NCBI GenBank assembly: GCA_910588025.1 | Contig: CAJUQG010000002.1 | Coordinates: 18,478 to 82,477, forward strand | Length of the DNA: 64,000 nt | Reading direction: 5' to 3' | From: an uncultured Bacilli bacterium | GTDB taxonomy: Bacteria > Bacillota_I > Bacilli_A > RF39 > UBA660 | Shown here: piece by piece, positions 1 through 64,000 of the stretch | How positions within the stretch are numbered: position 1 is the first letter of the stretch | How the letters are laid out: each line of letters starts with the position of its first letter | Notes under the pieces: generated by a model | The model's database searches: none | What the model was told of the DNA's origin: nothing | Seen by the model: only the letters and a program-made list of their open reading frames with translations | Translations under genes and position numbers: made by a program

Positions 1-881
1 GGTTTAATGTTTGTTCTCTTTCATCATGTCCTCCACCAATTCCAGATCCTCTTTGGCGTCCTACGGCATCGATTTCGTCGATAAAGATTAAACATGGAGC
101 ATTTCTTTTGGCATCTTTAAACATTTCTCTTACACGACTTGCTCCAACTCCAACGAATAATTCTACGAAATCAGAACCACTGATATAAAAGAACGGCACA
201 TTTGCTTCTCCAGCTACAGCTTTTGCAAGTAATGTTTTACCTGTTCCTGGAGGCCCTACTAATAAAACTCCTTTCGGAATTCTAGCTCCAAGTTTTTGGA
301 ATTTTTTAGGACTTTTTAAGAAATCAATTAATTCTTTTACTTCTTCTTTTTCTTCTTTTAAACCAGCAACATCTGTAAATTTAACAGTCCCACCATCTTC
401 ACTTAATTTAGCACGACTTTTTCCAAAATCCATACTGCCTTTATTACTGTTTGCCATTTTAGAAAATAAAAAGTAAGTAACTCCAACTAGTAAAAACAAA
501 GGAACAACATTTACTAAAACATACATCCATGAAAAAGTTCCTGGATCTGCTTTGGTTTCGTAAACTTTTAAGTTATTGGCTTCGGCATATTTTACTACAT
601 TGGATAAATCTGCTTCAACAACTTTTGCTTGAAAACTTTCATTTTCTTTGTAGTTGTTTAATTTACCTTCAATATAATAAACATTTTCGTCTCCTTTGGG
701 AGTAATCGTAATTTCAGTAATTGTTTTACTAGAGATTGCATTCATCAATTCTCCAGTCGTTAATTCATGTTCAATGTTTCGTCCCATATTTAAAACGGAT
801 AAAACAATGAATATGACAACTATTAACACAACATACGGAAATAGATTTTTAATCGTATTTGCATTATTTTTTCGTGACATA
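1..881 (-). CDS. ftsH: ATP-dependent zinc metalloprotease FtsH (N-terminal part; gene continues past the window start)
   Basis: The minus-strand translation starts [18 protein letters not shown]... with TM segments, then the AAA+ Walker A motif [18 protein letters not shown] and ...[23 protein letters not shown]. The start ATG is at 879-881 and overlaps the tilS 3' end. Confidence 0.9.
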
Positions 882-2213
882 ATTTTTCTCCTTACTTATT
901 TCATATTTATATATTATATCATATTTCTCATCAATTTCTTTATCAAATTTTGACTTTTTTAAGCCCGGAATCCATAGAATTTGGTCATTTCCATCTACAA
1001 CAATTGGCCACTGGTTTCTTTGCTCTTGAGGTATTTTAGAATCTATAAAAATATCTTTTATTTTTTGATGACCTAAGACATTTTTAGAAGCTATTTTATC
1101 ACCATTTTTTCTCATTCTGACTGATAGCGGAAGTTTGATTTCATCACTATCCAATCTTATAACAGAGTTACTTTTTTCATACGAACTTTCTACTTTTTTT
1201 AGATAATGACCATTTGGAAGTTCGGTTTTGTCTTTGAGAGTAATTTGATAAAATTCATCTTCTAGTTGAGACGTAATATGAAAGGTTTGATAGGTTTTTA
1301 TTCCAATTTTCTTTTTTGGAAGAGAAATTCTTCCTGTCGTTTTGGAAGATGTTAATAAGTCTATAATATTTTGTTTATGAATTTCTTTTATTAAGACAAT
1401 ATCATTTTGATAAATTTGATAAAGATAGTTTTCTAAAACCATTTCCTGAATTAGAGGATCTAAACCCTTAAATTCATCAATAAGTACGTTATCATTCACA
1501 ACACATTCCGTCAAGGCATTTGTCATAATTTTCACAAGAAATTCATTAATTTGACAAATCTTTTCTTGATACTTTAAAAATTTTAAATGTATCTTTTTAT
1601 TTTCTTTTTTTAAAATGGGTAAAAGATGATGACGGAAACGATTTCGTAAGTATTCATCTTCTTCGTTTGTTTTATCTATTACATAAGTGATATGATTTTT
1701 TTGATTATAATTTAGAATATTTTCTTTGGTCATAGTGATTAAAGGTCTTACCAGAGTATAATTTTCTCGTTTTTCAAAAAATTGAAAGCCAGCATAACCC
1801 AAAAATGTAGATCCTCTTGTAAGTCGCATTAAAATAGTTTCGATTAAATCATCTCCGTGATGAGCTGTCATAAAGTAATTTGCCTGATACTTTTGAATGA
1901 TAGATTCAAAAAAGTCACGACGCATTTGATGGGCATTGGCTTCAAAATTTCCTTTTTGATAATGGTTAAATTCTGTTCCTTCAAAAATAATATGATTTTG
2001 GTGACAACTGTTTTTAACAAACTGATATTCCAAATCAGACTCGATTCTTTTTTTATGATTTACATGAGCACAAATTAAGGTAATTTTTATTTTTTTTCGA
2101 ATTTCCAATAATTGATGAAATAAACACATAGAATCCGGTCCACCAGAACATGCGAAAACTACGATGTCATTTGGATGTAAGATTTTTACTAAATCAATTT
2201 GCATGTTTATCAC
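864..2213 (-). CDS. tilS: tRNA(Ile)-lysidine synthetase
   Basis: 449 aa with the PP-loop motif CSGGPDS near the N-terminus, sitting directly upstream of ftsH as in Firmicutes. No hpt gene lies between tilS and ftsH. Confidence 0.85.
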
Positions 2214-2257
2214 GCCTTATCGGTGCTATTTTAAAATACTTTTTATCGTTTTGCAAG

Positions 2258-3106
2258 TTACTTAGTTTTAGGAACCATTTGATTTTCATTTAAGGCTTCA
2301 TAGTTTTCTGTAATGGTGATAAAAGAGGTAGGATCTATTAATTTTAACCCTGTACTTACTTTATAATAATCTGATGTTTTAATACTGCATAAAATTAATT
2401 CTGTTTTATTATTGGAATAACCACCTTTGGCTTCAAAAATGGTTACGTCATAGGATAAATCTTGCGTTAGGTATTTCTTCACTTCATTTCCTTTTTTGGT
2501 TTCTATATAAAATACTTTATGTTTATTAATTTCAAGCATAGTTTTATTACTTAAATTACTTATGAGAAGCAAAGATATAATAGAATAAATCATTTTTTCT
2601 ATTCCAAAAATAAAGCCTCCTAATAGGACAATGGAACCATCAATGTAGATCATAGATTTACTCATAGGAACTTTAAATTTTTTCTCGGCGATTTGATTTA
2701 ATATGTCAGTTCCTCCAGAAGTAAAGTTATTTTTAAATAATAAACCATAACCTATTCCACTTAGAGTTCCACCAATTATGGCAATGATTAATAATTCAAT
2801 GTCTTTTAAAACAACCCAATTATTTATGTTACTAGTTAGTTTGATAAAGATTGGAAACAAGATAGACCCTAATAATGAGTTTTTGGTTAATTCTTTTCCA
2901 AGAACAAAATAGCTTAATATTAATAATAGAATATTAGCAATTAAAATAAAGTTACTTTCCGATATCATGAATAAACTATGTAAGACAATTGCTAAACCAC
3001 TAACACCACCTGTATCAAATTGATATGGAGAAAAGAATAAGTTATAAGATATGGAAACGAAAAAAATTCCTATAATTACAATTCCGTATTTTTTGATATG
3101 TCGCAT
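2258..3106 (-). CDS. YitT-family membrane protein (DUF161/DUF2179)
   Basis: 282 aa. The N-terminal half is multi-TM and contains a GGVSGLAIV segment; the C-terminal half is soluble. This is the typical YitT/YqfU architecture. Confidence 0.6.
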   Translation of the reverse strand: MRHIKKYGIVIIGIFFVSISYNLFFSPYQFDTGGVSGLAIVLHSLFMISESNFILIANILLLILSYFVLGKELTKNSLLGSILFPIFIKLTSNINNWVVLKDIELLIIAIIGGTLSGIGYGLLFKNNFTSGGTDILNQIAEKKFKVPMSKSMIYIDGSIVLLGGFIFGIEKMIYSIISLLLISNLSNKTMLEINKHKVFYIETKKGNEVKKYLTQDLSYDVTIFEAKGGYSNNKTELILCSIKTSDYYKVSTGLKLIDPTSFITITENYEALNENQMVPKTK

Positions 3107-4195
3107 GAAATTCCCACCTTTGTTCTTAAAACAGATTCCATTATTTTTAATAGGTCTCCATCTAATATTTTATCCACATTGCTGGATTCATACCCACTTC
3201 GTAAATCTTTGATTAATTTATATGGCTCTAGTACATAATTTCTAATTTGACTACCCCATTCATTACTTTCTTGTATGCCTTTTATTTGGTTTAATTCTCG
3301 TACTTTTCTTTCTTCTTCTAATTGAAATAATTTACTTTTTAACATCTTCATTGCTTGGTCTTTATTTTTTAGTTGACTTCGCTCATTTTGACAAGTTACA
3401 ACAACTTTAGTGGGCAAATGGGTAATTCGAACAGCGGAATTTGATGTATTTACCGATTGTCCTCCAGCACCACTACTATGATATACATCAATTTTCAAGT
3501 CACTTTCTTTGATTTCTATATCGATATTCTGATTAAACTCTGGGGTAATACTTACGGAGGCAAAACTAGTATGTCTTCGTGCATTTGAGTCGAAGGGAGA
3601 AATTCTTACCAAACGATGAATGCCTTTTTCGCCTTTGAAATAACCATAAGAATAGTCTCCTTTAATTAATAAAATGGCGCTTTTAATTCCAGCTTCATCG
3701 CCTTTTTGTTCATCAATGATTTCATAAGTATAGTTGTTTTTTTCACAAAAGCGTTGATACATACGTAATAACATACTTGCCCAATCGCAAGATTCTGTTC
3801 CACCAGCACCTGGATGAATTTCTAAATAACAATTTAAATGATCAAATTTATCATTTAATAGCGTCTCAATTTCTAATTGTTCTATTTTTTCTTTTAATGA
3901 TGTAATTTCTTTTTCTAAAGAACTTATTTCGGTTTCGTCTAAAATGTTGATAAGTTCTAGGTTATCAACAAGTTCTTTTTTCACACTTAAAATAGAAGTT
4001 GTTGTTTTTTTTAAGTTAGAGCATTCTTTGTTAATAAGATTGGCGTTTTCTAAATTATCCCAAAAACCCTCTTTAGACATTTCTTGTTCTAACCATTCAA
4101 TTCTCTTCTTTTTACTTTCTAAGTCAAAGTGACCTCCCAATATCATTTACTTTATTTTGTAAATGTTCCAATAATGATTTTATTTCTGATTTCAT
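3076..4195 (-). CDS. prfB: peptide chain release factor 2, with programmed +1 ribosomal frameshift
   Basis: The main ORF (3076..4146) carries the RF2 hallmarks, including the GGQ motif (SGAGGQSVNTSNSAVRITHLPT). The upstream short frame ATG(4193-4195) MKSEIKSLLEHLQNKVNDIGRSL ends at an in-frame TGA. The site reads GGGAGG TCA CTT TGA C (plus-strand 4121-4138), which is the canonical internal SD + CUU UGA C shift site. An AGGAG RBS sits 7 nt upstream of the ATG. Confidence 0.9.
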
Positions 4196-4346
4196 TTTCT
4201 CCTCTTTTCTCTACTTATTATAACAAATTTATAATTTTTTTGGAGAAAGATGAACATAAAATTCATGGATTTTAATTAATCAATTACTGAACTGCTATTT
4301 TATTTTTTTATTTGAAAACTTTGAAGATTTGTACAATGATTTAACT

Positions 4347-4910
4347 TTATTCCATTGAATCATTTTTGACACAGCGGACCAAAGATTGTCCCTCATGATA
4401 ATTATACAAAGACATATTTACTGTATTCTGAGAAATTATTTGCTCAAAATATTGACCAATGGATAAATTATGAGAAAGTAAGCCTTTTTCGCGATCTAAG
4501 TTTTGAGATTCTTTTGAATCTTTCAAACTTAAAAGATTAAGACTTAGTATAAGTTGATGATTTTTAGACTCTGCTAATTCTTTCGCTTTTTCATAATTAT
4601 CAAACACTTTTTCAACGGTAACTAATTGATATGTTGGATTACAATATAACGGCTCTTTGGTATTATAATTATATTTTTTTAAAGATGTTTTAAATTCCAG
4701 AAAATCTGTAAAAGGAAAAATTACATCATATTTTTCTTCTTTCATTCCATAGCCAAAATATTCAATGCTTGATTTTTTTAGATAACATTTTGATACAATG
4801 AATCCTCTTGTTACATTATTATAATTTTCTAACCAACCGCCAAGCTCTTTTAACTCTAGTACAGCATATTTTACGGGTAAATCATATATTTCTTGTTTCA
4901 TTTTTTTCAC
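4347..4910 (-). CDS. hypothetical protein (187 aa, soluble, no recognisable motif)
   Basis: Clean ORF with coding-like composition and no family assignment from the sequence. Confidence 0.5.
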   Translation of the reverse strand: MKKMKQEIYDLPVKYAVLELKELGGWLENYNNVTRGFIVSKCYLKKSSIEYFGYGMKEEKYDVIFPFTDFLEFKTSLKKYNYNTKEPLYCNPTYQLVTVEKVFDNYEKAKELAESKNHQLILSLNLLSLKDSKESQNLDREKGLLSHNLSIGQYFEQIISQNTVNMSLYNYHEGQSLVRCVKNDSME

Positions 4911-5302
4911 CTATTTGAATTATAACATTTTTTAAGATTAAATTACTACTAAATACTAATTTTGTTGGAGTTTATCAATATGAATGGAAATACTTTTTTG
5001 AGCAACTAAAAACAAGAATATTAATCATTATTTATAGTAATATTATTGCTATAAATTTCATGAAACAAATATTAAGTAATCTATAATTTTATCTTTTGTA
5101 TTAATACAAATACTACTATGTAATTGAACAAATAATTGATTCAATCAACAAAATAACATTGAAGATTCATAATAAAAAACACTACAAATTATATTTAATC
5201 GTTATGATACCAATAATATTTTTTGCGTTAATGTTTAACTTTCTATCTCTTATTATATTATTTTTGTAGAATTTATTTATTGAATAAGCAAATATCTATT
5301 AT

Positions 5303-7090
5303 TTAGACACATGGATGTGGACAATCATTACAGTTATATAATTCTTTTTTTCTAATCAATTTTAAACTTTTACCTTGATTTAGTATAATTGGCTTTTCTT
5401 CTCCTACTTCTAATTGTACTTTCATTTCACTGTTACTCATCGTTTGTAAGTGATTTCGAACTAATTCCCAACCGTTTCTAGTCATGATATGAACAGGAAT
5501 TTTTACTCCTACTTGAGCTATGGCATTTGGTTTAATATATTCTTTCACATATTTAGAAGCGCACGACCATACGATATCTGCATTCTCTAACATAGTCTTA
5601 GCTGTTTTTTCATCTATTCCTGTTGAACATAAAGCAAATTTATAAATTGTTATACCTTCTTTTTCCAACTCTTTTAGTTGATTTAAAAGTTTATTATCTT
5701 GAGCTGCAAACGTAACGGCTATTTTTTTGTATCCTTTTTCTATGGCTTGTTTTACACCTGTTATTTGGTCAATATTTGCTGAATATGGAAAGACAGGAAT
5801 AATTTTAGATTCTCTTGCTTCATTCATTATATTTTCTGATGGACTAGTATAAAATAATCCAGTCATTCTTTTAACCGCCCCTTGGGTGTTCGTATTATTT
5901 GTCGTAATAATAGTTCCTAAATTATTGGAAACTATTACAGCTGCATCCAACATATCATTTTTAAATGCCGAAGCTATTGTTTCACTAGCACCAAATAAAA
6001 CATTTGCTTCACAAGAATTAAGGGGACGAGATGTATCAAAGTATCCGCCTTTTATAACAATGTTATTTATTAAATTACACATCATTTTTGTTTGTGTTTC
6101 AGTATTTTCTTTTCTAATTGCTTCAATAAATTTTTCACTTTCACTTCCTCCAACTTCATATAGAAGTTTAATCATTAATGGACAATATTTAATTGGGACA
6201 GGTGTGGCTTTAACGGCCTGTAACTCATCATTTATTTTTTGTAGAATTACATAGCTACCAAACATTCTGGTAATGTGCATTTCTTTCATAGCATAAAAAT
6301 CTCTCAATACACGATTTATATTTTTAGCTACTTGATCATCATTCCAATTATTCCAATCATCCATATACATTGTTAATTTGTCATTAGTAATGGTTATATC
6401 TAATATTTGAGTGTTAAAATGTAAGCCCCAACTAAACTTTTCATTATTAAATCTATTTAAAAAGTATTCTATTAAACCTTTTTGTTGAAAGTGATTATAA
6501 TAATCTATACTTTGTTCATCCATATCAAAATATTTTTCAACATGAGGATTTTTTAAAGGCACAGTATACTTATATACTCTTCCCATTTCTGAATAATAGT
6601 ATTTTAACTCTCCTTCTAATAATTGCATGTCTTCATCATTTGTCTTATATAAAGGTATTTCTTGCTTACCTATTTTTAACGTTTTGGCAATCTTTTCGGT
6701 ATTTTTATAATAATCTAATACTTTAGTTTTTAACATATCTTTATATTTTAGACAATTATTATCATCTTGTAAATTATAGAACATATAATCTCTTCTAGAC
6801 TTAATAATGGCACTTTTATAATCACAGCCCATCAAATAATAATAATTTATTCCTATTCCATCTCTGCTTTCATACGATGGGAGCATCACACGAAATGATG
6901 CGTCGCCATTCTTAATTTCCTGATCATCAAATCCTAATAATTGATAAACTTCTATTGCTTTTGTTCCAAAACCAAATTGATTAAAATCAATAAGCATTGC
7001 TTCACTTTCTTTATTCGTAAAACTTCCATCTTCTTTTACATAGCCCTTTTTAGTTTCTAAAATATATTTAAGTCCACTGTGACTTGCCAT
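5303..7090 (-). CDS. uncharacterised two-domain protein (595 aa). The C-terminal ~250 aa have a Rossmann-like beta-alpha pattern and a terminal Cys cluster CNDCPHPCV.
   Basis: Long uninterrupted ORF with a GAAAGAAGG RBS 8 nt upstream. It is transcribed divergently from a LysR regulator. I cannot place it in a known family. Confidence 0.6.
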   Translation of the reverse strand: MASHSGLKYILETKKGYVKEDGSFTNKESEAMLIDFNQFGFGTKAIEVYQLLGFDDQEIKNGDASFRVMLPSYESRDGIGINYYYLMGCDYKSAIIKSRRDYMFYNLQDDNNCLKYKDMLKTKVLDYYKNTEKIAKTLKIGKQEIPLYKTNDEDMQLLEGELKYYYSEMGRVYKYTVPLKNPHVEKYFDMDEQSIDYYNHFQQKGLIEYFLNRFNNEKFSWGLHFNTQILDITITNDKLTMYMDDWNNWNDDQVAKNINRVLRDFYAMKEMHITRMFGSYVILQKINDELQAVKATPVPIKYCPLMIKLLYEVGGSESEKFIEAIRKENTETQTKMMCNLINNIVIKGGYFDTSRPLNSCEANVLFGASETIASAFKNDMLDAAVIVSNNLGTIITTNNTNTQGAVKRMTGLFYTSPSENIMNEARESKIIPVFPYSANIDQITGVKQAIEKGYKKIAVTFAAQDNKLLNQLKELEKEGITIYKFALCSTGIDEKTAKTMLENADIVWSCASKYVKEYIKPNAIAQVGVKIPVHIMTRNGWELVRNHLQTMSNSEMKVQLEVGEEKPIILNQGKSLKLIRKKELYNCNDCPHPCV

Positions 7091-7110
7091 AATAAACCTT
7101 CTTTCTTTTT

Positions 7111-7138
7111 ATAGAAATTCTGCGCGTCTCTTTCTAAT
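7111..7138. promoter_or_regulatory. candidate LysR-type operator (TAGAAA-N13-TTTCTA dyad) in the divergent intergenic region
   Basis: ATAGAAATTCTGCGCGTCTCTTTCTAAT is a dyad with a GC-rich centre inside an AT-rich 120-bp intergenic region between the 595-aa gene and the LysR gene. Confidence 0.3.
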
Positions 7139-7209
7139 CGCATTATAGTTTATTTTGTGGTATAAATATAATATATATTTTTTATATTAAGTATAAGGAG
7201 AATTTATAG

Positions 7210-8109
7210 ATGAATATTAATTATGAATCTTATAAAATTTTTTATTTTGTAGCAATGGAAGGAAACATGTCAAAAGCTGCCAATCATTTACTTATTTCAC
7301 AACCGGCTGTTACCTGGCAGATAAAATCACTTGAAGAGCAATTAAACATAACGTTATTCACTCGTACTAAAAAAGGCGTCTCTTTAACTGAAGAAGGAAA
7401 ATTGTTATTTGAATATGTAAAACAAGGAGTGGAGTGTTTTACTAATGGTGAAAATATGTTAACAAATATAAAAAACTTAGATTATGGCATTATATCAATT
7501 GGCGCGAGTACTACTGTTAGTAAGCATGTTTTAATGCCTTATCTAGAAGTGTTTCATGAGAAATATCCCAATATTGAGATAAAAATAGTGAATGCTCTTA
7601 CAGAAAATCTCATTAAAGATCTTAAAAAAGGTAATTTGGATATGCTTGTACTTAATTTACCTATGAATGAAACAAAAGATTTAAAAATTCAAAAGGTTTT
7701 GAATGTACAAGATATTTTTGTTGGAAACAAAAGATATTACGAATTAACGAAAGGTAATATTACCTTAGAGAAATTAAATAATTATCCTTTACTTTTTCAA
7801 AAGCGCCCTTCTAATACTAGAACTTTTTTGGACAATTATTTACACAAAAATAATACCGTCTTAATACCTAAAACAGAAATAGTTAGTTATAATTTAATAA
7901 TGGATTTTGTAAAAAGTGGATTTGGAATAGGATACGCTACCAAAGAATTTATTAAAGATGATTTAAATAAGTCTTTATTTGAAATAAAAGTTACACCTAA
8001 AATTCCAGCAAGATATATTGGAATCGCAACACTTAATAAAACTATACCTAATTATAGTGTCAAAAAATTAATTCATCTTATGATAAATGATAAAAATATT
8101 AATCATTAA
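7210..8109 (+). CDS. LysR-family transcriptional regulator
   Basis: N-terminal HTH YKIFYFVAMEGNMSKAANHLLISQPAVTWQIKSLEEQLNITLFTRTKKGVSLT, which is the LTTR signature. 299 aa with a C-terminal substrate-binding domain. An AAGGAG RBS is present. Confidence 0.85.
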   Translation: MNINYESYKIFYFVAMEGNMSKAANHLLISQPAVTWQIKSLEEQLNITLFTRTKKGVSLTEEGKLLFEYVKQGVECFTNGENMLTNIKNLDYGIISIGASTTVSKHVLMPYLEVFHEKYPNIEIKIVNALTENLIKDLKKGNLDMLVLNLPMNETKDLKIQKVLNVQDIFVGNKRYYELTKGNITLEKLNNYPLLFQKRPSNTRTFLDNYLHKNNTVLIPKTEIVSYNLIMDFVKSGFGIGYATKEFIKDDLNKSLFEIKVTPKIPARYIGIATLNKTIPNYSVKKLIHLMINDKNINH

Positions 8110-8145
8110 AAGAATAAACTTATCTATCTGATTACAAATATTATA

Positions 8146-8455
8146 ATAATTCTAAATATTTCCTTAACATCTCTATTTCAAGCCTTGTTATTAAGTTAAT
8201 AAAATCTGTGTAATCACCAATTGTATGTGCTTTATCTACTGCTTCGTAATATTTTAGTCTATCCTCTTTTTTTATTATTACTGGATTATATCCATGATTC
8301 ATTAAATCTAAATTCATAAGTAGCCTTGAGGTCCTACCGTTACCATCAACAAAGGAAGAATTTTAACCAATTCTCCACATAATAAGGCTTCATGAAATTC
8401 TGGAACTTTTAAATAATTAGTAGGAATATGAGTTGCACCTTTAATCATTTTATTT
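8146..8455 (-). pseudogene. Fic-family protein gene remnant (3' two-thirds, with internal deletions)
   Basis: About 85% nucleotide identity to 10440..10800, the 3' part of the intact Fic gene at 10431..11360, but with gaps and frame breaks. No intact ORF. Confidence 0.7.
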
Positions 8456-8467
8456 ATAATATTTAAT

Positions 8468-8530
8468 TTATTTGTTTATATTTCGCCATTTCATTTTTGA
8501 TTACTTTTACTAAAAAAGAATGTTAACACT
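8468..8530. repeat. ~50-bp direct repeat, copy 1 (second copy at 12680..12760)
   Basis: TTCATTTTTGATTACTTTTACTAAAAAAGAATGTTAACACTC matches TTCATTTTTTGATTAGTTTTTACTAAAACAAAAAGGAATGTTAACA... upstream of the integrase gene. Confidence 0.7.
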
Positions 8531-8537
8531 CTCTATT

Positions 8538-9425
8538 TTAATCAATTAATAATTCTTTTTCTTCATTAACTTGTTTTTGTAATAATTCTAATTCTTTGAT
8601 ATTCTTATTGTCTTTTAGTACTTTCATTTGTCTTCTTGCGGAATTATTAAGTCTTACTAATCTCTCACTTTGAGGTACTTTTTCTTCAATCAATTCAGCA
8701 TTCGTATTTTGAAGATTATTTAAAATTACTAAATGTAGTAAATCAGTATAATCTCTCATGTTACCTTCTTTTGCCAATTCTGGATTATTATCTCTCCATT
8801 CTTTAGCTGTCATACCAAATAATGCAACATTTAAAACATCTGCTTCTTCAGCATATACAAATTTCTTTTGAGCTTCAGTAAGAGTTGGAACTATATAAGT
8901 TTTTACTGCATCAGTATGAACTACATAATTTAATTTAGATAATAGTCTATTTGCTTGCCAATCAATTTTCTCCTGATATGCTTCATTACTTTTTAATCGT
9001 TCAAATTCTTTTATTAAATATAGCTTAAATTCAGGGCTTAACCAACTAGCAAATTCAAACGCAATATCTGGATGAGCAAAAGTTCCTTTACTATATTTTC
9101 CGCTACTTGGAATTATTCCAATAGCATTAAAATCCTTTTTCCAACGATTAGGTGTCATCGTAAAACGATTATATGGAGCCTCATCAATTTTAATTCTGTG
9201 AAATTCCACGGAATTAAAATCTTCATTATTAATTTCTTCCCATAAACTATAATAATCAAATGAATTTTTATTTGACATCCAATTTCTAATTACACCAGAT
9301 GGATCTTCAGAATTTGCTTGTCTAGCTAAATCAGTTAATGAAATATAATTTACATTACCTACTCTTAAAATTCCTACTTTATTTTCTTTTACTATTATCT
9401 CTGTAGTTACTATATCTTTTTTCAT
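8538..9425 (-). CDS. KilA-N domain protein (phage/mobile-element DNA-binding protein)
   Basis: The N-terminus ...NYISLTDLARQANSEDPSGVIRNWMSNKNSFDYYSLWEEINN is a typical KilA-N domain; the C-terminal half is coiled-coil-like. It lies inside the mobile-element remnant. Confidence 0.7.
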   Translation of the reverse strand: MKKDIVTTEIIVKENKVGILRVGNVNYISLTDLARQANSEDPSGVIRNWMSNKNSFDYYSLWEEINNEDFNSVEFHRIKIDEAPYNRFTMTPNRWKKDFNAIGIIPSSGKYSKGTFAHPDIAFEFASWLSPEFKLYLIKEFERLKSNEAYQEKIDWQANRLLSKLNYVVHTDAVKTYIVPTLTEAQKKFVYAEEADVLNVALFGMTAKEWRDNNPELAKEGNMRDYTDLLHLVILNNLQNTNAELIEEKVPQSERLVRLNNSARRQMKVLKDNKNIKELELLQKQVNEEKELLID

Positions 9426-9586
9426 TACATCACCTCACTTTTTTTAATTTTAAAAGGATGTTCACATACCATTGTTGTTTACATCCTTTATTTTTAGGGC
9501 ATTTAAGCCAAATTTTTAATTATTTACAAACAAATATGAATTTGTTAACATTTTTTAAATTTGCAAAATCCTAGCAGCCCATTTAT

Positions 9587-9636
9587 TTATCTCACTTTCC
9601 GCAGCAATTTTTGTACTTTTTGCCCGAACCACATGT
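9587..9636. repeat. imperfect direct copy of the secA 3' terminus (attachment-site repeat)
   Basis: TTATCTCACTTTCCGCAGCAATTTTTGTACTTTTTGCCCGAACCACATGT is about 38/50 identical to the true secA end at 12811..12860. On the minus strand it still encodes ...TCGSGKKYKNCCGK*, the SecA C-terminal zinc-finger tail, with synonymous changes. Confidence 0.75.
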
Positions 9637-9867
9637 TCTATCAAATTCAGTATTTATAGCACTTATGGTATTACTGGAATTATTGGTATTTTAGGGAAAA
9701 AGTGGTTCCGAAGTATCAGATATTTATGGTATTTATAGTACTATGATTACTATAAATATTTCATCCAATGGGAACAAAATGGGAACATTGTGCTCATTCG
9801 TTCACTAAATCCACTTAAATTATAAACTAAATAATAGATTCAATCAATAACAATGACAAATTGTGCT

Positions 9868-10429
9868 CTAAAAACGCCTTGATAATACACCAACAGTTCT
9901 TAATAAATCGCTTGAATTTTCATATGCATACTTTCGAACATCAAACACTATTTTTGTAAATAAACTATTAATCATTTTTACAAGTTTGATAAATGAACCA
10001 GCATATAGAGTTATCTCTTCATCATCGACTTTAAATGTATAGTCAAATAGAGATAAACTCCCACTTCCAGATGATTTTATTCTAACTCCATGCATCTTAT
10101 GTTGGTATTTATTTCTTACTTTTCTTATCTTTTCTAAAAAATCATAATTTTCTTTTAAAATTTCATTATAATCATTGCTTAAGTATTTTATCTGTTCATT
10201 GTATTCTAATAAACCATCACTGTTTTTAAATTCCAATTGTTTGGTTTTTTTGTTATATGAATATGGAATCAATCTGGGAATATTTTGAATAATTTCTAGT
10301 ATAAATTCTTCACCATTTTCAAAATCATCTATTACATCAATTCCACATAATTTTATTAATTTAATTTAAATGGTATAAAGTTTCAAAGTACCCAAAAAGT
10401 GCATTTGCTATTTCAACATTCATATGCAT
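9868..10429 (-). pseudogene. hypothetical protein with an Rx4H (HEPN-like) motif, interrupted by a +1 frame break; translationally coupled to the Fic gene
   Basis: A short frame MHMNVEIANALFGYFETLYHLN* starts at 10427-10429, 1 nt after the Fic stop. It is out of frame by +1 with the 134-aa ORF 9868..10272, which itself stays open upstream to about 10400 (IKLIKLCGIDVIDDFENGEEF...). The downstream part contains EKIRKVRNKYQHKMHG, which matches R-x4-H. Confidence 0.4.
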
Positions 10430-10430
10430 T

Positions 10431-11360
10431 TTACCTCAACAATTCTAAATATTTCTTTAATGTTTCTATTTCCAGTTTAACTATTAATTTAACAAAATCT
10501 GTATAATCACCAGTTGTATGAGCTTTATCTAATGCTTCATAATATTCTAATCTATCTTCCTTTTTTATTATTACTGGATTAAACCCATAATTCATTAAAT
10601 CTAAATTCATAAGTAACCTTGCAGTTCTACCATTACCATCTACAAATGGATGAATTTTAACTAATTCACCATGTAATAAAGCAGCTTGAATAATTGGATG
10701 AAAATCATTCCAATTTTCGTAATTTAAAACTAACTTTTCCATTAACTCTGGAACTTTCAAGTAATCTGGTGGGATATGAGTTGCACCTTTTATAGTAACA
10801 TTTTCTCTTCTATATCTTCCTGCATTTTCATCACCAATATCTTTTAAAACTAATTGATGAATACCTTTGATATTCCACTCAGTAATCGGGTTATCTTCTT
10901 TTACCAAATCGTTTAAATATAAAATAGCCTTTTCATGATTGATAGCTTCTAAATGCTCTTTTATTGATTTTCCACCAACTGTAATTCCTTCTAATACAAC
11001 TTGTGTTTCTCTAAGTGTCAAAGTATTTCCTTCTATACCATTACTATTGTATGTCCATTCAAGATTAATTGAATCTTCTAATGATCTTAATGTTTCTTTT
11101 GGTATCGGTCTTTTATTATCTAATTCTCTCTTCAACTCATCAACTTCATTAAAATAATTAGCCTCTAAATCAATAATAAATTCTGTAAAATCTGGTTTAA
11201 TAACTCTTTTGTCTACTGGTTTTATTGCATCAACTGGAATATTCCAACTGTTTCCGTTTTTAACAGCTCCTTCAATCCTGCCATCTTGTAATAATTGCCT
11301 TATTCTTCTTTCACTAATATTCCATTTTTTTACAGCTTCTTTAGTAGTCATAAAATCCAA
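10431..11360 (-). CDS. Fic-family protein (class II: N-terminal HTH plus SxxxEG inhibitory motif plus Fic core)
   Basis: Fic motif HPFVDGNGRTARLL. The inhibitory-helix motif is TYNSNGIEGNTLT. The N-terminal ~55 aa look like an excisionase-type HTH (MDFMTTKEAVKKWNISERRIRQLLQDGRIEGAV). Confidence 0.85.
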   Translation of the reverse strand: MDFMTTKEAVKKWNISERRIRQLLQDGRIEGAVKNGNSWNIPVDAIKPVDKRVIKPDFTEFIIDLEANYFNEVDELKRELDNKRPIPKETLRSLEDSINLEWTYNSNGIEGNTLTLRETQVVLEGITVGGKSIKEHLEAINHEKAILYLNDLVKEDNPITEWNIKGIHQLVLKDIGDENAGRYRRENVTIKGATHIPPDYLKVPELMEKLVLNYENWNDFHPIIQAALLHGELVKIHPFVDGNGRTARLLMNLDLMNYGFNPVIIKKEDRLEYYEALDKAHTTGDYTDFVKLIVKLEIETLKKYLELLR

Positions 11361-11426
11361 AACGCTTCACCTCTATATATCATTATACCGCTAACGGTAG
11401 TTTTGGTCAACCATATAAGACTAATT

Positions 11427-12631
11427 TTATCTATATTTAATAATTTCATCTATAATATCTGATTTAACTGTTTGTTCAAATTTTTCACTTGCTTCTTTAA
11501 GTGTTTCATCAGTTGTTGATATATAATAATTTTCAGTAGCTTCTATCTTGCTATGCCCTAAAATGTCAGCTACATCTCTAATTTCTACACCATTTCTTAG
11601 ACTCTTTGTTGCATAACTTCCTCGTAAGTCATAGAATCTGCAATGTTCTATTCCCAATTCTGTATGAACCACTTTATATGGATATTTCATAATATCAGTT
11701 CCACTATAAACACCATTTTCTTTTCTAAATACTAAATCAAGATTTTCCAACAATTTAGCTTTTCTAACTGTTTCAACAATTCTATATTCTATTATTTTTC
11801 CATATTTATTTTTAACTTCTTCTAGATGATAATAGTGATACATTTTACCATATAACTTTTTAAAATTTTCTTGTTTCCTTTTATAATTTTTTAGAGCTAC
11901 TAATAAAGTATTACAAATATATACTTTTCTTACTCCATTTATTGTTTTTGTTGTACCTAAAAACCATTTCCCCTTTTCATCTTTAACTTTACTATAAACA
12001 TTATGCTCTATACTAATTATTCTCTTTTCAAGATCAATATTATCCCAAGTTAGTGCACAGACTTCACCGGTTCTCATTCCTGTAAAACATGCAACTAGAA
12101 ATGCACAGGTGAATGTTTCATTATTTTTAAATCTCTTTAAAATAAAATTCAATTTCTTCTTGAGTATAAATATGCCTTATAGTCTTTCTTTAATTGTTCT
12201 ATGTGCGGCAAACTTATAGTTATTGCTGGATTATAATTAATAAATCCAAATATATCAGTTGCAACTCTAAATGAACATTTTATTACTTTTACAAAATTTT
12301 TTAAATATCCATAAGAATAATCATATCTTCTACATACATCTATTAAATATTTATTTAACTGATAACTTGTAATTGCATTAAGTCTATAATGACCTAAATA
12401 AATCTTTAAATACTTATTAACAATAACTGAATACTCTTCTATTGTTCTATATTTTAAATTCACTTTGCAATAATTATCTAGCCAATAATCCAAATAATCT
12501 CCATATGACATATAGCTTTCCGTTTTACATCCTCCATTTTGATATTCATCATAAGCTTTTTGTCCTGCGGTAAATGCAGCATTTTTTGTTTTAAATCCAC
12601 TTTCTTTTTCCATTAACTTTTGTTGCTTCAA
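11427..12631 (-). pseudogene. tyrosine site-specific integrase, split by a frameshift into an N-terminal part (12149..12631) and a catalytic part (11427..12152)
   Basis: The catalytic domain has R (FTGMRTGEV), H-x-x-R (HCRFYDLRGSYAT) and the Tyr region (LGHSKIEATENYYI). The N-terminal ORF is a SAM-like core-binding domain. The two frames overlap at an AAGAAGAAA tract near 12149-12165. Confidence 0.7.
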
Positions 12632-12679
12632 AGCGATATTGATACACCTTTCCTCTTTTTTGAATACTAATCATTTTTA

Positions 12680-12760
12680 TCATCTCCCTTTCATTTTTTG
12701 ATTAGTTTTTACTAAAACAAAAAGGAATGTTAACATTTTATCTATGTTAACACTCCTTTG
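12680..12760. repeat. ~50-bp direct repeat, copy 2 (with an internal GTTAACA duplication), between the integrase start and the secA stop
   Basis: Matches 8468..8530 and contains ATGTTAACATTTTATCTATGTTAACAC. Confidence 0.7.
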
Positions 12761-12812
12761 TTTATAAGTATTTTAGCTATTTATTTTTTAATTTTAGCTA
12801 AACTTTTTTATG

Positions 12813-15299
12813 CTACTTTCCACAACAATTCTTATATTTCTTTCCTGAACCACATGGACAAGTATCATTTCTTCCTATTTTCTTATCATTTTTGACAGTA
12901 TGACCAACTTTTTCTTTTCCATCGTTGGAAGAACCTTTTATTACTTGTTTTCTTTCAATATTTTGTTCAATTTCGGCTTTTAATAAGAATTGTGCTACAT
13001 CGCTATCTATTTTATCTAATAGACGTTCAAATAGTTCGTAACCTTCCATGGTATATGCTTGAAGGGGATTGGTTTGACCATATCCTCTTAACATAATTCC
13101 GTCTTTTAAATGTTCCATTTCATTTAGGTGATTTACCCATAAAGAATCAATTACACGTAATGTAATGGCTTTCTCAAATTCTTCGAAAGCTGGAGCATCT
13201 TTAATTTTCTCTTCATAATCATCGTTAATTTTATTAAATAATAAATCAATAATTTCTTCTTCGCTCTTATCTTTTAATTCTTCTACAGATAGTTTTTCAC
13301 CTTTGATAAAATTAGAATTTACATATTCGATAATTTCTTGTTTATCATTATCTGTTAAATATCCTTCTGGAGCTATATGACTTTCAATTATATTGGTAAT
13401 CGTATTTTTGAAGGTATCTTTTATATTTTCATGAATACTTTCTAGTTCTAATACTTCATTTCTTTTTTCATAAATAATTAAGCGTTGTTCATTTACTACA
13501 TTGTCATAGTCTAATAAACTTTTACGCATATCGAAGTTATTTCCTTCAACTTTCTTTTGGGCTGATTCAATACTTCTAGTTAATGATTTGGAACGAATTG
13601 CTTGACTTCCTACCATTCCTAAAGCTTCAACCATTCTTTTTACTTTATCTGTTCCAAAACGGCGCATTAATTCATCTTCAAAAGATACAAAGAATTGACT
13701 CATTCCTGGATCACCTTGACGTCCAGCACGTCCACGTAATTGGTTATCAATACGACGAGATTCATGACGCTCTGTACCAATAACACAAAGTCCACCAAGT
13801 TCTTTTACACCTTCTCCAAGTTTAATATCTGTTCCACGACCTGCCATATTGGTAGCAATTGTAATTGCTCCCTTTTCTCCCGCTTTCGCAATGATTTCAG
13901 CTTCACGAGCATGATTTTTAGCATTTAATATTTCATGTTTTAATTTAGCTTTTGTAAGTAATGAACCTAAATATTCGTTTGCTTCTACAGAGATTGTACC
14001 CACTAAGATTGGTTGTCCAGTTTCATGAATTTCTTTAATTGTATTTACAATTGCTTCATATTTACCAGCCATATTAGAATATAATAAATCGGCACGGTCT
14101 TCACGAATTACTGGCTTGTTCGTTGGAATTTGAATAACATACATGTTGTAAATATTTCTAAATTCTTCTTCTTCTGTTTTTGCAGTACCTGTCATACCAG
14201 ATAATTTTTTATACATTCTAAATAAGTTTTGGAATGTAATCGTTGCCATTGTTCTAGTTTCTTCATTTATTTTAACATTTTCTTTGGCTTCTATTGCTTG
14301 ATGTAATCCTTCGCTAAATTGACGACCTTTCATTAAACGTCCAGTAAATTGATCTACAATAATTACTTCATTGTTATCTACAACATAATCTACATCTTTT
14401 TTAAAAGCATAATTTGCCTTTAGAGCTTGATTTACATGATGAACTAATGCTGAATTTTCTAAATCATATAAATTTTTGATATGAAAATATTGTTCAACTT
14501 TTGCAACACCTTTTTCCATTAAAGAGGTATTTTTAGTTTTTGGATCAAAATCATAATCTTCATTTTCAACTAAATTTTGAACAGCGGCATTTGCATCCAT
14601 ATATAAATCTTTTGTATTTGATTTACCTCCAGAAATAATTAAAGGAGTACGAGCTTCATCAATTAAAATTGAGTCAACTTCATCGACAATACAAAAGTTT
14701 AATGGTCTTTGAACACGGTCTGCTGCTTGAACTACCATATTATCTCTTAAATAGTCGAACCCTATTTCACTATTCGTAGAATATAAAATATCTGCATTGT
14801 ATGCTTCTTGTTTTTCTTTTGGACTCATTTCACGTAAATTTAAGCCTATTGTTAAGCCTAAAAATTCAAAAATGCTACCCATCCATTCAGAGTCACGTTT
14901 GGCAAGGAATTCGTTTACTGTTACGATATGAACACCTTCACCAGTTAAAGCATTTAAATAAGCTGGCATGGTTTCTGTTAAGGTTTTTCCTTCTCCAGTT
15001 TTCATTTCGGCAATATTACCATAATGAATGGCAAGTCCTCCTAAAATTTGGACAAAATAAGGCTTTTCTCCAATTACACGATAATCCGCTTCTCTTACTA
15101 CTGCATAAGCTTCGACTAAAATATCATCTAAAGTTTCTCCATTTGCTAATCTTTCTTTTAATTCGCTTGTTTTATTTTTTAGTTCTTCATCAGATAATTT
15201 GCTCATTGTTTCTTCTAAAGCAACTACTTCATTTGCTAAAACTTCGAATCTTTTTAATTCTTTATATTCTGAGTCGATTAATTTTCTAAATAATCCCAT
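12813..15299 (-). CDS. secA: preprotein translocase ATPase SecA
   Basis: 828 aa spanning the full SecA domain set, with the C-terminal zinc-binding tail CPCGSGKKYKNCCGK. Confidence 0.95.
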   Translation of the reverse strand: MGLFRKLIDSEYKELKRFEVLANEVVALEETMSKLSDEELKNKTSELKERLANGETLDDILVEAYAVVREADYRVIGEKPYFVQILGGLAIHYGNIAEMKTGEGKTLTETMPAYLNALTGEGVHIVTVNEFLAKRDSEWMGSIFEFLGLTIGLNLREMSPKEKQEAYNADILYSTNSEIGFDYLRDNMVVQAADRVQRPLNFCIVDEVDSILIDEARTPLIISGGKSNTKDLYMDANAAVQNLVENEDYDFDPKTKNTSLMEKGVAKVEQYFHIKNLYDLENSALVHHVNQALKANYAFKKDVDYVVDNNEVIIVDQFTGRLMKGRQFSEGLHQAIEAKENVKINEETRTMATITFQNLFRMYKKLSGMTGTAKTEEEEFRNIYNMYVIQIPTNKPVIREDRADLLYSNMAGKYEAIVNTIKEIHETGQPILVGTISVEANEYLGSLLTKAKLKHEILNAKNHAREAEIIAKAGEKGAITIATNMAGRGTDIKLGEGVKELGGLCVIGTERHESRRIDNQLRGRAGRQGDPGMSQFFVSFEDELMRRFGTDKVKRMVEALGMVGSQAIRSKSLTRSIESAQKKVEGNNFDMRKSLLDYDNVVNEQRLIIYEKRNEVLELESIHENIKDTFKNTITNIIESHIAPEGYLTDNDKQEIIEYVNSNFIKGEKLSVEELKDKSEEEIIDLLFNKINDDYEEKIKDAPAFEEFEKAITLRVIDSLWVNHLNEMEHLKDGIMLRGYGQTNPLQAYTMEGYELFERLLDKIDSDVAQFLLKAEIEQNIERKQVIKGSSNDGKEKVGHTVKNDKKIGRNDTCPCGSGKKYKNCCGK

Positions 15300-15419
15300 A
15301 GTATTTACCCTCCATCAAATGTATTTTATCATAATCTTAAAAAAAATAGTATTTTTCTTTCTATAATTCCTATTACTAGTTATTTTAACGCATTTTTGAT
15401 TTTATGAAAAGCTTTAACT

Positions 15420-17126
15420 TTATTTCTGTATTTTTTTCCTACTCATACTTTTTTGATTTTTTAAATGTTCATCAATTCTAAAGAAAATACAAATTTGTTT
15501 TTCGTTTTTCTTTTTTAATATTTCATAATTATCTTCGTTTTCATCGCGAATAATTTGCGCATCACTACAAAATTCTTGAAAATCAATCATTTGATAAGTT
15601 CCATTTTGATATTCTACTAAAACGTTTGGTATTATTGTTTGATTCACCGGAACTTTAAAATTCCAAAAAGTATTTTCACTATCTAAATCATATTTTATTT
15701 CATAAAGATCATAATAATAGTTTTCTGGTGTTTTATATTTTTTACTTTCATTATCATAATAGTAATATATTTTATAATCAGTTAGGAAACGCCACATTAT
15801 TTCTTTTCCTTGAATTTTTAAAATTTCTTTTATATTCGCTAAAAAGTATTCTAACATGTTTTGATATAAAGACGCGTTTTCACCGATTTGAAATTCTTTT
15901 TGAGATAAGTATTTTTGTAGTTCATTTATTTCACAAATCTTTTCTAAATTTATTTCAGAATTTAATAAAGAATACAAATAATAATCTAAATAGATTTGAA
16001 GTGTTTGAGGATCCTTTTGATTAAATCCATGAGTGAAAGATGCTAAATCTAGATTTTTTTGCTTTAAATTATTATCCATTTTTTCTAAAAATTGCTGTTT
16101 TGACTCTTGATCGAGATTCAGATAATTTAAAGGCATTTTGTCTGTTACTAAAAAACTTAAAAGCCATAGTGAATAACTTTCTTCTTTGGAAATTTCTTCT
16201 TGCAAAGATTCTCGATTTATTAAGTTTAAGTCATCAGATAAAGAACACGTTTTGTTATTTTTTGAGCTTTGTATTATGGTTGTAGAAAAATAGTTATTAT
16301 GAACACGAACAGGATAAGTATCACTTTTTCTAGATAAAAAGGAACCAGAAGGAATAAAGGTAGGTTCTCTATCTTGAGAAGTTAAGATTTGATTTAATAG
16401 ATGACGTTCAATGGGAATTGTTGAATATTGATTGATAATTAAATTAGTTTTTTTAGAGAATTGATAAGTAAATTTTATGGATTCATTATTGGATAATCTA
16501 TTTAATTGTTCTAAATCATTTAAAAATGAATTCATTTCTTGTTCTGTTAAAGATAATCTTGCTCTTAAAGATTTATATAAAAGTTCTTCTTTGTTAGTTA
16601 AAAGATAATAGACAACATTTTCTTCTCCGATGATATCACACATAATAGATAAACGAAGGTTGCCAACATTTTTTTCTTTATTTCCTAAAACAATGGTTTG
16701 AATACAGTCGAAAATGAGAGAATTTTCTTTTTGATAGTCATAAATATCTTTACTCATTAGTTGATGTATATCAGGTAAATCTGAAACTTTAAGGCGATGG
16801 GCGTAATGGTCCAATAAATAATTCATTGCCATTTGATATTCACTATTAAAGTATGATACATAATCTTGTATATCTTTTAAAATAGCATTTCTTAAAATTT
16901 GATCAGCATTCTCTCGATCAAAGAAACATTCAATATTCATATTAATTTGGTCGATTTTAGAATAACCATTTTTAGGAATAGACCCTAGTATGAGAAAGAA
17001 AAGAAGCAAATAATAGTTGCGCTTTATATTCTCTTTTACTTTTGGCTTTTTTTTCTTGGGATATAAATCTTTATCATCTAAATTTTTTTTCGGATTAACA
17101 TTTCGAAAATAATTATTTTTTTGCAT
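15420..17126 (-). CDS. hypothetical protein (568 aa from the ATG at 17124-17126; Lys-rich N-terminus, one TM, large Asn/Tyr/Leu-rich domain)
   Basis: Uninterrupted ORF between hpf and secA. An AAAGAGG RBS lies 7 nt upstream of MQKNNYF. No family recognised. Confidence 0.55.
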   Translation of the reverse strand: MQKNNYFRNVNPKKNLDDKDLYPKKKKPKVKENIKRNYYLLLFFLILGSIPKNGYSKIDQINMNIECFFDRENADQILRNAILKDIQDYVSYFNSEYQMAMNYLLDHYAHRLKVSDLPDIHQLMSKDIYDYQKENSLIFDCIQTIVLGNKEKNVGNLRLSIMCDIIGEENVVYYLLTNKEELLYKSLRARLSLTEQEMNSFLNDLEQLNRLSNNESIKFTYQFSKKTNLIINQYSTIPIERHLLNQILTSQDREPTFIPSGSFLSRKSDTYPVRVHNNYFSTTIIQSSKNNKTCSLSDDLNLINRESLQEEISKEESYSLWLLSFLVTDKMPLNYLNLDQESKQQFLEKMDNNLKQKNLDLASFTHGFNQKDPQTLQIYLDYYLYSLLNSEINLEKICEINELQKYLSQKEFQIGENASLYQNMLEYFLANIKEILKIQGKEIMWRFLTDYKIYYYYDNESKKYKTPENYYYDLYEIKYDLDSENTFWNFKVPVNQTIIPNVLVEYQNGTYQMIDFQEFCSDAQIIRDENEDNYEILKKKNEKQICIFFRIDEHLKNQKSMSRKKIQK

Positions 17127-17198
17127 ACAAAAACCTCTTTTAAGCTTATATTTTAGCACTTTTTTGGCAAAAGAAAAGAAAAACTTTTTTAGCTTTTC

Positions 17199-17732
17199 TT
17201 ATCTTACATTTATGATCCCATATGTTTCATTTTTTCTTTTATAAACTACGGAAGTGCAACCTTCTGATTCATTTTTAAAAATAAAGAAATCGTGTCCTAA
17301 TAATTCCATTTGTAAAATAGCTTCTTCTTCATCCATTGGTTTCATTTCAAAATCTTTACGACGCATTATTTTCTTTTCGTCTTCTTCCTCTTCTGTTACT
17401 TCAAAAGCCATATTCATCTCAGGAATTACATTGTTTTTAAATTTACGGTTTAATCTTGTTTTATTTTTTCTAATTTGTCTTTCTAATTTGTCTACGACTA
17501 AATTAATAGCGGCATATAAATCTTCCATTGATTCTTCTGCTCGTAGTGTAAATTTTTTGGTTGGAACAGTTACTTCGATTTTTTGGCTTAAACCATTTAT
17601 ACGAATTAACACATTGGCTGTTATTTCTTCTGGATTTTCAAAGTAGTTATCTAACTTTTTTAATTTTTCCATTACTTGTGTTTTAATGGCTGAAGTAATT
17701 TCTACTTTGTCTCCACGAATATTTAATTTCAT
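17199..17732 (-). CDS. hpf: ribosome hibernation promoting factor (long form)
   Basis: 177 aa, MKLNIRGDKVEITSAIKTQVMEKL... with the S30AE/YfiA N-domain and a C-terminal dimerisation domain. Upstream of secA, as in Bacilli. Confidence 0.85.
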   Translation of the reverse strand: MKLNIRGDKVEITSAIKTQVMEKLKKLDNYFENPEEITANVLIRINGLSQKIEVTVPTKKFTLRAEESMEDLYAAINLVVDKLERQIRKNKTRLNRKFKNNVIPEMNMAFEVTEEEEDEKKIMRRKDFEMKPMDEEEAILQMELLGHDFFIFKNESEGCTSVVYKRKNETYGIINVR

Positions 17733-17784
17733 TTATTCACCTTCCTAATTTAAGTATAACAAAAGACGCACAAAAAAACTACTG

Positions 17785-18000
17785 TTATTCTACAGTAGCT
17801 AAATTTGTCTCCATAACATCAACTGCTTGTAATCCTTTAGATGTCTCTATTAATTTAAAGTCTACAAGTTCGCCTTCTTTTAATGTTTTATAACCTTCTT
17901 TAACAATCGCTGAATAATGAACAAAAATGTCTTCTAAATTTTCATATTCAATAAAGCCATAGCCCTTGGTATTGTTAAACCATTTAACTTTTCCACGCAA
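17785..18000 (-). CDS. cold-shock protein (CspA family)
   Basis: M(TTG)RGKVKWFNNTKGYGFIEYENLEDIFVHYSAI... carries the RNP1/RNP2 motifs. A GGAGAGG RBS is present. Confidence 0.85.
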   Translation of the reverse strand: MRGKVKWFNNTKGYGFIEYENLEDIFVHYSAIVKEGYKTLKEGELVDFKLIETSKGLQAVDVMETNLATVE

Positions 18001-18332
18001 CTCTTCTACACCTCTCCTTCTTACTCTTTATTTACTGCTGATACTACTTTATCATGAATTCGTTTTCGTATACAATATAAACTATTCGACAAAATAAATG
18101 CATGCAATTGTCTTTAAAACTCATGATATAACTACCATATCTTAAAAATTTAAAGAAAAATGGTAACTTGTCTTAAATGATTTAAAATATGTCTGAAATA
18201 CATCTTGATATCATTTCACAAGACCACCTTTTCTTTTCGATTTTATTTTATGTTCTTCGAGTCTTAATTGAAATTTTTGAACCTTTTTTTCGATATAATG
18301 CAATTGTGTTACAAGAAAGGATAGTATTTTTA

Positions 18333-18947
18333 GTGAAAAAATGGTTTGTCGAAAATAGCTTTCAATTTATATCGAAATATCAACAATGTGATGATTTAAC
18401 AGAAAGAACAATTCGTTATGGATTAGAAACTTTGTATAATCTTTTTTCTAAACTGATTGTAATGCTTATTTTATCCATCTTTCTTGGAATATGGAAAGAA
18501 TATTTATTATTGGTAATTCTTTTTGCCAGTGCAAGACGATATGCTTATGGTCTTCATGCCAAAAAATCTTATCTTTGTTGGATTACTACTTTACCAATAT
18601 ATATTCTAGGTTGTTATTTCATTCGCTATGTAATGATTCCTCAGCCAATTATCTATATTCTATGGATTTTGGGATTTATATCTTTTGTGAAATGGGCACC
18701 AGCAGATACTCCAGCAAGACCATTAATTCATGTAGAATTAAGAAAGAAACAAAAGATTAAAGCTAGTATAATTTGTATTATTTATTTGATTTGTATTGTA
18801 GGATTTCAAAATCAATTGATTGCTAATGCTATTATTTATTGTTTAACGATCCAAGCGATTTGTATTAATCCTATTACTTATAAAATCACAAAAACACCTT
18901 TTGATAATTACAAATTATATTATGAAAAACATGGTTTAAATTATTGA
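18333..18947 (+). CDS. agrB: accessory gene regulator B (AgrD-processing membrane peptidase)
   Basis: ERTIRYGLETL... then RRYAYGLHAKKSYLCWITT, with catalytic His and Cys spaced as in AgrB. The likely GTG start at 18333 follows GAAAGG and gives 204 aa. The ORF track begins further upstream at 18189. Confidence 0.75.
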   Translation: MKKWFVENSFQFISKYQQCDDLTERTIRYGLETLYNLFSKLIVMLILSIFLGIWKEYLLLVILFASARRYAYGLHAKKSYLCWITTLPIYILGCYFIRYVMIPQPIIYILWILGFISFVKWAPADTPARPLIHVELRKKQKIKASIICIIYLICIVGFQNQLIANAIIYCLTIQAICINPITYKITKTPFDNYKLYYEKHGLNY

Positions 18948-18985
18948 TATAGATTTAAACAAATATAATTAAAGGAGGATTGTTC

Positions 18986-19102
18986 ATGAACTTTTTAGCA
19001 AATTTACTTTCTGGTACTGCATCTAAACTTGCAAATACTGGAAGCCAAGCAAGTGTTGGTTGGATTTGGGAAGAACCAGTTTGTCCAGAAGAAATTTTAT
19101 AA
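18986..19102 (+). CDS. agrD: AgrD-like autoinducing-peptide precursor (38 aa)
   Basis: MNFLANLLSGTASKLANTGSQASVGWIWEEPVCPEEIL. An AAAGGAGGA RBS lies 6 nt upstream. It has an amphipathic leader, an SVGWIW core and an acidic EEPxxPxEI tail, and sits immediately after agrB. Confidence 0.7.
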   Translation: MNFLANLLSGTASKLANTGSQASVGWIWEEPVCPEEIL

Positions 19103-19121
19103 TCAACTAGAGAAAGACAAA

Positions 19122-19157
19122 ATAAAAAAAGGTCAAGGCCATATGATCTTTTTTATT
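19122..19157. terminator. bidirectional rho-independent terminator between agrD and the convergent kinase gene
   Basis: AAAAAAAGGTCA-aggccata-TGATCTTTTTT: an A-tract, a stem with a G·U pair, then a T-tract. Confidence 0.5.
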
Positions 19158-20426
19158 TTACTTTTTTTCAATAATTATTTCATTAAAAAATAAATCATTA
19201 ATAATTGAGGTTTTTATTTTTAATTTTTTTCTTCCAATTAGAGAAAATAGTCCTATTCCGTGTCCTGTTTTTTTCGTTGTATATTTTAATGTTCCTAAGG
19301 CATCAATATCTAGAACAGTTTGGAATGTATTAATAATTTTTATGTGATAAGATTCTTCAGTTTCTTTCATATCAATCATTAAAATTTTTTCTTTCGTTTT
19401 TTCAGTAGCTTCTAGAGCATTATCTAATAAGATACCTAAGGCTTCACACAAGAGGTTATAACTTTTTGGGGTTAATTCATCATATACATTAGAATTAATA
19501 TTGTTATCAATTCCAATCGATAATTCATTGTTTTCAAAACCATATATCTTTTCATAAACAATTCCACTAATTCCCATGGGCATCTTTTGCATATTTTGAA
19601 TGGTTTTCGTATTTTGATTATATTCTTGAATTAAATCATTAATTAATTCTTGGCCTTTTTCATTTGAAACACTTTTCACACCGTTTAATTGATGAATTAG
19701 ATTATGTTTTAGCATTCGATAGTCATTAATAATTGTTAAATAAAACTCGTTGTTTCTAATTATATTTTCGTTGGTGACTTTTAATTCGTAATTATTATAT
19801 TCACGATTTAAAAACATGATTAAGAAAATAGTAATCGAAAAAAATAATAAATATATTTCTAAAGATAAAGAATTTAAACCAAATTTTTGGATAAAATCAT
19901 ATATTGTGAATCCTAAAGAGATTAAAACAATCATAATCAGTAAAAAGGAAAGATAAGGAAACTTAATTTTTTTCATATTTTTGTGTAATTTCGCAGACCA
20001 CTTTTTGATATGATTAGAATTTAATGTAAATAAAAGGATTGTTTCAACTACAATAGTATCAATAAATCGAATTTCTGTAATGCCAAAGGAAAAGAATTTA
20101 AAAGGAATAAGCGTTGAAAAAATCATAACTAAAATATCAATTATCATTCCTATAATACTAATCGTAGCGCCATAAAATATAATATCAAATACATCTTTTC
20201 GATATAATAAGTAATAAAGAACAAAATAAAAAAATAAGGATGTTAAGGTATTTAAAGTCATTAATTTAAAATGATATTCAAGGGTCATTATTAAAGCAAA
20301 GGGAATGATTAATAAATAAGATAAATAATGTACTTTTTTATCATGATTTGTTATTAATTTAAACCCAGTTGATACAGATAATTGAACTATGCAAGCTAAA
20401 AGAAAATAGATCACAAGATTTAGCAT
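19158..20426 (-). CDS. AgrC-like (HPK10) membrane sensor histidine kinase
   Basis: The N-terminal ~200 aa are polytopic. The H-box region is YRMLKHNLIHQLNG. The C-terminal GHKL ATPase has ...TGHGIGLFSL. Confidence 0.8.
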   Translation of the reverse strand: MLNLVIYFLLACIVQLSVSTGFKLITNHDKKVHYLSYLLIIPFALIMTLEYHFKLMTLNTLTSLFFYFVLYYLLYRKDVFDIIFYGATISIIGMIIDILVMIFSTLIPFKFFSFGITEIRFIDTIVVETILLFTLNSNHIKKWSAKLHKNMKKIKFPYLSFLLIMIVLISLGFTIYDFIQKFGLNSLSLEIYLLFFSITIFLIMFLNREYNNYELKVTNENIIRNNEFYLTIINDYRMLKHNLIHQLNGVKSVSNEKGQELINDLIQEYNQNTKTIQNMQKMPMGISGIVYEKIYGFENNELSIGIDNNINSNVYDELTPKSYNLLCEALGILLDNALEATEKTKEKILMIDMKETEESYHIKIINTFQTVLDIDALGTLKYTTKKTGHGIGLFSLIGRKKLKIKTSIINDLFFNEIIIEKK

Positions 20427-21142
20427 ACTCTTTCAACCTCCTTTTTATATTTTTTTGAAAGATATTCTACTTTTCCGCCATTGTCTAGCAAGAAATAGTT
20501 TTTAGGCCAATTCCATTCGTGAACTCTTTGACGATTGGCAATACAACTTCGATGAACTTGAATAAAGCGATCATCTAAAAGATTTACGATATCATTTAAG
20601 TTCATATTTAATTTAAAGACATTTGTATCTGTATGGACTAGTACTTTTCTTTCTTCTTTATCTCTTGTGATATGAGTAATCGCCCGATAGAAAATTTGTA
20701 AGTCAACATTACGATTTGATATACAGAGCATTTTATTATCAAAATTCTTTTGAAAAATCAGTTCTATATCTTTTTCTAATCGTTTTTCCATATCATAAAA
20801 TTTCTCTATAAAATTAAATACTTGGTAAACACTACGATAAACTGTTTCAAACATTTTGTCGTGAGAAGTTATGAATATAATTTCACTTTCCCAATCTTTT
20901 TCTCGAATCATTTTAGCAATCTCAATTCCACTAGTTTTGGTTTCTAATTCGATATCCATAATATACACTTTTCTAGTAGAATTGTCATCTATAATAGTTT
21001 TTAATTCACTTGTGTATTTTGTAAAATATTTGATATTAATGGTATTATCCTTGCTAATGATTACTCTTCTTAATACGTCTTTGATTGTTTCTTGGGTCTT
21101 TTTATCATCTTCAACCACAATAAAACTTGTCAAACTCATCAC
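20420..21142 (-). CDS. LytTR-family response regulator (AgrA-like)
   Basis: A receiver domain (VEDD...IMDIEL) plus a C-terminal LytTR DNA-binding domain (FIQVHRSCIANRQRV). It overlaps the kinase gene start. Confidence 0.85.
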   Translation of the reverse strand: MMSLTSFIVVEDDKKTQETIKDVLRRVIISKDNTINIKYFTKYTSELKTIIDDNSTRKVYIMDIELETKTSGIEIAKMIREKDWESEIIFITSHDKMFETVYRSVYQVFNFIEKFYDMEKRLEKDIELIFQKNFDNKMLCISNRNVDLQIFYRAITHITRDKEERKVLVHTDTNVFKLNMNLNDIVNLLDDRFIQVHRSCIANRQRVHEWNWPKNYFLLDNGGKVEYLSKKYKKEVERVC

Positions 21143-21210
21143 CTATCCTTTTGTTTACTAATTGCAATTATATCATATATTTTAAAATTGACCATACAAA
21201 AAAACACAAT

Positions 21211-21858
21211 TTATGGAAAATTGTGCCAATTTGCATTTTTTAGTAAATATTTGTCGTATTCTTCAAAATATAAAACTCTTTTCCCTGTTTTCCTTTCATA
21301 CTCACTGGCCATAAGTGGGATGTTATGATTGGATCCGATGAAGACAATTTTTTTAATTGATGGTTCATTTCTTAAAAAAAGATTTAGAAATTCTTCTAAT
21401 GAAATATTTATTTTTTTATGCCATAACAGAGATGTTTTCTCATTTTTTTGTAAATAAGTAAAGTAAGCATAATTTAAATTTAAATGAATCCATACAGAAT
21501 TTTTGGTTAATTGATAGAGATTTTTTTCTTTTATGAACTTTATTTCATCAACCGGTAAATCATCCAAAATTAACTTAATAATTTCTTTGTCCACTTCCTC
21601 AAAAGTGGGAGGTGTAATAAAATAAATAATATTGTGACGAAATCTTTTGATTAATTTGTATTTTTTTAAAAAAGTTTTTAACTGTTTTTGAAATTTAGGT
21701 CGATGAATAATTTTGCCAAATTTTAAAGTTTTTGGTAATAAATGATAAGTAATCAATCGGTTTTCTTTTTTCACAAAACAATGAATATTATCGTCTTCTA
21801 GATACATGATAAGTTTATTTTTCATAGAATCCCTCATTTGTTTTAGAAAGTGAATCAC
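21211..21858 (-). CDS. hypothetical protein (215 aa), first gene of the apparent operon with the LytTR regulator and the kinase
   Basis: ORF only; weak resemblance to actin-like/PilM N-terminal folds. Not assignable. Confidence 0.45.
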   Translation of the reverse strand: MIHFLKQMRDSMKNKLIMYLEDDNIHCFVKKENRLITYHLLPKTLKFGKIIHRPKFQKQLKTFLKKYKLIKRFRHNIIYFITPPTFEEVDKEIIKLILDDLPVDEIKFIKEKNLYQLTKNSVWIHLNLNYAYFTYLQKNEKTSLLWHKKINISLEEFLNLFLRNEPSIKKIVFIGSNHNIPLMASEYERKTGKRVLYFEEYDKYLLKNANWHNFP

Positions 21859-21890
21859 CTCTTATTGATTGTGGATAAGAGGTGTGTTTT

Positions 21891-22541
21891 TTATTTGTTT
21901 AAGTCTTCTAATTTCATTTCAAAGAAATCAATTGGATTTACTAAATTACCATTTAAGTATACTTCAAATAATAAGCAGTTTTGTTTTTCATTTTCTAGTT
22001 TGTTTGATCCACTGGTGCCAATGATGTCACCTGTTTTAACATTCATACCAGCAGTTACTTTGACATCACTTAAACTGTAGTAAACTACGGTGACATTTGA
22101 ATTATGTTCTACAGTTACAACAGATCCTAGTATTTCATCTTCTTTGACATCTTTTACAGTTCCTTCTATACTTGCTAAGACTTCAAAGGCTTCATCACTG
22201 CTATACAAAACACCAGTATTTTGCATGTAAGTGTTTTCATAATAGATTAAGGAGTTTTGTTGTTTTTCTTTATCATCTTCAAAATGATAGAAGTTTTTAC
22301 TAATTGTTACTCCATCTTTTGTAAATGGAATAATGGGCTTTTCAGGAACAGGACTTACAACATAAATATCACTGTTTTCTTTGTTATCCACATTAACTGT
22401 TACAGAGTTATCGTTTTGATTTAATTCTGGGGCCGTAAAATTTAAACTATTGTTTAAAAAATATACGGTAGCAAACAAACAAAACACTACTAATCCATAA
22501 ATACTTGGTAATACAAATCCTCTTAATTTTCTTTTTTTCAT
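21891..22541 (-). CDS. M23/LytM-family peptidase with N-terminal TM (SpoIIQ-like position next to spoIID)
   Basis: C-terminal LytM domain ...VKTGDIIGTSGSNKLENEKQNCLLFEVYLNGNLVNPIDFF, with a TM anchor at the N-terminus. Confidence 0.7.
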   Translation of the reverse strand: MKKRKLRGFVLPSIYGLVVFCLFATVYFLNNSLNFTAPELNQNDNSVTVNVDNKENSDIYVVSPVPEKPIIPFTKDGVTISKNFYHFEDDKEKQQNSLIYYENTYMQNTGVLYSSDEAFEVLASIEGTVKDVKEDEILGSVVTVEHNSNVTVVYYSLSDVKVTAGMNVKTGDIIGTSGSNKLENEKQNCLLFEVYLNGNLVNPIDFFEMKLEDLNK

Positions 22542-22591
22542 GGTCTCACCTTCCTACTCCTAGTTTGACCATGTCTACCAATTTTATACAG

Positions 22592-23539
22592 TTATATTTT
22601 TGAAAATTCGATATTTTGATAATAATGGGTTAAAATTTCTTGATAATTTTTGCCTTCTTTGGCCATACCGTTGGCTCCATATTGGCTCATACCCACGCCA
22701 TGTCCACTTCCACGAGTAGTAATTTTAATCTTATCTTCTATTTGAATAACAAAATCAGTAGAGCGTAAAGATAGTTTTTTACGTACTTCTGTACCTTTCA
22801 TTAAATTCCCATTTATTTTTATGGTATTAATGCGCCCTGAACTTGTGCGATTTACATCACTAATATTTATTTCTTCACATGATATATTTAATAAATTACA
22901 AAAATCTTGGGTGCTAAATTCTTTGGTGACTTCATAGTTTTGTAATGTTTCATTGTCCCAATTGGAATCAACACTAGTAAGATAAGGAAGAGCTTCTTGA
23001 AAGACCAATTCACAATTTTCCGTTTGACCATTGCTCATAGAAAAATAAAAGGATTCAATAGTTTGACCTTGGTAGGTCATGATATCGCCTTGGGTTGCTT
23101 GGACAGCATTTTTTATTTTTTCATAATTAGTTTGATAATCAGCTCCCCATTTATTTTGCATTTGTTCAATCGTGTTGTATGCTTGATCGGCGACACCGAT
23201 AATAATATCATAAGCTTCTTGACGATGTTCCATTTTGTAAGTTGCAAATGTTCTTGCGGCAATGGCTTGTGCTTTTAGAGCTTCTAATTCAAAGGAAGCG
23301 GGCATTTCTGCTGCTACAACGCCGAGAATATAATCTTCTAAATTCATATTTTCGATGGTAGTTGTTGTGGGATTATAAACACGAATTATTTTATCTTGTT
23401 TCTCTTGTTGTTTTTCACTTGGTTCATCCACTTGTGGGGGATTATCAAAAGAAAAGTTAGTTTTGGAATGAAAACTAACTTCTAATATTAACACGAAACT
23501 TAATAATACAATAATGCAACAAAGAATTTTATTTTTCAT
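22592..23539 (-). CDS. spoIID: stage II sporulation protein D (SpoIID/LytB lytic transglycosylase)
   Basis: The SpoIID signature ...GSGHGVGMSQYGANGMAKEGKNYQEILTHYY at the C-terminus, and a signal/TM at the N-terminus. Confidence 0.85.
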   Translation of the reverse strand: MKNKILCCIIVLLSFVLILEVSFHSKTNFSFDNPPQVDEPSEKQQEKQDKIIRVYNPTTTTIENMNLEDYILGVVAAEMPASFELEALKAQAIAARTFATYKMEHRQEAYDIIIGVADQAYNTIEQMQNKWGADYQTNYEKIKNAVQATQGDIMTYQGQTIESFYFSMSNGQTENCELVFQEALPYLTSVDSNWDNETLQNYEVTKEFSTQDFCNLLNISCEEINISDVNRTSSGRINTIKINGNLMKGTEVRKKLSLRSTDFVIQIEDKIKITTRGSGHGVGMSQYGANGMAKEGKNYQEILTHYYQNIEFSKI

Positions 23540-23548
23540 AATTTCTCC

Positions 23549-23746
23549 TTAAAGAATTCGACAAGAATTTAAGAAATCAAAGGTAAAATTCGTTAAAAGA
23601 TAACCCATTATGATACTAAGTATCATTACAAGTATTCTTGATTCCCAAATTTTATTTGTCTTCATCCATGAATCAAAATTAACTCCTGTTAAAGCATATG
23701 CACTAAGCATGACAAAAAAGACATATAAATATACTTTAATACTCAT
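23549..23746 (-). CDS. small membrane protein (65 aa, 2 TM), hypothetical
   Basis: ORF only; it overlaps the rpiB start region and may be spurious. Confidence 0.3.
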   Translation of the reverse strand: MSIKVYLYVFFVMLSAYALTGVNFDSWMKTNKIWESRILVMILSIIMGYLLTNFTFDFLNSCRIL

Positions 23747-24188
23747 TAGATTCGTTGCTTTCGTAGAAACTTACTTTATTAATTCTTTTTAAATGCCGTT
23801 CTTCGGTGGCTTTTTTTGTAGAAATAAACATATCGACAATTTCTTTCGCCGTTTCATCAGAGATACCACCAAACGCAATTACATTTGCACCATTATGATT
23901 TTTAGCTTTAAACGCATCGTCACTGTTTGTTACTCTAGCACAGCGAATTCCTTTTACTTTATTAGCAGCGATACTTATTCCAATTCCATTTCCGCAGATA
24001 AGGATACCGAGATTTTTTTCATTTTCTACGACTTTTTGGCAAATATCGAAAGCAAAATCGGGATAATCATCTAAATCATGGTTAGGAAGTTTAGAAATTT
24101 CAACTTCTAACCCTTCTTCTTTTAAATAACTCTCTAAAACATTTCTTAGTGCAACGCCTTGATGGTCAGCACCCATATATATTTTCAT
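23736..24188 (-). CDS. rpiB: ribose-5-phosphate isomerase B
   Basis: 150 aa, MKIYMGADHQG...ILICGNGIGISIAANK, which is the RpiB/LacAB fold signature. Confidence 0.85.
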   Translation of the reverse strand: MKIYMGADHQGVALRNVLESYLKEEGLEVEISKLPNHDLDDYPDFAFDICQKVVENEKNLGILICGNGIGISIAANKVKGIRCARVTNSDDAFKAKNHNGANVIAFGGISDETAKEIVDMFISTKKATEERHLKRINKVSFYESNESNEY

Positions 24189-25207
24189 TCTTCAAATTTC
24201 CTTTCTTCTGCTTCTTTAAATACTGGTAATAGGCCAGTATTATTTTTTCGATGAGGTGGTAAACCATATATATCATGGCCTGGGAATTCATTAGCTTCGA
24301 TAAAAAAACATTTTTCTTTTCCAACACAGACATCCCAACCGACATAACCTACTTGAGGTATTTCTAATGCGGCATTTTCACATAGTTCAATCACTTCATC
24401 AAATTTTGGTATTTCAAGACCAACGATAGGCTTTTTGGTTAAAGGATGTACTTCATATAAGTTACCAGCTTTATCAATCGCTGGATAAATAATTTTACCA
24501 TTTTCTAGTTCAACAGGAGCAACCATCCCACCATGATTAAAATTATCGACCGTATTATGATTATTTCCAATTCTTAAATAACAGGCAACGACACTTCCTA
24601 GTAGAGTAACTACACGTAAGGTATTAATGCTATCTGGATGAAGATCGTTTATTTTTTTACATTGAGTTGCGACACTTTCTATCAATGTTTGATTATTTTC
24701 AATTAATTCTTCATATAACTCTTTTAATTTACGTTCTGACACATCAATCTTTTCGATGTCTTTTCCACACTGTGCTCCGACTGGTTTTACAATGATTTGA
24801 TTATGTTTTAAGCAAAAACTCGCAAATTCATTTTTATTTTTCCCATTTAAATATAACCAATCACGATTTAAATATTTGTCGAATTGTTTGTTAAATTCTA
24901 CTTTATTATGAAATAGGTGAATGAATTTAGGGTCATTGTATTTTACCATAAAACTATTATTAATACCTCTAGTTATCACTGTATTTCGCTCATATTTATT
25001 CATATGATACATTTCAAATAAAGCGTAATCCATATAGCCAGCTTGGTATTTAAAACCGCAATAAATCATATCAAAAAAAATACTTACGCGATTTTTATTT
25101 GATTTTTTATGAACTTCATTCATTACATGAAAGAAATTGCCAAAGTCCATGTGAATAATTCGTTTGATAATATATTTTATTTTTTTCATATAACTCTCCA
25201 ACTTCAT
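24185..25207 (-). CDS. ATP-grasp domain protein (sugar-transfer-associated ATP-grasp-like)
   Basis: 340 aa with ATP-grasp-like features (IVKPVGAQCGKDIEKI..., ...FIEANEFPG). It overlaps rpiB by 4 nt. Confidence 0.5.
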   Translation of the reverse strand: MKLESYMKKIKYIIKRIIHMDFGNFFHVMNEVHKKSNKNRVSIFFDMIYCGFKYQAGYMDYALFEMYHMNKYERNTVITRGINNSFMVKYNDPKFIHLFHNKVEFNKQFDKYLNRDWLYLNGKNKNEFASFCLKHNQIIVKPVGAQCGKDIEKIDVSERKLKELYEELIENNQTLIESVATQCKKINDLHPDSINTLRVVTLLGSVVACYLRIGNNHNTVDNFNHGGMVAPVELENGKIIYPAIDKAGNLYEVHPLTKKPIVGLEIPKFDEVIELCENAALEIPQVGYVGWDVCVGKEKCFFIEANEFPGHDIYGLPPHRKNNTGLLPVFKEAEERKFEE

Positions 25208-25263
25208 TATATCATGAAGTTATTAATCCGAAAATAGTATCCAAAATCTCAAAGAAAAAAAGC

Positions 25264-25476
25264 TTATGCAGCCTTTTGATTTAAATTATACTTACGATTA
25301 AACTTTTCAATATTACCAGTTCTTTTGGTATTTCCTTGTTTTCCTGTATAGAATGGATGACATTCGCTACAAACTTCAACATCAATTTTGTCTTTTGTAG
25401 ACATTGTTTTAAATGAAGCACCACAAGCACACTTTACTTCTACTTCTTTCATTTCTGGATGAATGTTTGCTCTCAT
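25264..25476 (-). CDS. rpmE: 50S ribosomal protein L31
   Basis: MRANIHPEMKEVEVKCACGASFKTMSTKDKIDVEVCSECHPFYTGKQ. An AAGGAG RBS lies 7 nt upstream. The ORF track's longer N-terminal extension lacks an RBS. Confidence 0.9.
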   Translation of the reverse strand: MRANIHPEMKEVEVKCACGASFKTMSTKDKIDVEVCSECHPFYTGKQGNTKRTGNIEKFNRKYNLNQKAA

Positions 25477-25632
25477 AATCAATCTCCTTTCGCCATGCCA
25501 AGTTATAGGCATAGTAATTTCATTTCTAATGTATTATATCATATTTTTCTTTGGTTGCAAGTGAAACATCTATAATAATTATATGTAATGTTTTAATAAT
25601 TACGCTTTTCTTTCATTTTATTTGTTACATAA

Positions 25633-26142
25633 TTATTTCATATGAAGTATATGTTTTATTTTTCCAGCAAAGAATACGAGTCCATCACTTTTTTTCATAG
25701 CAATTTGCTTTCCAATGGCTTTACCACCAACAGTTAAGGCTGAAATAAATGAAGTAACTAGTACCGTAACCCATATTCCATTTGCATTTAATTTTAAAGT
25801 AAGATAAGCTGTTAAAACGGCACCCAGAGATCCACTTACAATTCCACAAATATCACCGATTACATCGTTACAAACACTTGATACGACATTTCCATTTCTA
25901 AGTAAGGATATTGCTTCTTTTGCTCCAGCAATTTTTTTGGAGGACATGGCATGAAAACTTGATTCTTTACTTGTTAGCGCTGCTACACCAATCATATCAA
26001 ATAAGATACCTATAAAAATAACAAGGGTCATAATAAATAATAATATTACAACATTCATATCACTACAAAAACTAGTTAAAGCACTAAAAATAGCTGCTAA
26101 GAAAAAAGATAAACAAAATACTTTGAATGGCCAATATTTCAT
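25633..26142 (-). CDS. small integral membrane protein (169 aa, 4 TM, DVIGD = DxxxD motif), OapA-like candidate
   Basis: Four hydrophobic spans. The motif CNDVIGDICGIVSG lies in the third span. A GAGGTG RBS sits 6 nt before the ATG at 26140-26142. A ~525-nt transcribed ORF-free leader lies immediately upstream. Confidence 0.6.
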   Translation of the reverse strand: MKYWPFKVFCLSFFLAAIFSALTSFCSDMNVVILLFIMTLVIFIGILFDMIGVAALTSKESSFHAMSSKKIAGAKEAISLLRNGNVVSSVCNDVIGDICGIVSGSLGAVLTAYLTLKLNANGIWVTVLVTSFISALTVGGKAIGKQIAMKKSDGLVFFAGKIKHILHMK

Positions 26143-26159
26143 TTCATACACCTCTTTTT

Positions 26160-26702
26160 ATTTTATCAAGAAAAAAGATTCTTTTTAAGAACCTTTTAAG
26201 CTACAATGGTTTTTGTTGTGGTAAATTATAAATTAATTTTACGGCTTAGGTCGAGTTGAATTTCTCTACTTTCTACCTTTGGTTACCCGAGGGCGATTTC
26301 TCTTTCAAGAAAGCAACTAAGTGTTACCAGCTTAATTACTCGATTACCACTGAGTCCGCACTTTAATCCTTATAATTATAACATTCTAGAGGTTTTCCCT
26401 GACACCCACTATCCAATACTTATTCGCTTTTGCAAATACGATTTTGATAATCATCTATTTGATCGGGAATAGACTTTATTCATTATCTCCCACGTATTCA
26501 CTCACGACATGCACTTTTTTTATTTCTTGCGGGATTTTAGGAGATTCATTATATGCCATTATAACTTTCCTAAAATCTTAAATTATATAACCACCCCAAC
26601 TTGGGCAGAAGAAGCGAATTATATAAAGTGCTTTTCATGCAATTGGTAGATTTTTAGCCCTACCTTCATATTGTGTGTGTGACTAGAATAATGCACCACA
26701 TG
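26160..26702 (-). ncRNA. large structured noncoding RNA candidate (~525 nt, about 40% GC versus about 27% in the flanks), possibly an OLE-type RNA
   Basis: No ORF longer than 26 codons on either strand. GC is locally elevated (for example GGTTACCCGAGGGCGATTTC, CCACTGAGTCCGCAC). A consensus sigma-A promoter lies at its 5' end and a terminator at its 3' end. It sits immediately upstream of a 4-TM DxxxD protein. Confidence 0.45.
26168..26197 (-). terminator. intrinsic terminator/attenuator at the 3' end of the large noncoding transcript, just upstream of the membrane-protein RBS
   Basis: Minus strand GGTTCTT-AAA-AAGAATC followed by TTTTTT: a 7-bp stem with one G·U pair. Confidence 0.55.
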
Positions 26703-26709
26703 ACAATGA

Positions 26710-26738
26710 ATTATACACTATTTTTACTTTTTTGTCAA
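26710..26738 (-). promoter_or_regulatory. consensus sigma-A promoter TTGACA-N17-TATAAT driving the large ncRNA/leader
   Basis: Minus strand: TTGACA aaaaagtaaaaatagtg TATAAT. The -35 hexamer is plus-strand 26733-26738 and the -10 hexamer is 26710-26715. Confidence 0.7.
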
Positions 26739-26767
26739 ATTGAGCTTTGAAAGACCTCAATTTACTG

Positions 26768-27451
26768 CTAATTATTTATTGTTCTTAAAATTCGATTCGA
26801 TATTTCTTTATGACCTTTATAGTTTAAATAATAACTATTATTTAATAAAAAGAATTGGGGATTTTCAACTAAATCTTGGATATCAATATAAATGGCTTTA
26901 TATTTCATGGCAATATTTTTTAAATGATCATTGATGCTATTTAATTCATTGTCTGTTATATTATATGCTTTGTATAATCCTAAAATGTAGATTTTTTTGT
27001 CATTAAAATTACGGATTAATTTTATTAAATGTTCCATATCTTTTTTATAATCTTCAATTTCTTTCGTTGGTATATTTGTTTTCAAAGATGTATTCGCTAG
27101 TTCATCTAAACCTAGACCTATTGTAATAATTTTAGCTTTAGCAAAGGCTTGTTGAATGGGAATATTCATTTCTTCTAATTGGTAATTATTTTCTACACAA
27201 GTTATTAAATTTTCAACGGTTTGATTCGTTTTGGCAAAACCAGAAATGTATTTTTCTAAAATGTGTTCGGATTCTAAATAGTCTCTTATGTAATCATTAT
27301 AACTATATCCTTCTACGTTATAAGCCGTCATACCAGTTGCTAAACCATCTCCTAAAGCTAAGAGATATATGTTATGGTTTTCGTTTTTGCGATAGATAAA
27401 GAAAGTTATAAAAATTCCCATTATTATGATTAGAATTATCTTTTTTTTCAT
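26768..27451 (-). CDS. SGNH/GDSL-family hydrolase, membrane-anchored
   Basis: N-terminal TM, then block I LALGDGLATG and a C-terminal YLNYKGHKEIS (D/KxxH) block. Confidence 0.6.
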   Translation of the reverse strand: MKKKIILIIIMGIFITFFIYRKNENHNIYLLALGDGLATGMTAYNVEGYSYNDYIRDYLESEHILEKYISGFAKTNQTVENLITCVENNYQLEEMNIPIQQAFAKAKIITIGLGLDELANTSLKTNIPTKEIEDYKKDMEHLIKLIRNFNDKKIYILGLYKAYNITDNELNSINDHLKNIAMKYKAIYIDIQDLVENPQFFLLNNSYYLNYKGHKEISNRILRTINN

Positions 27452-27486
27452 AATGCCCCCAAAAGAAAAGTAGAGTCTTTTCTCTA

Positions 27487-28743
27487 CTAATTTATGTCAA
27501 TTAATTCTAATTTAGCACCGACATTGGTTAGTTTTTCGACAATTCGTTCATATCCTCTTAAAATATGTTCGGCATCTTGAATCGTTGTAGATCCTTCTGA
27601 TATTAATCCAGCAATTACTAAGGATGCTCCTGCTCTTAAATCAGAAGCTACTACATCTTGTCCTTTTAAGGGTGTAGGTCCTTGGATTTCAATGGTTTGA
27701 TTTTTCACTTTCATATTTGCTCCCATTTTATTTAAGTATGGGACATGTCCCATGCGGTTTTCGTATATGGTTTCTTCAAAAATAGAAGTTCCATGGCACT
27801 GTGTTAATAAAACACTCATTGGTTGACCCCAATCAGTGACAAATCCTGGGTAAACTAAGGTTTTAACATTAATTGCTTTTAAATCTTGATGACCATGAAT
27901 GGTTATTTCATTTTCTAAGATATCCATTTCTACACCAGCACTCGTTAATTTAGTTAAAAGAGCATCAAGATGTTTTCTCACTATATTTGTTATTTTTAAT
28001 TCTTTTCCTATTAAGGATCCTAAAATTAGATATGTACCAGCTTCAATTCGGTCAGGTAAGACTTGAATGGTGGCTTTATGTAAATACTCTACTCCGGTAA
28101 TGGTAATTGTATTTGTCCCAGCTCCAGTAATTTTAGCACCCATGTTGTTTAGGAAATCTGCAACATTTATAATCTCTGGTTCTTTGGCAGCATTTTCAAT
28201 AATTGTTTGACCTTTAGCTTTTACAGCAGCAAGCATTAGATTAATGGTTGCGCCGACACTAGCAAAATCTAAACGAATGGTTGTTCCTTTTAATTCTTCC
28301 GCATGAATAATATATTTGTCATCTTTTTCTTCTACAGTTGCTCCTAGTAGTTGAAAGCCTTTTAAGTGAAAATCAATTTTACGATTACCTATATTACATC
28401 CACCAGGAAAGTAGATTTCTACATGTTTTTTTCTTCCAAGTAAGGCTCCCATAAAATAATAGCTTGCTCTTAATTTACTCGCTAATTCTTCTTTGATGGT
28501 TTGATTTAAAATATTAGATGTATTTATTGTTAAAACAGAATCTTGGTCGTTTACTTGACCATTTAATAATTTAATGATATCAATTAAAGCATGTTTATCA
28601 GAAATGTTTGGGACATTAGAAATCGTTACTTCCTCATCACATAAAATAGAGGCTGGTATTAGAGCCACTGCTGCATTTTTCATGCCAGAAATCGCAATGG
28701 ATCCAGAAAGCGTATACCCTCCTTGAATTTTAATTTGTTTCAT
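27487..28743 (-). CDS. murA: UDP-N-acetylglucosamine 1-carboxyvinyltransferase
   Basis: 418 aa, MKQIKIQGGYTLSGSIAISGMKNAAVALIPASIL..., full-length EPT fold. Confidence 0.9.
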   Translation of the reverse strand: MKQIKIQGGYTLSGSIAISGMKNAAVALIPASILCDEEVTISNVPNISDKHALIDIIKLLNGQVNDQDSVLTINTSNILNQTIKEELASKLRASYYFMGALLGRKKHVEIYFPGGCNIGNRKIDFHLKGFQLLGATVEEKDDKYIIHAEELKGTTIRLDFASVGATINLMLAAVKAKGQTIIENAAKEPEIINVADFLNNMGAKITGAGTNTITITGVEYLHKATIQVLPDRIEAGTYLILGSLIGKELKITNIVRKHLDALLTKLTSAGVEMDILENEITIHGHQDLKAINVKTLVYPGFVTDWGQPMSVLLTQCHGTSIFEETIYENRMGHVPYLNKMGANMKVKNQTIEIQGPTPLKGQDVVASDLRAGASLVIAGLISEGSTTIQDAEHILRGYERIVEKLTNVGAKLELIDIN

Positions 28744-28809
28744 TTAAACTCACCTCGTTTATTCCTTTTTAATATATAGGAATTGATTCATTTTGTAAAG
28801 CTTTTTACT

Positions 28810-29346
28810 TCATTTTAATAAATGGGAAAGACCAATTAGTATTAAAAGTAGTGCACCAAAGAAACTGGCATATACTCCTAGTATTTTGTTGGCATATTTT
28901 CCAATGAATAATCCTAATAAAGTAAAAAAGAAACTTGTTATGGAAAAGATTAGCATAGCTAAAAATAAATTATTGGTGATAGCTGTTAAACCAAGGCCTG
29001 TTGAGAAAGCATCAATGGAAACACCTATTGCAAAGAACAACATACCAGTTAAACTAAAATCAATAGTTTCTTCTTCTTTTACAAATATTTCATAAAGCAT
29101 TTGTCCAGCGATAAGAATTAAGATAATTCCTAGTAAGAAGTTACTGTTTATTTTGAAGAAATTTTGTAGGTTCTTGCCAATTAGAATTCCAAGACATGGC
29201 ATGATAAAGTGCATTACACCTACTATGCTAGATAAAGCAAGACTTTTTTTATTGGATAAGTTACACGTTCCTAAGCCTAAAGAAAGAGAGAAGGTATCCA
29301 TACTTAATGCAACTGCGATAGTAAAAATAGTCACTAGTTCAATCAT
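28810..29346 (-). CDS. mntP: putative manganese efflux pump MntP (2x DUF204)
   Basis: 178 aa, two repeats each carrying ...ALSMDTFSLSLG... / ...GVSIDAFSTGLG... Confidence 0.7.
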   Translation of the reverse strand: MIELVTIFTIAVALSMDTFSLSLGLGTCNLSNKKSLALSSIVGVMHFIMPCLGILIGKNLQNFFKINSNFLLGIILILIAGQMLYEIFVKEEETIDFSLTGMLFFAIGVSIDAFSTGLGLTAITNNLFLAMLIFSITSFFFTLLGLFIGKYANKILGVYASFFGALLLILIGLSHLLK

Positions 29347-29388
29347 AAAAAAAGTCCTCCTACCAAATTATATGGTAAGAGGTCTAAT

Positions 29389-29919
29389 TCATGATAAATA
29401 TTTTTCTAAAACATTTTTGACAAAGAATTGGTATTCAACATTGTCTAATTCCGATTCTTCAGCTTCTAGTAAACATAGTGGCGGAAACATGACACACCAC
29501 CAATTCTCACCAAGCCCGGTACCTAAAGTAATGACTAAGGACTCATATTTTCCAGCATCATAAGTAATTCCTTTGTATTCTTTTTCTGGAAATTCGTTCA
29601 TTCCATAATTCATTTGATAATCCACTTGATAATTATCTACAATAGTTTTTAGATTAGGTAGCGAGTTTTGAATTAAATTTTTGGCTTCTTCTTTACTATT
29701 CGCTAGGGCCATTAAACGATTTAATTCTTTTTCTACTGCTCTTTTAACTTCCATTTTTAATTCTTGGTCTTCCTCAGTATTGCTATTAGCAATTACACGA
29801 AAACGAATGGCATCATCGGGAATTAAAATTTGTTCTTCCCCATGTAATAAACTATATCCAATTGTGATACAAAATAATATCAAAATAATTTTTTTCATGA
29901 TTTCACCTAAGTTAATCAT
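29389..29919 (-). CDS. spoIIR: stage II sporulation protein R
   Basis: IRFRVIANSNTEEDQELKMEVKRAV... and GENWWCVMFPPLC are SpoIIR signatures. There is an N-terminal signal peptide. The true start may be the MKKIIL Met at 29898. Confidence 0.8.
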   Translation of the reverse strand: MINLGEIMKKIILILFCITIGYSLLHGEEQILIPDDAIRFRVIANSNTEEDQELKMEVKRAVEKELNRLMALANSKEEAKNLIQNSLPNLKTIVDNYQVDYQMNYGMNEFPEKEYKGITYDAGKYESLVITLGTGLGENWWCVMFPPLCLLEAEESELDNVEYQFFVKNVLEKYLS

Positions 29920-29930
29920 GGATACTCATA

Positions 29931-31547
29931 TTATTTTTTATTCAATTTATTTTTATTTTCGTAAAATTCAACAATTTTTTTGTCATAATATAAGACTTCT
30001 CCTGCCGGAAGAAGTAAGATACGTTCAATACCAAGTTTGTCAACAAATACAGGATTATGACTAACTAAGAGTATGGAGCCTTGATAGTTTTTAAAAAAGT
30101 CGGCGATAAGATTCTGGGTTTCATAATCTAAGTGATTGGTTGGTTCATCCAAAAGTAATAAATTGGCTTGCGTTAGTGTTAATTTAGCTAGAGCTAGCCG
30201 ACTTCTCTCACCTGGGGATAAGACTGATACTTTTTTATAAACATCGTTTCCGGTAAATAAGAAAGAACCTAAGTGAGCACGTAACTTTCCTTCACTTAAA
30301 CCAAATTCTTTTAAGTTTTCTAATAAATTTAGATTTGCATTTAATGTTTCATGTTCTTGGGCATAATAGCCAATTTTTGTTTTATCAGAAATTTTGATTG
30401 TGCCATTTAAAGGGGTCAGTTGATTGGATATTAATTTTAATAGTGTTGTTTTTCCGGCACCGTTTTCACCTACAATTAAAAACTTTTCTCCACGATATAT
30501 TTCAAAATTTATATTGTTATAAAGTAAATCTTGATTGTAGCCAAATGAAACATTTTCAACTTTAAGTGGTATGGTACTGCCAATGTTTTCTAAAGTCATT
30601 TGTACTTTAACCTTTTTATTGGCTGGTCTTAGTTCAATTTGATTTGCTAGTAATTTGTTTAACGTTTTTTCTCTAGATTGAGCCATTCGTTTTCTTTTTC
30701 CAGATGAATTACTATATAAGTTTACAATACTTTTTAATTTAGCTATTTGTTTTTGTTCTTGTTGATATTCGATTGCTAATTGCATTTCTTGTTCCTCTTT
30801 TTTTCGCTGGTATGTTTCATAATTTCCATTGATTAATTCCATTTTTTTCGTTTTTTTATCAATCCATAATGTTTTCGTCGTTACTTCATTTAAGAATTCT
30901 TGGTCATGAGATATTACCAAAATCATCCCTGGATAATTTTTTAAATATTCAACAATTTGATCTTTGGTTTCTAAGTCTAAATGATTGGTTGGTTCATCTA
31001 ATAATAAAATTTCTGGCTTGTTATACAATAATTTTGCAAATGCTATTTTAGATTTTTGACCACCAGAACATTCCGCTAGTTTTTGATTTAATAAAGTATC
31101 AGAAATTTGGAAGTTTTCAATTAATCGTAATAAAATACTGTCAGCTTCGTAATAATCCCAGTAATCTAATTGACTTTGTAAATAAGATAAACGTTTTTTT
31201 ATTTGAGTATTTTCTGGCTCTTCAGCCATTTTTAAATATAAGTCATTCATTTCCGATTCAATTTTTAAAATAGGACGTCCACTGACCAAGTAGTCAAAGA
31301 CCGTAATATTGGTACTTGGCACTTCATCAGTAATTACTTGTGGCAAATAAGAAATACGATCATTAGGTTTGATTTTAATTTTTCCATAATCAGGAGTTAA
31401 TTCTTTTAGTAATAATTTAAAAAAGGTACTTTTTCCAGCACCATTTACGCCGATGATTCCAATATGGTCTTTATCATTTAATTCGATGGTGACGTCATCA
31501 TAAATTAATTCATCATGGTAAGAAAAGGTTAAGTTTTTTATATTCAT
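29931..31547 (-). CDS. ABC-F family ATPase (tandem ABC domains, no TMD)
   Basis: Two Walker A motifs (GVNGAGKST, GENGAGKTT), two LSGGQ-like signatures (SGGQKSK, LSPGERSRL), and a charged linker between the domains. Confidence 0.85.
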   Translation of the reverse strand: MNIKNLTFSYHDELIYDDVTIELNDKDHIGIIGVNGAGKSTFFKLLLKELTPDYGKIKIKPNDRISYLPQVITDEVPSTNITVFDYLVSGRPILKIESEMNDLYLKMAEEPENTQIKKRLSYLQSQLDYWDYYEADSILLRLIENFQISDTLLNQKLAECSGGQKSKIAFAKLLYNKPEILLLDEPTNHLDLETKDQIVEYLKNYPGMILVISHDQEFLNEVTTKTLWIDKKTKKMELINGNYETYQRKKEEQEMQLAIEYQQEQKQIAKLKSIVNLYSNSSGKRKRMAQSREKTLNKLLANQIELRPANKKVKVQMTLENIGSTIPLKVENVSFGYNQDLLYNNINFEIYRGEKFLIVGENGAGKTTLLKLISNQLTPLNGTIKISDKTKIGYYAQEHETLNANLNLLENLKEFGLSEGKLRAHLGSFLFTGNDVYKKVSVLSPGERSRLALAKLTLTQANLLLLDEPTNHLDYETQNLIADFFKNYQGSILLVSHNPVFVDKLGIERILLLPAGEVLYYDKKIVEFYENKNKLNKK

Positions 31548-31549
31548 TG

Positions 31550-32287
31550 TTATGACCTTTCTAAGAAAATAAAGCGATTTCTATTTTGATAATCCATTTC
31601 TATGGAAATTTGGTATTCAGGTAAGAATTTTGTTTTAATTTTTGTAATCGCACTACCTTGATTCATTCCTATTTCAAAGGCAATTAATTGAGGTTTATTT
31701 GATAATTTACTAATTTTCTCTAATATTATTTGATAAAAATACAAGCCTTCATTTTGCGCAAATATAGCATTTTGAGGTTCATATTTGGTTTCTTCTCCAA
31801 CTACTTCTTCACTGCTTACATATGGGGGATTAGAAATAATGATGTCGTAACCTTCTAATTCTATTTCTTCTATTTTACTATGGATAAATTGAATATTTAC
31901 TTGATTATGCTGAGCATTTTCTTTGGCAAGTTTTAAAGCATGAGGATTGATATCAATTGCTGTCATGCTACAATTTAATTTCTTTTTTAGGGCAATAGCA
32001 ATACAGCCACTTCCAGTACCTAAATCAATCATGTTTAAATTTATATCTTGTTTCGATGTAAGACGTTTGATTAATTTATCTACAAATAATTCTGTTTCAA
32101 ACCGAGGAATTAAAGTGTTTTCATTGACTTTGATTAAACAATCATAAAAATCAACATCACCAATTAAATATTGAACAGGATAATTCTGTTTTAGTTTTTT
32201 TAAAATAGTTTCCATATTATTGGGATATTTTTCTTTTAAAAGGTTCCAATCAGAATTGGTTATATTGTCAGGTTTTATCGTAATCAC
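31550..32287 (-). CDS. prmC: release factor glutamine N5-methyltransferase
   Basis: NPPY motif IISNPPYVS and SAM-binding DLGTGSGCIA. Immediately downstream of prfA. Confidence 0.85.
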   Translation of the reverse strand: MITIKPDNITNSDWNLLKEKYPNNMETILKKLKQNYPVQYLIGDVDFYDCLIKVNENTLIPRFETELFVDKLIKRLTSKQDINLNMIDLGTGSGCIAIALKKKLNCSMTAIDINPHALKLAKENAQHNQVNIQFIHSKIEEIELEGYDIIISNPPYVSSEEVVGEETKYEPQNAIFAQNEGLYFYQIILEKISKLSNKPQLIAFEIGMNQGSAITKIKTKFLPEYQISIEMDYQNRNRFIFLERS

Positions 32288-32345
32288 CTACTTACTTCAT
32301 TTCTTTAGTTTTTTATAATATGAAAAAAGAAATAGGAACTATTTC

Positions 32346-33401
32346 TTATTCTCCAGCTAATTTTCTTCTTAAATCTTCAGTAATTAAAGCTTCAATTATT
32401 GGTTCTACTTCTCCATCCATAACGCGGTCAAGACTCATTACAGAAAAATTAATGCGATGATCTGTAACACGATTTTGAGGATAATTATAGGTTCTAATTT
32501 TTTCTGAGCGGTCTCCAGAACCAATTTTACTTTTTCGCTCACTACCTAAAGCTGACTCTTTTTCTTGATTTAAATTATCAAACAATTTAATTTTCAATAA
32601 TTTCATCGCTTTATCTTTATTTTTTAATTGGCTTCGTTCATTTTGACAAGTTACAACGGTATTGGTAGGTAAATGGGTAATTCGTACAGCGGAATTTGAA
32701 GTATTTACTGATTGTCCACCAGCACCACTACTGTGATATACATCAATTTTTAAATCACTCTCTTTGATTTCAATATCAACATCTTCCACTTCTGGCATTA
32801 CTAGCACGGTAGCGGTAGATGTATGAACTCGACCAGCAGTTTCTGTAACGGGTACTCTTTGAACTCGATGAGCTCCACTTTCATATTTTAATTTAGAATA
32901 AACGTTTTCTCCTTTAATCATACATTCGACATTCGAAAAACCACCACTTGTTCCAGCTATTTCATGATTTATTTCAATTTTCCAACCATTTTTTTCTGCG
33001 TAATAAGTATACATTCTTAGTAAATCTCCCGCGAAAATATTGGCTTCGTCTCCTCCAGCAGCTCCACGAATTTCCATAATGACATTTTTTCCATCATTTT
33101 CATCTTTTGGAATTAAGAGAATTTCTAATTCATGATTTAATTTTTCTAATTTTTCAGTATTTTCAGCTAACTCTAATTCGGCCATTTCTTTAAGCTCTGG
33201 ATCCGCTATCAAAGTTTTTGCTTCTTCTATATTAGCCTTGGTTTTCTTGTATTCTTCGTATTTTTCAACAGTTTCTTTTAAATCACTCTGTTCTTTGGAT
33301 AGTTTTTTTACTTTATTAAAATCTGACATTACTTCAGGATTCATTAATTCTTTTGCAATAATATGATATCTTTCTAATATCGATTCTAATCTTGTTTCCA
33401 T
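32346..33401 (-). CDS. prfA: peptide chain release factor 1
   Basis: GGQ motif SGAGGQSVNTSNSAVRITHLPT and an RF1-type PxT-region domain. No frameshift; 351 aa. Confidence 0.9.
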   Translation of the reverse strand: METRLESILERYHIIAKELMNPEVMSDFNKVKKLSKEQSDLKETVEKYEEYKKTKANIEEAKTLIADPELKEMAELELAENTEKLEKLNHELEILLIPKDENDGKNVIMEIRGAAGGDEANIFAGDLLRMYTYYAEKNGWKIEINHEIAGTSGGFSNVECMIKGENVYSKLKYESGAHRVQRVPVTETAGRVHTSTATVLVMPEVEDVDIEIKESDLKIDVYHSSGAGGQSVNTSNSAVRITHLPTNTVVTCQNERSQLKNKDKAMKLLKIKLFDNLNQEKESALGSERKSKIGSGDRSEKIRTYNYPQNRVTDHRINFSVMSLDRVMDGEVEPIIEALITEDLRRKLAGE

Positions 33402-33434
33402 GGATTCTTCATCCTTTCTTATTACCTTGAAATT

Positions 33435-33857
33435 TTATAAATTTTCGTTTTCTTCATCTTCATCGATTACTACAAGATCTTTTAAATCTTCGTCACGGTC
33501 TTCTTCTTCGTCTTCATCATAGAAGTTATCATTCTCTTCATCTGGTTCTTCTGTTTCAGTTTCTTCGACAAAGACTTCGTCATCATCTTCATCGATTACT
33601 ACTTTTTCACTGTGTTTTTCTTTTAAATCCCAGTAACCGTCAGCAAGCATCGTAAATCTTTTATCAGTCGTTAAGATTTCAAAGAAATCAGCAATGCGTT
33701 CTTCAAATTCTCTATCACTTAATCCTAAAAGGTCGCATACTTTTTTAAACAAATCATTAATTTTCATTTTTTGATTAGCATCTTGTAATATTAAATGTGC
33801 TAAATCATCATAACTCATTAATTCTAATTCTTCTTTTGAAATATCTTTTAATTTCAT
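33435..33857 (-). CDS. rpoE: DNA-directed RNA polymerase subunit delta
   Basis: MKLKDISKEELELMSYDDLAHLIL... N-domain plus a long acidic D/E tail. GGGAGGA lies 7 nt before the second ATG, which is taken as the start. Confidence 0.8.
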   Translation of the reverse strand: MKLKDISKEELELMSYDDLAHLILQDANQKMKINDLFKKVCDLLGLSDREFEERIADFFEILTTDKRFTMLADGYWDLKEKHSEKVVIDEDDDEVFVEETETEEPDEENDNFYDEDEEEDRDEDLKDLVVIDEDEENENL

Positions 33858-34002
33858 TTTTATTCCTCCCATAAAAAATCGTCTATCATAGGTTATAAAC
33901 CAATTTATTTTATACGATATTTTTTAATTTATTATTCTTTTTATGATATTTTTCATAATCATTCTACGCCATTATATGCAATAATTGTGCATCTGTCTAT
34001 CC

Positions 34003-34344
34003 TTAATTGTTAAAATTAATCATTATTTTACTTTTTTCGTCTTCTGTTTCTATTACATAGTGAATTTCTATGGTATTTTCAGAGTCGTTCCAATAAGAAT
34101 CATCGACAATAATATCAAAGTCGCCAGAAATTTCTTTCAGTTGATAAGTGCATTTTTCCTTTTCTAAATCAATGGTAAAACAAAATTCATCCGATTCTCT
34201 TTGAAAAATTTTATGAGTGCGATTAAGGTAGTGGTCAAAGTTTTCTAGCTTAAAATGAATTATATTATTTTCGATATCATAAGGAAGATGCTTTTCCTCC
34301 AACATAATTTGGTCATTTTTTAAGAGTTTTATGTCTAAAAACAA
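34003..34344 (-). CDS. hypothetical protein (113 aa; possibly DUF1934-like)
   Basis: ORF only. Confidence 0.4.
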   Translation of the reverse strand: MFLDIKLLKNDQIMLEEKHLPYDIENNIIHFKLENFDHYLNRTHKIFQRESDEFCFTIDLEKEKCTYQLKEISGDFDIIVDDSYWNDSENTIEIHYVIETEDEKSKIMINFNN

Positions 34345-34493
34345 TCTTAGCCCTCCTTTTTTTCAATCGAATTATAGCATAGGGTAATGATCTACGCAAT
34401 CATTCTTGTTTTAAAATATGTATTTCTGTAAATTATCACGATATTTTGGGATATTTTATCATTTTTTTTCCATAATAAACTTAGGTGGGTCAT

Positions 34494-36428
34494 ATGAAAA
34501 GAAAAATTATGTTTAGTGCTCGTCTTTTTCTATTTCTTTTTTTAGCTGGAGTTGTGTGTTTAATTGGTATCTATACTTATGCTTTTTTTAGTCCAAGATT
34601 AGAACTTACCAATTTGGGAAAACTTTATTTGTATGATAAAGAAGAGCAACTTGTTTTTCAAGGGGCTTCTGGTCAGGAATGGGTCAGTTTAAATGATATG
34701 TCAGAACATTTAATCAATGCGGTAATTAGTGTCGAAGATAAGAACTTTTATCATCATCATGGATTTGATTATTTTCGTATTGGAAAAGCTATGCTTACTA
34801 ATATTATGAAAAATACACGACAAGGAGCTTCTACGATTAGCCAACAGTATATTAAAAATATGTTTTTAACATTTGATCAAACTTGGAAACGAAAGATTGA
34901 GGAAGCTTTTTTAACGGTGGAATTAGAAGTTCATTATGAGAAAGATGATATTTTGGAGGGTTATTTAAATACGATAAATTATGGAGAAGGAAATTATGGA
35001 ATTGGGAGTGCTAGCCAATATTATTTTAATAAATCTGCTAAAGATTTAACTTTGGAGGAAGCGCTGATGCTCGCTGGAGTTCCCAAAAGTCCTAATCGTT
35101 TTAATCCTGTTGTGAATTATGACGCGTGTGTGAAACGAGCGAAAATTGTTGCAAAAGCGATGTTGGAGAATCATTATATTACCGATGAAGTCTATAATCA
35201 TTTGTTTGAAGATAAAATTGAAATTTATGGAAAAGATGAACAAAATCATTCGCAGATGATTCAATATTTTCAAGATGCTGTTTTTAATGAGTTGAAAAGT
35301 ATTAGTGGGATTCCTAGTAGTTTAATGGATGCAGGTGGTCTAAAAATTTATACTACTTTAGATAGTAAGGCTCAAAGGGGTATGGAAGATTCCATTAAAA
35401 CTAATATTGGTGTGGAGGATTTACAAATCGCTAGTGTGCTAATTGATCCAAAAACAGGGGGCGTATTGTCACTAACAGGGGGATTTGATTATTCTAAGAG
35501 TCAATATAATCGAGCAACTCAATCAAAACGACAAGTTGGTAGTACTATGAAACCATTTTTATATTATGCGGCACTAGAAAATGGACTTACTTCTTCTTCT
35601 ACTTTCTTTAGTAGTGAAACCACTTTTGTTTTTTCTAATAATAAAACCTATAGTCCTTCTAATTATAATCAGATATATGCAAACCAAGATATTACTATGG
35701 CAGCTGCTTTAGCTTATTCGGATAATATTTATGCGGTAAAAACACATTTATTTTTAGGAGAAGATACTTTAGTTGAAACGGCAAAACAAGTTGGTATCAA
35801 AGGAGATTTGCAATCGAATCCTTCTTTAGCATTGGGGACAAGTGAACTTAATATGATGGATTTTGCAAACGGATATTTGACTTTAGCTAGTGGAGGATTT
35901 AAACGTGATCTATATTTTATTGAAAAAATTGAGGATATGGATGGAAATATCATTTATCGTCATAAGCCAAAAAAAGAAATGGTTTTAAACAGTAATTATG
36001 TATATATTTTAAATGAAATGCTTACTAATACAACAAATTCGGCTTTTAATTCTTATACGACACCAACGGCCTTGTCATTAAGTGCTAAAATGTCCCGAAA
36101 ATACGCATTAAAGACAGGAACAACGAATACAGATTGTTGGAGTGTTGGTTATACTCCAGATGCTCTAAGTTTGGTATGGGTTGGAAAAGATGATAGTTCC
36201 GAAGTAGGTAGCATTGCTAGTCGTATTTCAAAAAATGTTTGGTTAGAGACTATGGAAGCGTATTTACAAGATAAGGAGCATTCTTGGTATGAAACACCAC
36301 ATAATGTTGTAGGTCTTTTAAAAGATGCAGTGACTGGAAAAGATGTTTTAGATAAAAAAAATTCTACAATCTTTTATTATGAAAAAGGCACAGAGTTACC
36401 AAGTGTGAGCGTTAATCAAACAGAATAA
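34494..36428 (+). CDS. class A penicillin-binding protein (bifunctional glycosyltransferase/transpeptidase)
   Basis: GT51 motifs (EDKNFYHHHGFD, GASTISQQYIKN) and transpeptidase motifs STMKPF, SDN-like, KTGTT. AGGTGG lies 5 nt before the ATG at 34494. Signal-anchor TM. Confidence 0.85.
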   Translation: MKRKIMFSARLFLFLFLAGVVCLIGIYTYAFFSPRLELTNLGKLYLYDKEEQLVFQGASGQEWVSLNDMSEHLINAVISVEDKNFYHHHGFDYFRIGKAMLTNIMKNTRQGASTISQQYIKNMFLTFDQTWKRKIEEAFLTVELEVHYEKDDILEGYLNTINYGEGNYGIGSASQYYFNKSAKDLTLEEALMLAGVPKSPNRFNPVVNYDACVKRAKIVAKAMLENHYITDEVYNHLFEDKIEIYGKDEQNHSQMIQYFQDAVFNELKSISGIPSSLMDAGGLKIYTTLDSKAQRGMEDSIKTNIGVEDLQIASVLIDPKTGGVLSLTGGFDYSKSQYNRATQSKRQVGSTMKPFLYYAALENGLTSSSTFFSSETTFVFSNNKTYSPSNYNQIYANQDITMAAALAYSDNIYAVKTHLFLGEDTLVETAKQVGIKGDLQSNPSLALGTSELNMMDFANGYLTLASGGFKRDLYFIEKIEDMDGNIIYRHKPKKEMVLNSNYVYILNEMLTNTTNSAFNSYTTPTALSLSAKMSRKYALKTGTTNTDCWSVGYTPDALSLVWVGKDDSSEVGSIASRISKNVWLETMEAYLQDKEHSWYETPHNVVGLLKDAVTGKDVLDKKNSTIFYYEKGTELPSVSVNQTE

Positions 36429-36430
36429 AT

Positions 36431-36458
36431 TCTATGATAATACATAGGATTTTTTTTA
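36431..36458. terminator. bidirectional terminator between the PBP and parB-like genes
   Basis: CTATG-ataata-CATAG followed by a T8 run. Confidence 0.4.
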
Positions 36459-36515
36459 TGATTTCTGATTGATTTTTATAAATTAAAAAAAGAAAAAATT
36501 TTAGTAAACTTTTCC

Positions 36516-37736
36516 TTATTTTTTGATTTTAATATTCATTTGATAATTGTCATTTAAATCCATTTCTTCTATTTCAATCACGAAACCTTGTTCATTCATT
36601 TGATTGATTAAATTCCGAACATTATTTATTGCAGTTTTTAAGTCAGTTCCTTTTTCCTCTTCTAACTTCTGCTCGTATGAAGGGTCTAATTTGATAATAG
36701 AAGCAACAGGATCAACAAGCATTTCTTCTTCTACTGGTTCTTTTACTTCTTCTATTTTATTTATGACAGGTTCATTGGTTCCAAAGAAAAAGGGATTTTC
36801 TTGTTCTTCGGTCTTTTTTACTACTGGTTCTTCTAAACCATCATCTAATATTTCCATGTCATTATTTAAAGGATTAATGACTTCTTTATTGGATGAGGAA
36901 ATTAAACCATCCATCATATTCATATTTGCGGCTTCATCTTCTAAAAAATTAAAAAATTTATTAGGAATGGTTGATGATGTCTCTTCTATTTTATTTTGTT
37001 TTGGTTCTTCCATTGGCTTCAACATACTTTCTACGTCATGTAATTCGCGAACTGGGTTAATGTCTGTAGCATTGTTCACAATTGATTCAAGATTTGGCGT
37101 TAAATTTACAAGTGGAATTTCTTCTCCAGCTGTTTCTTCTTTTAGTTTTTTTAGTTCCATATCTAATTGACGGACAGTCATTCTCTTTTCAATAATCTTT
37201 TTTAACCATTTTTTTTGTTCATCTTTCGCAAGCGATAATAAAGCTCTAGCATGGCGTTCAGAGATTTTTTCATTTAATAAAGCATTTTGAACGTCCTCAT
37301 CCAAATTTAAAAGTCTAAGTTTATTGGCTATAGTTGATTGAGAAACTCCCATTTTTTCTGCTAATTGTTCTTGAGTTAAGTAACCACGGTCTAATAAACT
37401 TTTATAAGATTTTGCTTCTTCTATCGCGGTTAAGTTTCGTCTTTGAATATTTTCAACTAATGCTACTTCTGCGCTTTTATTATCATCGATATTGGAAATA
37501 ATTGCTGGAACTTTTTGTAATCCAGCCATCGTTGCAGCTTTGTAACGTCTTTCTCCTGCAATAATCTCATATTTATCGCCAAGGCGTCTTAATACTAATG
37601 GTTGAATGATACCATGTTGTTTTATTGACTCTGAAAGTTCCGTTAGACCACCTTCATCAAATGCTAATCTTGGTTGGAATCGATTGGGTATAATATCTTC
37701 AATCGGTATTAGCTGAATATCCTTCTCCATATTCAC
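36516..37736 (-). CDS. ParB/Noc-family DNA-binding protein with a ~200-aa acidic C-terminal extension
   Basis: ParB N-domain (GIIQPLVLRR...IIAGERRYKAA) and an HTH (LTQEQLAEKMGVSQSTIANKLRLL). No parA/soj gene adjacent. It sits next to rsmG, as noc does. Confidence 0.75.
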   Translation of the reverse strand: MNMEKDIQLIPIEDIIPNRFQPRLAFDEGGLTELSESIKQHGIIQPLVLRRLGDKYEIIAGERRYKAATMAGLQKVPAIISNIDDNKSAEVALVENIQRRNLTAIEEAKSYKSLLDRGYLTQEQLAEKMGVSQSTIANKLRLLNLDEDVQNALLNEKISERHARALLSLAKDEQKKWLKKIIEKRMTVRQLDMELKKLKEETAGEEIPLVNLTPNLESIVNNATDINPVRELHDVESMLKPMEEPKQNKIEETSSTIPNKFFNFLEDEAANMNMMDGLISSSNKEVINPLNNDMEILDDGLEEPVVKKTEEQENPFFFGTNEPVINKIEEVKEPVEEEMLVDPVASIIKLDPSYEQKLEEEKGTDLKTAINNVRNLINQMNEQGFVIEIEEMDLNDNYQMNIKIKK

Positions 37737-37777
37737 ATCAATCAGCCCCTTACGCTATAATTAATTGTAACTTAGAA

Positions 37778-38494
37778 TTAAAGTTTTTTCAATGGCTTTT
37801 TTAAAATAGTCGCATAAGCTCGTGGGTAAGTGGATGGTGTAGACGCTAATTTTTTGATTTTTATGATAGTTCTTAGTCCTGTATCAAAAGGAAGAGAAAA
37901 TTTTTCAATATGTTCTATGGATCCATAAATTTGAGAAAGTATTCCTTCTGAATTTTTTATTTCTTCTTCTACGTTTGATTTCATTGCGAGTAATAAGCCA
38001 TTTCTTTTTAATAAAGGAAAGGAGGTTTCGATAAGAATTCGTAATTCTGCTACTGCTCTTGAAGTAATTACATCATATTGTTCTTGATTTGTTTTGGCAT
38101 ATTCTTCGGTACGATTGTAAATAGTTTTAACATTTTGTAAATTTAATATCTTTATGATTTCGTTTAAAAAATTTATTTTTTTGTTGTTAGAGTCAAGTAA
38201 GTGCACTTCTAAATTAGGAAAACAAATAGCTAAAACTAAGCCAGGAAAGCCAGCACCTGTACCAATATCTAATATTTTTTGGTTTTTTTCTATATGTAGT
38301 ATTTTTGTAATGGTTAAAGAGTCAAAAAAATGTTTTAGATAAACCTCTTCAGGAGTTTTAATGGCAGTTAAGTTAGTGTGCTCATTGTATTCTAATAAAA
38401 AGGCACAATACTTTTTTAAATTGATTATAATTTGCGGCGATAAATCAAGGTTTAATTCTTTTTTGATTTGATCTTTAAAGGTCTCTTCCGTCAT
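37778..38494 (-). CDS. rsmG: 16S rRNA (guanine527-N7)-methyltransferase
   Basis: SAM motif ILDIGTGAGFPGLVLAI; conserved position after mnmG. Confidence 0.85.
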   Translation of the reverse strand: MTEETFKDQIKKELNLDLSPQIIINLKKYCAFLLEYNEHTNLTAIKTPEEVYLKHFFDSLTITKILHIEKNQKILDIGTGAGFPGLVLAICFPNLEVHLLDSNNKKINFLNEIIKILNLQNVKTIYNRTEEYAKTNQEQYDVITSRAVAELRILIETSFPLLKRNGLLLAMKSNVEEEIKNSEGILSQIYGSIEHIEKFSLPFDTGLRTIIKIKKLASTPSTYPRAYATILKKPLKKL

Positions 38495-40349
38495 TTTTAC
38501 TATACTCCTTTTTTAGATAAACAGCTAATATTGAAATATCAGATGGATTTACACCACTAATTCTAGCTGCTTGTCCAATTGATAATGGACGAACTTTTTT
38601 TAATTTTTGGCGAGCTTCTGAAGCGATATTCTTAATTTTGTCATAATCGATATCTTCGGGAATTTGTTTTTCTTCTAATTTAAGCATTCTTTCTACATCA
38701 CGTTCTGTTTTATTAATGTAACCCTCATATTTAATTGCTATCTCTACTTGTTCTTTCATTAATTCATCGAAAGGTAGAGGTAAAAATTCAGCAATTATTT
38801 TTAAATTTATATCTGGTCGTTTTAATAATTCATAAAAACTTTTTGATGATGATAGTTCAATATTATATTTTTTTAGTTTAGATTTATTTTCTTCATTTAA
38901 TTTTATTTTCTCTTTTTTTAATAAATCCATGAGTTCAGTAATTTGGGCTTTTTTCTTTCTGGTCGCTTCATATTGTTCTTTTGTGATGCTTCCTACTTTC
39001 CAAGCGATATCACGAAGTCTTAAATCAGCATTATCGTGACGTAGAAGTAAACGATATTCTGCTCTTGAGGTTAACATACGATAAGGTTCATTAGTTCCTT
39101 TGGTGACTAAATCATCAATTAAAACACCGATATATGCTTCATTTCTTTTTAAGATTAGTGGTTCTTTTTGTTTTAATTTTAAAACAGCATTGATTCCTGC
39201 TATAATTCCTTGACCCGCTGCTTCTTCATAACCACTTGTTCCATTAATTTGACCAGCTGTAAAGATATTATCAATTACTTTGGATTCTAAAGATGGTTTA
39301 ATTTGTAACGGATTTATTGCATCATATTCAATTGCATAAGCATATTTGGTAATGATTGCATGTTCTAAACCTTCTAAGCTATGAACCATTTGCTCTTGAA
39401 TATCTCTTGGCATACTGGTTGAAAATCCTTGTAAATACCATTCATCATAAAATAAACTTTCTGGCTCTAAAAATAACTGGTGGCGTTCTTTGTCTTTAAA
39501 ACGTACTAATTTGTCTTCAATGGAAGGACAGTACCGAGGACCAATTCCTGTGACATATCCTCCATACATAGCTGATTTGTCTAAGTTTGAAAGTACTATA
39601 TTATGAGTTTTTTCATTGGTATAAAGTAAATAACACTTTTGTTGTTCGTTTAGTTTATAAGACGGAGCATGATCCCAACTAAACGTATAGTATTCATTGT
39701 CTCCTACTTCTTCTTTTAATTTACTAAAATCAATGGAAGAATGTTTGATACGTTGAGGGGTTCCAGTTTTTAATCGTTGAATTTCAAACCCTAATTTTTT
39801 TAAGTTATCACTTAGATAATGACTTCTTGGCTCACCATGGGGGCCGCCTTCTGTATTTTCGTTACCAATTAAAATGTTACTTTTTAGGTAAGTTCCTGTT
39901 GTTAGAATTAGTGTTTCTGTTTCTATTTTTTGACCATTATTTAAAACGATTGCTTTTATTTTATTTTTTTCGACAATGATATCCTCAACTGTACCTTCCA
40001 TTAGTTCAAGATTTTTCGTATTTTTTAATTCATGAAACATGTTTTGTGGATAAGTGATTTTATCTGCTTGAGCTCTTAGGGAACGAACAGCTGGACCTTT
40101 TGCACTATTTAGCATTTTGATTTGAAAGTGAGATTGATCAGCGACGCGACCCATTAATCCTCCAAGGGCGTCAATTTCTCTTACAATAATTCCTTTTGCG
40201 GTTCCACCTATCGAAGGATTACATGGCATATCAGCAATATTTTTTTGGTTCATGGTAATTAAAAGAGTTTTAGCTCCCATAAATGCTGAAATATGAGCAG
40301 CTTCACATCCTGCATGTCCTCCACCTACTACAATACAATCAAATTTCAT
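38475..40349 (-). CDS. mnmG: tRNA uridine 5-carboxymethylaminomethyl modification enzyme
   Basis: MKFDCIVVGGGHAGCEAA FAD-binding start (ATG at 40347-40349, AAGGAAG RBS). Full-length GidA. Confidence 0.9.
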   Translation of the reverse strand: MKFDCIVVGGGHAGCEAAHISAFMGAKTLLITMNQKNIADMPCNPSIGGTAKGIIVREIDALGGLMGRVADQSHFQIKMLNSAKGPAVRSLRAQADKITYPQNMFHELKNTKNLELMEGTVEDIIVEKNKIKAIVLNNGQKIETETLILTTGTYLKSNILIGNENTEGGPHGEPRSHYLSDNLKKLGFEIQRLKTGTPQRIKHSSIDFSKLKEEVGDNEYYTFSWDHAPSYKLNEQQKCYLLYTNEKTHNIVLSNLDKSAMYGGYVTGIGPRYCPSIEDKLVRFKDKERHQLFLEPESLFYDEWYLQGFSTSMPRDIQEQMVHSLEGLEHAIITKYAYAIEYDAINPLQIKPSLESKVIDNIFTAGQINGTSGYEEAAGQGIIAGINAVLKLKQKEPLILKRNEAYIGVLIDDLVTKGTNEPYRMLTSRAEYRLLLRHDNADLRLRDIAWKVGSITKEQYEATRKKKAQITELMDLLKKEKIKLNEENKSKLKKYNIELSSSKSFYELLKRPDINLKIIAEFLPLPFDELMKEQVEIAIKYEGYINKTERDVERMLKLEEKQIPEDIDYDKIKNIASEARQKLKKVRPLSIGQAARISGVNPSDISILAVYLKKEYSKNDGRDL

Positions 40350-40564
40350 TTTAGGCACTTCCTTTCTGTTTTTTATCATTATTAACAATTCTCTTCTCCA
40401 AATTATTTTTCTATTTTAAAATACTAAATTTTCAAGAGTTTAGGTCTTTTGTTTGCGGTTTATTTGATATTTCTCGTTATTCTTTTAGAAAGATATCTTT
40501 TTTGCTAGGTTTCAATTGTTTCACATAATATTTTTACTTATTTTAAAATGATTTAAAATACTTT

Positions 40565-41923
40565 TTATTTTCCTAAGCAAAATTTTTGAAATAAGTTATC
40601 AATTAGTTCATCTTCATAAGTTGCTCCAATAATTAATCCTAAATTATTCCAAGCTTCTTTCATTTCAATTTCTAACATGTCAATTGGAATGTTTTCTTGA
40701 ATTTGTTGTTCAACATTTTTTATATTGTTTAAAGCTTTTTTAGCGAGAGTTACTTGTCGAACATTTGATAAATAGTTCATATCTTTACTTTCAATTTCAT
40801 TTAAATGGAATAAGTCAATTATTTTATTTTTTAGAGGTAATATTCCATCTATCGAAGTTGTATTTCCAATTGTAATATTTGGATATTGATAGATTTCTTC
40901 GTCAATCTTTGATTCTAAATCATTTTTATTTAAGAAAATGATACTTTTTTTTGTAGATATTTTGGTCAGTAAATCTCGATCTTCATTCGTTAATTTTTCA
41001 TTAGAATTTAAAACTAGGATTACTAAATCTGCAGAATCTAAAAGTTTTTTACTTTTATCAACGCCGATTTTTTCAACAATATCTTCTGTATCTCTAATTC
41101 CAGCCGTATCAATTAAATTTAGTAGTATTCCATTTAAATTTACTGAGCCTTCTACGATATCTCTCGTTGTACCAGAAATATCTGTTACAATGGCTTTTTC
41201 TTCTTCTAAAAAGGCATTTAATAAACTACTTTTTCCGACATTTGGTCGTCCTATAAAAGCAACATTGATTCCTTCTTTTAGGATTTTCCCATTTTCCGAT
41301 TCTTTGACGATTTTTTGTAATGATAAAGAGATTTCTTTTAATTCTGGTAATATATTTTCATGTGTAATTACTTTTTCATCTTCATATTCTGGGTAATCAA
41401 TATTTACTTCAATGTTAGCTAACAAAGTTACAATCTTTTCTCTTAAATCTTGGATTAATTTTGTTAGTGAGCCAGAGACACCATTCATAGCGAGTGCCCT
41501 TGCTTTATCGTTTTTAGCTTCAATTAAATCACCAACGGCTTCGGCTTCTAAAAGATTAATACGACCATTTAAAAAAGCTCGTTTGGTAAACTCCCCTGGT
41601 TCAGCAAGTTCTGCTCCGTTTAAAATTAAAAGTTCTAAGACTTTATTGGTAGTAGACATACCACCATGACAATTGATTTCTATGATATCTTCTGTTGTAT
41701 ATGTCCGTGGAGATAGCATTTTCATGACTAGTACTTCATCTATTTTTTCACCATCACTGACAATATATCCATAATGTATTGTATGAGTTGGAGCCATCAA
41801 AAAAGATTTATTGCTAAATATTTTACTTGTAATTTCTACTGAGGCTGGTCCACTCATTCTGACAATTGATATTGCTCCACCATTTCCGGGGTTGGTTGAG
41901 ATTGCACAAATAGTTTTTTCCAT
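40565..41923 (-). CDS. mnmE: tRNA modification GTPase
   Basis: G-domain GRPNVGKSSLLN, DTAGIR, and a C-terminal CLGK tail. Confidence 0.9.
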   Translation of the reverse strand: MEKTICAISTNPGNGGAISIVRMSGPASVEITSKIFSNKSFLMAPTHTIHYGYIVSDGEKIDEVLVMKMLSPRTYTTEDIIEINCHGGMSTTNKVLELLILNGAELAEPGEFTKRAFLNGRINLLEAEAVGDLIEAKNDKARALAMNGVSGSLTKLIQDLREKIVTLLANIEVNIDYPEYEDEKVITHENILPELKEISLSLQKIVKESENGKILKEGINVAFIGRPNVGKSSLLNAFLEEEKAIVTDISGTTRDIVEGSVNLNGILLNLIDTAGIRDTEDIVEKIGVDKSKKLLDSADLVILVLNSNEKLTNEDRDLLTKISTKKSIIFLNKNDLESKIDEEIYQYPNITIGNTTSIDGILPLKNKIIDLFHLNEIESKDMNYLSNVRQVTLAKKALNNIKNVEQQIQENIPIDMLEIEMKEAWNNLGLIIGATYEDELIDNLFQKFCLGK

Positions 41924-41995
41924 AATATCACCACTCGCCGGTATTATATCACGTTTTTTAGATTTCAGTTTTGCTTTTCCAAATAAAAAGCAGAT

Positions 41996-42601
41996 TTATT
42001 CTGCTTTGATGACAATGTGACGGTTTGGCTCTTCCCCTTCACTTGTGGTTTTAATTCCTTTAAAATCAGTAAGTTTATTGTGAACAATTCGGCGTTCATA
42101 AGAATTCATATTATCAAGGGCAACATCAATTTTGGAATCACGTACTTCTTTTGCAATTCTTATTGCTAATTTTTCTAAGTACTCTACTCGTTTGGTTTTA
42201 TAATCTTCAACATCTAAACTAATTTTAAAAAAGGTATTCCAGTCTTTTAAATATTTTTGTTTCATTAGCGTTTCTAACGCTTTTAATGTTTGACCGTTTT
42301 TACCAATTAAAATTGGATTGTTGTCAGAATACATATTAATGTAGAAAGTATCGTCTTGAAGACGTGTTTCCATTTCTAGTTTCAATCCTAAGCCTTCTAC
42401 TAAAGTTTGAAGATAATTTTTCATATCATTTAAGAGCTCTCGTTTGGTTACTGCACTTACAAGAAAAGAGGATGATTTAAATAATTTACCTTCTATTTCT
42501 TCCGATTTATAAACGACTTCACTTTGATTTGCATTTAATTCAATTAAAACTTTTTCTAATGCTTCATTTAAAGTCTTACCTTGATTTTCTACTACATTCA
42601 T
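41996..42601 (-). CDS. khpB: Jag/KhpB RNA-binding protein (Jag_N + KH + R3H)
   Basis: 201 aa, in the conserved position between mnmE and yidC. Confidence 0.75.
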   Translation of the reverse strand: MNVVENQGKTLNEALEKVLIELNANQSEVVYKSEEIEGKLFKSSSFLVSAVTKRELLNDMKNYLQTLVEGLGLKLEMETRLQDDTFYINMYSDNNPILIGKNGQTLKALETLMKQKYLKDWNTFFKISLDVEDYKTKRVEYLEKLAIRIAKEVRDSKIDVALDNMNSYERRIVHNKLTDFKGIKTTSEGEEPNRHIVIKAE

Positions 42602-42603
42602 TC

Positions 42604-43638
42604 TTAATTACCTGCTTTCTTGTTCACTTTCTTAATTTTAGCATTGAGTACTTTTTCTTTTTTTGATTCGTCTTTTTTGTCATGATCATTAGCAAGAATT
42701 TTTTTGACTAGTAAATTTTGTACCACAATGAAACCATTCGTAATTATCCAGTAAAATGCTAAAGCGGTTGGTAAACTAAAGGAAGCAATGGAAATCATGA
42801 TAATCATAAATTTAAACATAAAATCCATTTGTTTCATCACTTCATTATTTCCCATATTATTGTTTTGACTCATAGAATGTTTAAATGAAAAATAAGTAGT
42901 TAAGATAATTAAAAGTATTAATAGTATATAAATATATTGACCATTTGCGATTCCTTTTCCAGGAGTCATACCAAGGTTCATTCCAAATAGTTCCCCTTCA
43001 AAAATGGCTGGAACACGATTAATCGCTTGCAGAAAAGCAAAAAATAATGGAATTTGAATAAAAGAAACAAGACATCCACTTACAGGATTAATTTTATATT
43101 TTTGATAAATCAACATTGTTTCTTGACTTTTCATCATCATACTTTCGCTATCTGTTCGATTTGCATATTTTTTTTCAATTTTTTGAATTTCAGGATTTGC
43201 TTTTTTCATATTTTCGGCTTGGCGCATCGTTTTGATGGAAAGCGGAAATAGAATGAAACGAATTAACAATCCTACAAACATTACAGCTAGTCCGAAATTT
43301 TTTAATAAGTAACCAGCTTTCAGAATAATCCAAGCTAGTGGTTTTACAAAAATTGATTCCCATAAGCTATGATAAGCAATTTTATTTGGTACAAACTCAT
43401 TACAAGCTGGTAAATCTTCTAATTTAACTCGTAATTGGTCGTTGTATTGTTCATATATTTTATATAAGCCTTCTTCTGTTGGTTTACATAAGATATCTTT
43501 TTGGACACTTTGACCAGTTTCTTCGTTCATTACAACTTTGTTATCTTGATCTTTAATGTAGTTACTATTTCCACAACCACTGGTGCTAAAAACGATTCCG
43601 ATAAGTAATACACTCATTATTATTTTTTTATGTTTCAT
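42604..43638 (-). CDS. yidC: membrane protein insertase YidC (lipoprotein type)
   Basis: Lipobox LLIGIVFSTSGC plus a 5-TM 60-kDa-IMP core. Confidence 0.85.
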   Translation of the reverse strand: MKHKKIIMSVLLIGIVFSTSGCGNSNYIKDQDNKVVMNEETGQSVQKDILCKPTEEGLYKIYEQYNDQLRVKLEDLPACNEFVPNKIAYHSLWESIFVKPLAWIILKAGYLLKNFGLAVMFVGLLIRFILFPLSIKTMRQAENMKKANPEIQKIEKKYANRTDSESMMMKSQETMLIYQKYKINPVSGCLVSFIQIPLFFAFLQAINRVPAIFEGELFGMNLGMTPGKGIANGQYIYILLILLIILTTYFSFKHSMSQNNNMGNNEVMKQMDFMFKFMIIMISIASFSLPTALAFYWIITNGFIVVQNLLVKKILANDHDKKDESKKEKVLNAKIKKVNKKAGN

Positions 43639-43964
43639 ATTCTCTCCTTAGATAAGAGTTCAAGAAGTTTTGTTTCTAATTCTACAAAACTAGCTTCTTT
43701 GGTCTTTTCTTTCATTATTATAATATAATCATATCCTTTTGAAAACAATTTTTTTTGATTCGTCAAAATATTACGCATGCGACGTTTTATTTTATTTCTT
43801 GCTACGGCATTGCCTAATTTTTTTCCAACAGCAATTCCAAACCGAGCAAGTTGTAAGTCACTTTTCCTTATATATATATTATAAAATTTATTTTTTAAAA
43901 TTGGCCCATTTTTAATAATACTTGTAAACTCTTCATGAGTTTTTACCACTTCATATTTTTTCAT
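43635..43964 (-). CDS. rnpA: ribonuclease P protein component
   Basis: 109 aa, basic, in the conserved rpmH-rnpA-yidC order. Confidence 0.85.
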   Translation of the reverse strand: MKKYEVVKTHEEFTSIIKNGPILKNKFYNIYIRKSDLQLARFGIAVGKKLGNAVARNKIKRRMRNILTNQKKLFSKGYDYIIIMKEKTKEASFVELETKLLELLSKERI

Positions 43965-44003
43965 ATGATCATTTCCTTTATAAAAAAAGCCACTTACCGT
44001 GGT

Positions 44004-44126
44004 TTATTTACATAATTGTTTGCGTCCTTTTCTTCTTCTTCTTTTTAAAATATTTGTTTCTTTGCGTGCGAAGAAGCCATGTTTTTTCGCTTTTTTGCGA
44101 TTATTTGGTTGATAAGTTCTTTTCAT
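44004..44126 (-). CDS. rpmH: 50S ribosomal protein L34 (not in the ORF track)
   Basis: [40 protein letters not shown], with an AGGAGGT RBS. Confidence 0.85.
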
Positions 44127-44159
44127 GTATATACCTCCTTTTTTCTTAAAGCTCCCTTA

Positions 44160-44426
44160 TTATAAACTTAACATCGGAAAAAAGTCAAGAAATAACGGGT
44201 TATACACAAATTCACAATGATGTTTATAAGATTACACATTATCAACGTTGATAATTTTTCTATGTTGATAGTTTTATAAAACAAAGTTGTGGATAATGTT
44301 GATAAGTATATTTTTATCTGTTAGAATATGACTTCTAGAGCGTTGATAGATTGTGAAATCAATGTGAATTGCTGTTTCATACTTGTTTTTAAAATCACAA
44401 CTGCGTTAAAATGAAGTTGATAAAAC
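44160..44426. promoter_or_regulatory. oriC DnaA-box cluster upstream of dnaA
   Basis: One perfect TGTGGATAA at 44288-44296. Several TTATCAAC/GTTGATAA-type variants at 44200, 44240, 44249, 44262, 44297, 44342 and 44416. Confidence 0.7.
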
Positions 44427-45830
44427 GTGAGGGATTGTGGGGTGAAGTGGTTGAAGACGGAAACCGAAACATTATGGCAAAATTTCTTAGATCTCATCTA
44501 TAAAGAAATCAACGCGGCTTCATTTCATGCGTGGTTTCATGATTTGATTTTATTAAGTATTGACCGTTATCAACATCGAATTAAAGTCCAAGTTCCTATG
44601 GAAATTCACAAAAAAATTCTTGGTGATAATTATTATTCCCTCATTGAAGAAACGTTTCTTAAATTAACAGGAATTACTTATGACATTGAATTTTTATTAG
44701 AAGAAGAAAAAGAAGATATTGTGGATAACTTCCAAAAAGAAATTATCCAAGAGGCAAATATAGATAAAGTTTTAGAAGAAAAGTGGGAAACGAATTTAAT
44801 TTCTGAACTAAATTTTGATAATTATGTCGTGGGAGACTCTAATCGACTTGCCAAAGTAGCTGGTATGGCTGTAGCAGAATCGCCTGGTAAAATACATAAC
44901 CCATTATTTATATATGGTAAAAGTGGGCTAGGTAAAACACATTTAATGCATGCCATAGGTAATTATATTGTCGAACATTCAAATAAAAAGGTTTTGTATA
45001 CTACAAGTGATATGTTTATGAATGATTATACAGGTATTGCAAATTTAGAAAATAAGAATAATACAGTGGAGTATGCCAATAACTTTAAAAATAAATATCG
45101 AAATGTGGATGTATTAATTATCGATGATATTCAGTATTTAGTTGGTGCAGAGAAAACTCAACAAGAATTTTTCCACACATTTAATGCACTGCAACAAGCG
45201 AATAAACAAATTATTATTAGTTCAGACCGATCGCCAGATGATTTAAAATTATTAGAAGAACGGCTACGAAGTCGATTTATGTGGGGATTACCTGTGGATA
45301 TCTATCCTCCAGATTTTGAACTTCGTTGTAAAATCATTAAACAAAAAGTAAAAAATACGAGTATTGCTAATAAATTAGATGAAAATGTAGTGGAGTTTAT
45401 TGCAAATAGTTGTCAAAATGATGTTCGTTTTCTAGAAGGTACAATTAACCGATTAATGGCATATACAGCCATGGTTGTTCCAGATCATATTGACTTGGAG
45501 TTTGCCAATGAGGCTTTAAAAGATTTTATAAATAAAAATATTTATTCAGAAAATAGTATTGAGGGCATTCAAAATGCGGTCGCTGAGTATTACAATATTA
45601 CAATTAACGATTTAAAAGGAAAGAAAAAAAGTGCTAATATAGCTTATCCACGCCAAATCGGAATGTATCTTTGTCGAATGCTTACTGATGAAACTTTCCC
45701 ACGAATTGGCTTAGAATTTGGAGGTAGGGACCATTCGACTGTTATTCATGCTTGTGATAAAATAGAAAAGGATTTAAAAACAAATCCAACCCTTTCTAAT
45801 ACGATTAAAGAAATTAAAAATAAAATCTAA
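44427..45830 (+). CDS. dnaA: chromosomal replication initiator protein DnaA
   Basis: AAA+ motifs (GKSGLGKTHLMHA, box VII) and a C-terminal DNA-binding domain. The ORF begins at GTG 44427, but the TTG at 44451 (MKTETETLWQ...) is the more DnaA-like start. Confidence 0.9.
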   Translation: MRDCGVKWLKTETETLWQNFLDLIYKEINAASFHAWFHDLILLSIDRYQHRIKVQVPMEIHKKILGDNYYSLIEETFLKLTGITYDIEFLLEEEKEDIVDNFQKEIIQEANIDKVLEEKWETNLISELNFDNYVVGDSNRLAKVAGMAVAESPGKIHNPLFIYGKSGLGKTHLMHAIGNYIVEHSNKKVLYTTSDMFMNDYTGIANLENKNNTVEYANNFKNKYRNVDVLIIDDIQYLVGAEKTQQEFFHTFNALQQANKQIIISSDRSPDDLKLLEERLRSRFMWGLPVDIYPPDFELRCKIIKQKVKNTSIANKLDENVVEFIANSCQNDVRFLEGTINRLMAYTAMVVPDHIDLEFANEALKDFINKNIYSENSIEGIQNAVAEYYNITINDLKGKKKSANIAYPRQIGMYLCRMLTDETFPRIGLEFGGRDHSTVIHACDKIEKDLKTNPTLSNTIKEIKNKI

Positions 45831-45975
45831 TTGTGGATAAAATTATGAAATCTGAATAAACATCCACATCCAATTTTTAAAATTGGCTTAGCAAATATCT
45901 AAAATTTATGAGCTATGCACATTATAAACGACATTATTATAACTAATATAAATATGAATAAAAAAGAAAGAAGGA
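45831..45975. promoter_or_regulatory. second oriC segment (DnaA boxes plus AT-rich unwinding element) between dnaA and dnaN
   Basis: Perfect TGTGGATAA at 45832-45840, a degenerate CATCCACAT, then a more than 80% AT stretch. Confidence 0.6.
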
Positions 45976-47100
45976 ATGAAAATGAAATTTTCAATTGATA
46001 AAAATATAATTTTAGAAAATTTAAGTAATGTAATAAAAGGAGTATCGACAAAGAACGTAATTCCAGTTTTAAATGGAATAAAGTTTGAATTAAGAAGTGA
46101 AGGTTTGTATTTAACGGCAAGTGATTCAGAACTAGTTATTCAATCATTTATTGAAAGAAAGCTAATTAAAAATGTGGATAACGAGGGAGTTATTATTATA
46201 GGAAGTAAATACATTTTAGAAATTTTAAGAAAAATGCCAAGTGATGTGATTAACTTTGAAGTTATCGACAGTTTAAAAATAAAAATTTACTCCGATTTTA
46301 ATCAATATAACTTAAATTGTTTAGATCCAAGTGAATATCCTAATTTACGTTTAGAAGAACACAAAGATCCTATCGTTTTACAAGGGGAATTGTTTAAAAG
46401 TATTATAAATCAAACGAGTTTTGCGATTTCTACTCAGGAACTGCGTCCATTATTAACTGGAGTTAATATTAAAATTACAGGTGATTTATTAGAATGTATA
46501 GCAACGGATTCCTATCGTTTAGCAAAAAAGAATATTAAATTAGAAAATCCAATTGTTACTGATGTGAATATTGTAATTCCAGGTAAAAATGTGATAGAGT
46601 TAGAAAAAATTATTGTGGATAATGAAAATATTGAAATGCATATTTTTAATAATAAAGTATTATTTAAATATAAAAATATTATTTTTCAAACAAATTTATT
46701 GTCTGGAACATATCCTAATACTTCTAATTTAATTCCAACTGAGTTTGAAATTATTGTTCAAACTAAAAAAGATGAATTTTCATCAGCTGTAGATCGTGCA
46801 GCATTACTTACACAAGGAAAAGATAAAAATATTATTAAAATGCGCATTGAAAATAAAGAGATGATTATTAATTCTTATGCTTCTGAAATAGGTAAGACAG
46901 AAGAACGTTTAATGGTAGAAACAAGTGAAAATTCTAATATTGATATTTCATTTAGTGCAAAATACATGTTGGATGCTTTAAAAACTTTAAAAGATGAAGA
47001 TATTTTAATTTTATTAAATAATGATGTTAAACCAATTGTTATGAAATCATTAAAAGATGAGTCACTAATTCAATTAATTTTACCAATTAAAACTTATTAA
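45976..47100 (+). CDS. dnaN: DNA polymerase III beta sliding clamp
   Basis: 374 aa, three-domain clamp. Confidence 0.9.
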   Translation: MKMKFSIDKNIILENLSNVIKGVSTKNVIPVLNGIKFELRSEGLYLTASDSELVIQSFIERKLIKNVDNEGVIIIGSKYILEILRKMPSDVINFEVIDSLKIKIYSDFNQYNLNCLDPSEYPNLRLEEHKDPIVLQGELFKSIINQTSFAISTQELRPLLTGVNIKITGDLLECIATDSYRLAKKNIKLENPIVTDVNIVIPGKNVIELEKIIVDNENIEMHIFNNKVLFKYKNIIFQTNLLSGTYPNTSNLIPTEFEIIVQTKKDEFSSAVDRAALLTQGKDKNIIKMRIENKEMIINSYASEIGKTEERLMVETSENSNIDISFSAKYMLDALKTLKDEDILILLNNDVKPIVMKSLKDESLIQLILPIKTY

Positions 47101-47104
47101 TTTT

Positions 47105-47127
47105 GAGATATTTTTATCTCTTTTTTT
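47105..47127 (+). terminator. rho-independent terminator of dnaN
   Basis: GAGATA-tttt-TATCTC followed by TTTTTTT. Confidence 0.6.
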
Positions 47128-47261
47128 GTGATTATGCTTTGATTTTCATGTCATTTTGTAAATTTAATTAAAAAAATTGTTTTCTGGGTCTTTTTTCGAC
47201 AAAAAAAATCCTATTTACCCTTTATTATAAACGGCAATTTTCCGAGTTAGGGGGTGAAAAG

Positions 47262-47720
47262 ATGGAAAGTTATGAGATAAATAAAGATACCTTAGCTTTA
47301 ATTGCATTAAAAGATAAAACAGAAGTGTTTGAAGAAAATGATCATTTTTTTGTAGATAAAGTGGCGAACGAAATTATGGAAGCAAGTTGCGAGTATTTTG
47401 GAAGTTCGTTAGCAGGTAGACAAAAAGGAACAGAAAATTTAATTGGTAGTACTTATAAGGCTCCAGTTATTGTAGAAGAGTCTCAAGAAATAATCTTTTT
47501 TCCAACAGAATCTCCAAGACGAGAAGAGTGTTCATGGATTTCTTTACAAAAAATCAATAAATATTTTAGAATGGGTGATAAAATAGTTGTAGAGTTTAAA
47601 AACGGAAGTAGAGTAGTTCTAAATATTTCTTATGGAAAACTGGATAATCAAGTCATGCGCGCAACTCGATTAGAATCAGTTTTAAGAGGAAGAAAATACG
47701 ATAAAAATAGTTTTAAATAA
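47262..47720 (+). CDS. comK: ComK-family competence transcription factor homologue
   Basis: ESYEINKDTLALI..., CEYFGSSLAGRQKGTENLIGSTYKAPVIVEESQEIIFFPTES..., ECSWISLQKIN..., FKNGSRVVLNISYGKLDNQVMRATRLESV. These align block-by-block with B. subtilis ComK. Confidence 0.7.
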   Translation: MESYEINKDTLALIALKDKTEVFEENDHFFVDKVANEIMEASCEYFGSSLAGRQKGTENLIGSTYKAPVIVEESQEIIFFPTESPRREECSWISLQKINKYFRMGDKIVVEFKNGSRVVLNISYGKLDNQVMRATRLESVLRGRKYDKNSFK

Positions 47721-47805
47721 CTTATTCGTGTGTTATAATGTTGATAGGTATAGAGGTACATATATACCTATTATTTTTGTATATGGCTTAAAAAGAGGCA
47801 AAATT

Positions 47806-50821
<3,016 letters not shown>

Positions 50822-50831
50822 GAGGTAGAGT

Positions 50832-53291
50832 ATGGATAGAATAATTGAAAATAATATTGTTAATGAAGTAAAAGATTCTTTTTTAGATTATGCTATGAGT
50901 GTTATTACAGCTCGTGCTTTACCAGATTTGCGTGATGGATTAAAACCTGTTCATCGTCGTATTTTGTATTCGATGTATGAATCTAGTTATACTCCTGATA
51001 AACCTCATCGTAAAAGTGCAAGAATTGTTGGGGATGTAATGGGAAAATATCATCCTCATGGGGATTCTTCTATTTATGATGCTATGGTTCGTATGGCACA
51101 ATCTTTTAGTTTTCGCCATATGCTTGTAGATGGACATGGTAATTTTGGTAATATGGATGGCGATGGCGCTGCAGCGATGCGTTATACAGAAGCAAGATTA
51201 TCTAAGTTATCTCTTGAAATGATAAGAGATATCAATAAAGAAACAGTAAATTTTAGTCCGAATTTTGATGAAACGGAAAAAGAACCAGATATTTTACCTA
51301 GTAGATTTCCTAATATTTTAGTAAATGGGACGATGGGAATTGCGGTTGGAATGGCTACTAATATTCCTCCCCATAATTTAGGTGAAGTGATTGATGGTTG
51401 TGTAGCGTATATTGATAATCATGAAATAACAACTGATGAATTAATGCAATATATTAAAGGGCCAGATTTTCCTACTGGAGCTACTATTTTGGGTAATAGT
51501 GGTATTAAAAAAGCATATGAAACAGGTCGTGGCTCTATAACAATTCGCGGAAAAGTTGAAATTGAAGAAAATAATGGTAAGTCACGGATTATTGTTACAG
51601 AGTTACCATATCAAGTAAATAAAGCTGAATTTCAATCTCGTATTGGTGAACTAGTAAGGGATAAAATTATAGATGGAATTAGTGAATTACATGAAGAATC
51701 TAATTTAGAAAATCCCGTTCGTGTTGTTATTTATTTGAAAAGAGATGCCAATGCGAATGTTGTATTAAATAATTTATATAAGCATACACAGTTACAAACA
51801 ACGTTTGGTATTAATTTCTTGATGTTAGATCAACAAACTCCTAAGATTTTGCCACTGAAAGATATTATTTCGAAATATATTGATTATCAGAAGGAAATTA
51901 TTATACGTAGAACTCAATATGATTTGAGAAAAGCACAAGAACGCGTACATGTGTTAGAAGGATTAAAGATTGCTTTAGATCATTTAGATGAAGTTATTCA
52001 GACAATTCGTAATTCTAAAACTGATGTCATTGCAAAAGAGCAATTGATGCAACTATTTGGTTTAGATGATATTCAAGCTAATGCTATTCTTGAAATGAAA
52101 TTACGTCGTTTAACTGGTTTAGAGCGTGAAAAGATAGAAAATGAGTTATCAGAATTGTTAAAAACTATTGAAGAATTGCAAGCAATATTGGCTAGTGAAG
52201 AAAAGGTTTTAGCAATTATTAAAGAAGAATTGTTGGAAATAAAAAATAAATATGCTGATGAACGTCGTACTAATATAGATATGACAGCAATTGAGTATAT
52301 TGAAGATGAATCTTTAATTCCTGTAGAGAATATCATGATTGCTTTGACAAATAAAGGTTATATTAAACGTACTACTGTAGATACCTTTAAATCTCAAAAT
52401 AGAGGTGGAGTAGGTGTAAAAGGTATGGGAACGAATGAAGAAGACTTTGTTGAGCATTTAATTAACTTATCCACACACGATTATGCATTATTCTTTACCA
52501 ATAAAGGTAAGGTTTATCGTTTAAAGGGTTACGAAATTCCAGAATTTAATAGACAGTCTAAAGGATTGCCAATTATAAACTTGTTACAAATTGAGAAGGA
52601 TGAAATGATTAATAGTGTTATAAACATTAGTAATGATCATGATTATAAATATTTGTTATTTGTAACGAAACAAGGAATTGTAAAGAAAACAGCTATAAAT
52701 GAATTTGATAATATACGTACTTCTGGTAAAATATGTATTAATTTACGAGATAATGATGAACTCATAGCTGTTAAGAAAACAACAGGTGATAATTTAATTC
52801 TTTTAGGATCTAGTGCTGGTCGAATGGTTAAATTTGAAGAAAATGAGCTTAGAGTAATGGGTAGAACTGCAACAGGTGTGAGAGGTATTAATTTAGGTGA
52901 TGCAACTTGTGTTGGTTCTGAAATTGCTACAGACAATGATAAGGTATTGATTGTTACAGAAAAAGGATACGGGAAACAAACAAAAGTTTGTGAATATCGT
53001 GGTACAAAACGAGGTAGTAAAGGTGTAAAGGCTTTAAATGTTACAGATAAAAACGGAAATATTTCAGCATTTAAAGTAGTAAAAGAAAATCAAGATGTCA
53101 TTATAATAACTAATACAGGAATGTTAATTCGAATGCCTTTAGATCAAGTTTCAGTTTTAGGTAGAGTTACTCAGGGTGTTAGATTGATTCATTTAAAAAA
53201 TGAACAATTAGTTTCAACTATTAGTTTAGTTGACCATGAAGAAAATTTAGATGATATAGATGATGAAGAAATATCAAACAATAATGAATAA
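50832..53291 (+). CDS. gyrA: DNA gyrase subunit A
   Basis: Active-site Tyr region [10 protein letters not shown], the QRDR, and the C-terminal beta-pinwheel repeats. Confidence 0.95.
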
Positions 53292-53320
53292 AAAGAATGT
53301 TCCACGTGAAACATTCTTTT
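53291..53320. repeat. palindromic element copy 1 (AAAAGAATGTTCCACGTGAAACATTCTTTT); doubles as the gyrA terminator hairpin
   Basis: A 13-bp-arm inverted repeat around the CACGTG centre, followed by a T-run. Confidence 0.7.
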
Positions 53321-53461
53321 TATTGTTGATAACTAAATAATAAAATTACTTGTAATATTTCTTCTAAATAAAAAATTAGCTAATAAATTAACGTTTTATA
53401 TTTAAAAACTTATTCATTGCTATTAAAATAATTATATTTAGAGTTAAATTCTCATTTTTTT

Positions 53462-53491
53462 CATTCAATGTTCCACGTGAAACATTGAATG
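53462..53491. repeat. palindromic element copy 2 (CATTCAATGTTCCACGTGAAACATTGAATG)
   Basis: Same 20-bp core AATGTTCCACGTGAAACATT as copy 1. Confidence 0.7.
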
Positions 53492-53654
53492 TGTATAACT
53501 TGTTTTTTTACTTAATAATATCAAAAAAATGTTTTTGTCTTTTAAGAAATTGTTAATTTTTTTTATTATTTTTAGTAAAATTGATTAATTTTTCTAATTA
53601 AAATAGGCAAATTTGGTTTTTTTTATTATCTTTTAAATTTTAGTGTGAATAAAT

Positions 53655-53677
53655 ATGTTTCACGTGGAACATTGAAT
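53655..53677. repeat. palindromic element copy 3 (inverted orientation: ATGTTTCACGTGGAACATTGAAT)
   Basis: Exact reverse complement of the 23-nt core of copy 2. Confidence 0.7.
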
Positions 53678-53715
53678 TATAGTTGATAAATATATTTATT
53701 TTTGATAGAATTTAT

Positions 53716-53797
53716 TTGTGCAACAAATATATTGCAAAATGGTCAGGATCGGAAGATAGCAGCCAATGTAATCCCTATTTGTGTGCACTTTTTTTAT
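53716..53797 (+). ncRNA. ffs: small (4.5S-type) signal recognition particle RNA
   Basis: The hairpin GTGCAACAAATA...TATTTGTGTGCAC encloses GGTCAGGATCGGAAGATAGCAGCC, which matches the SRP domain-IV consensus GUCAGGUCCGGAAGGAAGCAGCC. A T-run follows. Confidence 0.65.
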
Positions 53798-53809
53798 TGA
53801 AGGTGAAGT

Positions 53810-54223
53810 ATGGAAAATTATTTTAATATTTGTATAAAACTGGCTGTAAAAGCATCAAAAAAAGGTGAAGTTCCAATTGGTGCAATCGTTGTTTATAATA
53901 AAAAAATAATTGCTAAAGCTTTTAATCTAAGGGAAAAAAGACATGATATAACAGCCCATGCTGAAGTGTTAGCTTTAAAAAAGGCCTCAAAGACGCTAAA
54001 ACGTTGGAATTTAAGTGATTGTGAATTATATGTCACTTTAAAACCTTGTTCTATGTGTGAAAGTATCTTAAAGCAATCTCGTATTAAAAATGTTTATTAT
54101 TTATGTGAAAAACTCTCTTTTAAAAAGGAGTTTGAAAAAACAAATTTTATTTATGAAAATATACCTATTTTAACAGATCAATATAGTAAAATTTTATCTG
54201 ATTTTTTCTCTCATAAAAGATAG
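53810..54223 (+). CDS. tadA: tRNA-specific adenosine deaminase
   Basis: CDA zinc motifs HAEVLAL and PCSMCESIL; 137 aa. Confidence 0.85.
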   Translation: MENYFNICIKLAVKASKKGEVPIGAIVVYNKKIIAKAFNLREKRHDITAHAEVLALKKASKTLKRWNLSDCELYVTLKPCSMCESILKQSRIKNVYYLCEKLSFKKEFEKTNFIYENIPILTDQYSKILSDFFSHKR

Positions 54224-54265
54224 AATTTTTATGTTTATATGTTATAATTAATGTGGTGATTTTCC

Positions 54266-55918
54266 ATGGAATATAAGGTGTTTTATCGTAAATATCGTCC
54301 AGATAGCTTTAAAAATATCGTAGGACAAGATTATTCAAAAAAAATGCTCCAAAATGCGATAAAAAGTGGAAAAATTTCTCATGCTTATATTTTTACTGGT
54401 CCAAGAGGTACTGGAAAAACAAGTACTGCAAAAGTTTTTGCAAAATCGATCAATTGTGAACATCCTATTGAGGGAGAGGCATGTGGAGAATGTATTTCAT
54501 GTCAGAATTTTTTATCAAGTTCTGATATTATTGAAATCGATGCAGCATCTAATAATGGAGTAGATGAGGTTAGAGAATTAATTAATAATGTAAAGATAGC
54601 TCCAACAAATAGTAAATACAAAATTTATATTATTGATGAAGTTCATATGATGACTCAGAGTGCATTTAACGCTTTGCTATTAACTTTAGAGGAACCTCCA
54701 GCACATGTGATTTTTATTATGGCAACTACAAATATTGAAAGTGTTCCTATAACTATTTTATCTAGGTGTCAACGTTTTGATTTTAAAAAGTTTACCTTAG
54801 AAGAATTAGTAACTCAAATAAATTATGTTTGTGAAAAAGAAAATATTAATATTTCATTAGAAGCAGCCACGGAGATTGCTTATATTTCTGAAGGCGGAAT
54901 GAGAGATGCATTAAGTTTTCTTGATCAGTTATCGTCTTCCACAAATGAAATTACGATAGAAAATATATTATCAAATTCTGGTTCAATCTCTTCTGTTTTT
55001 ATTAAAAATTTATTTCAAAATGTTTTAGATAATAAAATTGACAGTATTTTAAAGCAATTTGAAGAACTAAAAAACAGTTCTAGTGATTATAAGATTTTTA
55101 TTAAAAAGTTTATTCAAGAATTAGTTCAATATGCTATTACTTTAAAAACTGAATATAAATCTTCCAGTTTAAGTTATGAACAAATAAAATCGCTTGTATT
55201 TGGCTTAAATGAATGTATGAATCGGGTAAATATTAATATTAATCCTTATACTTTAATAGAATTGGAAGTTCTTAATTACGTAGATAACTCTTCCAATGAA
55301 ATTATTGACAATAAAGCATCTATTAATACTTTTGATAATAAAGTCGCTTTGAAAGACGATAATAAAAAAGAGTTAGAATTAGTTAGTTCTTCGAAAGAGG
55401 AAATCAATTCTTCATTTGTTCAAGAGGAGCAACAAAATGACCAAATTTTAAATCAAATAGATGACTTAAAACGAATTCGAATTAATAACTGCTTTTGTAA
55501 TGCACAAAAAAATGTTTTAAACCAATTAAAGGATTCATGGCAAGACATTTCTATATCGCCAATTCCAGATGATATTATTAATTTATTAGTGGATTCAAAT
55601 ATTGTAGCGGCATCTAATCGCTATGCTATTATTTCAACTAACTTGGAAAGTACAGCTATATTAATTAATAAAAGAATTCATGAAATTGAGGAATATTTAT
55701 GTGAATTTTTTAATCAAGAACTATCATTCATTGCTTTAAGTGAAGAAGAATGGCAAAAAGAAAAAAAAGAATATGTTAGTAAAATAAAAAATGGATTTCA
55801 ATATCAGCTGATGGAGGAACCAGTTTTTAAAGAAGAATTTATTGCTCCAACTTCTGATTCCTCTATGGAAAAAGTTGCGCAAGAGTTATTTGATCATGAT
55901 AAAATAGAAATTGTATAG
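54266..55918 (+). CDS. dnaX: DNA polymerase III subunit tau/gamma
   Basis: GPRGTGKTSTAK Walker A, the Zn module CGECISCQN, and SRC. Confidence 0.9.
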   Translation: MEYKVFYRKYRPDSFKNIVGQDYSKKMLQNAIKSGKISHAYIFTGPRGTGKTSTAKVFAKSINCEHPIEGEACGECISCQNFLSSSDIIEIDAASNNGVDEVRELINNVKIAPTNSKYKIYIIDEVHMMTQSAFNALLLTLEEPPAHVIFIMATTNIESVPITILSRCQRFDFKKFTLEELVTQINYVCEKENINISLEAATEIAYISEGGMRDALSFLDQLSSSTNEITIENILSNSGSISSVFIKNLFQNVLDNKIDSILKQFEELKNSSSDYKIFIKKFIQELVQYAITLKTEYKSSSLSYEQIKSLVFGLNECMNRVNININPYTLIELEVLNYVDNSSNEIIDNKASINTFDNKVALKDDNKKELELVSSSKEEINSSFVQEEQQNDQILNQIDDLKRIRINNCFCNAQKNVLNQLKDSWQDISISPIPDDIINLLVDSNIVAASNRYAIISTNLESTAILINKRIHEIEEYLCEFFNQELSFIALSEEEWQKEKKEYVSKIKNGFQYQLMEEPVFKEEFIAPTSDSSMEKVAQELFDHDKIEIV

Positions 55919-55934
55919 AAAGAAGGCAAATATT

Positions 55935-56234
55935 ATGAATATGCAAAGTATTATGGCACAAGCTCAAAAAATGCAAAGAGATTTGCAAAAAAAGAAAGAA
56001 GAATTAAATCAAGAATTATTTCCCGGGAAATCTGATTGGGTGGAAGTAGTTTTTAATGGTAAAAAAGAATTAGTTTCAGTAAAGATATTGTTTGAAGGTG
56101 ATATTACTTCAGATGATAAAGAGATGCTAGAGGATATGTTTTCTTTAGCTGTAAAAGATGCAATGAATCAAATAGAGAAGTCTTTTCAAGAAAAAATGGG
56201 ACCATATGCAAATATGCTTGATGGTATTATGTAA
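55935..56234 (+). CDS. ybaB: nucleoid-associated protein YbaB/EbfC
   Basis: MNMQSIMAQAQKMQRDLQKK... AGAAGG RBS; conserved dnaX-ybaB-recR order. Confidence 0.85.
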   Translation: MNMQSIMAQAQKMQRDLQKKKEELNQELFPGKSDWVEVVFNGKKELVSVKILFEGDITSDDKEMLEDMFSLAVKDAMNQIEKSFQEKMGPYANMLDGIM

Positions 56235-56236
56235 TA

Positions 56237-56839
56237 ATGATTTATCCAGAAAAATTAGAAAAATTAATTGAATTCTATAAGAAATTACCAGGTATTGGAG
56301 AAAAAAGTGCAGAGAGATTAGCTATTGCAACTTTAGATATTAAAGAGGAAGAACTTTTTGATTTTTCAGAAACATTAAAACATGCGAAACAAGATCTTCA
56401 TCCCTGTCATATTTGTGGGCATTTGACGGATCAGGAAGTATGTTATATTTGTGCAGACGAAGGCCGAGATGGAAATGTGATATGTGTAATTGAAGATTAT
56501 AAAAATGTTTTTTCTTTTGAAAAAGTTGGTAATTTTCGTGGCGTTTATCATGTTTTAAATGGCTTAATATCTCCAATGGAAAATATCGGTGCAGATGATA
56601 TTAATTTATCTTCTTTAGTAAAAAGAGTGGAAGCGTTAGATAATCCTGAAATTATTTTAGCTTTAAAATCATCGATTGAGGGAGAAACAACAACTTTATA
56701 TATTAAGAAAATTTTTGAGAATAAAAAGGTTGTTATTTCTCGATTATCTTATGGTTTACCAATGGGAGCTGAAATTGATTACATTGATACTATAACTTTG
56801 GATCACGCTTTAAGTGATCGAAAACAGATTTCATCATAA
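56237..56839 (+). CDS. recR: recombination protein RecR
   Basis: HhH region, the C4 zinc finger CHICGHLTDQEVCYIC, and Toprim. Confidence 0.9.
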   Translation: MIYPEKLEKLIEFYKKLPGIGEKSAERLAIATLDIKEEELFDFSETLKHAKQDLHPCHICGHLTDQEVCYICADEGRDGNVICVIEDYKNVFSFEKVGNFRGVYHVLNGLISPMENIGADDINLSSLVKRVEALDNPEIILALKSSIEGETTTLYIKKIFENKKVVISRLSYGLPMGAEIDYIDTITLDHALSDRKQISS

Positions 56840-56877
56840 TTTTCTTTTTTTGACATAGATTTCAATGAGGGATCACT

Positions 56878-57066
56878 ATGATAAAAATGATAATAAATGT
56901 GGTAAAGAAAATTGTAATTGGAATTTTTATTTTATATGGATTTAATCTATTAGTAAGTTCTATAAATATTATAATTCCGATTAATTATATTACAGTTGGT
57001 ACAGTTTCTTTTTTAGGGATACCAGGTTTGTTATCATTGGTTTTGTTATTTTTTCTGGTAAAATAG
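56878..57066 (+). CDS. bofA: BofA-family pro-sigma-K processing inhibitor-like small membrane protein
   Basis: ...IPINYITVGTVSFLGIPGLLSLVLL matches the BofA C-terminal PINxxT..GILGIPG block. Same position (after recR) as in B. subtilis. Confidence 0.6.
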   Translation: MIKMIINVVKKIVIGIFILYGFNLLVSSINIIIPINYITVGTVSFLGIPGLLSLVLLFFLVK

Positions 57067-57072
57067 TAGTAG

Positions 57073-57909
57073 GTGGTTAAAGTGGTAAATCAAAATCTTA
57101 ATCAAATATTAGAACATTTTCATGAGAATCGTCTTTCTCATGCTTTTTTGATTGAAACTAATTCTCAGGAACAAACGTTACAGGAATTGAAACAAATTTT
57201 AAAAGAAATTAATTGTGAACAAGAGTATAAAATTGATTGTAATTATTGTAATCTATGTCATATGATAGAATCTGAAAATTTACCGAGTTTAGTAATCATA
57301 CGACCAGATGGTCAGACAATTCGTAAAGAGCAAGTAATGGATTTAAAAAAGAAATTTGCTACTATGCCTATTTATTCAAAGTTTAATATGTATCTAATTA
57401 TGAATGCTGAAAAATTGAATCTTTCATCTGCTAATACACTTTTAAAATTTCTAGAAGAACCAGAAACAGGAATATTAGGTTTCTTTTTAACAAATAATAA
57501 AGAAAATATTATTGATACGATTAAAAGTCGTTGTCAAATCATTACGTGCTTTTATGATAAAAGAGAAGGTATAGATGATTTAACTTATCAATTAACTATA
57601 GAATTAATGACAGAAATACATTTATCTAAAGATAAGGCTTTTTTATATAATAAAGATAAAGTGGGAAGTTTATCAAAAGATAAATTGCAAAAGATATTTT
57701 GTGAGATGATAGAAGTTTATTTTTATTATTATCAACAAATAATAAAAAAATTGGAGATAGAAAAGTATTTGGAGGTTTCTTTTTTAAAGAAAAAGACACC
57801 AGATTATTTAATGAAGCAATTAAATATTGTTCAAAGGTTAGAAGAAGAATTAAATTTTAATGTAAATTTAAATATGATACTGGATCGATTGGTTATAGAA
57901 ACGAGGTAG
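57073..57909 (+). CDS. holB: DNA polymerase III delta-prime subunit
   Basis: AAA+-like N-domain (HAFLIE), zinc module CNYCNLCHMIE, and SRC. The start may be the GTG at 57082, 5 nt after AGGTGG. Confidence 0.8.
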   Translation: MVKVVNQNLNQILEHFHENRLSHAFLIETNSQEQTLQELKQILKEINCEQEYKIDCNYCNLCHMIESENLPSLVIIRPDGQTIRKEQVMDLKKKFATMPIYSKFNMYLIMNAEKLNLSSANTLLKFLEEPETGILGFFLTNNKENIIDTIKSRCQIITCFYDKREGIDDLTYQLTIELMTEIHLSKDKAFLYNKDKVGSLSKDKLQKIFCEMIEVYFYYYQQIIKKLEIEKYLEVSFLKKKTPDYLMKQLNIVQRLEEELNFNVNLNMILDRLVIETR

Positions 57910-57912
57910 TCT

Positions 57913-58704
57913 ATGAATATATATGGTGTAGTTTTACAAGATAAAGGCAAAATGTATTATTTTGATGGCCAAAATTTAAAAATTCCTAATAATGTTACTG
58001 TAATTGTAGAAACAGAAAAAGGAACCCAATTTGGTAAAGTTATATCCAAAGTTCCTCATGAAAAAGTTTTAGATTTTCATGAAAATTTAAAGAAGATTAT
58101 TAGAATAAGTACGAAAAAGGACTATGATCAATATTTAAAAAATTTGAAAGATGCTCATATTGCTTTAGCAAATGCAAAAACTATTGCGAAAACGTTGGGT
58201 TTAGAAATGTATTTTCTTGGTGCAGATTATACATTTGACCGCAAACAATTACTTTTTAATTTTTATGCTGATGAACGCATTGATTTTCGTGAGCTTGCAA
58301 AAAAATTAGCTAGTATTTATCGGACTAGAATTGAATTACGGCAAGTAGGAGCGCGTGATAAAGCAGAGCAAATTGGCGGCGTTGGACCATGTGGTCGAGA
58401 ACTTTGTTGTTCGAGTTTTTTAACTAGAATGAATTCGGTTTCTATGAATATGGCTAAAAATCAAAATATTGCTTTAAATCCTTCTAAAATTAATGGTTGT
58501 TGTGGGCGACTTTTATGTTGTTTAACATATGAAGATGAAGAATATATTAAATGTCAAAAGGGAATGCCTTCCGTGGGTCAAAAAGTTCATACAAAATATG
58601 GTGAAGGTATTGTTAGAAGTATTGACATATTGCAACGTAAGTATCGTGTATTAATTGAAAATGAGGAAAAGGAAATATTTTTAGATGAAGAAAATTCTAA
58701 ATGA
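57913..58704 (+). CDS. ricT: PSP1-domain protein RicT/YaaT
   Basis: Cys cluster GPCGRELCCSSFL...GCCGRLLCCLTYEDEEY; conserved position after holB. Confidence 0.8.
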   Translation: MNIYGVVLQDKGKMYYFDGQNLKIPNNVTVIVETEKGTQFGKVISKVPHEKVLDFHENLKKIIRISTKKDYDQYLKNLKDAHIALANAKTIAKTLGLEMYFLGADYTFDRKQLLFNFYADERIDFRELAKKLASIYRTRIELRQVGARDKAEQIGGVGPCGRELCCSSFLTRMNSVSMNMAKNQNIALNPSKINGCCGRLLCCLTYEDEEYIKCQKGMPSVGQKVHTKYGEGIVRSIDILQRKYRVLIENEEKEIFLDEENSK

Positions 58705-59398
58705 TTTGTATGATTATTCTTCTATGAAAATTTATCAATATGATGAAGCTTTTAAATTTTCATTAGATTCAATTTTATTGGCCGAATTAGTTCAAATTCA
58801 TAAGAATGATCGAAATATACTGGATTTATGTACAGGAAATGCTGTAATTCCTTTGATACTTTCGACAAAAACATCACTTTCTATCGTAGGAATAGAATAT
58901 CAAAAAGAAATTTATGAGTTAGCATCTTTGTCAGTTAATTATAATCAAAAAAATCATCAAATTACTTGTATTAATGACGATATATTAAATATTGATAAAT
59001 ATTTCCCGGGAAATAACTTTGATATTATTACTTGTAATCCTCCTTATTTTAAATATCATAATAAGGAATTTTTAAATCATGATAAATTAAAACAAATTGC
59101 TAGACATGAGGTTAAGATCACTTTAGAGAATGTTATTCGAATAGCTTCATGTAATATAAAAGAAAAAGGAAACTTTTACATGGTTCATATTTGTGAAAGA
59201 TTGCAAGAAATTATGGTTTTGTTAGAAAAATATCATTTTCGTATGAAAGATTTATATTTTGTTTATCCTAATAGAAGTAATAAAGCATTTTTAGTCTTGT
59301 TTCGTGCTATAAAGGGCGGTAATATAGGTATGAAAATTCATAAACCAATTTATTTGGATGAATTAACAACTTATCAAAATATGTTTAAAGGAGAATGA
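58685..59398 (+). CDS. tRNA (adenine37-N6)-methyltransferase-like (YabB/TrmN6 family)
   Basis: ITCNPPYF motif and the SAM region LDLCTGNAVIP. There is no yabA between ricT and this gene. Confidence 0.7.
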   Translation: MKKILNDLYDYSSMKIYQYDEAFKFSLDSILLAELVQIHKNDRNILDLCTGNAVIPLILSTKTSLSIVGIEYQKEIYELASLSVNYNQKNHQITCINDDILNIDKYFPGNNFDIITCNPPYFKYHNKEFLNHDKLKQIARHEVKITLENVIRIASCNIKEKGNFYMVHICERLQEIMVLLEKYHFRMKDLYFVYPNRSNKAFLVLFRAIKGGNIGMKIHKPIYLDELTTYQNMFKGE

Positions 59399-59952
59399 AG
59401 ATGAAATTAATTGTTGGACTTGGAAATCCTGGTGATGAATATCGTAACACAAGGCATAATGTAGGTTTTATGGTTTTAGATTCTTTTTTGAGTAATATAA
59501 CTTGGCAAAAAAAGTTTAATGCTGATTATTATAAAACGACTATTGAAAATGAAACGGTTTTATTTATAAAGCCTTTAACGTTTATGAATCTTTCTGGTCA
59601 AGCAGTACAACAATTTGTTAATTATTTTCATATAGATATTTCTGATATTTTAATTATACATGATGATTTAGATTTACAATTAGGAAATTATAAATTAAAA
59701 CGCAATTCTTCATCAGGTGGGCATAATGGATTAAAATCTATTATAAATTGTTTGCATAGTGAAGCTTTTTTGAGATTAAAAGTTGGTGTTACTTATCAAA
59801 GAAGTGAAGATACAATTGATTATGTATTAGGGAAGTTTTCAAAAAAAGAATTAGAGATGTTGGAAGAAAATTATTTACTTTATCATAAAATTATTCAATC
59901 TTTTATAGATTATGGAGTAGAAAAAACTTTGATGAATTATAGTAAAAAATAG
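59395..59952 (+). CDS. pth: peptidyl-tRNA hydrolase
   Basis: MKLIVGLGNPGDEYRNTRHNVGFM... and GHNGLKS. Confidence 0.9.
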   Translation: MKMKLIVGLGNPGDEYRNTRHNVGFMVLDSFLSNITWQKKFNADYYKTTIENETVLFIKPLTFMNLSGQAVQQFVNYFHIDISDILIIHDDLDLQLGNYKLKRNSSSGGHNGLKSIINCLHSEAFLRLKVGVTYQRSEDTIDYVLGKFSKKELEMLEENYLLYHKIIQSFIDYGVEKTLMNYSKK

Positions 59953-59954
59953 AG

Positions 59955-62900
59955 GTGGGTATGAATATATTAGAACAATTTTCTTTTGAAAATGGTACAA
60001 TTATTCAAGGTTTAACAAATGAGTTAAACGCTTTTTATGTGCTAGAATGCTTTCATCGATTACAAAATAATGTGTTAGTGGTAACAAGTAGTCTTTATGA
60101 GGCAAATCAAATATATAATTCATTAGAAACTTATACAGATAAGGTTTTATTATTTCCAATGGATGATTTTTTAACTTCTGTAGCGGTGGCTATTTCTCCA
60201 GAACTTCAAATGAAACGTTTAGAAACTTTAGAGCGGATAGCATCTGGAACTTGGATTGTTGTTACAAATTTGACTGGATATTTAAGATTTTTACCTAATA
60301 AACAAAAAAAGGATTTATTAAAAGTTACTTTAAAAACAAACGATAACATTGGAAGAGATAAATTACATGAAGTATTAGAACAATTTGGATATAAACAAGA
60401 TTCTATTGTTACTTCCACAGGAGAATATGCAGTTCGTGGTTTTGTATTAGATATTTTTCCTATGTATGAAGACCATCCAATTCGTATAGAATTTTTTGGT
60501 AATGAAATAGAATCAATTCGCTATTTTGATGAATCCAATCAATTATCATTATCTATTCTTGAAGAATGTGTAATTCATCCTTATCAAGAAATGATTACGG
60601 AAGAAAAAAGTTCTTTGTACGAATTTCTGAACTTTCCGATTGTTATTTTTAAAAATTATCATCAAATAGAAGCAAGTAATGAAAAATTAGAAGAAGATAT
60701 TTTTCAATATCAGATATCAAAAGAAGAAAAAGAAAAAAAATATATGTTTTCTTGGAACGAAATTCAGCCAAAGTTTGTAATTCAATTAAATACTTTTGAC
60801 GCGGATGTTTCTAGACAAGGGATTGTGACGTATCATTCACAAGAAATAGAGAACTTTAATGGAAATTTTGAAGCATTAAAGGATTTTGTTATAAAAAATT
60901 TTTTGAGTCATAAAGTAATTTTATTTTGTTTGTCTCGAAATAATCAAATCAAGCAAATTAAAGAGTTGTTTGCAGATTATCCAATTTATGTGAAGCTTGG
61001 AGAGTTAAAGAACGATTCCATTAATATTTGGTTAAAAAAAATAAATCAAGGTTTTTTCTTTCAAAATTATGTTGTAATTTCTGAATTTGATATTGAAAAA
61101 GTTAAAGATACTACAATACATTATAAAAATAATTATCGTATTGGTCGTAAAATTAATGCGTTAGATTCTTTAAAAGCAGGAGATTATGTTGTACATCGTA
61201 TGCATGGAATAGGGATTTATCATGGTGTTGTTACACTTTCACAATATGGTCTTAAAAAAGATTATATTCAAATAGATTATTCAGGAAATGATAAGGTGTA
61301 TATTCCAGTTGAGAAAATTTCGACAATTTATAAATATACTGATAAAGATGGAATGAAACCACAAGTAAATAAGTTAAATTCTACAACATGGGTTAATAAA
61401 AAAAGAGCGATTCAAAAACGGATCCATGATATTTCAGAGGAATTAATTAAGCTTTATGCTGCAAGAAGTAGTATTAAAGGAGAACAATATCGGGATTACG
61501 AGGAAGAAGCGGTATTTGCATCGCATTTTCCATATGATCCTACGAAAGATCAAGTTCGCGCTATACAAGATATTGAACATGACTTAAAAAGTGCTGTTCC
61601 GATGGACCGTTTATTGTGTGGGGATGTTGGATTTGGAAAAACAGAAGTAGCTTTTCGCGCAATTTTTAAAGCAATTTTAAATAATAAACAAGTGTTTTAT
61701 TTGTGTCCAACTACTATTTTAAGTAAACAACAATATGAATCAGCTTTAATGAGATATTCAGAATATCCTATTGAAATTGCTTTATTAAATCGGTTTACGT
61801 CACCAAAAGAAACGAAACGAATTTTAGAAGGATTATCTTCTGGTAAAATTGATTTAGTTTTTGGAACACATCGTTTGTTAAGTGATGATATTAAGTTTAA
61901 AAAATTAGGTCTTTTAATTGTAGATGAAGAGCAGCGTTTTGGAGTAACGCATAAAGAGAAGATTAAAAAATTTAAAAATGATGTCAATGTTTTAACTCTT
62001 TCTGCTACGCCAATTCCAAGAACTTTAAAGATGGCTCTTAGTGGTCTTCGTGATTTGTCTATTATTGATACGGCACCTGTAAACCGTTATCCTGTTCAAA
62101 CTTATGTTGTTGAAGAAAATCCTATTTTAATTAAGGATGCTATTTATAAGGAATTATCTCGAAAAGGACAAATTTTTATTTTATATAATAAAGTTGCTAC
62201 CATTGAAAAGAAAATGCATGAACTTTCTAAATTGGTACCAGAAGCACGTATTACATTTGCTCATGGTCAAATGTCTAAGACAGAATTAGAAAATATTATG
62301 ACTTCTTTTATTAATCATGAATTCGATATTTTGCTTTGTACTACAATTATTGAAACAGGGATTGATATTCCAAATGCTAATACTTTAATTATATATGATG
62401 CAGATCATTTTGGTTTAAGTCAGTTATATCAATTAAGAGGTAGAGTCGGTCGTAGTAATAAAATCGCTTATGCTTATTTACTTTATAATCATGGAAGAAT
62501 ATTAAATGAAGTAGCAGTGAAACGTTTGCAGGCTATTAAAGAGTTTACAGAATTAGGTAGTGGTTATCGTATTGCTATGCGAGATTTAGCAATTCGGGGA
62601 GCTGGGGATTTATTAGGTAGTGAACAGGCAGGATTTGTAGATACAGTAGGAATTTCGCTTTATATGAAAATGGTAGAAGAAGAAATGAAACGTTTACAAG
62701 GAGAAGAAGTAGAAAATGAAGAAACTGAAACAAAATCTCTTTTAAATGTAGAAACGCATATTAGTGATTCTTATGTAAGTGATGAAGATTTGAAAATAGA
62801 AATTCATCAAAAAATAAATGAAATAGATAGTTATGACCATTTATTAAAAGTTAAAGATGAATTAGAGGATCGATTTGGTAAAATTAATGAATCTTTAGAA

Positions 62901-63197
62901 GTATATATGTATGAAGAGTGGTTTGAAAAAATTGCTAAAAAATTAGAAATTCGCAATGTTCGTCAAAATGAAAGAGAAGTTGTTATTGAACTTCCTGAAA
63001 AAATAAGTAATTGTATTAAGGGTGATAAGTTATTTTTGGAAGTTTATAACATTAGTCAAAATTTTCGTTTAAGATATGAGAATAAGAAGATAGTAATATC
63101 ATTAGTACTTAAAGGACTTGAAGACCATTTTGTTTATTATATTGTTCCGCTTATGGATAAAATTCTGCATGAATTTTTAATAAATCATACTGATTAG
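59955..63197 (+). CDS. mfd: transcription-repair coupling factor
   Basis: 1080 aa: UvrB-like N-domain, RNAP-interacting domain, SF2 helicase motifs (GDVGFGKTEVA, DEEQRFGV) and TRCF C-domain. Confidence 0.95.
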   Translation: MGMNILEQFSFENGTIIQGLTNELNAFYVLECFHRLQNNVLVVTSSLYEANQIYNSLETYTDKVLLFPMDDFLTSVAVAISPELQMKRLETLERIASGTWIVVTNLTGYLRFLPNKQKKDLLKVTLKTNDNIGRDKLHEVLEQFGYKQDSIVTSTGEYAVRGFVLDIFPMYEDHPIRIEFFGNEIESIRYFDESNQLSLSILEECVIHPYQEMITEEKSSLYEFLNFPIVIFKNYHQIEASNEKLEEDIFQYQISKEEKEKKYMFSWNEIQPKFVIQLNTFDADVSRQGIVTYHSQEIENFNGNFEALKDFVIKNFLSHKVILFCLSRNNQIKQIKELFADYPIYVKLGELKNDSINIWLKKINQGFFFQNYVVISEFDIEKVKDTTIHYKNNYRIGRKINALDSLKAGDYVVHRMHGIGIYHGVVTLSQYGLKKDYIQIDYSGNDKVYIPVEKISTIYKYTDKDGMKPQVNKLNSTTWVNKKRAIQKRIHDISEELIKLYAARSSIKGEQYRDYEEEAVFASHFPYDPTKDQVRAIQDIEHDLKSAVPMDRLLCGDVGFGKTEVAFRAIFKAILNNKQVFYLCPTTILSKQQYESALMRYSEYPIEIALLNRFTSPKETKRILEGLSSGKIDLVFGTHRLLSDDIKFKKLGLLIVDEEQRFGVTHKEKIKKFKNDVNVLTLSATPIPRTLKMALSGLRDLSIIDTAPVNRYPVQTYVVEENPILIKDAIYKELSRKGQIFILYNKVATIEKKMHELSKLVPEARITFAHGQMSKTELENIMTSFINHEFDILLCTTIIETGIDIPNANTLIIYDADHFGLSQLYQLRGRVGRSNKIAYAYLLYNHGRILNEVAVKRLQAIKEFTELGSGYRIAMRDLAIRGAGDLLGSEQAGFVDTVGISLYMKMVEEEMKRLQGEEVENEETETKSLLNVETHISDSYVSDEDLKIEIHQKINEIDSYDHLLKVKDELEDRFGKINESLEVYMYEEWFEKIAKKLEIRNVRQNEREVVIELPEKISNCIKGDKLFLEVYNISQNFRLRYENKKIVISLVLKGLEDHFVYYIVPLMDKILHEFLINHTD

Positions 63198-63251
63198 AGT
63201 ATAAAATTTATGGAATCTCCAAAACTATAAATAGATTGGAGTGAACGTATT

Positions 63252-63779
63252 TTGAAGTCAACAGGAGTTATTCGTAGAATTGATGAATTGGGAAGAATAG
63301 TGATACCAAAAGAAATTAGAAGACATTTAGGAATTCGAGAAGGGGAAAACCTAGAGATATTTACTGAGGAAGACCGAATTGTGTTGAAGAAATATTCAAA
63401 AATGTTAGAATATGCAGATTTTTCTTCTAAGTTATGTGAAATAGTCCCATCTACGATGGATTTAGGGTTAGTTATCACGGATAGAGATAAGGTTGTATCT
63501 TTTTCATCTAATGTAGAATTAGAATTAAAACATAGTGAAATAGATAATCATTTATTATCTTATATTCAGTCTAGAGAATCTTATGAATCAAAAGTCAGTG
63601 AAAAAATGTTAATTGGTGATTATGAAATAGAAGGTTATTTTTATATTCAGCCTATTATTTCTTCTATAGATTGTTTGGGATTAATTATCTTAATTAAAGA
63701 TCAAGCTTTATTAAAAGAGGAAAAGCAGTTTGCTAAATTTATAGCACAAATGATTGCAAATAAAATTGACATTTCTTAA
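63252..63779 (+). CDS. spoVT: stage V sporulation protein T (AbrB-type swapped-hairpin N-domain plus GAF)
   Basis: MKSTGVIRRIDELGRIVIPKEIRRHLGIREGENLEIF is the AbrB/SpoVT N-domain. 175 aa; follows mfd as in B. subtilis. Confidence 0.85.
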   Translation: MKSTGVIRRIDELGRIVIPKEIRRHLGIREGENLEIFTEEDRIVLKKYSKMLEYADFSSKLCEIVPSTMDLGLVITDRDKVVSFSSNVELELKHSEIDNHLLSYIQSRESYESKVSEKMLIGDYEIEGYFYIQPIISSIDCLGLIILIKDQALLKEEKQFAKFIAQMIANKIDIS

Positions 63780-63837
63780 TATATTGTGATAGAATTTTCG
63801 TAAATTTAGTGATGAAAGAAAGAGAAATATGAATTCT

Positions 63838-64000
63838 TTTTAAGAGAGTCTATATTGGTGAGAGTAGATAAAGAATAGTATGGAAGATGGTTCTGGAACT
63901 AAAACGGAGCAACACGTTACGAAGAGAAAGTGCATGAAAAGTCATGAATAAAGGTGGTACCACGGGTTATCTCGTCCTTTTGTTCAGGGCTTTTTTTATT
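63838..64000 (+). promoter_or_regulatory. T-box leader candidate (partial; runs off the window end)
   Basis: AAGAGAG... stem-I-like start and AATAAAGGTGGTACCACGGG, which resembles the T-box sequence AAUUAGGGUGGUACCGCGG (the UGGU bulge complements tRNA ACCA-3'). A T-run lies at the window edge. Confidence 0.4.

Follow-up and report, generated by a model that had tools for sequence, protein, structure and literature searches.

The window, that is, the whole 64,000-nucleotide stretch of DNA that was analysed, contains two divergently oriented genes separated by a gap of 119 bp. One encodes a 595-aa protein and the other a 299-aa regulator of the LysR type, and the extent of both open reading frames agreed with that given in a first-pass annotation of this DNA. 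The features of the locus are listed below.

5303 to 7090, reverse strand: DUF2099-family gene, 595 aa (open reading frame; stop codon at 5303-5305 included)
6587 to 7090, reverse strand: N-terminal cap A (residues 1 to ~168, MASHSGLKY...), confined to ~590-aa forms
6278 to 6586, reverse strand: module B (residues ~169-271, ...LKNPHVEKYF..YYN...), common to most members of the gut-Firmicutes clade
5306 to 6277, reverse strand: DUF2099/Mmp8-like core (residues 272-595), with a predicted, remotely FrhB-like fold
5306 to 5332, reverse strand: C-terminal cysteine tail CNDCPHPCV (residues 587-595), strictly C-terminal
7097 to 7106, reverse strand: AGAAAGAAGG, a purine-rich ribosome-binding site for the DUF2099 gene, assigned by sequence and kept in front of the start codon in related loci
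7112 to 7136, no strand: TAGAAA-N13-TTTCTA dyad, past the -10 box within the predicted 5' leader; restricted to some lineages
7142 to 7147, reverse strand: predicted -10 box TATAAT of the DUF2099 promoter, 90-99% conserved in 46 loci
7158 to 7185, no strand: imperfect palindrome ATAAAwAATATATATTwTAyTTATAnCA, presumed LysR operator on the grounds of conservation
7210 to 8109, forward strand: LysR-type transcriptional regulator gene, 299 aa (open reading frame; HTH_1 and LysR_substrate domains)

Between the LysR gene and secA, the window contains genes for a KilA-N protein (PADLOC PDC-S22, E 2e-109) and a Fic protein (PDC-S04/SoFic, E 1e-36), along with split integrase ORFs.

The 595-aa protein had earlier been said to belong to no recognisable family, which was wrong. 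It matched the Pfam family DUF2099 (PF09872) over residues 325-548 with 187.4 bits (E 3.5e-55), covering most of the model (positions 38-256 of 257) and exceeding the gathering threshold of 25 bits. The best match in NCBIfam was TIGR03275 (methanogenesis marker 8, Mmp8) at 177.9 bits, which falls short of the curated cut-off of 232.7 bits for this hypothetical equivalog, and an identical protein in NCBI is already named 'DUF2099 family protein [Bacilli bacterium]'. The archaeal methanogenesis marker 8 (DUF2099) family, itself uncharacterised, has a bacterial relative in residues 272-595. The first-pass annotation had looked to a clear Pfam match to a well-characterised family as evidence against novelty; the match is clear, but the family is not well characterised. 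Literature searches on DUF2099 and Mmp8 returned no functional papers, only the TIGR03275 listing, and the description of the product as enzyme-like and without an assigned function was borne out.

A total of 349 homologues of the window protein were retrieved, and its hosts were gut Bacilli, Clostridia and Anaerofustis MAGs. Use of the core as the query against the whole library yielded only 216 clusters, among them ~286-aa forms labelled methanogenesis marker 8; identity of the window protein to Mmp8-type proteins was 25-35%. Members also occur in Omnitrophota, Actinobacteria, Bathyarchaeia and Nitrososphaerota, so that the family is not bound to methanogenesis. The family is already catalogued, and what is new here is the pairing with a LysR gene, the conserved putative operator and the genomic context of the relatives.

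Alignment with archaeal and other relatives begins at H272, and the orphan N-terminal part therefore comprises about 271 residues rather than the ~330 originally proposed. When used alone as a query for homologues, the N-terminus retrieved four fragments and nothing else. Cap A is swapped for an MLKERK-type cap or missing in other members, and module B is without family assignment. The AlphaFold model of the 595-aa protein (pLDDT 84.3, pTM 0.80) displayed the alternating strand and helix pattern that had been read from the C-terminal region, and the peptides cited in support of it could be placed at residues 457-466 (IAVTFAAQDN), 504-513 (ADIVWSCASK) and, for the terminal CNDCPHPCV, 587-595. 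Residues of the core that are invariant across the family are C303, R355, G367/S369/E370, G392, A449, D505 and P532.

The window protein and archaeal Mmp8, both uncharacterised, share a homologous core extending from H272 to the C-terminus, and have in common the motifs YCPL (containing C303), R355, FGASE, QG.G and CASK (containing C510) as well as a P-x-P-hydrophobic C-terminus. Mmp8 consists of one domain of ~286 aa; the window protein has twice that length owing to its orphan N-terminus, lies below the equivalog cut-off, is found in non-methanogenic gut Firmicutes and has a LysR partner. It also carries five or six invariant cysteines that are not seen in Mmp8, including those of the terminal CxxCPxPC.

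Only two cysteines are family-wide across the superfamily, namely C303, which is invariant, and C510, which is nearly so. A subfamily of ~330-aa relatives has four invariant cysteines, at positions equivalent to 303, 388, 488 and 510 of the window protein, and three of these four positions fall at the C-termini of strands in the AlphaFold model. Members of the gut clade possess additional invariant cysteines at positions 338, 360, 488, 587 and 590, giving seven invariant cysteines in all and an eighth in over 90% of the sequences. Essentially all of the ~60 clade members end in C-x-[DN]-C-P-x-P-[CY]-[IV]-COOH (one has T instead of D/N), whereas the C-terminus of archaeal and other relatives reads P-x-P-L-[IV] and lacks the tail cysteines. 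The secondary-structure topology of the predicted model suggests that the cysteines may cluster in space. The VCDGAGT loop of Mmp8, including its cysteine, is replaced by VSNNLGT in the gut clade, and because of this replacement the chemistry of the clade may differ from that of Mmp8 and of the Fe-S-cluster-linked forms.

HCAR and FrhB made up the top three Foldseek matches. The core as predicted shares the FrhB-type fold, with a superposition that covers only ~150 of ~280 residues. PF04422 (FrhB_FdhB_N) was matched by 8 of 31 relatives, with a best E of 7e-4 that is below the 22-bit cut-off; it was the only secondary Pfam family matched by more than two of the 31, and the matches fell on the ASE...IDxAV...GAGT stretch. 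The 595-aa protein itself matched neither PF04422 nor PF04432 at E≤1, and sequence searches of the PDB with the protein, profiles A1 and A2 and an archaeal member gave nothing meaningful, missing the FrhB chains at E≤10. Because sequence profiles miss the FrhB chains, homology to FrhB rests on fold similarity together with the sub-threshold Pfam matches, and the predicted model indicates a remote structural similarity of DUF2099 to FrhB-type flavin/iron-sulfur subunits. The FrhB/FdhB/FpoF/Fsr-N/HCAR family (PF04422, PF04432) comprises subunits with FAD and [4Fe-4S] that bind F420 or receive electrons from ferredoxin. In FrhB from M. marburgensis, the fully conserved Cys104, Cys134, Cys192 and Cys195 ligate a [4Fe-4S] cluster, and the N-terminus of the FrhB helix that corresponds to the FGASE helix of the core holds the FAD pyrophosphate (PMC3591093). 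Neither these cluster cysteines nor the IGKGK F420 loop of FrhB has an evident counterpart in the 595-aa protein.

The 299-aa protein is a genuine LysR-type transcriptional regulator (LTTR; HTH_1, E 3.9e-18; LysR_substrate, E 4.3e-25) with a divergent target gene, in agreement with the initial reading. No NCBIfam equivalog matched it at cut-off; the best model reached 140.9 of the 250 bits required. This top match was a selenium metabolism-associated LysR; other LysR models scored alike, and the assignment was dropped. Analysis of the genome context of homologues, a check that had been recommended at the outset, showed that, of ~65 loci from gut Firmicutes MAGs, 46 have a closely related LysR gene (56-89% identity) adjoining the DUF2099 gene; it lies divergently upstream in all of the 46 except L029, where it is downstream. 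Identity of the LysR proteins across loci was higher than that of the DUF2099 proteins (47-69%). LysR was the sole conserved neighbour of the gut-clade loci, and the Clostridia and Anaerofustis loci that lack it shared no partner, bar an occasional unannotated neighbour gene family. The LysR-less form is the one carried by relatives of Anaerofustis stercorihominis. CbnR/cbnA, BenM/benA, CysB-type and Firmicute CmbR/CysL-type systems have the same HTH_1 and LysR_substrate domains and a divergent target, and the present pair resembles such classical LTTR pairs in its conserved, dyad-like putative operator, which overlaps the -35 of the target, and its shared control region of ~120 bp. It differs from them in that the putative operator is unusually AT-rich, at 25-28 bp, and in that the target is a single gene and not a pathway operon.

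A promoter and terminator scan of this 27% GC region was uninformative (29 sites against 28.9 expected), and comparative conservation was used instead. In 45 of 46 non-redundant loci, the AT-rich element at 7158-7185 is kept almost unchanged, while the proteins have diverged to ~50% identity, and it has one match in the window against 0.04 expected. It overlaps the place where a -35 hexamer would stand in the DUF2099 promoter, which has no good one, and the start codon of LysR is ~25 nt away. We presume from its conservation that this element is the LysR operator. The control site proposed in the first-pass annotation was instead the TAGAAA-N13-TTTCTA dyad, which does exist at 7112-7136, its only occurrence in the window (chance expectation 0.04), but is not conserved, being present in 9 and missing from 37 of the 46 LysR-linked loci (the leader is too short in 19 of the 46). 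The dyad is probably not the LTTR site, because it is located downstream of the TATAAT box, 37 of the loci do without it and the other element is near-invariant. The leader RNA was predicted to fold no more stably than shuffled sequences (z +0.42), and the dyad is therefore not claimed as an RNA switch. A scan of positions 4800-8700 against Rfam at E≤1 gave zero matches, and hence no known riboswitch or leader in this interval. In some related leaders, TTTCT can pair with an upstream AGAAA or with the ribosome-binding site.

The ~330-aa relatives, which come from other anaerobes, are directly preceded by a gene for a MinD/NUBPL-type Fe-S P-loop ATPase in 29 of 78 loci and directly followed by a NifU_N gene in 27 of 70. 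NifX-like, DUF5320, radical SAM and Fur genes also lie near them, and their clusters include FeoAB and ferritin genes. We take these clusters to be 'ORP-like', a name that goes back to Desulfovibrio. ORP-like clusters, with a NifX-like 'orange protein' domain, DUF5320 and MinD/NUBPL-type ATPases, house the ~330-aa relatives beside NifU_N, whereas the clade of the window protein has none of their neighbour genes. The Fe-S neighbourhood is a feature of this other subfamily and counts against extending an Fe-S role to the gut clade. Contexts of single relatives were inconsistent as a clue (MttB and a corrinoid protein at L074, complex-I-like genes at L082).

The explanation that we favour, with a confidence slightly above even, is that the locus is a self-contained two-gene unit of low-GC gut Firmicutes in which an LTTR activates one gene, whose product is a cysteine-rich enzyme of a redox or metal-sulfur type. 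The LysR regulator would bind the AT-rich palindrome of 25-28 bp at 7158-7185, and this putative site would overlap the -35 of a promoter with a good TATAAT box but without a -35 hexamer. Most likely, a small-molecule co-inducer would cause LysR to activate rather than repress the divergent gene, and the regulator would also autoregulate its own gene. The product would be a soluble cytoplasmic protein made up of a variable cap, an orphan alpha/beta module, the DUF2099 core and the CxxCPxPC tail. The core may be a catalytic, redox-active domain that is cysteine-based or binds a metal-sulfur (Fe-S) centre; C303 and the C-terminal ends of three strands (383-388, 481-488 and 506-509) would make up its active site. 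A nucleotide-type cofactor may be bound at the invariant FGASE helix cap, the counterpart of the FAD-pyrophosphate helix region of FrhB. The reaction would then be an inducible, single-step transfer of electrons or sulfur on a small molecule.

More broadly, and tentatively, DUF2099/Mmp8 may represent an unrecognised, FrhB-derived class of cysteine or Fe-S enzymes in the sulfur and Fe-S cofactor metabolism of anaerobes, of which the LysR-coupled form of gut Firmicutes would be an inducible, stand-alone and N-terminally elaborated offshoot; we consider this appreciably less probable than an even chance. Were it true, it would open a tractable route to the function of one of the methanogenesis marker proteins that are still orphans, because in these bacteria a single gene has a dedicated regulator. 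A predicted FrhB-like core, spread beyond methanogens, and two bacterial branches, one among Fe-S assembly genes and the other a LysR-controlled single-gene unit with a near-invariant putative operator, provide testable hypotheses for the whole DUF2099 family as to its cofactors, the inducer and what the cysteines do. The paired regulator offers a practical way to the inducer, and thence to the substrate. The first-pass annotation had over-claimed, since the protein has a family and the operator proposed for it is probably the wrong element.

A possibility to which we give a minor but real share of belief is that the protein is a carrier, donor or scaffold for sulfur or Fe-S clusters and not an oxidoreductase, with induction in the gut clade by a LysR that, like many LTTRs of Firmicutes, senses the status of sulfur or cysteine. 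It could, for example, be a sulfide or persulfide relay that replaces cysteine desulfurase upstream of IscU-type scaffolds. Many methanogens lack cysteine desulfurase and use sulfide directly, and Mmp8 is carried by all known methanogens. The invariant cysteines fit such a role, as does the position of the ~330-aa genes before NifU_N and after NUBPL-type ATPases, with Fur, FeoAB and ferritin genes nearby; however, this context is that of a different subfamily, no Fe-S assembly gene neighbours the loci of the gut clade, one of the four conserved cysteines is a serine in that clade, and an FrhB-like fold favours electron or hydride transfer over sulfur relay. A carrier role overlaps with the redox or metal-sulfur enzyme favoured above, and the two are not mutually exclusive. 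It is improbable that the protein is a laterally acquired functional orthologue of archaeal Mmp8 performing the same job, possibly linked to F420. TIGR03275 is indeed its best NCBIfam match, and the archaeal proteins likewise have the motifs FGASE, CASK and YCPL and a C-terminal P-x-P, but the score is well short of the cut-off, identity is low, and the long N-terminus, the cysteine tail and the altered GAGT loop set the protein apart in a family that is not confined to methanogens; moreover, F420 production is not known from gut Bacilli.

The original proposal of a wholly new, family-less enzyme class, with the LTTR bound at the TAGAAA-N13-TTTCTA dyad, draws on a dyad that is real and rare by chance, an orphan N-terminus and a product without assigned function. 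It is now very improbable, having been largely refuted by the Pfam match, as the C-terminal 324 residues clearly belong to DUF2099 and the dyad has both a position downstream of the -10 box and a patchy distribution next to a near-invariant element. The KilA-N, Fic and split integrase genes between LysR and secA could suggest that a mobile or defence islet carries the pair as cargo and that its role is not metabolic, an idea that we find scarcely credible. PADLOC matched neither the LysR nor the DUF2099 protein, neither of which is a known defence component, and the pair is kept without KilA-N, Fic or integrase neighbours in most loci. In the lineage of the window, it is stably placed between secA and prfB while the KilA-N and Fic genes vary.

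The 595-aa protein and the LysR regulator are encoded divergently in DNA of low GC content (26-33% in the window), with an intergenic gap of 119 bp between the two ORFs.

5303..7090, minus strand: ORF of 595 aa by ORF reading, DUF2099-family protein
7210..8109, plus strand: ORF of 299 aa, LysR regulator with HTH_1 and LysR_substrate domains

The 299-aa protein matched HTH_1 (E 3.9e-18) and LysR_substrate (E 4.3e-25). No NCBIfam equivalog was reached at cut-off (the top model gave 140.9 bits where 250 is required), and similar scores came from a number of unrelated NCBIfam LysR models. All peptide strings that the first-pass annotation had quoted were found in the 595-aa protein, including the C-terminal CNDCPHPCV; its statement that the protein belongs to no recognisable family was wrong. 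DUF2099 (Pfam PF09872) matched residues 325-548 (E 3.5e-55), TIGR03275 'methanogenesis marker 8' (Mmp8; NCBIfam) matched residues 299-550 with 177.9 bits, under the equivalog cut-off of 232.7, and public databases already hold the identical sequence as 'DUF2099 family protein [Bacilli bacterium]'. We regard the family assignment as virtually certain, and since the family is catalogued and this exact protein annotated, the finding is not new in that sense. The core (aa 272-595), run against 1.84 billion representative proteins at E≤0.001, matched only 216 clusters, among them proteins of ~286 and ~325-345 aa. A profile search showed that some of these relatives, from Methanothrix and Methanoperedens, are labelled methanogenesis marker 8 in source records; others belong to Omnitrophota, Actinobacteria, Bathyarchaeia, Nitrososphaerota and Njordarchaeales. 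The few clusters and the spread of hosts indicate that the family is small, resides mostly in uncultured lineages and is wider than the methanogens. Literature searches found no functional study of DUF2099 or Mmp8.

Lengths and sequences of homologues, together with an alignment of the superfamily, divided the protein into four parts.

aa 1 to ~168: cap 'A' (MASHSGLKY...), only in the ~590-aa forms
aa ~169-271: module 'B', common to most of the gut-Firmicutes clade with an N-terminal extension (gut clade)
aa 272-595: core, with homology to Mmp8 starting at H272
strictly C-terminal: tail, C-x-[DN]-C-P-x-P-[CY]-[IV]

Members without cap 'A' either carry an MLKERK-type cap or have no cap. The other cap type is found at L055, the locus with the LysR nearest to that of the window (88.7%), which indicates that caps have been swapped between closely related modules. 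The N-terminus had been called novel over ~330 aa; its orphan status held, with no match among Pfam, NCBIfam and PDB sequences, but the orphan stretch is ~271 aa long, core homology beginning at H272. The tail motif is present in essentially all of the ~60 gut-clade members, whereas in the superfamily alignment the C-terminus of relatives from elsewhere reads P-x-P-L-[IV], without the tail cysteines.

In that alignment C303, R355, G367/S369/E370, G392, A449, D505 and P532 are invariant, and H272, P304, D382, T393, G404, T415 and C510-A-S nearly so. The ~330-aa subfamily, separate bacterial relatives from other anaerobes, has four invariant cysteines, at window-protein positions 303, 388, 488 and 510. 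The last three positions each mark the C-terminal end of a modelled beta strand (E383-388, E481-488, E506-509), where alpha/beta domains usually have their ligand crevice. Position 388 is Ser in the gut clade, with VSNNLGT in place of the VCDGAGT of others, and this clade gains invariant C338, C360, C587 and C590, along with C594 in >90% of sequences. The pattern is consistent with a site based on cysteines or on metal-sulfur binding, which may have been remodelled in the gut clade.

The full-length AlphaFold model was confident (pLDDT 84.3, pTM 0.80), and the top three Foldseek matches were HCAR and two FrhB chains (E 0.0065-0.01). Pfam was also searched with 31 superfamily members at a permissive threshold: PF04422 (FrhB_FdhB_N) came up for 8 of them (best E 7e-4), and no other second family came up for more than two. 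These matches fall after the invariant FGASE motif and run through IDxAV and GAGT; in FrhB the corresponding helix holds the FAD pyrophosphate at its N-terminus, which is the region of highest conservation (PMC3591093). However, sequence profiles did not reach FrhB chains, only about half of FrhB superposes, and the core does not recognisably retain the four cysteines that bind the cluster in FrhB, all of which count against full membership of the FrhB family. Homology of the core to FrhB-like proteins is, in our judgement, likely.

Scanning 185,579 species genomes gave 65 DUF2099 loci, all of them in uncultured Firmicutes of the gut or of anaerobic digesters ('Bacilli', 'Tenericutes', Anaerofustis, Eubacteriaceae and Clostridiales MAGs). 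Some host bins are apparently mislabelled, for example as Muribaculaceae. A closely related LysR gene adjoins the DUF2099 gene in 46 of the 65, divergently upstream in every case but L029, where it lies downstream. The LysR is the better conserved of the two (56-89% identity to that of the window, against 47-69% for the DUF2099 protein). Clustering of all flanking ORFs revealed no other conserved neighbour, and the LysR-less loci (Anaerofustis, Clostridia) share no common partner gene. In five of the latter (L043, L049, L051, L053, L060), an ORF of one BLAST cluster (331-695 aa, some with a membrane-like N-terminus) often adjoins the DUF2099 gene.

The 46 non-redundant LysR-linked intergenic regions were aligned with the LysR start codon as anchor. 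A near-invariant element, ATAAAwAATATATATTwTAyTTATAnCA, lies ~25 nt from the LysR ATG, followed by ~10 non-conserved bases, a conserved TATAAT and the DUF2099 leader.

7158-7185: AT-rich element, one occurrence in the window
7142-7147: -10 box TATAAT, conserved in the aligned regions
7112-7136: TAGAAA-N13-TTTCTA dyad

The DUF2099 promoter has no good -35 hexamer, and the AT-rich element covers that position, an arrangement typical of activator-dependent LTTR promoters, which suggests activation here. Bound at this element, the regulator would also sit at the promoter of its own gene, suggesting autoregulation. Dedicated LysR control through the predicted operator at 7158-7185 is highly probable. 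The dyad previously proposed as operator does exist and is unique in the window, where shuffles predict 0.04 occurrences, but that role is improbable: it lies downstream of the -10 box near the predicted transcription start, an AGAAA-N-TTTCT dyad occurs in only 9 of the 46 LysR-linked loci, and the leaders of 19 loci are just 20-27 nt, too short to contain it. The window leader RNA showed no fold gain over shuffled sequence (z +0.42), no Rfam family matched the locus, and the upstream arm resembles a duplicate of the purine-rich RBS. We regard the dyad as a putative lineage-specific leader feature rather than an operator. Five other leaders (L002, L019, L020, L023, L061) can form, ~45 nt before the DUF2099 start, two mutually exclusive pairings, of TTTCTT with either an upstream AGAAAG or the Shine-Dalgarno AAGGAGG. 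Their predicted minimum-energy folds hide the RBS (-5 to -8 kcal/mol) and could form a small translational switch in this sub-lineage; the pairing is weak or absent in the window.

The neighbourhoods of 83 loci of the ~330-aa subfamily, the majority taken from a metagenome scan, were compared. A P-loop ATPase of the MinD/NUBPL type, carrying a 4Fe-4S insert, occurs in 51, immediately upstream of the ~330-aa gene in 29/78; NifU_N is immediately downstream in 27/70. Other recurrent neighbours, by loci, are:

methyltransferase, 36
metallo-beta-lactamase-fold protein, 33
NifX-like Nitro_FeMo-Co domains, 29
radical SAM protein, 21
DUF5320, 20
ARMT1-like protein, 19
Fur, 14

The setting is one of iron or Fe-S cofactor genes, in which the DUF2099 gene fills the slot before the IscU-type scaffold that a cysteine desulfurase often takes. 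It bears on the superfamily and not directly on the gut clade. One relative of ~292 aa (P0146, loci L074-L076) has a context unlike the Fe-S-type clusters, directly following genes for a DUF2148 protein, a corrinoid protein and an MttB-family methyltransferase and preceding a radical SAM gene.

We consider a single-gene unit that is switched on by the LTTR the most likely reading. Its product, predicted to be cytoplasmic and rich in cysteine, would be a DUF2099-family enzyme whose FrhB-like core binds a cofactor, and it would catalyse an inducible step of electron or sulfur transfer on a small molecule. Redox or metal-sulfur chemistry has about an even chance of being correct. Four rival readings are less likely. 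A pure sulfur or Fe-S carrier role is favoured by the invariant cysteines and the Fe-S neighbourhood, and the FrhB-like core counts against it. A true Mmp8 orthologue, which is improbable, is favoured by the core homology, and the sub-cut-off TIGR03275 score counts against it. The new enzyme class under small-molecule control of the first-pass annotation is also improbable: the N-terminus is orphan, and the C-terminal part belongs to a catalogued family. We found no prior description of the N-terminally extended, cysteine-tailed gut clade or of the highly conserved LysR and operator with which it is obligately paired, no FrhB-like fold assignment for DUF2099, and no account of the Fe-S neighbourhood of the ~330-aa branch.

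Defence or mobile cargo, the other rival, is very improbable. Gene order over 3076-17732 is hpf, a 579-aa protein, secA, ~8.6 kb of variable genes, prfB, yitT and tilS. Firmicutes such as B. subtilis normally carry secA and prfB side by side, so in this lineage the interval looks like a hotspot for insertions.

4347-4910, minus strand: 187-aa ORF downstream of the DUF2099 gene, no family assignment
8538..9425, minus strand: KilA-N protein (PADLOC PDC-S22, E 2e-109)
9868..10272, minus strand: 134-aa ORF, part of the islet
10431..11360, minus strand: Fic-domain protein (PDC-S04/SoFic, E ~1e-36)
11427-12631, minus strand: tyrosine recombinase in two overlapping ORFs (Phage_int_SAM_3, 160 aa; Phage_integrase, 241 aa)
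15420-17159, minus strand: 579-aa ORF between secA and hpf, no Pfam match

The secA-prfB interval houses the LysR/DUF2099 pair in at least four other loci of this lineage (L010, L013, L050, L068), with KilA-N and Fic genes variably inserted beside it. The stretch 8538-11360 (minus strand) beside the LysR gene is a candidate phage-defence islet and is not conserved with the pair; no related locus contains a homologue of the 187-aa ORF. The split recombinase, which borders the secA-prfB insertion zone, is probably an integrase pseudogene created by a frameshift. Non-coding DNA right after the LysR gene (8145-8445) is linked to the 3' part of the Fic gene (10438-10793) by a direct repeat of 220 nt with 84% identity and by a further repeat of 50 nt; judged by these repeats, 8145-8445 is probably the remnant of a second Fic gene.

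Follow-up and report, generated by a model that had tools for sequence, protein, structure and literature searches.

The secA gene lies on the minus strand of the window, the 64,000-nt stretch of DNA from an uncultured Bacilli bacterium analysed here, and downstream of its end lie two segments termed element A (window positions about 9634-12846, 3.2 kb, delimited on assembled contigs) and region B (8141-9591). Their features are as follows.

8141-8448, minus strand: remains of a dead Fic gene (its C-terminal third), at 83-84% identity with the intact one
8440-8477, minus strand: probable integrase 3'-end remnant, 31/38 nt identical to 11436-11473 (BLAST E 6.6e-6)
8483-8541, minus strand: remnant of the integrase leader with half a terminator, matching 12683-12750 (score 30.5; maximum 26 in 1000 shuffles)
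8538-9425, minus strand: intact KilA-N gene (PF04383, 3.8e-17; PADLOC PDC-S22, 2e-109)
9592-9634, minus strand: attR, comprising the core (9626-9634) and, after it, the native tail and stop codon of secA in displaced position, a sequence near-identical to that ending secA in empty-site strains
9636-9812, no strand assigned: right arm of the element, with short repeats (copies of TATTTATRG; AATGGGAACA twice)
9868-10428, minus strand: orfX pseudogene (intact form 208 aa)
10431-11360, minus strand: Fic gene, intact, encoding an N-terminal HTH of the excisionase type (Pfam Fic, 5.8e-25; HTH_17, 4.5e-5; PADLOC PDC-S04, 1e-36)
11382-11410, minus strand: promoter-like site upstream of Fic, TTGACC, 17-nt spacer, TATAAT (11/12 consensus positions, a consensus match only)
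11427-12674, minus strand: tyrosine integrase pseudogene in three frames (arm-binding, SAM-like and catalytic domains)
12683-12759, minus strand: terminator-like hairpin after secA (12721-12759; 16-bp stem then a T run; inverted repeat I10) and integrase leader, the leader recurring at 8483-8541
12813-12846, minus strand: element-borne substitute for the last secA codons and stop, recognised by its mismatches to empty-site strains
12847-12855, minus strand: attL core (A)TGTGGTTC, within Cys-Gly-Ser codons of the SEC-C zinc finger, from comparison of attB, attL and attR
12813-15299, minus strand: secA, the target gene, an ORF of 828 aa (Pfam SecA domains and SEC-C on an identical product)

The original prediction placed an imperfect copy of the secA end near 9587-9636, only a few bases off: positions 9583-9635 and 12804-12856 are identical, ungapped, at 41 of 53 nt (local BLAST E 2.8e-8), with a spacing of 3221 bp between the copies. 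As had also been proposed, both copies encode the same SecA zinc-finger tail, each reading CGSGKKYKNCCGK and then a stop in minus-strand translation, and the nucleotide differences between them are all synonymous. A degenerate 35-nt pattern for the tail peptide finds two sites in the 64 kb, namely the two known copies, versus none in 100 shuffles. The arm-like short repeats expected at 9640-9800 were found at 9636-9812 and are probably arm sites of the integrase; this right arm is conserved at 88% and 97% in two loci of other genomes, L027 and L024 respectively, and related arm repeats show enrichment ahead of attR junctions (57 distinct ones), TACTATA for example being present in 49% of arms versus 0.8% of background windows.

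Genes of element A

The secA-proximal tyrosine integrase gene, predicted to be frameshifted, is indeed split over three frames between the tail copies. Relative to its intact counterpart in L027 it carries indels of -14, -2 and +1 nt, each of them frame-breaking. Sequencing error was rejected as their source, because the element is 100% identical across independent assemblies. Once repaired, the protein aligns end to end with intact 423-aa relatives, matches PF00589 (3.1e-18) and PF14659, and retains every residue that is conserved without exception in 12 family members, among them MRTGE, YDLRGS, LGH and the NYY tyrosine. The repaired catalytic domain is thus that of a tyrosine recombinase of the phage integrase family, encoded by a gene that is itself broken. 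Its domain order (Arm-DNA-bind_4, SAM-like, catalytic) and the arm-type repeats beside the core are those of Tn916-type and other arm-binding phage or ICE integrases.

Class II Fic proteins combine the motif HxFx(D/E)GNGRxxR with an inhibitory (S/T)xxxE(G/N) N-terminal to the active site in the same chain, and the Fic protein of element A possesses both (HPFVDGNGRTAR, residues 237-248; SNGIEG, residues 106-111), in keeping with its original description as a class II enzyme. The nearest solved structure is FICD (6.5e-40 over residues 51-302), SNGIEGN being aligned with VAIEGN of the FICD chain. The active-site and inhibitory motifs are shared with human FICD/HYPE class II AMP-transferases, SoFic and PDC-S04, but the element A protein differs in having an N-terminal excisionase-type HTH instead of TPR repeats or a C-terminal winged helix. 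It is not SoFic, scoring 36 bits with the NCBIfam model versus a cut-off of 550, and the PADLOC SoFic model covers it only at model positions 41-270 of 361. A separate excisionase is absent from element A and present in larger relatives, where an HTH_17 excisionase gene overlaps and a regulator of the sigma70_r4 type lies upstream. The idea that the Fic HTH is the missing excisionase was rejected as unsupported; a 91%-identical Fic (residues 1-308 of 309 aligned) stands alone in other genomes between NAGPA and rpsO, with no integrase nearby.

The gene downstream of Fic had been described as coupled to it, and orfX does start 2 nt past the Fic stop, but the description must be corrected in that orfX, too, is a frameshifted pseudogene. 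Its product is a candidate HEPN-like protein; HEPN proteins are defined by a four-helix bundle with a conserved R-x(4-6)-H, and a fold search with orfX returned generic helical bundles only. Fic and orfX were rejected as an obligate pair, since loci L107-L111 have an integrase followed by orfX without Fic; conversely, Fic occurs without orfX in L018-L023, and in L027 it is accompanied by a 1067-aa gene instead. In this genome, Fic is the only intact gene of element A, integrase and orfX both being dead. Element A could therefore leave its present site only through a related integrase working in trans.

Region B

Region B is present in every strain sampled, whether or not element A is there, and it is collinear with element A. 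The KilA-N gene assigned to this second unit was confirmed by PF04383, and its product matches the PDC-S22 model over its full length (residues 8-281 versus model positions 5-275 of 281); to our knowledge, PDC-S22 is a PADLOC candidate without experimental validation so far. The Fic fragment, put at about 85% identity to the intact gene, aligns in two blocks (8145-8396 with 10438-10690 at 84%, and 8396-8445 with 10744-10793 at 82%), and deletions of 54 nt and 1 nt disrupt its active-site motif. The 50-bp repeat said to recur upstream of the integrase is the leader match between 8483-8541 and 12683-12750, which exceeds anything obtained from shuffled sequence, and the probable integrase remnant at 8440-8477, with a marginal score of 24 versus a shuffle maximum of 23.5, is collinear with the other matches. 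There is no displaced secA tail at the far end of region B, and no third, older tail was found between prfB and the LysR gene or across the 64-kb window with 3 mismatches allowed.

Region B is the leftover of an earlier related unit at the secA site. The suggestion of tandem or successive insertion at one attachment site is supported by its collinearity with element A and its persistence in strains that lack element A, and because other genomes show secA followed by at least two units split by displaced tails. The original order of the older unit would have been KilA-N, integrase and Fic, and two internal deletions and a truncation would have shrunk it while leaving KilA-N intact.

Region B could also comprise two adjacent remnants rather than one, an integrase-less KilA-N cassette now missing its distal tail and an int-Fic unit stripped of its proximal tail, the integrase body and the 5' half of Fic. 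A precedent exists in L050, where a KilA-N gene 86% identical to that of the window lies alone between two tails, beside a GNAT cassette that is likewise flanked by tails, and in the window the KilA-N stop adjoins the half terminator and leader, which in element A directly follow the tail. However, units in which a tail, a gene and an integrase succeed one another without an intervening tail are also known (unit 2 of L024, with a 451-aa gene, integrase and AbiE, and L107, with a 422-aa gene, integrase and orfX), and no trace of a tail lies between KilA-N and the leader. The two-remnant reading is rather unlikely.

Occupied and empty alleles

Contigs of related strains bear on how element A came to lie behind secA. 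In five of them, from strains whose 828-aa SecA is the same, the order is secA, KilA-N, the Fic fragments and LysR, and the int-Fic-orfX segment is lacking. The segment is present in four other contigs; occupied and empty strains are 99-99.6% identical in the flanks. Sources of the occupied allele include the samples underlying GCA_948624705.1, SRR12474073 and JGI 3300038382. The original prediction that related genomes would have an empty site thus held, but the expected order did not, for secA in the empty allele is followed by KilA-N and not directly by the LysR region. All 9 differences in secA between occupied and empty strains are confined to its last 45 nt, the remainder of the gene being identical. 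Eight lie in 12813-12846, where the encoded amino acids are the same as in the native tail, and the ninth falls in the Pro codon immediately before the core. As in a site-specific integrative element, attL and attR share the core with the unoccupied attB of strains that are about 99% identical.

The fit of attB, attL and attR puts the inferred crossover in the 8-9 bp core (A)TGTGGTTC, and the attP junction is predicted as ...TTTGATAGAACATGTGGTTCAGGAAAGAAATAT...; neither that junction nor a circular form was seen in the assembled contigs. Immediately to the left of the core, attL and attR both have A where empty strains have T; a polymorphic attB or heteroduplex repair is therefore required. 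The empty allele would be the ancestral state. Since the integrase is dead here, the polymorphism within the species can be explained only if the enzyme was once active, if another integrase worked in trans, or if strains swapped the entire region.

It is thus very probable that element A is a small site-specific integrative element at the end of secA, and that region B is left over from an older, related unit. The attachment site of element A would reproduce the final 13 codons of secA, and its tyrosine integrase would have recombined this copy with the chromosomal secA end inside the (A)TGTGGTTC core, within the zinc-finger codons. After insertion, secA would end in codons supplied by the element (specifying the same amino acids), with a new stop and a terminator also of element origin, while the native end, displaced 3.2 kb downstream, would constitute attR. 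As cargo, element A would bring the small gene orfX and a class II Fic AMP-transferase resembling FICD, whose gene has a promoter-like site of its own. The strand-exchange chemistry and the way in which the element would move between cells are inferred, and the cargo may act in phage defence or as toxin-antitoxin genes.

An improbable alternative is that the 3.2-kb segment is ancestral and that the empty allele arose by homologous deletion between the imperfect tail repeats, with no need for site-specific recombination. Every occupied strain sampled has a dead integrase, and a diverged copy, L010, has all three indels too; moreover, the longest perfect block of the repeats is the core region. 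Yet attL-type sequence gives way to attR-type sequence precisely at the core, which also delimits such elements in dozens of other genomes, and the same element is found behind secA of different hosts. Even if true, homologous deletion would explain loss only, because the element-type tail still shows arrival by integration. It can be dismissed that the sequence at 9587-9636 derives from the decayed end of another SEC-C-motif gene, or that the arrangement is an assembly chimera, for although SEC-C motifs are known in other proteins (in L013, a 219-aa ORF has an N-terminal SEC-C motif to which the related integrase P0009 is joined), this sequence in empty-site strains is the secA 3' end itself, and the arrangement is identical across independent NCBI, JGI, ENA and Logan assemblies.

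Several established classes were compared with element A. The 3.2 kb hold integrase, Fic and orfX only, with no conjugation module (type IV secretion, coupling protein, relaxase) that would mark an ICE. Of the two marks of an IME, a relaxase and/or an oriT, the relaxase gene is absent. A phage, prophage or satellite origin was rejected, element A having no virion, replication or packaging genes; in 2.9 million viral contigs, integrase relatives are at most 39% identical, and phage records gave no DNA match beyond 49 nt of secA tail. A plasmid origin was likewise rejected, plasmid matches being distant Fic genes only (65-69%). It is also no integron, with 64.6 bits against integron-integrase models versus a cut-off of 265, and repeats that mimic coding sequence.

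Units stacked behind secA

Among GTDB species genomes, 403 relatives of the integrase were found. Of 62 informative loci, 59 have a SEC-C tail on the same strand downstream of the integrase, 48 of them within 251-427 nt, and the tail motif on the opposite strand gave no match in 1.09 Mb. The end of secA, called an uncommon integration target in the original prediction, is in fact a common one in this clade; the claim stands only insofar as full-text literature searches turned up no paper in which secA is named as such a site. The mechanism of insertion is classical, and the secA target is new relative to the literature searched.

Relatives of element A, 88-96% identical, lie behind secA in other hosts (L027, L100 and L024), of which those of L027 and L100 have a SecA only 66-67% identical to that of the window; the secA 3' end of L024 shows 84% DNA identity. 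The attL tail of the window and the following ~50 nt differ from these closest relatives, and the left end has therefore been remodelled. One of these copies sits by itself between secA and prfB, with no second insertion. In L024, by contrast with this single copy, secA is followed by int-Fic-orfX, a tail, a 451-aa gene with integrase, AbiEi and AbiEii, and a further tail, and at least three tails each occur in L028, L050, L062, L088, L108 and L110. Cargo in some stacked units includes AbiE, a PARIS-like AriAB fusion and MazF; a PADLOC search with ten further cargo proteins gave no match for 6 of the 10.

The closest parallel is provided by ICESt1, ICESt3 and their integrase-less CIME derivatives, which reportedly occupy the fda 3' end in Streptococcus thermophilus and undergo site-specific accretion and cis-mobilisation. 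In both systems a conserved gene is targeted at its 3' end by a tyrosine integrase and receives a substitute end from the element, and tandem units are parted by att sites, some of them lacking an integrase (L050 and region B of the window). Unlike ICESt1 and ICESt3, the present units are 1.3-6 kb in length and target the SEC-C tail of secA; element A has no conjugation or mobilisation genes that could be seen and no separate excisionase, and its cargo sits between the integrase and the right arm. Tn916 is loose in its choice of target, whereas the secA-tail integrase family is tightly bound to one coding motif. Phages and satellites also rebuild the 3' ends of protein genes, as do staphylococcal islands at guaA or groEL, and they resemble element A in duplicating the gene end with synonymous differences and keeping the target gene intact, but element A is without phage or satellite genes. 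The arrays of short cassettes at one chromosomal site, some without a recombinase and parted by recombination-site repeats, recall integrons; in contrast to integrons, most units have their own integrase, which is not of the IntI type, and the site is a coding-sequence mimic rather than a folded attC.

Many related integrases are split at a single poly-A tract (A8 in L100 and L107) and are still under purifying selection, a combination that suggests programmed frameshifting or phase variation. The trans-frame peptide over the tract is predicted as ..QLKKKTIRHIYTQ.., and its production would involve programmed -1 ribosomal frameshifting on A_AAA_AAA, transcriptional slippage or phase variation. 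We know of no description of such gating for any tyrosine integrase, and a literature search for frameshifting in tyrosine recombinases found nothing relevant.

For the genome of the window, the outcome is an ordinary one, a decaying element in which a Fic gene is retained. For the family, it is tentatively proposed that the secA end in a large clade of uncultured gut Bacillota is an accretion platform where tail-bounded units, with or without an integrase and many with defence genes, accumulate and are exchanged, and that a poly-A tract (A7-A10) between the DNA-binding and catalytic halves gates production of the integrase in at least two branches of the family. The attachment site lies inside zinc-finger codons of an essential, universally conserved gene, and the tail repeat is short and easily recognised, giving exact unit edges in metagenome-assembled genomes of uncultured bacteria. 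With known defence systems in such units (AbiE, the PARIS-like AriAB fusion and MazF, with Fic and KilA-N as candidates), neighbouring genes are reasonable candidates for new defence functions, among them those encoding the 1067-aa and 451-aa proteins, a 422-aa tRNA-synthetase-like protein and orfX.

Empty and occupied secA ends

The gene secA ends in a stretch that encodes the SEC-C zinc-finger end of the protein (hereafter the tail). Its last 53 nucleotides (12804-12856) recur at 9583-9635, where 41/53 positions match without gaps; each copy encodes CGSGKKYKNCCGK and then a stop. In a window of 28.5% G+C, searching all 64 kb with a degenerate 35-nt pattern for this peptide hits these two sites alone, against none in 100 shuffles, confirming the repeat noted in the original prediction. 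Between the tails, in the direction of secA, lie an integrase gene, a Fic gene, a downstream gene (orfX) and an arm of ~180 bp of short repeats, which together make up element A:

12813-15299, minus strand: secA
~9634-12846: element A, ~3.2 kb
12721-12759: terminator-like hairpin 3' of secA, supplied by element A

The tyrosine integrase is split across three reading frames; once repaired, it matches both PF00589 and PF14659. In the 309-aa Fic protein, residues 237-248 form the active site HPFVDGNGRTAR and residues 106-111 the class II inhibitory motif SNGIEG, and an N-terminal excisionase-type HTH scores below curated cut-offs; orfX starts 2 nt past the Fic stop.

An exact look-up of the SecA protein returned ten contigs (L-numbers denote compared contigs) from independent assemblies. 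The whole region is 100% identical to the window in L002, L004 and L005, and L010 has the element at 98.2% identity. Five contigs (L001, L003, L006, L007 and L008), with flanks 99-99.6% identical to the window, have none of the integrase, Fic and orfX genes of element A. The anticipated empty site therefore exists, but secA is followed in these strains by KilA-N and Fic fragments before LysR, rather than by LysR directly. Their secA differs from that of the window at nine positions, all within the last 45 nt, the remaining ~2440 nt being identical. Empty and occupied alleles, with mismatches only in those last 45 nt, thus support the proposed integration into the 3' end of secA. The junctions read:

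attB, empty site: ..TGTCC T TGTGGTTC G GGAAAAAAGTAC..
attL, secA-side junction: ..TGTCC A TGTGGTTC A GGAAAGAAATAT..
attR, junction with the displaced tail: ..AGAAC A TGTGGTTC G GGCAAAAAGTAC..

These sequences place the exchange within (A)TGTGGTTC, a stretch of 8-9 bp. The element brought the tail that secA has at present, and the one at 9592-9625 is native.

Three further features were observed in the window. Upstream of secA, a histidine kinase gene of an agr-like locus (~19158-20426, minus strand) encodes an unbroken 422-aa protein in the strain of the window and is divided into pieces of 335 and 63 aa in several strains with the empty site (L001:4874-6105). A 595-aa protein (5303-7090, minus strand) has a C-terminal DUF2099 domain and scores 177.9 bits, below the cut-off, against the 'methanogenesis marker 8' model; its gene is paired with a divergent LysR regulator (7210-8109, plus strand), and the pair is kept beside the secA array in L027. 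This low-G+C gut bacterium also has an OLE (ornate large extremophilic) RNA, which is present at full length at 26202-26715 (minus strand; 242.7 bits, gathering score 50).

Recurrence, decay and stacking

Element A is found at 88-96% DNA identity behind secA of L027 and L100, whose SecA proteins are 66-67% identical, and of L024, whose secA 3' end has 84% DNA identity to the window's; in L112 it stands between secA and prfB as a single insertion. The integrase of L027 is intact, and a 1067-aa gene takes the place of orfX there. This recurrence marks the compact layout (integrase by secA, cargo, arm) as a mobile unit that occurs repeatedly rather than the result of one isolated deletion. The attL tail of the window and ~50 nt beyond it differ from L024, L027 and L100, which retain an extra segment with inverted copies of the GGGAACA arm motif; the left end of element A in the window is remodelled.

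Relative to L027, the window integrase has lost 14 nt at one point and 2 nt at another and has gained 1 nt; all three changes also occur in L010. Intact orfX homologues have 208 aa; the window copy has lost 2 nt and, in frame, 69 nt, and that of L024 is broken by another, 1-nt, deletion. Fic is intact in every copy, with an 11/12 promoter-like match upstream.

Left of the second tail lies region B (8141-9591):

8538-9425: KilA-N gene, intact
8483-8541: copy (59 nt) of the integrase leader at 12683-12750, score 30.5, where 1000 shuffles reach at most 26
8440-8477: 38-nt match to the integrase 3' end (11436-11473), marginal alone, collinear with the other matches
8141-8448: Fic fragment, 83-84% identical to intact Fic, with 54 nt and 1 nt deleted and the active site gone with them

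Region B is present in all sampled strains of the species and is therefore older than element A; together with stacks in other genomes, this bears out the suggestion of successive insertion at one site. At least three tails occur in L028, L062, L088, L108 and L110, and two stacks read:

L024: secA, int-Fic-orfX, tail, 451-aa gene-int-AbiEi-AbiEii, tail
L050: xis-int, tail, GNAT, tail, KilA-N (86% identical), tail

Units with a gene between tail and integrase exist (the second unit of L024, and L107), making it plausible that region B is one unit ordered KilA-N, integrase, Fic. Alternatively it comprises two remnants, as the KilA-N cassette standing alone in L050 would suggest.

Element A was rejected as a prophage or satellite and as plasmid-derived, and the absence of transfer genes rules out an ICE. 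Larger relatives using the same secA site exist, and cis-mobilisation after accretion is known for CIME elements; the most economical guess is that the 3.2-kb unit would move from cell to cell in this way.

Cargo genes

The closest solved structure to Fic is FICD (6.5e-40). Fic matches PADLOC PDC-S04 and, partially, SoFic, without reaching the SoFic equivalog cut-off, and KilA-N matches PDC-S22 over its full length (2e-109). The orfX family conserves an R-N-K-Y-x-H motif, and a confident structure model has low-Z resemblance to helical bundles including HEPN toxins, suggestive of a candidate HEPN fold. The cargo of other units at SEC-C tails includes AbiE, an AriAB fusion (1e-129) and a MazF-like gene:

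L011:11828-14875: RhuM and fused PARIS-like AriAB
L024:12699-14142: AbiEi/AbiEii
L061:9136-9675: MazF-like toxin

Six of ten further cargo proteins gave no PADLOC matches. Genes of 1067, 451, 422 and 415 aa beside the known systems are without a PADLOC match. Fic occurs without orfX, and orfX without Fic. Fic matches number thousands, the 120 best being 88-100% identical. In other uncultured Bacilli (L018-L023:8001-8927), a lone Fic with 91% identity to that of the window is flanked by a NAGPA-domain gene on one side and rpsO-pnp on the other, with no integrase nearby.

The integrase family, its target and its split genes

Homologues of the repaired integrase number more than 1400; the best of those that are intact have 423 aa, are ~60% identical and contain an arm-binding domain. 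A scan of one genome per species gave 403 relatives, hosted by uncultured gut Bacilli, Clostridia, 'Tenericutes' and Erysipelotrichaceae. Among 62 loci with at least 450 nt past the integrase, a SEC-C tail follows downstream on the same strand in 59, and in 48 of them it lies 251-427 nt from the integrase stop; the opposite strand gave no tail-motif match in 1.09 Mb. Loci with sufficient flank have secA upstream (11 loci) or prfB downstream, and a related integrase, P0001, occurs next to three different secA tails, with prfB coming after the tail in each case. Ahead of 57 distinct attR junctions, the adjoining 60 nt contain phased ATAATAC / TAAATAC-type repeats at 20-60 times background; such repeats are also present in the window's right arm.

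The family may use any DNA encoding a SEC-C zinc-finger motif. In L013 (5097-5756), integrase P0009, which L011, L012 and L014 carry in identical form, abuts at its attR an N-terminal SEC-C motif belonging to a 219-aa ORF instead of a secA tail. Another integrase, more distant at 40-45% identity, often lies directly after secA, ~280 nt past the stop, upstream of a unit ending in a 56-60% relative of the window integrase, with no recognisable tail between them (L042, L061, L068, L088, L094, L099 and L101). The literature searched, which lacks most subscription journals, held nothing relevant on secA as an attachment site; so far as it goes, target site and integrase family are new, and the mechanism is classical.

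A single poly-A tract divides 15 related integrase genes into DNA-binding and catalytic halves; these genes represent nine distinct junctions and fall into two branches that share ~50% identity:

poly-A splits (A7-A10): L100:10496, L112:2999, L024:7171, L092:16039, L107:6209, L108:1877 and 6209, L084:6349
about 12185-12195: corresponding position in the window integrase

The A8 form reads TTA AAA AAA (A_AAA_AAA), with a stop two or three codons later and the catalytic domain open in the -1 frame. Runs longer than seven occur in only two of 64 distinct in-frame junctions, L027 (A9) and L028 (A10). All-shifted copies have dS of 0.4-1.2 and dN/dS of 0.05-0.36 in both halves, and the catalytic half is stop-free in 5/6 second-branch copies. 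Decay accounts for this pattern less well than would programmed -1 frameshifting, slippage during transcription or phase variation. The window integrase has lost the poly-A tract and has two further indels, and is therefore truly dead. For the family, a possibility is that the secA end serves as an accretion platform with frameshift-gated integrases.

Follow-up and report, generated by a model that had tools for sequence, protein, structure and literature searches.

A small integrative element at the 3′ end of secA

In the window (the whole stretch of 64,000 nucleotides that was analysed), positions 9592-12854 on the minus strand make up a small integrative element, about 3.2 kb long, lodged in the 3′ end of secA of an uncultured low-GC gut Bacillota. 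The gene order of the element is integrase, Fic and H208, the last being our name in this report for the HEPN-like family of about 208 aa to which the gene downstream of Fic belongs. The segment at the end of secA was found directly repeated at the far end of the element, giving its two boundaries:

12813-12854, minus strand: attL, the 3′ end of secA, codons CGSGKKYKNCCGK*, left boundary of the element
9592-9633, minus strand: attR, a duplicated remnant of the secA 3′ end, CGSGKKYKNCCGK*, right boundary of the element

The same secA-end repeat bounded cassettes in L002, L018, L020 and L022, and the DNA similarity with L008 stopped shortly past the H208 stop codon. The flanking housekeeping genes secA, hpf and tilS were full-length open reading frames (ORFs), and the frameshift feature of prfB was the canonical RF2 motif only. 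A further trace of Fic was present in the window:

8141-8448, minus strand: second Fic copy, diverged and frameshifted, of which only the 3′ part remains

This remnant shared 84-85% DNA identity with the 3′ part of the intact Fic gene, and its ORFs of 44 aa and 58 aa were also present in L060 and L074.

The first gene of the element was recognized by its matches to the Pfam models Phage_int_SAM_3 and Phage_integrase, and is broken:

11427-12683, minus strand: tyrosine-recombinase (integrase) pseudogene in three frame pieces
12175-12196, minus strand: slippery run of the integrase, destroyed, CAATTAAAGAAAGAC in the window versus ..TTAAAAAAAAG/C... in relatives

At least three lesions were counted in the window copy, comprising an N-terminal frameshift (12591-12683 versus 12149-12631), a further indel after ...EEIEF and the destruction of the A-run. 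The split in this copy is decay, its A8 run being mutated. The integrases of relatives had junctions of the same type, with A8 at the same point in all those sampled and A7 in one decayed copy, and their catalytic domain always lay in the -1 frame. For the relatives, mere decay was rejected as an explanation because the same -1 offset at A8 recurred in divergent copies; these secA-end-targeting integrases require a -1 shift at the conserved A8 run and build tandem cassette arrays. A literature search returned nothing specific on frameshifted tyrosine recombinases or on secA/prfB islands, and the secA-end integrases with the A8 shift may merit separate follow-up.

The Fic gene

The second gene of the element is intact and is preceded by a promoter-like site:

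10431-11360, minus strand: Fic gene, 309 aa, ORF running from 11360 to 10431, identified by Pfam and by motifs
11382-11410, minus strand: putative promoter-like site upstream of Fic, TTGACC-17-TATAAT, agreeing with the consensus at 11 of 12 positions

The Pfam Fic model (PF02661) matched residues 158-253 with 88.4 bits against a cut-off of 24. The N-terminal excisionase-type helix-turn-helix (HTH) named in the preliminary description was recovered as a match to HTH_17 over residues 3-46 (nt 11223-11354; 24.1 bits, slightly below the cut-off of 27) and as a match to the NCBIfam model 'excise' (E 3e-4). The catalytic motif HPFVDGNGRTAR lies at residues 237-248 (nt 10617-10652) and fits HxFx(D/E)GNGRxxR, and the inhibitory motif SNGIEG lies at residues 106-111 (nt 11028-11045), about 130 residues N-terminal of it in the same chain. 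Fic classes were reportedly defined by Engel and colleagues in 2012 by the position of (S/T)xxxE(G/N), which in class II precedes the core within one and the same polypeptide. With both motifs located and PF02661 above its cut-off, the protein is predicted to be a Fic AMP-transferase of class II layout with an N-terminal HTH, in agreement with the autoinhibited class II enzyme first proposed.

The Fic gene is under strong purifying selection, with a dN/dS of 0.04-0.10, and its protein was 100% identical across 14 assemblies. Between the promoter-like hexamers lies a palindrome, TACCG-N4-CGGTA (11386-11399). In five genomic contexts the hexamers, the palindrome arms and the ribosome-binding site were unchanged, and the palindrome loop was variable.

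The gene downstream of Fic and its lesions

The third gene of the element carries two lesions:

9868-10423, minus strand: H208-family pseudogene, HEPN-like, with homologues in the family of about 208 aa
10360-10363, minus strand: inactivating lesion at codon 21, TAAA for CAAAAA of the intact allele
9901-9924, minus strand: place where 69 nt were deleted in frame, junction ...GAAAATTCA|AGCGAT...

The split at AAT-TAA and the R-x4-H motif, both named at the outset, were found where they had been placed, on the minus strand. A short ORF (10429-10361) ends at a stop codon at 10363-10361, and the main frame stays open between 10365 and 9868. The gene contains EKIRKVRNKYQHKMHG, with RNKYQHKMH at nt 10090-10116. 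The merged product, earlier given as 187 aa, was counted as 186 aa from the first ATG and 184 aa from the conserved ATG.

In the 99%-identical contig L001 the gene is intact at the lesion and reads AAT-CAA-AAA; TAAA for CAAAAA therefore amounts to a TAA stop plus a loss of 2 nt. The identical codon-21 lesion was present in 14 independent assemblies (L052-L065) from several projects and assemblers. The 69-nt deletion takes out family residues 171-193, among them three positions, F186, F189 and N190, whose conservation across 94 family representatives is 72-90%; the deletion was also present in the L001 allele (P0001), which is otherwise intact. The split is a real, fixed lesion, and H208 is a pseudogene in this lineage. 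Of the three origins first offered for the break (decay, sequencing error or recoding), decay is the one borne out by the in-frame Gln codon of the 99%-identical allele and by the 14 assemblies. Fic and the broken remains of H208 are cargo of a decaying 3.2-kb mobile element.

An unannotated family with HEPN hallmarks

Searches with the merged product returned 178 homologues at E≤0.01; because of these homologues and a family dN/dS of 0.13-0.27, the ORF is not a chance one. The family comprises about 272 clusters at 50% identity, nearly all of 205-220 aa, with intact members of about 208 aa, and occurs only in gut Bacillota, in neighbourhoods of the defence type. No Pfam model covers it, and the names on its records are all 'hypothetical'. 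A profile search with the 94 representatives in a set of 5.8 billion proteins recovered only the same unannotated family, with no Pfam-annotated bridge to HEPN among the 120 matches listed, and tblastn of P0002 against plasmid and phage collections gave no match. The family profile had only chance matches to PDB chains (E≥0.4), Foldseek gave no match at E≤0.001 in PDB and BFVD and no specific HEPN fold, and the PADLOC models gave only one weak CARF_HEPN match (E 0.0034). Pfam scans of N-terminally extended relatives detected only TPR repeats in P0226 and no domain at all in P0160 and P0249. A small, wholly unannotated family is thereby defined, which has HEPN hallmarks and neither a Pfam model nor a relative of known structure.

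In HEPN domains Rx4-6H closes helix 3, and its R is followed by a polar residue, N, D or H (Anantharaman et al. 2013, PMC3710099); H208 has both the motif and the polar residue. Among the 94 representatives, H109 and N20 are invariant, R104 is conserved in 98% and N105 in 93%, K106 and H112 in at least 93% and E108 in 80%, and Y107 is not conserved family-wide. In the AF2 model (pLDDT 86.7, pTM 0.87) the nearly invariant R-N-K-x-E-H is placed at the end of predicted helix 3 (residues 94-109), with inserts between helices 2 and 3. HEPN_LA2681 was the top Pfam match for both family consensus sequences (E 1.4e-3 and 3.8e-3), its best score being with P0093 (23.6 bits, E 3.9e-5, cut-off 27), and HEPN_Apea, AbiU2, Abi_C and pEK499_p136 matched below threshold (E 0.01-0.1), all over the motif helix. 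HEPN families thus ranked best among the Pfam matches, and no match to a curated HEPN family exceeded its cut-off. Because all HEPN matches fall below the gathering score and no specific fold match was found, H208 is a probable but unproven divergent HEPN; of the original HEPN-like assignment, the nearly invariant R-x4-H and the ranking of HEPN families have held up.

The family could instead be a helical regulator, adaptor or sensor, its R-x4-H being coincidental or serving other chemistry. The sub-threshold Pfam scores would fit such a protein, as would the extra beta elements and the conserved C-terminal extension (N190), which do not belong to the canonical HEPN core. We nevertheless regard this as unlikely, if well short of negligible: no feature of the family is more conserved than the motif, which stands at the position expected of HEPN with a polar residue after R, five HEPN models recur as the best weak matches over the same helix, and the genomic contexts fit those of HEPN families (PMC3710099).

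Linkage of Fic and H208

The Fic stop codon (TAA, 10433-10431) is followed by one base and then by an ATG at 10429, the arrangement that had been described as stop/start coupling. The 1-nt distance is correct for this first ATG, but in all H208 homologues the start is the second ATG (10423, MNVEIAN...), 7 nt past the Fic stop. Fic and H208 run in the same direction, and the ribosome-binding site of H208, a GAGG located 10 nt upstream of ATG 10423, lies inside the final Fic codons. The 7-nt spacer was also found in L008 and L013. Between the window and L008, dS was equal for Fic and H208 (0.45 and 0.46), and the two were therefore inherited as a unit. An operonic arrangement and co-inheritance of the two genes are supported.

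The search for the pairing in other genomes was positive, the HTH-Fic gene being followed by H208 with the 7-nt spacer in three lineages. In addition, SoFic-like Fic genes directly precede H208 in L037 and L046, and RhuM in L026 and L027; the other genes preceding it were integrase, MmeI-type or type I restriction-modification, PDC-S53 and DUF4062, and Cas9, GmrSD-like, NERD and Schlafen genes were found near it elsewhere. An adjacent Fic is absent in most of about 33 H208 contexts, some of which may have a Fic elsewhere in the genome (in trans). The same Fic (91-92% identical) also occurs solo beside rpsO, and elsewhere ahead of a gene for an OLD/AriA/GajA-like ATPase-TOPRIM protein. The pairing is thus recurrent but facultative. 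An obligate type II toxin-antitoxin pair was considered and rejected, in that co-occurrence of the neighbours is not obligatory and H208 is a fixed pseudogene beside an intact Fic in 14 assemblies; an obligate toxin/partner pair was given up as well, each gene being found without the other next to it. That three independent Fic architectures stand ahead of H208 may point to a functional tie stronger than mere co-location. A literature search gave nothing specific on a Fic-HEPN pair, and the HEPN-Fic/DOC/RhuM theme proposed in 2013 is here extended to a minimal stand-alone protein.

Interpretation of the cassette

Our main reading, to which we give a probability of roughly 0.6, is that Fic and H208 would be two independent, co-transcribed defence/toxin modules of which only Fic survives in the window; their independence is read from gene neighbourhoods alone. 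The intact cassette would encode two autonomous effectors, co-expressed, with Fic acting as a protein AMP-transferase and H208 as a metal-independent RNase using R104/N105/H109. Neither would be the antitoxin of the other; both would be cargo of a defence-island hotspot, serving two-pronged defence or abortive infection, and in the window the Fic arm alone would be left. From the recurrent but optional pairing it follows that this is a worn-out defence-type cassette, and neither a recoding site nor an obligate toxin-antitoxin pair.

Rather doubtful is a closer coupling, in which H208 would represent a new and divergent latent RNase of the HEPN type, kept as a back-up or 'guard' effector of an upstream Fic/SoFic, RhuM or restriction-modification protein. 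PrrC is released when a phage disables EcoprrI, and by analogy it is conceivable that the RNase would be set free once a phage has put the protein encoded upstream out of action. In MNT-HEPN systems the nucleotidyltransferase AMPylates the HEPN toxin, and it is likewise conceivable that the Fic-linked versions would be restrained by Fic AMPylation.

We consider it improbable that Fic and H208 depend on each other in the manner of a toxin and its antitoxin, H208 neutralizing Fic or Fic AMPylation silencing the HEPN-like RNase. Such dependence would account for the tight coupling, in which three lineages have kept a 7-nt spacer, for the co-divergence with equal dS, and for the presence of Fic-type genes of three architectures and of RhuM immediately upstream of H208 in independent lineages; a linkage of HEPN with Fic/DOC and RhuM genes has been noted before (PMC3710099). 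Against it, the 14 assemblies combine a dead H208 with an intact, identical Fic, and Fic is therefore tolerated without H208. The dead H208 is a natural knock-out, which argues that Fic needs no partner. Fic also has its own inhibitory SxxxEG and occurs solo or with an OLD-like partner, an adjacent Fic is commonly missing at H208, and the motif tyrosine (Y107) is not conserved family-wide.

The break in H208 might be a site of programmed +1 recoding at AAU-UAA-A, yielding a full-length product that lacks only Gln21. An A-site stop with an open +1 frame recalls the logic of prfB, and the lesion is fixed across many samples. This reading is nonetheless highly improbable: every other homologue, the 99%-identical allele included, has an in-frame CAA and an uninterrupted frame, so that the break replaces a Gln codon; there is no SD-like stimulator upstream of it, re-pairing of Asn-tRNA on AUU would presumably be poor, 23 conserved residues are also missing from H208, and the adjacent integrase has likewise decayed. 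A sequencing or assembly artefact, which the A/T-rich site near short repeats (AAATT AAATT) might favour, has next to no chance, the sequence being identical in 14 assemblies of several projects and assemblers and the change being complex (a substitution plus a 2-nt loss), unlike a homopolymer miscount. For the window the outcome is mostly a clean-up, the broken gene being a true pseudogene that is fixed in the population and sits in a mini-island undergoing decay; intact alleles have been identified for testing, such as P0002 with its Fic in L008.

Comparison with known systems

The window Fic resembles SoFic, the single-gene Fic defence of PADLOC and DefenseFinder, in its core and inhibitory-helix region (PADLOC E 5e-36), and in L037 and L046 the gene ahead of H208 is a full-length SoFic-like one. 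It differs in its N-terminal excisionase-type HTH, in covering only positions 41-270 of the 361 in the profile, and in its score with the NCBIfam SoFic equivalog, 36 bits where the cut-off is 550; it thus matches neither the SoFic model nor the equivalog over the full length, and the PADLOC candidate model PDC-S04 scores it as well as the SoFic model does.

With class I FicT/FicA (VbhT/VbhA) the cassette shares the inhibitory SxxxE(G/N) logic and the organization as an operon of two genes, one of them for a Fic enzyme. Unlike in that system, Fic carries the inhibitory motif in its own polypeptide (class II layout), and therefore no antitoxin is needed, whereas the partner H208 is downstream, much larger, HEPN-like and dispensable. 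As in MNT-HEPN, a HEPN-type protein would be paired with an enzyme able to AMPylate proteins, but the enzyme is here a Fic and not a minimal nucleotidyltransferase, H208 does not have the Rx4HxY tyrosine, and the Fic-H208 pairing is facultative.

Among HEPN families, LA2681-like HEPN (PF18733) is the best Pfam family for the H208 consensus and for P0093. The aligned part, profile positions 127-202 of 204, spans the motif-bearing helix 3 and continues through helix 4; fusion to TPR repeats is among the architectures listed for LA2681, and one relative, P0226, has it. H208 differs in scoring 17-24 bits against a cut-off of 27 and in aligning only with the C-terminal third of the model, its N-terminal half and C-terminal extension being unmatched.

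HEPN nucleases are known from defence operons with restriction-modification, Fic/DOC and RhuM genes, including PrrC/RloC-type neighbourhoods (Anantharaman et al. 2013, PMC3710099). H208 differs from the PrrC/RloC type in being small (about 208 aa) and stand-alone, without an ABC-ATPase domain, in having no significant sequence match to it and an activity that is only predicted, and in that many copies follow an integrase only. It resembles that type in an R-x4-H that closes helix 3 and has a polar residue next to the R, in its place as the last gene behind restriction-modification (MmeI, HsdS), Fic or RhuM, and in its residence in a mobile defence island.

Fic gene and its junction with H208

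The gene upstream of H208 (the HEPN-like family of ~208 aa encoded downstream of Fic) had been called an autoinhibited class II Fic in the preliminary description, whose observations are confirmed and whose interpretation is supported in part. The Fic call is correct; the Pfam Fic match reaches 88.4 bits (cut-off 24), and the catalytic loop is intact. Residues 3–46 match the excisionase-type HTH_17 of Pfam just below threshold, and NCBIfam 'excise' matches the protein with an E-value of 3e-4. From the positions of the two motifs, the inhibitory (S/T)xxxE(G/N) motif lies N-terminal to the catalytic loop within one chain, the arrangement that Engel et al. reportedly termed class II in 2012.

11360–10431, minus strand: Fic ORF, 309 aa
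Fic residues 106–111: inhibitory motif SNGIEG
Fic residues 237–248: catalytic motif HPFVDGNGRTAR

The Fic family is far larger than that of H208, with 7,975 of 8,000 candidates scored reaching E<=1e-20, and the Fic clusters among the matches listed (120) all share 88% identity or more with the Fic protein of the window.

The ORF layout first described was recovered throughout: one base after the Fic stop (10433–10431), an ATG at 10429 begins a 22-codon ORF that ends with a TAA stop at 10363–10361, and the +1 frame, open from 10365 to 9868 on the minus strand, includes EKIRKVRNKYQHKMHG. The start needs correcting, since H208 homologues all begin at the second ATG (10423), 7 nt past the Fic stop, with GAGG in the final two Fic codons placed 10 nt upstream; the 7-nt spacer is also found in L008 and L013, two of the other contigs compared.

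Decay of H208 in the window

Decay, a sequencing error and recoding had all been considered for the break in H208. The merged product has 178 homologues, mostly of 208 aa and none with a Pfam annotation, and at the position of the break every one continues as ...TLYxLN-Q-KLIKLCG.... L001, a metagenomic contig that shares 99% identity with the window along 823 nt, has AAAT-CAAAAA-TTAA where the window has AAAT-TAAA-TTAA, indicating a nonsense change and a 2-nt loss in the window.

10360–10363: inactivating lesion of H208 (nonsense change plus 2-nt loss), codon 21
~9912: junction of a 69-nt (23-codon) deletion near the H208 3' end

The deletion is shared by the window and L001 and takes out family residues 171–193. 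Of 94 H208 representatives, 72–90% conserve F186, F189 and N190, which fall within this stretch; in the window lineage H208 has thus been damaged at least twice. The integrase adjoining Fic is also broken, and the housekeeping genes on either side have full-length ORFs. The site lacks conservation and stands in place of an in-frame Gln codon, which makes programmed recoding implausible. A sequencing artefact is excluded because 14 assemblies have exactly this break sequence; they match the window at 99.9–100% identity for as much as 4.7 kb and stem from separate runs and projects (several SRR series, three GenBank MAGs, one JGI metagenome). The break is decay, real and fixed, and the H208 copy in the window is non-functional.

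H208 as a probable HEPN family

An exhaustive profile search returned ~272 H208 clusters at 50% identity, nearly all of stand-alone proteins of 205–220 aa; records bearing a name read 'hypothetical protein', and no relatives were found in the plasmid and phage collections searched. The family is under purifying selection (dN/dS 0.13–0.27). AlphaFold gave a confident model of P0002, an intact H208 from L008 (pLDDT 86.7, pTM 0.87), in which two long helices (residues 3–27 and 35–52) are followed by a beta-hairpin with short helices, helix 94–109, a three-stranded sheet, a long helix (142–169) and three short C-terminal helices. When conservation was scored across 94 diverse representatives, N20 and H109 were invariant, Y12, P54, G71, R104, N105, K106, H112 and N153 were 93–99% conserved, L16 and N190 90%, and E108 80%, which gives the signature R-N-K-x-E-H-x-x-H where the third long helix ends.

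H208 fits the description of HEPN proteins in PMC3710099 on three points: helix 3 ends with the Rx4-6H motif, the R is usually followed by N, D or H, and helices 2 and 3 frequently have inserts between them. HEPN_LA2681 was the top Pfam match of both H208 consensus sequences (E 1.4e-3 and 3.8e-3, sub-threshold), with consensus residues 82–159 aligned to profile positions 127–200 of 204, and the family member P0093 scored 23.6 bits against it (E 3.9e-5; cut-off 27). HEPN_Apea, AbiU2, Abi_C and pEK499_p136 matched repeatedly over the same helix (E 0.01–0.1), and PADLOC gave one weak CARF_HEPN match. Foldseek searches against PDB and BFVD returned no significant match for H208 and were not diagnostic. 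HEPN/Abi-type families do match, although all below cut-off, and with the R-x4-H conserved the HEPN-like call is plausible: H208 is probably a divergent HEPN closest to the LA2681-like family, a putative membership.

Fused relatives are rare. P0226 (433 aa) combines TPR repeats at its N-terminus with the C-terminal half of H208 behind them, and this TPR architecture is among those listed for LA2681-type HEPN; P0160 (308 aa) and P0249 (306 aa) have N-terminal extensions of ~100 aa of unassigned type.

secA-end arrays and the integrase junction

12813–12854 and 9592–9633: duplicated secA 3' end (codons CGSGKKYKNCCGK*), element boundaries
L020 at 2139, 3088, 6844 and 12358; L002 at 2287, 5544 and 8833: secA-end repeats
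12175–12196: destroyed A8 run of the window integrase, now AAAGAAAG, one base lost
L018:5196–5226, L008:2990–3016, L002:7190–7219, L024, L026 and L074: intact A8 copies

The last ~14 secA codons, CGSGKKYK[NQ]CCGK*, recur at cassette boundaries, indicating that the secA 3' end is the target of these integrases. In L002, L018, L020 and L022 this repeat lies between one cassette and the next, so secA-end integrations build tandem arrays between secA and prfB. The cargo varies (H208, Fic, type IIG restriction-modification, KilA-N, aminoacyl-tRNA-synthetase paralogues and others). The stand-alone synthetase paralogues (tRNA-synt_2b, tRNA-synt_1b) at L018:3393–4661 and L020:3664–4656 may be antibiotic or toxin resistance genes.

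In the cassette tyrosine recombinases the catalytic domain is always encoded in the -1 frame, which is open from just ahead of an A8 run (..TTA AAA AAA AC/G..) between the SAM-like and catalytic domains. Across 42 junction calls (18 distinct extracted sequences, about ten integrase lineages), the sole exception among junctions of this type was one decayed copy, whose run is A7. In-frame A9 variants were absent from this sample, and single-frame junctions occurred only in a paralogue without the run. Judged from sequence, the junction, with a shift at A_AAA_AAA (or one extra A), suggests either programmed -1 frameshifting or transcriptional slippage. The window integrase has two further frameshifts besides its mutated run.

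Other features in the window

4123–4129, minus strand: CTTTGAC at the prfB 5' end, just inside the listed ORF 3076–4146
5029–5151 and 9730–9850: two imperfect direct-repeat pairs (28 nt at 89%, 22 nt at 91%)
8141–8448, minus strand: second, diverged Fic remnant, frameshifted
26202–26715, minus strand: full-length OLE (ornate large extremophilic) RNA, 242.7 bits (gathering score 50)
53707–53804, plus strand: SRP RNA

The Fic remnant adjoins KilA-N, shares 84–85% DNA identity with the 3' portion of the intact Fic, and also comes after the Fic-OLD cassette of loci L074–L081. Both repeat pairs are spaced ~4.7 kb, bracket KilA-N, the Fic remnant, LysR and DUF2099, and may delimit a second inserted segment. 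The prfB CTTTGAC matches the canonical RF2 +1 frameshift motif, an ordinary feature.

Fic-H208 pairing and proposed function

Genes upstream of H208
Window with L001; L008–L012; L013–L017: 309-aa HTH-Fic, directly upstream, 7-nt spacer
L037: full-length SoFic-like Fic, 17-nt gap (PADLOC SoFic 1.6e-45)
L046: full-length SoFic-like Fic, 103-nt gap (PADLOC SoFic 2.3e-38)
L002, L018–L024: integrase, directly upstream
L026, L027: RhuM
L036: MmeI-type enzyme, 17 nt
L039: HsdS, 8 nt
L025: PDC-S53
L033: DUF4062

Fic and H208 had been proposed as a toxin/defence pair. The pairing with the HTH-Fic occurs in three lineages, the window's among them, and it is real and recurrent, but it is facultative, each gene also occurring without the other adjacent. 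Cas9, GmrSD-like, NERD and Schlafen genes are further neighbours of H208. A Fic copy 91% identical stands alone beside rpsO-pnp, with the integrase 3' end and promoter retained upstream, and at secA a copy 92% identical (L074) is followed after 18 nt by an OLD/AriA/GajA-like ATPase-TOPRIM protein in H208's place (628 aa, L074:4446–6332, also in L075–L081), indicating that the gene downstream of Fic is swappable. Between the window and L008, dS is equal for Fic (0.45) and H208 (0.46), and DNA identity is 85–98% from integrase through H208, collapsing at both ends, so integrase, Fic and H208 move together as a unit. The dead H208 of the window adjoins an intact, conserved Fic (dN/dS 0.04–0.10), a natural knock-out which argues, for adjacent genes only, that neither is the other's antitoxin.

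11410–11382: near-consensus promoter-like site TTGACC-17-TATAAT, between integrase and Fic
11386–11399: palindrome TACCG-N4-CGGTA, between the -35 and -10 hexamers

The cassette has an operon architecture with intact motifs and a conserved promoter-like site: in five genomic contexts the hexamers, palindrome arms and RBS are invariant, and the palindrome loop varies. The palindrome is a candidate operator, possibly bound by Fic's own HTH. Fic would act as an autoinhibited AMP-transferase and H208 as a metal-independent RNase using R104, N105 and H109, the two forming independent, co-expressed arms of a putative defence or abortive-infection cassette, of which the Fic arm alone could still work in the window.

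HEPN genes occur in R-M/Fic/DOC/RhuM neighbourhoods (PMC3710099). The Fic-H208 pairing fits this theme, to which H208 adds a new family that is unannotated and probably HEPN.

Follow-up and report, generated by a model that had tools for sequence, protein, structure and literature searches.

The window, i.e., the whole 64,000-nt stretch of DNA that was analyzed, carries a complete agr-type system at positions 18169-21194, with agrB and agrD on the plus strand and the genes for a kinase and a LytTR regulator on the minus strand. All open reading frames of the initial annotation were found in place, and its assignment of the region to the agr type is supported by profile matches for AgrB, AgrD, the kinase and the regulator. 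The split, convergent arrangement of agrBD and agrAC that it described is likewise evident at the sequence level. Several components by which an agr system is recognized are there: an AgrB with His and Cys, an adjoining AgrD, a nucleophile, and a polytopic kinase together with a LytTR regulator. The closest AgrB homologs that we found all come from MAGs of uncultured gut Bacilli, and PDB sequence searches with AgrD and AgrB as queries gave no match. The following features were distinguished:

18169..18198, plus strand: direct repeat TGTCTTAAAT-N11-TGTCTGAAA with a 21-nt period, candidate binding site of the LytTR regulator (autoinduction box)
18294..18299, plus strand: TATAAT, probable -10 element of agrBD, invariant in 10 csp-agrB intergenic regions
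18333..18947, plus strand: agrB, 204 aa, membrane cysteine endopeptidase/cyclase (Pfam PF04647, homolog alignment)
18971-18978, plus strand: RBS of agrD, AAAGGAGG, 7 nt before ATG 18986, conserved in relatives
18986..19102, plus strand: agrD, 38 aa (TIGR04223, conserved peptide), with leader 1-22 (ending in SQA), predicted ring S23-V-G-W-I-W28 and follower E29-EPVCPEEIL38
19120..19159, between the convergent agrD and kinase genes: A-tract, hairpin GGTCA-8 nt-TGATC and T-tract, probable weak two-way terminator
19158..20426, minus strand: AgrC-like sensor histidine kinase, 422 aa (HATPase_c_5, 2e-10)
20420..21139, minus strand: AgrA-like response regulator (REC + LytTR), 239 aa (Pfam domains, Asp62)
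21167..21194, minus strand: promoter of the regulator-kinase operon, TGGTCA-16 nt-TG-n-TATAAT (extended -10; 10/12 match with TG)

The AgrB open reading frame (18189-18947, plus strand) matches Pfam PF04647 with E = 2.9e-33 (115 bits against a cut-off of 23). The motif RRYAYGLHAKKSYLC holds its His and Cys; no variation occurs among 34 homologs in His75, Cys82 (seven residues apart) or the PADTP and INP motifs, in line with the catalytic pair proposed earlier. As for the start, agrB had been taken to begin at ATG 18189, but we place it at GTG 18333, since the homologs are about 204 aa long, with an alignment that begins at MKKxF, and the invariant TATAAT lies inside the longer frame. The resulting 252-aa version was rejected, its extension being absent in most homologs, and the ATG at 18189 itself belongs to the conserved TGT of the upstream repeat.

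The agrD product, which follows agrB behind a perfect RBS as initially annotated, reads MNFLANLLSGTASKLANTGSQASVGWIWEEPVCPEEIL and scores 21.8 bits against NCBIfam TIGR04223 (quorum_AgrD; cut-off 19). NCBI annotates the same peptide as 'cyclic lactone autoinducer peptide'. A small open reading frame of the same architecture lies 3' of agrB in all related loci long enough to include the position, and this is the conservation by which the initial annotation had proposed to judge so short a gene. The leader, described as amphipathic, is so only moderately (hydrophobic moment 0.40, reached by 7.5% of shuffles). The follower PxxP is formed by P31 and P34 and encloses C33, the only Cys of the precursor, the core being free of Cys. 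Such a lone Cys in the tail had been called unusual; its position stands, but a tail Cys is conserved in two of the three family clades. Among 82 AgrDs it is present in 41/41 precursors of the Ser/Thr type vs. 15/41 of the Cys type, so that it may serve ester formation or recognition by AgrB. Cys33 was also considered as the ring nucleophile and discarded: it falls within PxxP, the recognition motif, with the C-terminus five residues away, and is missing in many Cys-type relatives.

The repeat upstream of agrB is the sole exact match in the window, where three further matches with one mismatch represent chance level. An alignment of 10 relatives shows no variation in its TGT and AAA(T) columns but does so in the spacer, and by the strict pattern the repeat occurs in 24 of 81 loci, in 21 of the 24 at 120-134 nt from the agrB start. 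No comparable repeat was found upstream of the regulator gene. Its role is uncertain, because it is positioned about 95 nt upstream of the conserved agrBD -10, unlike the LytTR boxes of the well-studied agr and com promoters, which abut the -35; it might act instead on another promoter or on the divergent csp gene. A good -35 was not seen for the agrBD promoter. On the other strand, TATG.TATAATTGC is invariant upstream of the regulator in 6 relatives. Of the bidirectional terminator proposed between the two units, the A/T-flanked hairpin is real and conserved in 6 relatives, but it is weak and was not called by a consensus terminator scan; it folds at -10.4 kcal/mol on the plus strand and -8.0 kcal/mol on the minus strand (z = -2.6 and -1.2).

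At least five hydrophobic segments lie within the N-terminal ~205 residues of the kinase, whose H-box is at His241, and the regulator carries the Pfam domains LytTR (3.1e-13) and Response_reg (8.3e-10) with Asp62. Their scores fall well short of the NCBIfam equivalog cut-offs for AgrC and AgrA, that of the best NCBIfam match of the regulator, quorum_RR_AgrA (2.4e-13), included, and the two are therefore relatives, not orthologs, of the staphylococcal proteins. The regulator stop overlaps the kinase start by 7 nt, the two genes being translationally coupled. For the regulator, a start at 21142 had been given, but it is most likely ATG 21139, which an AAGGA RBS fits and which agrees with the 239 aa called in conspecific contigs.

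The genes that flank the locus are csp, hpf, and those encoding a small actin-fold protein of 204 aa and an M23 peptidase. The kinase and regulator genes had been described as sitting behind an uncharacterized 215-aa gene, but this is an unrelated neighbor, and a conserved extended -10 promoter of its own precedes the regulator. The neighbor is assigned an actin-like fold with confidence, MreB and Mbl being the top matches; a function as an agr accessory, e.g., a leader protease like MroQ, was rejected on this fold and on the lack of membrane segments. The convergent agrBD/agrAC layout is kept in about 80 related species, to which it is ancestral rather than the outcome of a local rearrangement.

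In place of the ring Cys, AgrD has a Ser within the core SVGWIW, in line with the initial annotation, and the spacing count agrees that, compared with classical AIPs, one additional residue separates this nucleophile from the acidic follower. The distance from the nucleophile to the second Pro of PxxP is 11 in the window AgrD as in all the rest of the 82 family members, vs. 10 in six verified AgrDs (S. aureus I-III, S. epidermidis, Listeria, and C. perfringens). The extra residue is thus present, but it is common to the whole family and no peculiarity of this sequence. A distance of 11 is also found in the AgrD of C. acetobutylicum (CVLVTL/YEPKMPEELL, the slash marking the end of the ring), whose six-membered R6T0 peptide is active (PMC10301443). 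Because the spacing matches that of this precursor, SVGWIW is the predicted ring, with cleavage predicted after Trp28. The TIGR04223 alignment pairs residues 2-37 of the window AgrD with profile positions 1-36, residues 13-49 of the C. acetobutylicum AgrD with 2-38, and residues 6-43 of S. aureus type II with 1-38.

A five-residue ring S-V-G-W-I in the same system, with Trp28 as the first follower residue and an AgrB cut between Ile27 and Trp28, seems unlikely to us. Five-membered rings are the commonest by far, and the residue before [DE]EP is limited to W/F/Y/L across the family, being more conserved than ring positions 2-5. The acidic follower is preceded by Y, H or F in Listeria, C. perfringens and LamD. 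In C. thermocellum, an aromatic residue, Tyr30, comes directly after a verified five-residue Ser lactone ring (PMC5322536). Yet, the shorter ring would put the follower prolines at +4/+7, whereas they stand at +3/+6 in the six verified AgrDs and in C. acetobutylicum, and in the TIGR04223 profile Ser23 precedes the Cys of S. aureus by one position, exactly as the C. acetobutylicum Cys does.

Keeping the six-residue ring, we infer the cleavage site, the ring size, the ester chemistry, the leader cleavage site and the binding of the regulator to the repeat as parts of the following course. Rightward transcription of agrB-agrD would supply enzyme and precursor; AgrB would recognize the PxxP follower EEPVCPEEIL and cleave after Trp28 to leave an acyl-enzyme on Cys82, which the Ser23 hydroxyl would resolve into the six-residue macrolactone S-V-G-W-I-W. 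The leader would be removed outside the cell, plausibly after SQA22, giving a tail-less peptide. This peptide would be sensed by the polytopic AgrC-like kinase, which would phosphorylate the LytTR regulator, and the latter might feed back on agrBD via the direct repeat with its 21-bp period upstream of agrB.

The final pheromone could also be the head-to-tail cyclo(SVGWIW), formed, as in clostridial cAIPs, when removal of the leader directly before Ser23 frees an amine for an O-to-N acyl shift at the lactone, though we would bet against it. The S-Q-A just before Ser23 resembles a signal-peptidase site, and Ala precedes the nucleophile in most Cys-type relatives. Against this, the cleavage site before Ser23 is putative, the corresponding residue in the Thr clade is R, Y, F or E and not Ala, and O-to-N acyl shifts are slower than S-to-N shifts. 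Tail-less thiolactone AIPs of Ruminiclostridium do rearrange to lactams within minutes, and the authors leave the fate of tail-less Ser lactones open (PMC8251862). The peptides of C. thermocellum (PMC5322536) and C. acetobutylicum (PMC10301443) are tail-less as well, but the Ser peptide of the former is reported as a lactone, which speaks for the lactone also in the present case.

With regard to the origin of the Ser, we found the arrangement QA-S-VGWIW-EEP in the window and in a second lineage (L083), and VA-C-VGWIW-EEP in L085-L088, which have Cys. The Ser codon AGT occupies the exact position of the Cys codon TGT in the nearest Cys lineage; as the ring residues of the two are the same, Ser arose, by this comparison, through a single T-to-A change. 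The initial annotation had regarded Cys-core homologs as a possible sign that the Cys was simply lost here. Such homologs exist (CVGWIW), but the Ser allele is no simple loss, being kept in the L083 lineage, and the identical peptide occurs on at least 175 public contigs (300 index blocks in an exact-sequence look-up), with AgrB, kinase and regulator all intact in six of the seven places shown for it. The L083 lineage has the same Ser core and an AgrB 83% identical to that of the window. Its agrD differs by 9 synonymous and 2 non-synonymous changes, none of them in the last 17 residues, so that core and follower are unchanged; a dN/dS of about 0.045-0.05 (dS about 0.5) points to strong purifying selection since the two Ser lineages split.

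That the change to Ser killed cyclization, leaving a decaying or 'signal-null' allele or a linear peptide only, is very improbable: the closest Cys lineage does share the ring residues, the kinase is disrupted in one conspecific contig (L095) and an enzyme signature for ester formation was not found in AgrB, but the selection on agrD, the wide distribution of the Ser allele, the intact AgrB, kinase and regulator in both Ser lineages, the intact loci of 39 species in which Thr is fixed at this position, and the Ser lactone AIPs proven elsewhere (PMC8251862, PMC5322536) all argue against it. We consider, with a probability of about 0.65, that the locus follows the course proposed above, as an agr-type quorum-sensing system that is functional and fixed in the chromosome of an uncultured Bacilli species from the gut.

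Of the 82 AgrDs, the window included, 39 have Thr, 41 have Cys and 2 have Ser at the nucleophile position, and the AgrB tree shows several exchanges between Cys and Thr. An oxygen nucleophile thus appears to be tolerated in this AgrB family. In the alignment columns of AgrB, we found no residue common to the Ser and Thr lineages but missing in the Cys lineages, and the enzyme therefore gives no independent signal of ester chemistry. Five columns split Thr from Cys lineages, but since all five show the Cys-type residue in the Ser lineages, they reflect phylogeny and not a signature of the chemistry. It is a tentative idea, to which we would give somewhat less than even odds, that six-residue macrocycles closed by an oxygen ester are the routine product of the AgrBs in this large clade of gut Bacilli, all uncultured, in 39 of the 82 species via Thr, with Cys and Thr swapped repeatedly. 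The Ser codon of the window (AGT) is one mutational step away from both Cys (TGT) and Thr (ACT) and would bridge the two. We found no relevant report of threonine-linked AIPs in the searchable literature. A degenerate DNA pattern for VGWIWEEP gave one match in the JGI metagenome collection, a chance one in a high-GC contig that is uninformative on allele frequency.

Ser lactone AIPs, six-membered rings and split agr operons each have a precedent, and the locus is not the first of its kind. The C. acetobutylicum system (CA_C0079; PMC10301443) has the same nucleophile-PxxP spacing (CVLVTL/YEPKMPEELL vs. SVGWIW/EEPVCPEEIL), a six-membered, probably tail-less ring is predicted for both, agrBD and the two-component genes form separate transcription units in both, and both hosts are spore-formers. 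It differs in its Cys nucleophile, whereas the units of the window are convergent, with the regulator gene preceding that of the kinase, and are neighbored by csp and the small actin-fold gene, with no homolog of the LanM-like CA_C0082 among the flanking genes. The association with CA_C0082 is reported for clostridia only and is no requirement for ring size (PMC10301443). A Ser at the ring Cys position, as in the window, is recorded for the S. intermedius group AIP, cited as a precedent in PMC8251862, and for the R5T0 peptide of C. thermocellum (PMC5322536). The latter is cut after the Ala directly before Ser, which SQA followed by S would allow in the window too (PMC5322536). Both of these rings have five residues, vs. 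the predicted six in the window, and in C. thermocellum agrD is an orphan, with no agrB/C/A next to it (PMC5322536), while the window locus is complete.

The agrBDCA system of S. aureus consists of the same four components, with His and Cys of AgrB also seven residues apart, and the follower EEPVCPEEI of the window resembles its type II DEPKVPAEL. Yet, it is organized as a single operon with a divergent RNAIII, an element of which no counterpart was identified in the window, and it yields a thiolactone with five ring residues and an exocyclic tail instead of the predicted six-residue Ser lactone. Cys and Ser AIP alleles occur among close relatives in the staphylococci. The L. plantarum LamBDCA system makes the tail-less cyclic CVGIW (LamD558), a ring like the CVGWI(W) of the sister lineage, a resemblance to be taken as a lead only, as the LamD sequence used lacked an exact database match; unlike the window, LamD yields a five-residue thiolactone from one operon. 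In E. faecalis, an AgrB-like enzyme reportedly produces the Fsr pheromone (FsrD/GBAP), a Ser-linked lactone. With nine residues, the GBAP ring is far larger, and the Fsr locus differs in layout from the window.

The Ser variant is thus rare but known, and the more novel feature is Thr at the ring position in 39 of 82 relatives. A testable prediction follows for a widespread uncultured gut bacterium, namely a cyclic SVGWIW with [M+H]+ 729.372 and a cognate receptor pair. The wider value resides in a single syntenic agr locus across about 80 species, within which Cys, Ser and Thr replace one another as the nucleophile. With Ser in the window, Cys in the sister lineage and rings otherwise identical, the two form a natural experiment on the acceptance of hydroxyl nucleophiles by AgrB, and the pair also probes what the exchange of thioester for ester alone does to receptor specificity or signal stability, an exchange so far addressed for AIPs mainly by synthetic analogs. 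If the routine use of oxygen esters in this clade is true, a change of the ring heteroatom would itself be a route to new pherotypes. Between the window and the Cys lineage L085, the regulator is 84%, AgrB 77% and the kinase 59% identical; the kinase is far more divergent than the regulator, in what appears to be a pherotype-style divergence, and a hypervariable kinase with a conserved regulator is likewise seen between the pherotype lineages of S. aureus.

The agr-type locus of the window is probably a working system with a Ser nucleophile, a reading to which we give a probability of about 0.65. All genes named for it in the initial annotation were recovered by ORF listing and direct reading of the sequence, and the features relevant here are as follows.

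18169–18198, + strand: candidate LytTR boxes TGTCTTAAAT-N11-TGTCTGAAA, a direct repeat with a 21-nt period
18333–18947, + strand: agrB, its GTG start at 18333 taken from the homologue alignment and from a TATAAT inside the longer ORF
18986 (ATG) onward, + strand: agrD, 38 codons, with a 7-nt spacer after AAAGGAGG (18971–18978)
19082–19084, + strand: agrD codon of the follower Cys33, in a CPEE motif
19158–20426, − strand: AgrC-like kinase (422 aa) with HATPase_c_5, several hydrophobic segments in the first ~205 residues and the H-box His241
20420–21139, − strand: REC-LytTR regulator with Asp62, overlapping the kinase start by 7 nt
21175–21167, − strand: regulator-kinase promoter, an invariant extended −10 (TG-n-TATAAT) in the 70-nt gap between the operon and its upstream neighbour
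21211–21825, − strand: the "215-aa gene", probably 204 aa, with a predicted minimal actin-like fold

The ORF 18189–18947 (+) matches Pfam AgrB PF04647 (E = 2.9e-33), and all 34 aligned homologues keep the His and Cys of its motif RRYAYGLHAKKSYLC. The gene had thus been correctly identified, but not its start, formerly placed at ATG 18189. Nearly all AgrB homologues are ~204 aa long and align from the position equivalent to GTG 18333, while TATAAT (18294–18299), invariant in the csp-agrB intergenic region of ten relatives, falls within the long ORF; together, these observations place agrB at 18333–18947, and ATG 18189 appears to be part of a conserved regulatory repeat. With the NCBIfam model TIGR04223 (AgrD family cyclic lactone autoinducer peptide), the 38-aa agrD product MNFLANLLSGTASKLANTGSQASVGWIWEEPVCPEEIL reaches 21.8 bits, the curated cut-off being 19; the leader of this peptide is indeed amphipathic, if only moderately so. 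For the regulator, ATG 21139 is the most likely start, with AAGGA 6 nt upstream of it; the protein is called at 239 aa on conspecific contigs. As for the proposed bidirectional terminator between agrD and the kinase, the element itself, a five-pair stem between an A-tract and a T-tract, is kept nearly base for base in relatives, but its fold is weak (−10.4 kcal/mol on the + and −8.0 kcal/mol on the − strand) and a consensus terminator scan did not call it.

The exact 38-aa AgrD occurs on at least 175 public contigs (300 index blocks) and is named "cyclic lactone autoinducer peptide [Bacilli bacterium]" by NCBI. Of the seven conspecific places shown, six have AgrB, kinase and regulator intact, the exception being contig L095 with its split kinase. 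The same QASVGWIWEEPVCPEEIL is encoded by L083, a distinct lineage (AgrB 83%, kinase 87% identical), whose agrD differs from that of the window by nine synonymous and two non-synonymous changes, the latter both in the leader (dS ~0.5, dN/dS ~0.045). The next lineage, L085–L088 (AgrB 77%), encodes VACVGWIWEEPACPEEIL, with the same ring residues but TGT instead of AGT as the nucleophile codon. Hence, homologues with a Cys core do exist, an outcome that the initial annotation had named among those refuting it, yet the Ser allele is not a recent loss, since purifying selection has maintained it and the locus around it is complete. On contig L095 (L095:10210–11441), the kinase is broken into ORFs of 63 and 335 aa next to intact agrB, agrD and regulator genes; this single contig represents a receptor-defective variant found in nature and recalls the agr-defective staphylococci.

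The earlier observation that Val occupies the classical Cys position and that Ser lies one residue further upstream held against six AgrDs verified by exact sequence look-up (S. aureus I–III, S. epidermidis, Listeria and C. perfringens). The distance from Cys to the second Pro is 10 in all six, and that from the nucleophile to the second Pro is 11 throughout the window family, as it also is in the AgrD of C. acetobutylicum (…GKCVLVTLYEPKMPEELL…). Six-membered rings have been assigned to the latter and its relatives, and the synthetic R6T0 peptide (six-residue ring, no tail) restores signalling (PMC10301443). In ungapped TIGR04223 coordinates, the window Ser and the C. acetobutylicum Cys coincide in the profile and precede the S. 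aureus Cys by one position. Taken together, the distance, the C. acetobutylicum register and the profile coordinates make SVGWIW the favoured ring, with EEPVCPEEIL as follower, although we put the odds of a six-residue ring at about even. A ring of five residues, SVGWI, in which case the follower would begin with Trp, is possible and has a parallel in C. thermocellum, where Tyr30 is the first follower residue (PMC5322536).

Ser-linked AIPs are rare but established (PMC8251862), the Ser lactone of C. thermocellum having been confirmed by LC-MS/MS (PMC5322536), and C. acetobutylicum combines a six-membered ring with agrBD and agrCA in separate operons (PMC10301443). The window locus therefore unites two rare features, each with precedent. 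For tail-less Ser lactones, the choice between an ester and a rearranged lactam is explicitly left open (PMC8251862), and the question extends to the window peptide because SQA|S resembles a leader-peptidase site.

The more novel observation concerns the relatives. They form a large family with shared synteny, and half of its species have Thr as the residue at the nucleophile position. An AgrB-homologue profile search of species-representative genomes gave 80 loci, all from uncultured gut MAGs labelled Bacilli, Tenericutes, Erysipelotrichaceae or Mycoplasma sp. CAG:776, with Candidatus Ventrenecus and Candidatus Caccenecus among the hosts. Every locus long enough to judge has the order hpf, csp (leftwards), agrB, agrD (rightwards), kinase, regulator, M23 peptidase (leftwards), which is identical in the separately fetched closer lineages; the short gene that separates regulator and M23 peptidase matched the window copy by tblastn in closer relatives only. 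The split, convergent arrangement noted initially is real, but it is common to the family and represents the ancestral state of the clade instead of a local rearrangement. The AgrD alignment proposed at that stage revealed one core design in all 82 peptides (81 recovered relatives plus the window): nucleophile, four variable residues, W/F/Y/L and [DE]EP.

At the nucleophile position, the 82 AgrDs carry Cys (41), Thr (39) or Ser (2, the window and L083). The Thr-type agrD genes (L024, L032, L034, L037, L038, L040, L044–L054, L056–L059, L062–L074, L077–L080) lie directly downstream of agrB (e.g., ...ARTWWFFWDEPECPEELI), most encode a core without Cys, and some of the peptides also attain the TIGR04223 cut-off. 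The literature that could be searched yielded no description of an AIP linked through Thr. In an AgrB neighbour-joining tree, Cys-type loci are dispersed inside a Thr-dominated clade, which points to several nucleophile switches, and the codons used (TGT/TGC for Cys, AGT for Ser, ACN for Thr) make Ser a one-step intermediate. The agrD genes of L043 and L078 encode neighbouring Thr and Cys (…SKTCMFAFDEP…), Thr where the family has its nucleophile and Cys where a classical five-residue ring has it; such an arrangement may be transitional. The follower Cys, initially regarded as an oddity of the window sequence, proved normal in the family: the CPEE motif has it in 41/41 Ser/Thr-type and 15/41 Cys-type precursors, and its loss is confined to Cys-type lineages (L007/L008, L060 and the whole ADKDLL clade). 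A link with the Ser/Thr nucleophile is suggestive, though confounded by phylogeny.

The candidate LytTR repeat is the sole exact match to its pattern within the window. Relatives share its TGT and AAA(T) columns without exception, and its spacer is variable; it recurs in 24 of 81 loci, 21 times at 120–134 nt from the agrB start. Its geometry fits a LytTR dimer site, for which it is a candidate only, but the conserved −10 lies ~95 nt downstream of it, so that it may serve either the TATAAT at 18294 or a different promoter. The agrB and regulator promoters (18290–18325, +; 21176–21143, −) are alike past the −10, GATATAAT(T)GCAATT…AAAGGATAG, which suggests that they descend from one ancestor or share an operator near the transcription start. 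Two further invariant blocks of the csp-agrB intergenic region, TCGACA (18086–18091) and AAACTCA.GA (18117–18126), are possibly parts of the csp promoter or leader. When the Ser lineage is compared with the nearest Cys lineage, identity is 84% for the regulator but only 59% for the kinase, as expected of agr specificity groups.

The uncharacterised gene described as encoding 215 aa is present, although its product is probably 204 aa long. This protein has no Pfam or NCBIfam match and just seven relatives by sequence search; its predicted fold is a minimal actin-like ATPase (pLDDT 88.9), with Mbl and MreB as best structural matches. It diverges as quickly as the agr kinase does (77%, 50% and 49% identity vs. 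94%, 84% and 83% for the regulator), and in one relative spoIIID adjoins its gene. The gene is a neighbour in a sporulation/cell-wall block (SpoIID, M23 peptidase) and not an agr component.

Between secA and hpf, a 579-aa ORF (15420–17159, −) has no Pfam match, and relatives L083, L085 and L091 carry a gene of 549–597 aa at the same position. Beyond secA, the adjacent block varies among the conspecific contigs (L093–L098:1–3800), with integrase fragments, Fic, an OLD-like ATPase, KilA-N, or a LysR regulator with DUF2099, which indicates a putative variable mobile-element insertion site. The window, apparently from an animal-gut Bacilli genome, also holds a full-length OLE (ornate large extremophilic) RNA (26202–26715, −; 242.7 bits vs. 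a gathering score of 50) and, as an ordinary housekeeping feature, a small bacterial SRP RNA (53707–53804, +; 56.1 bits).
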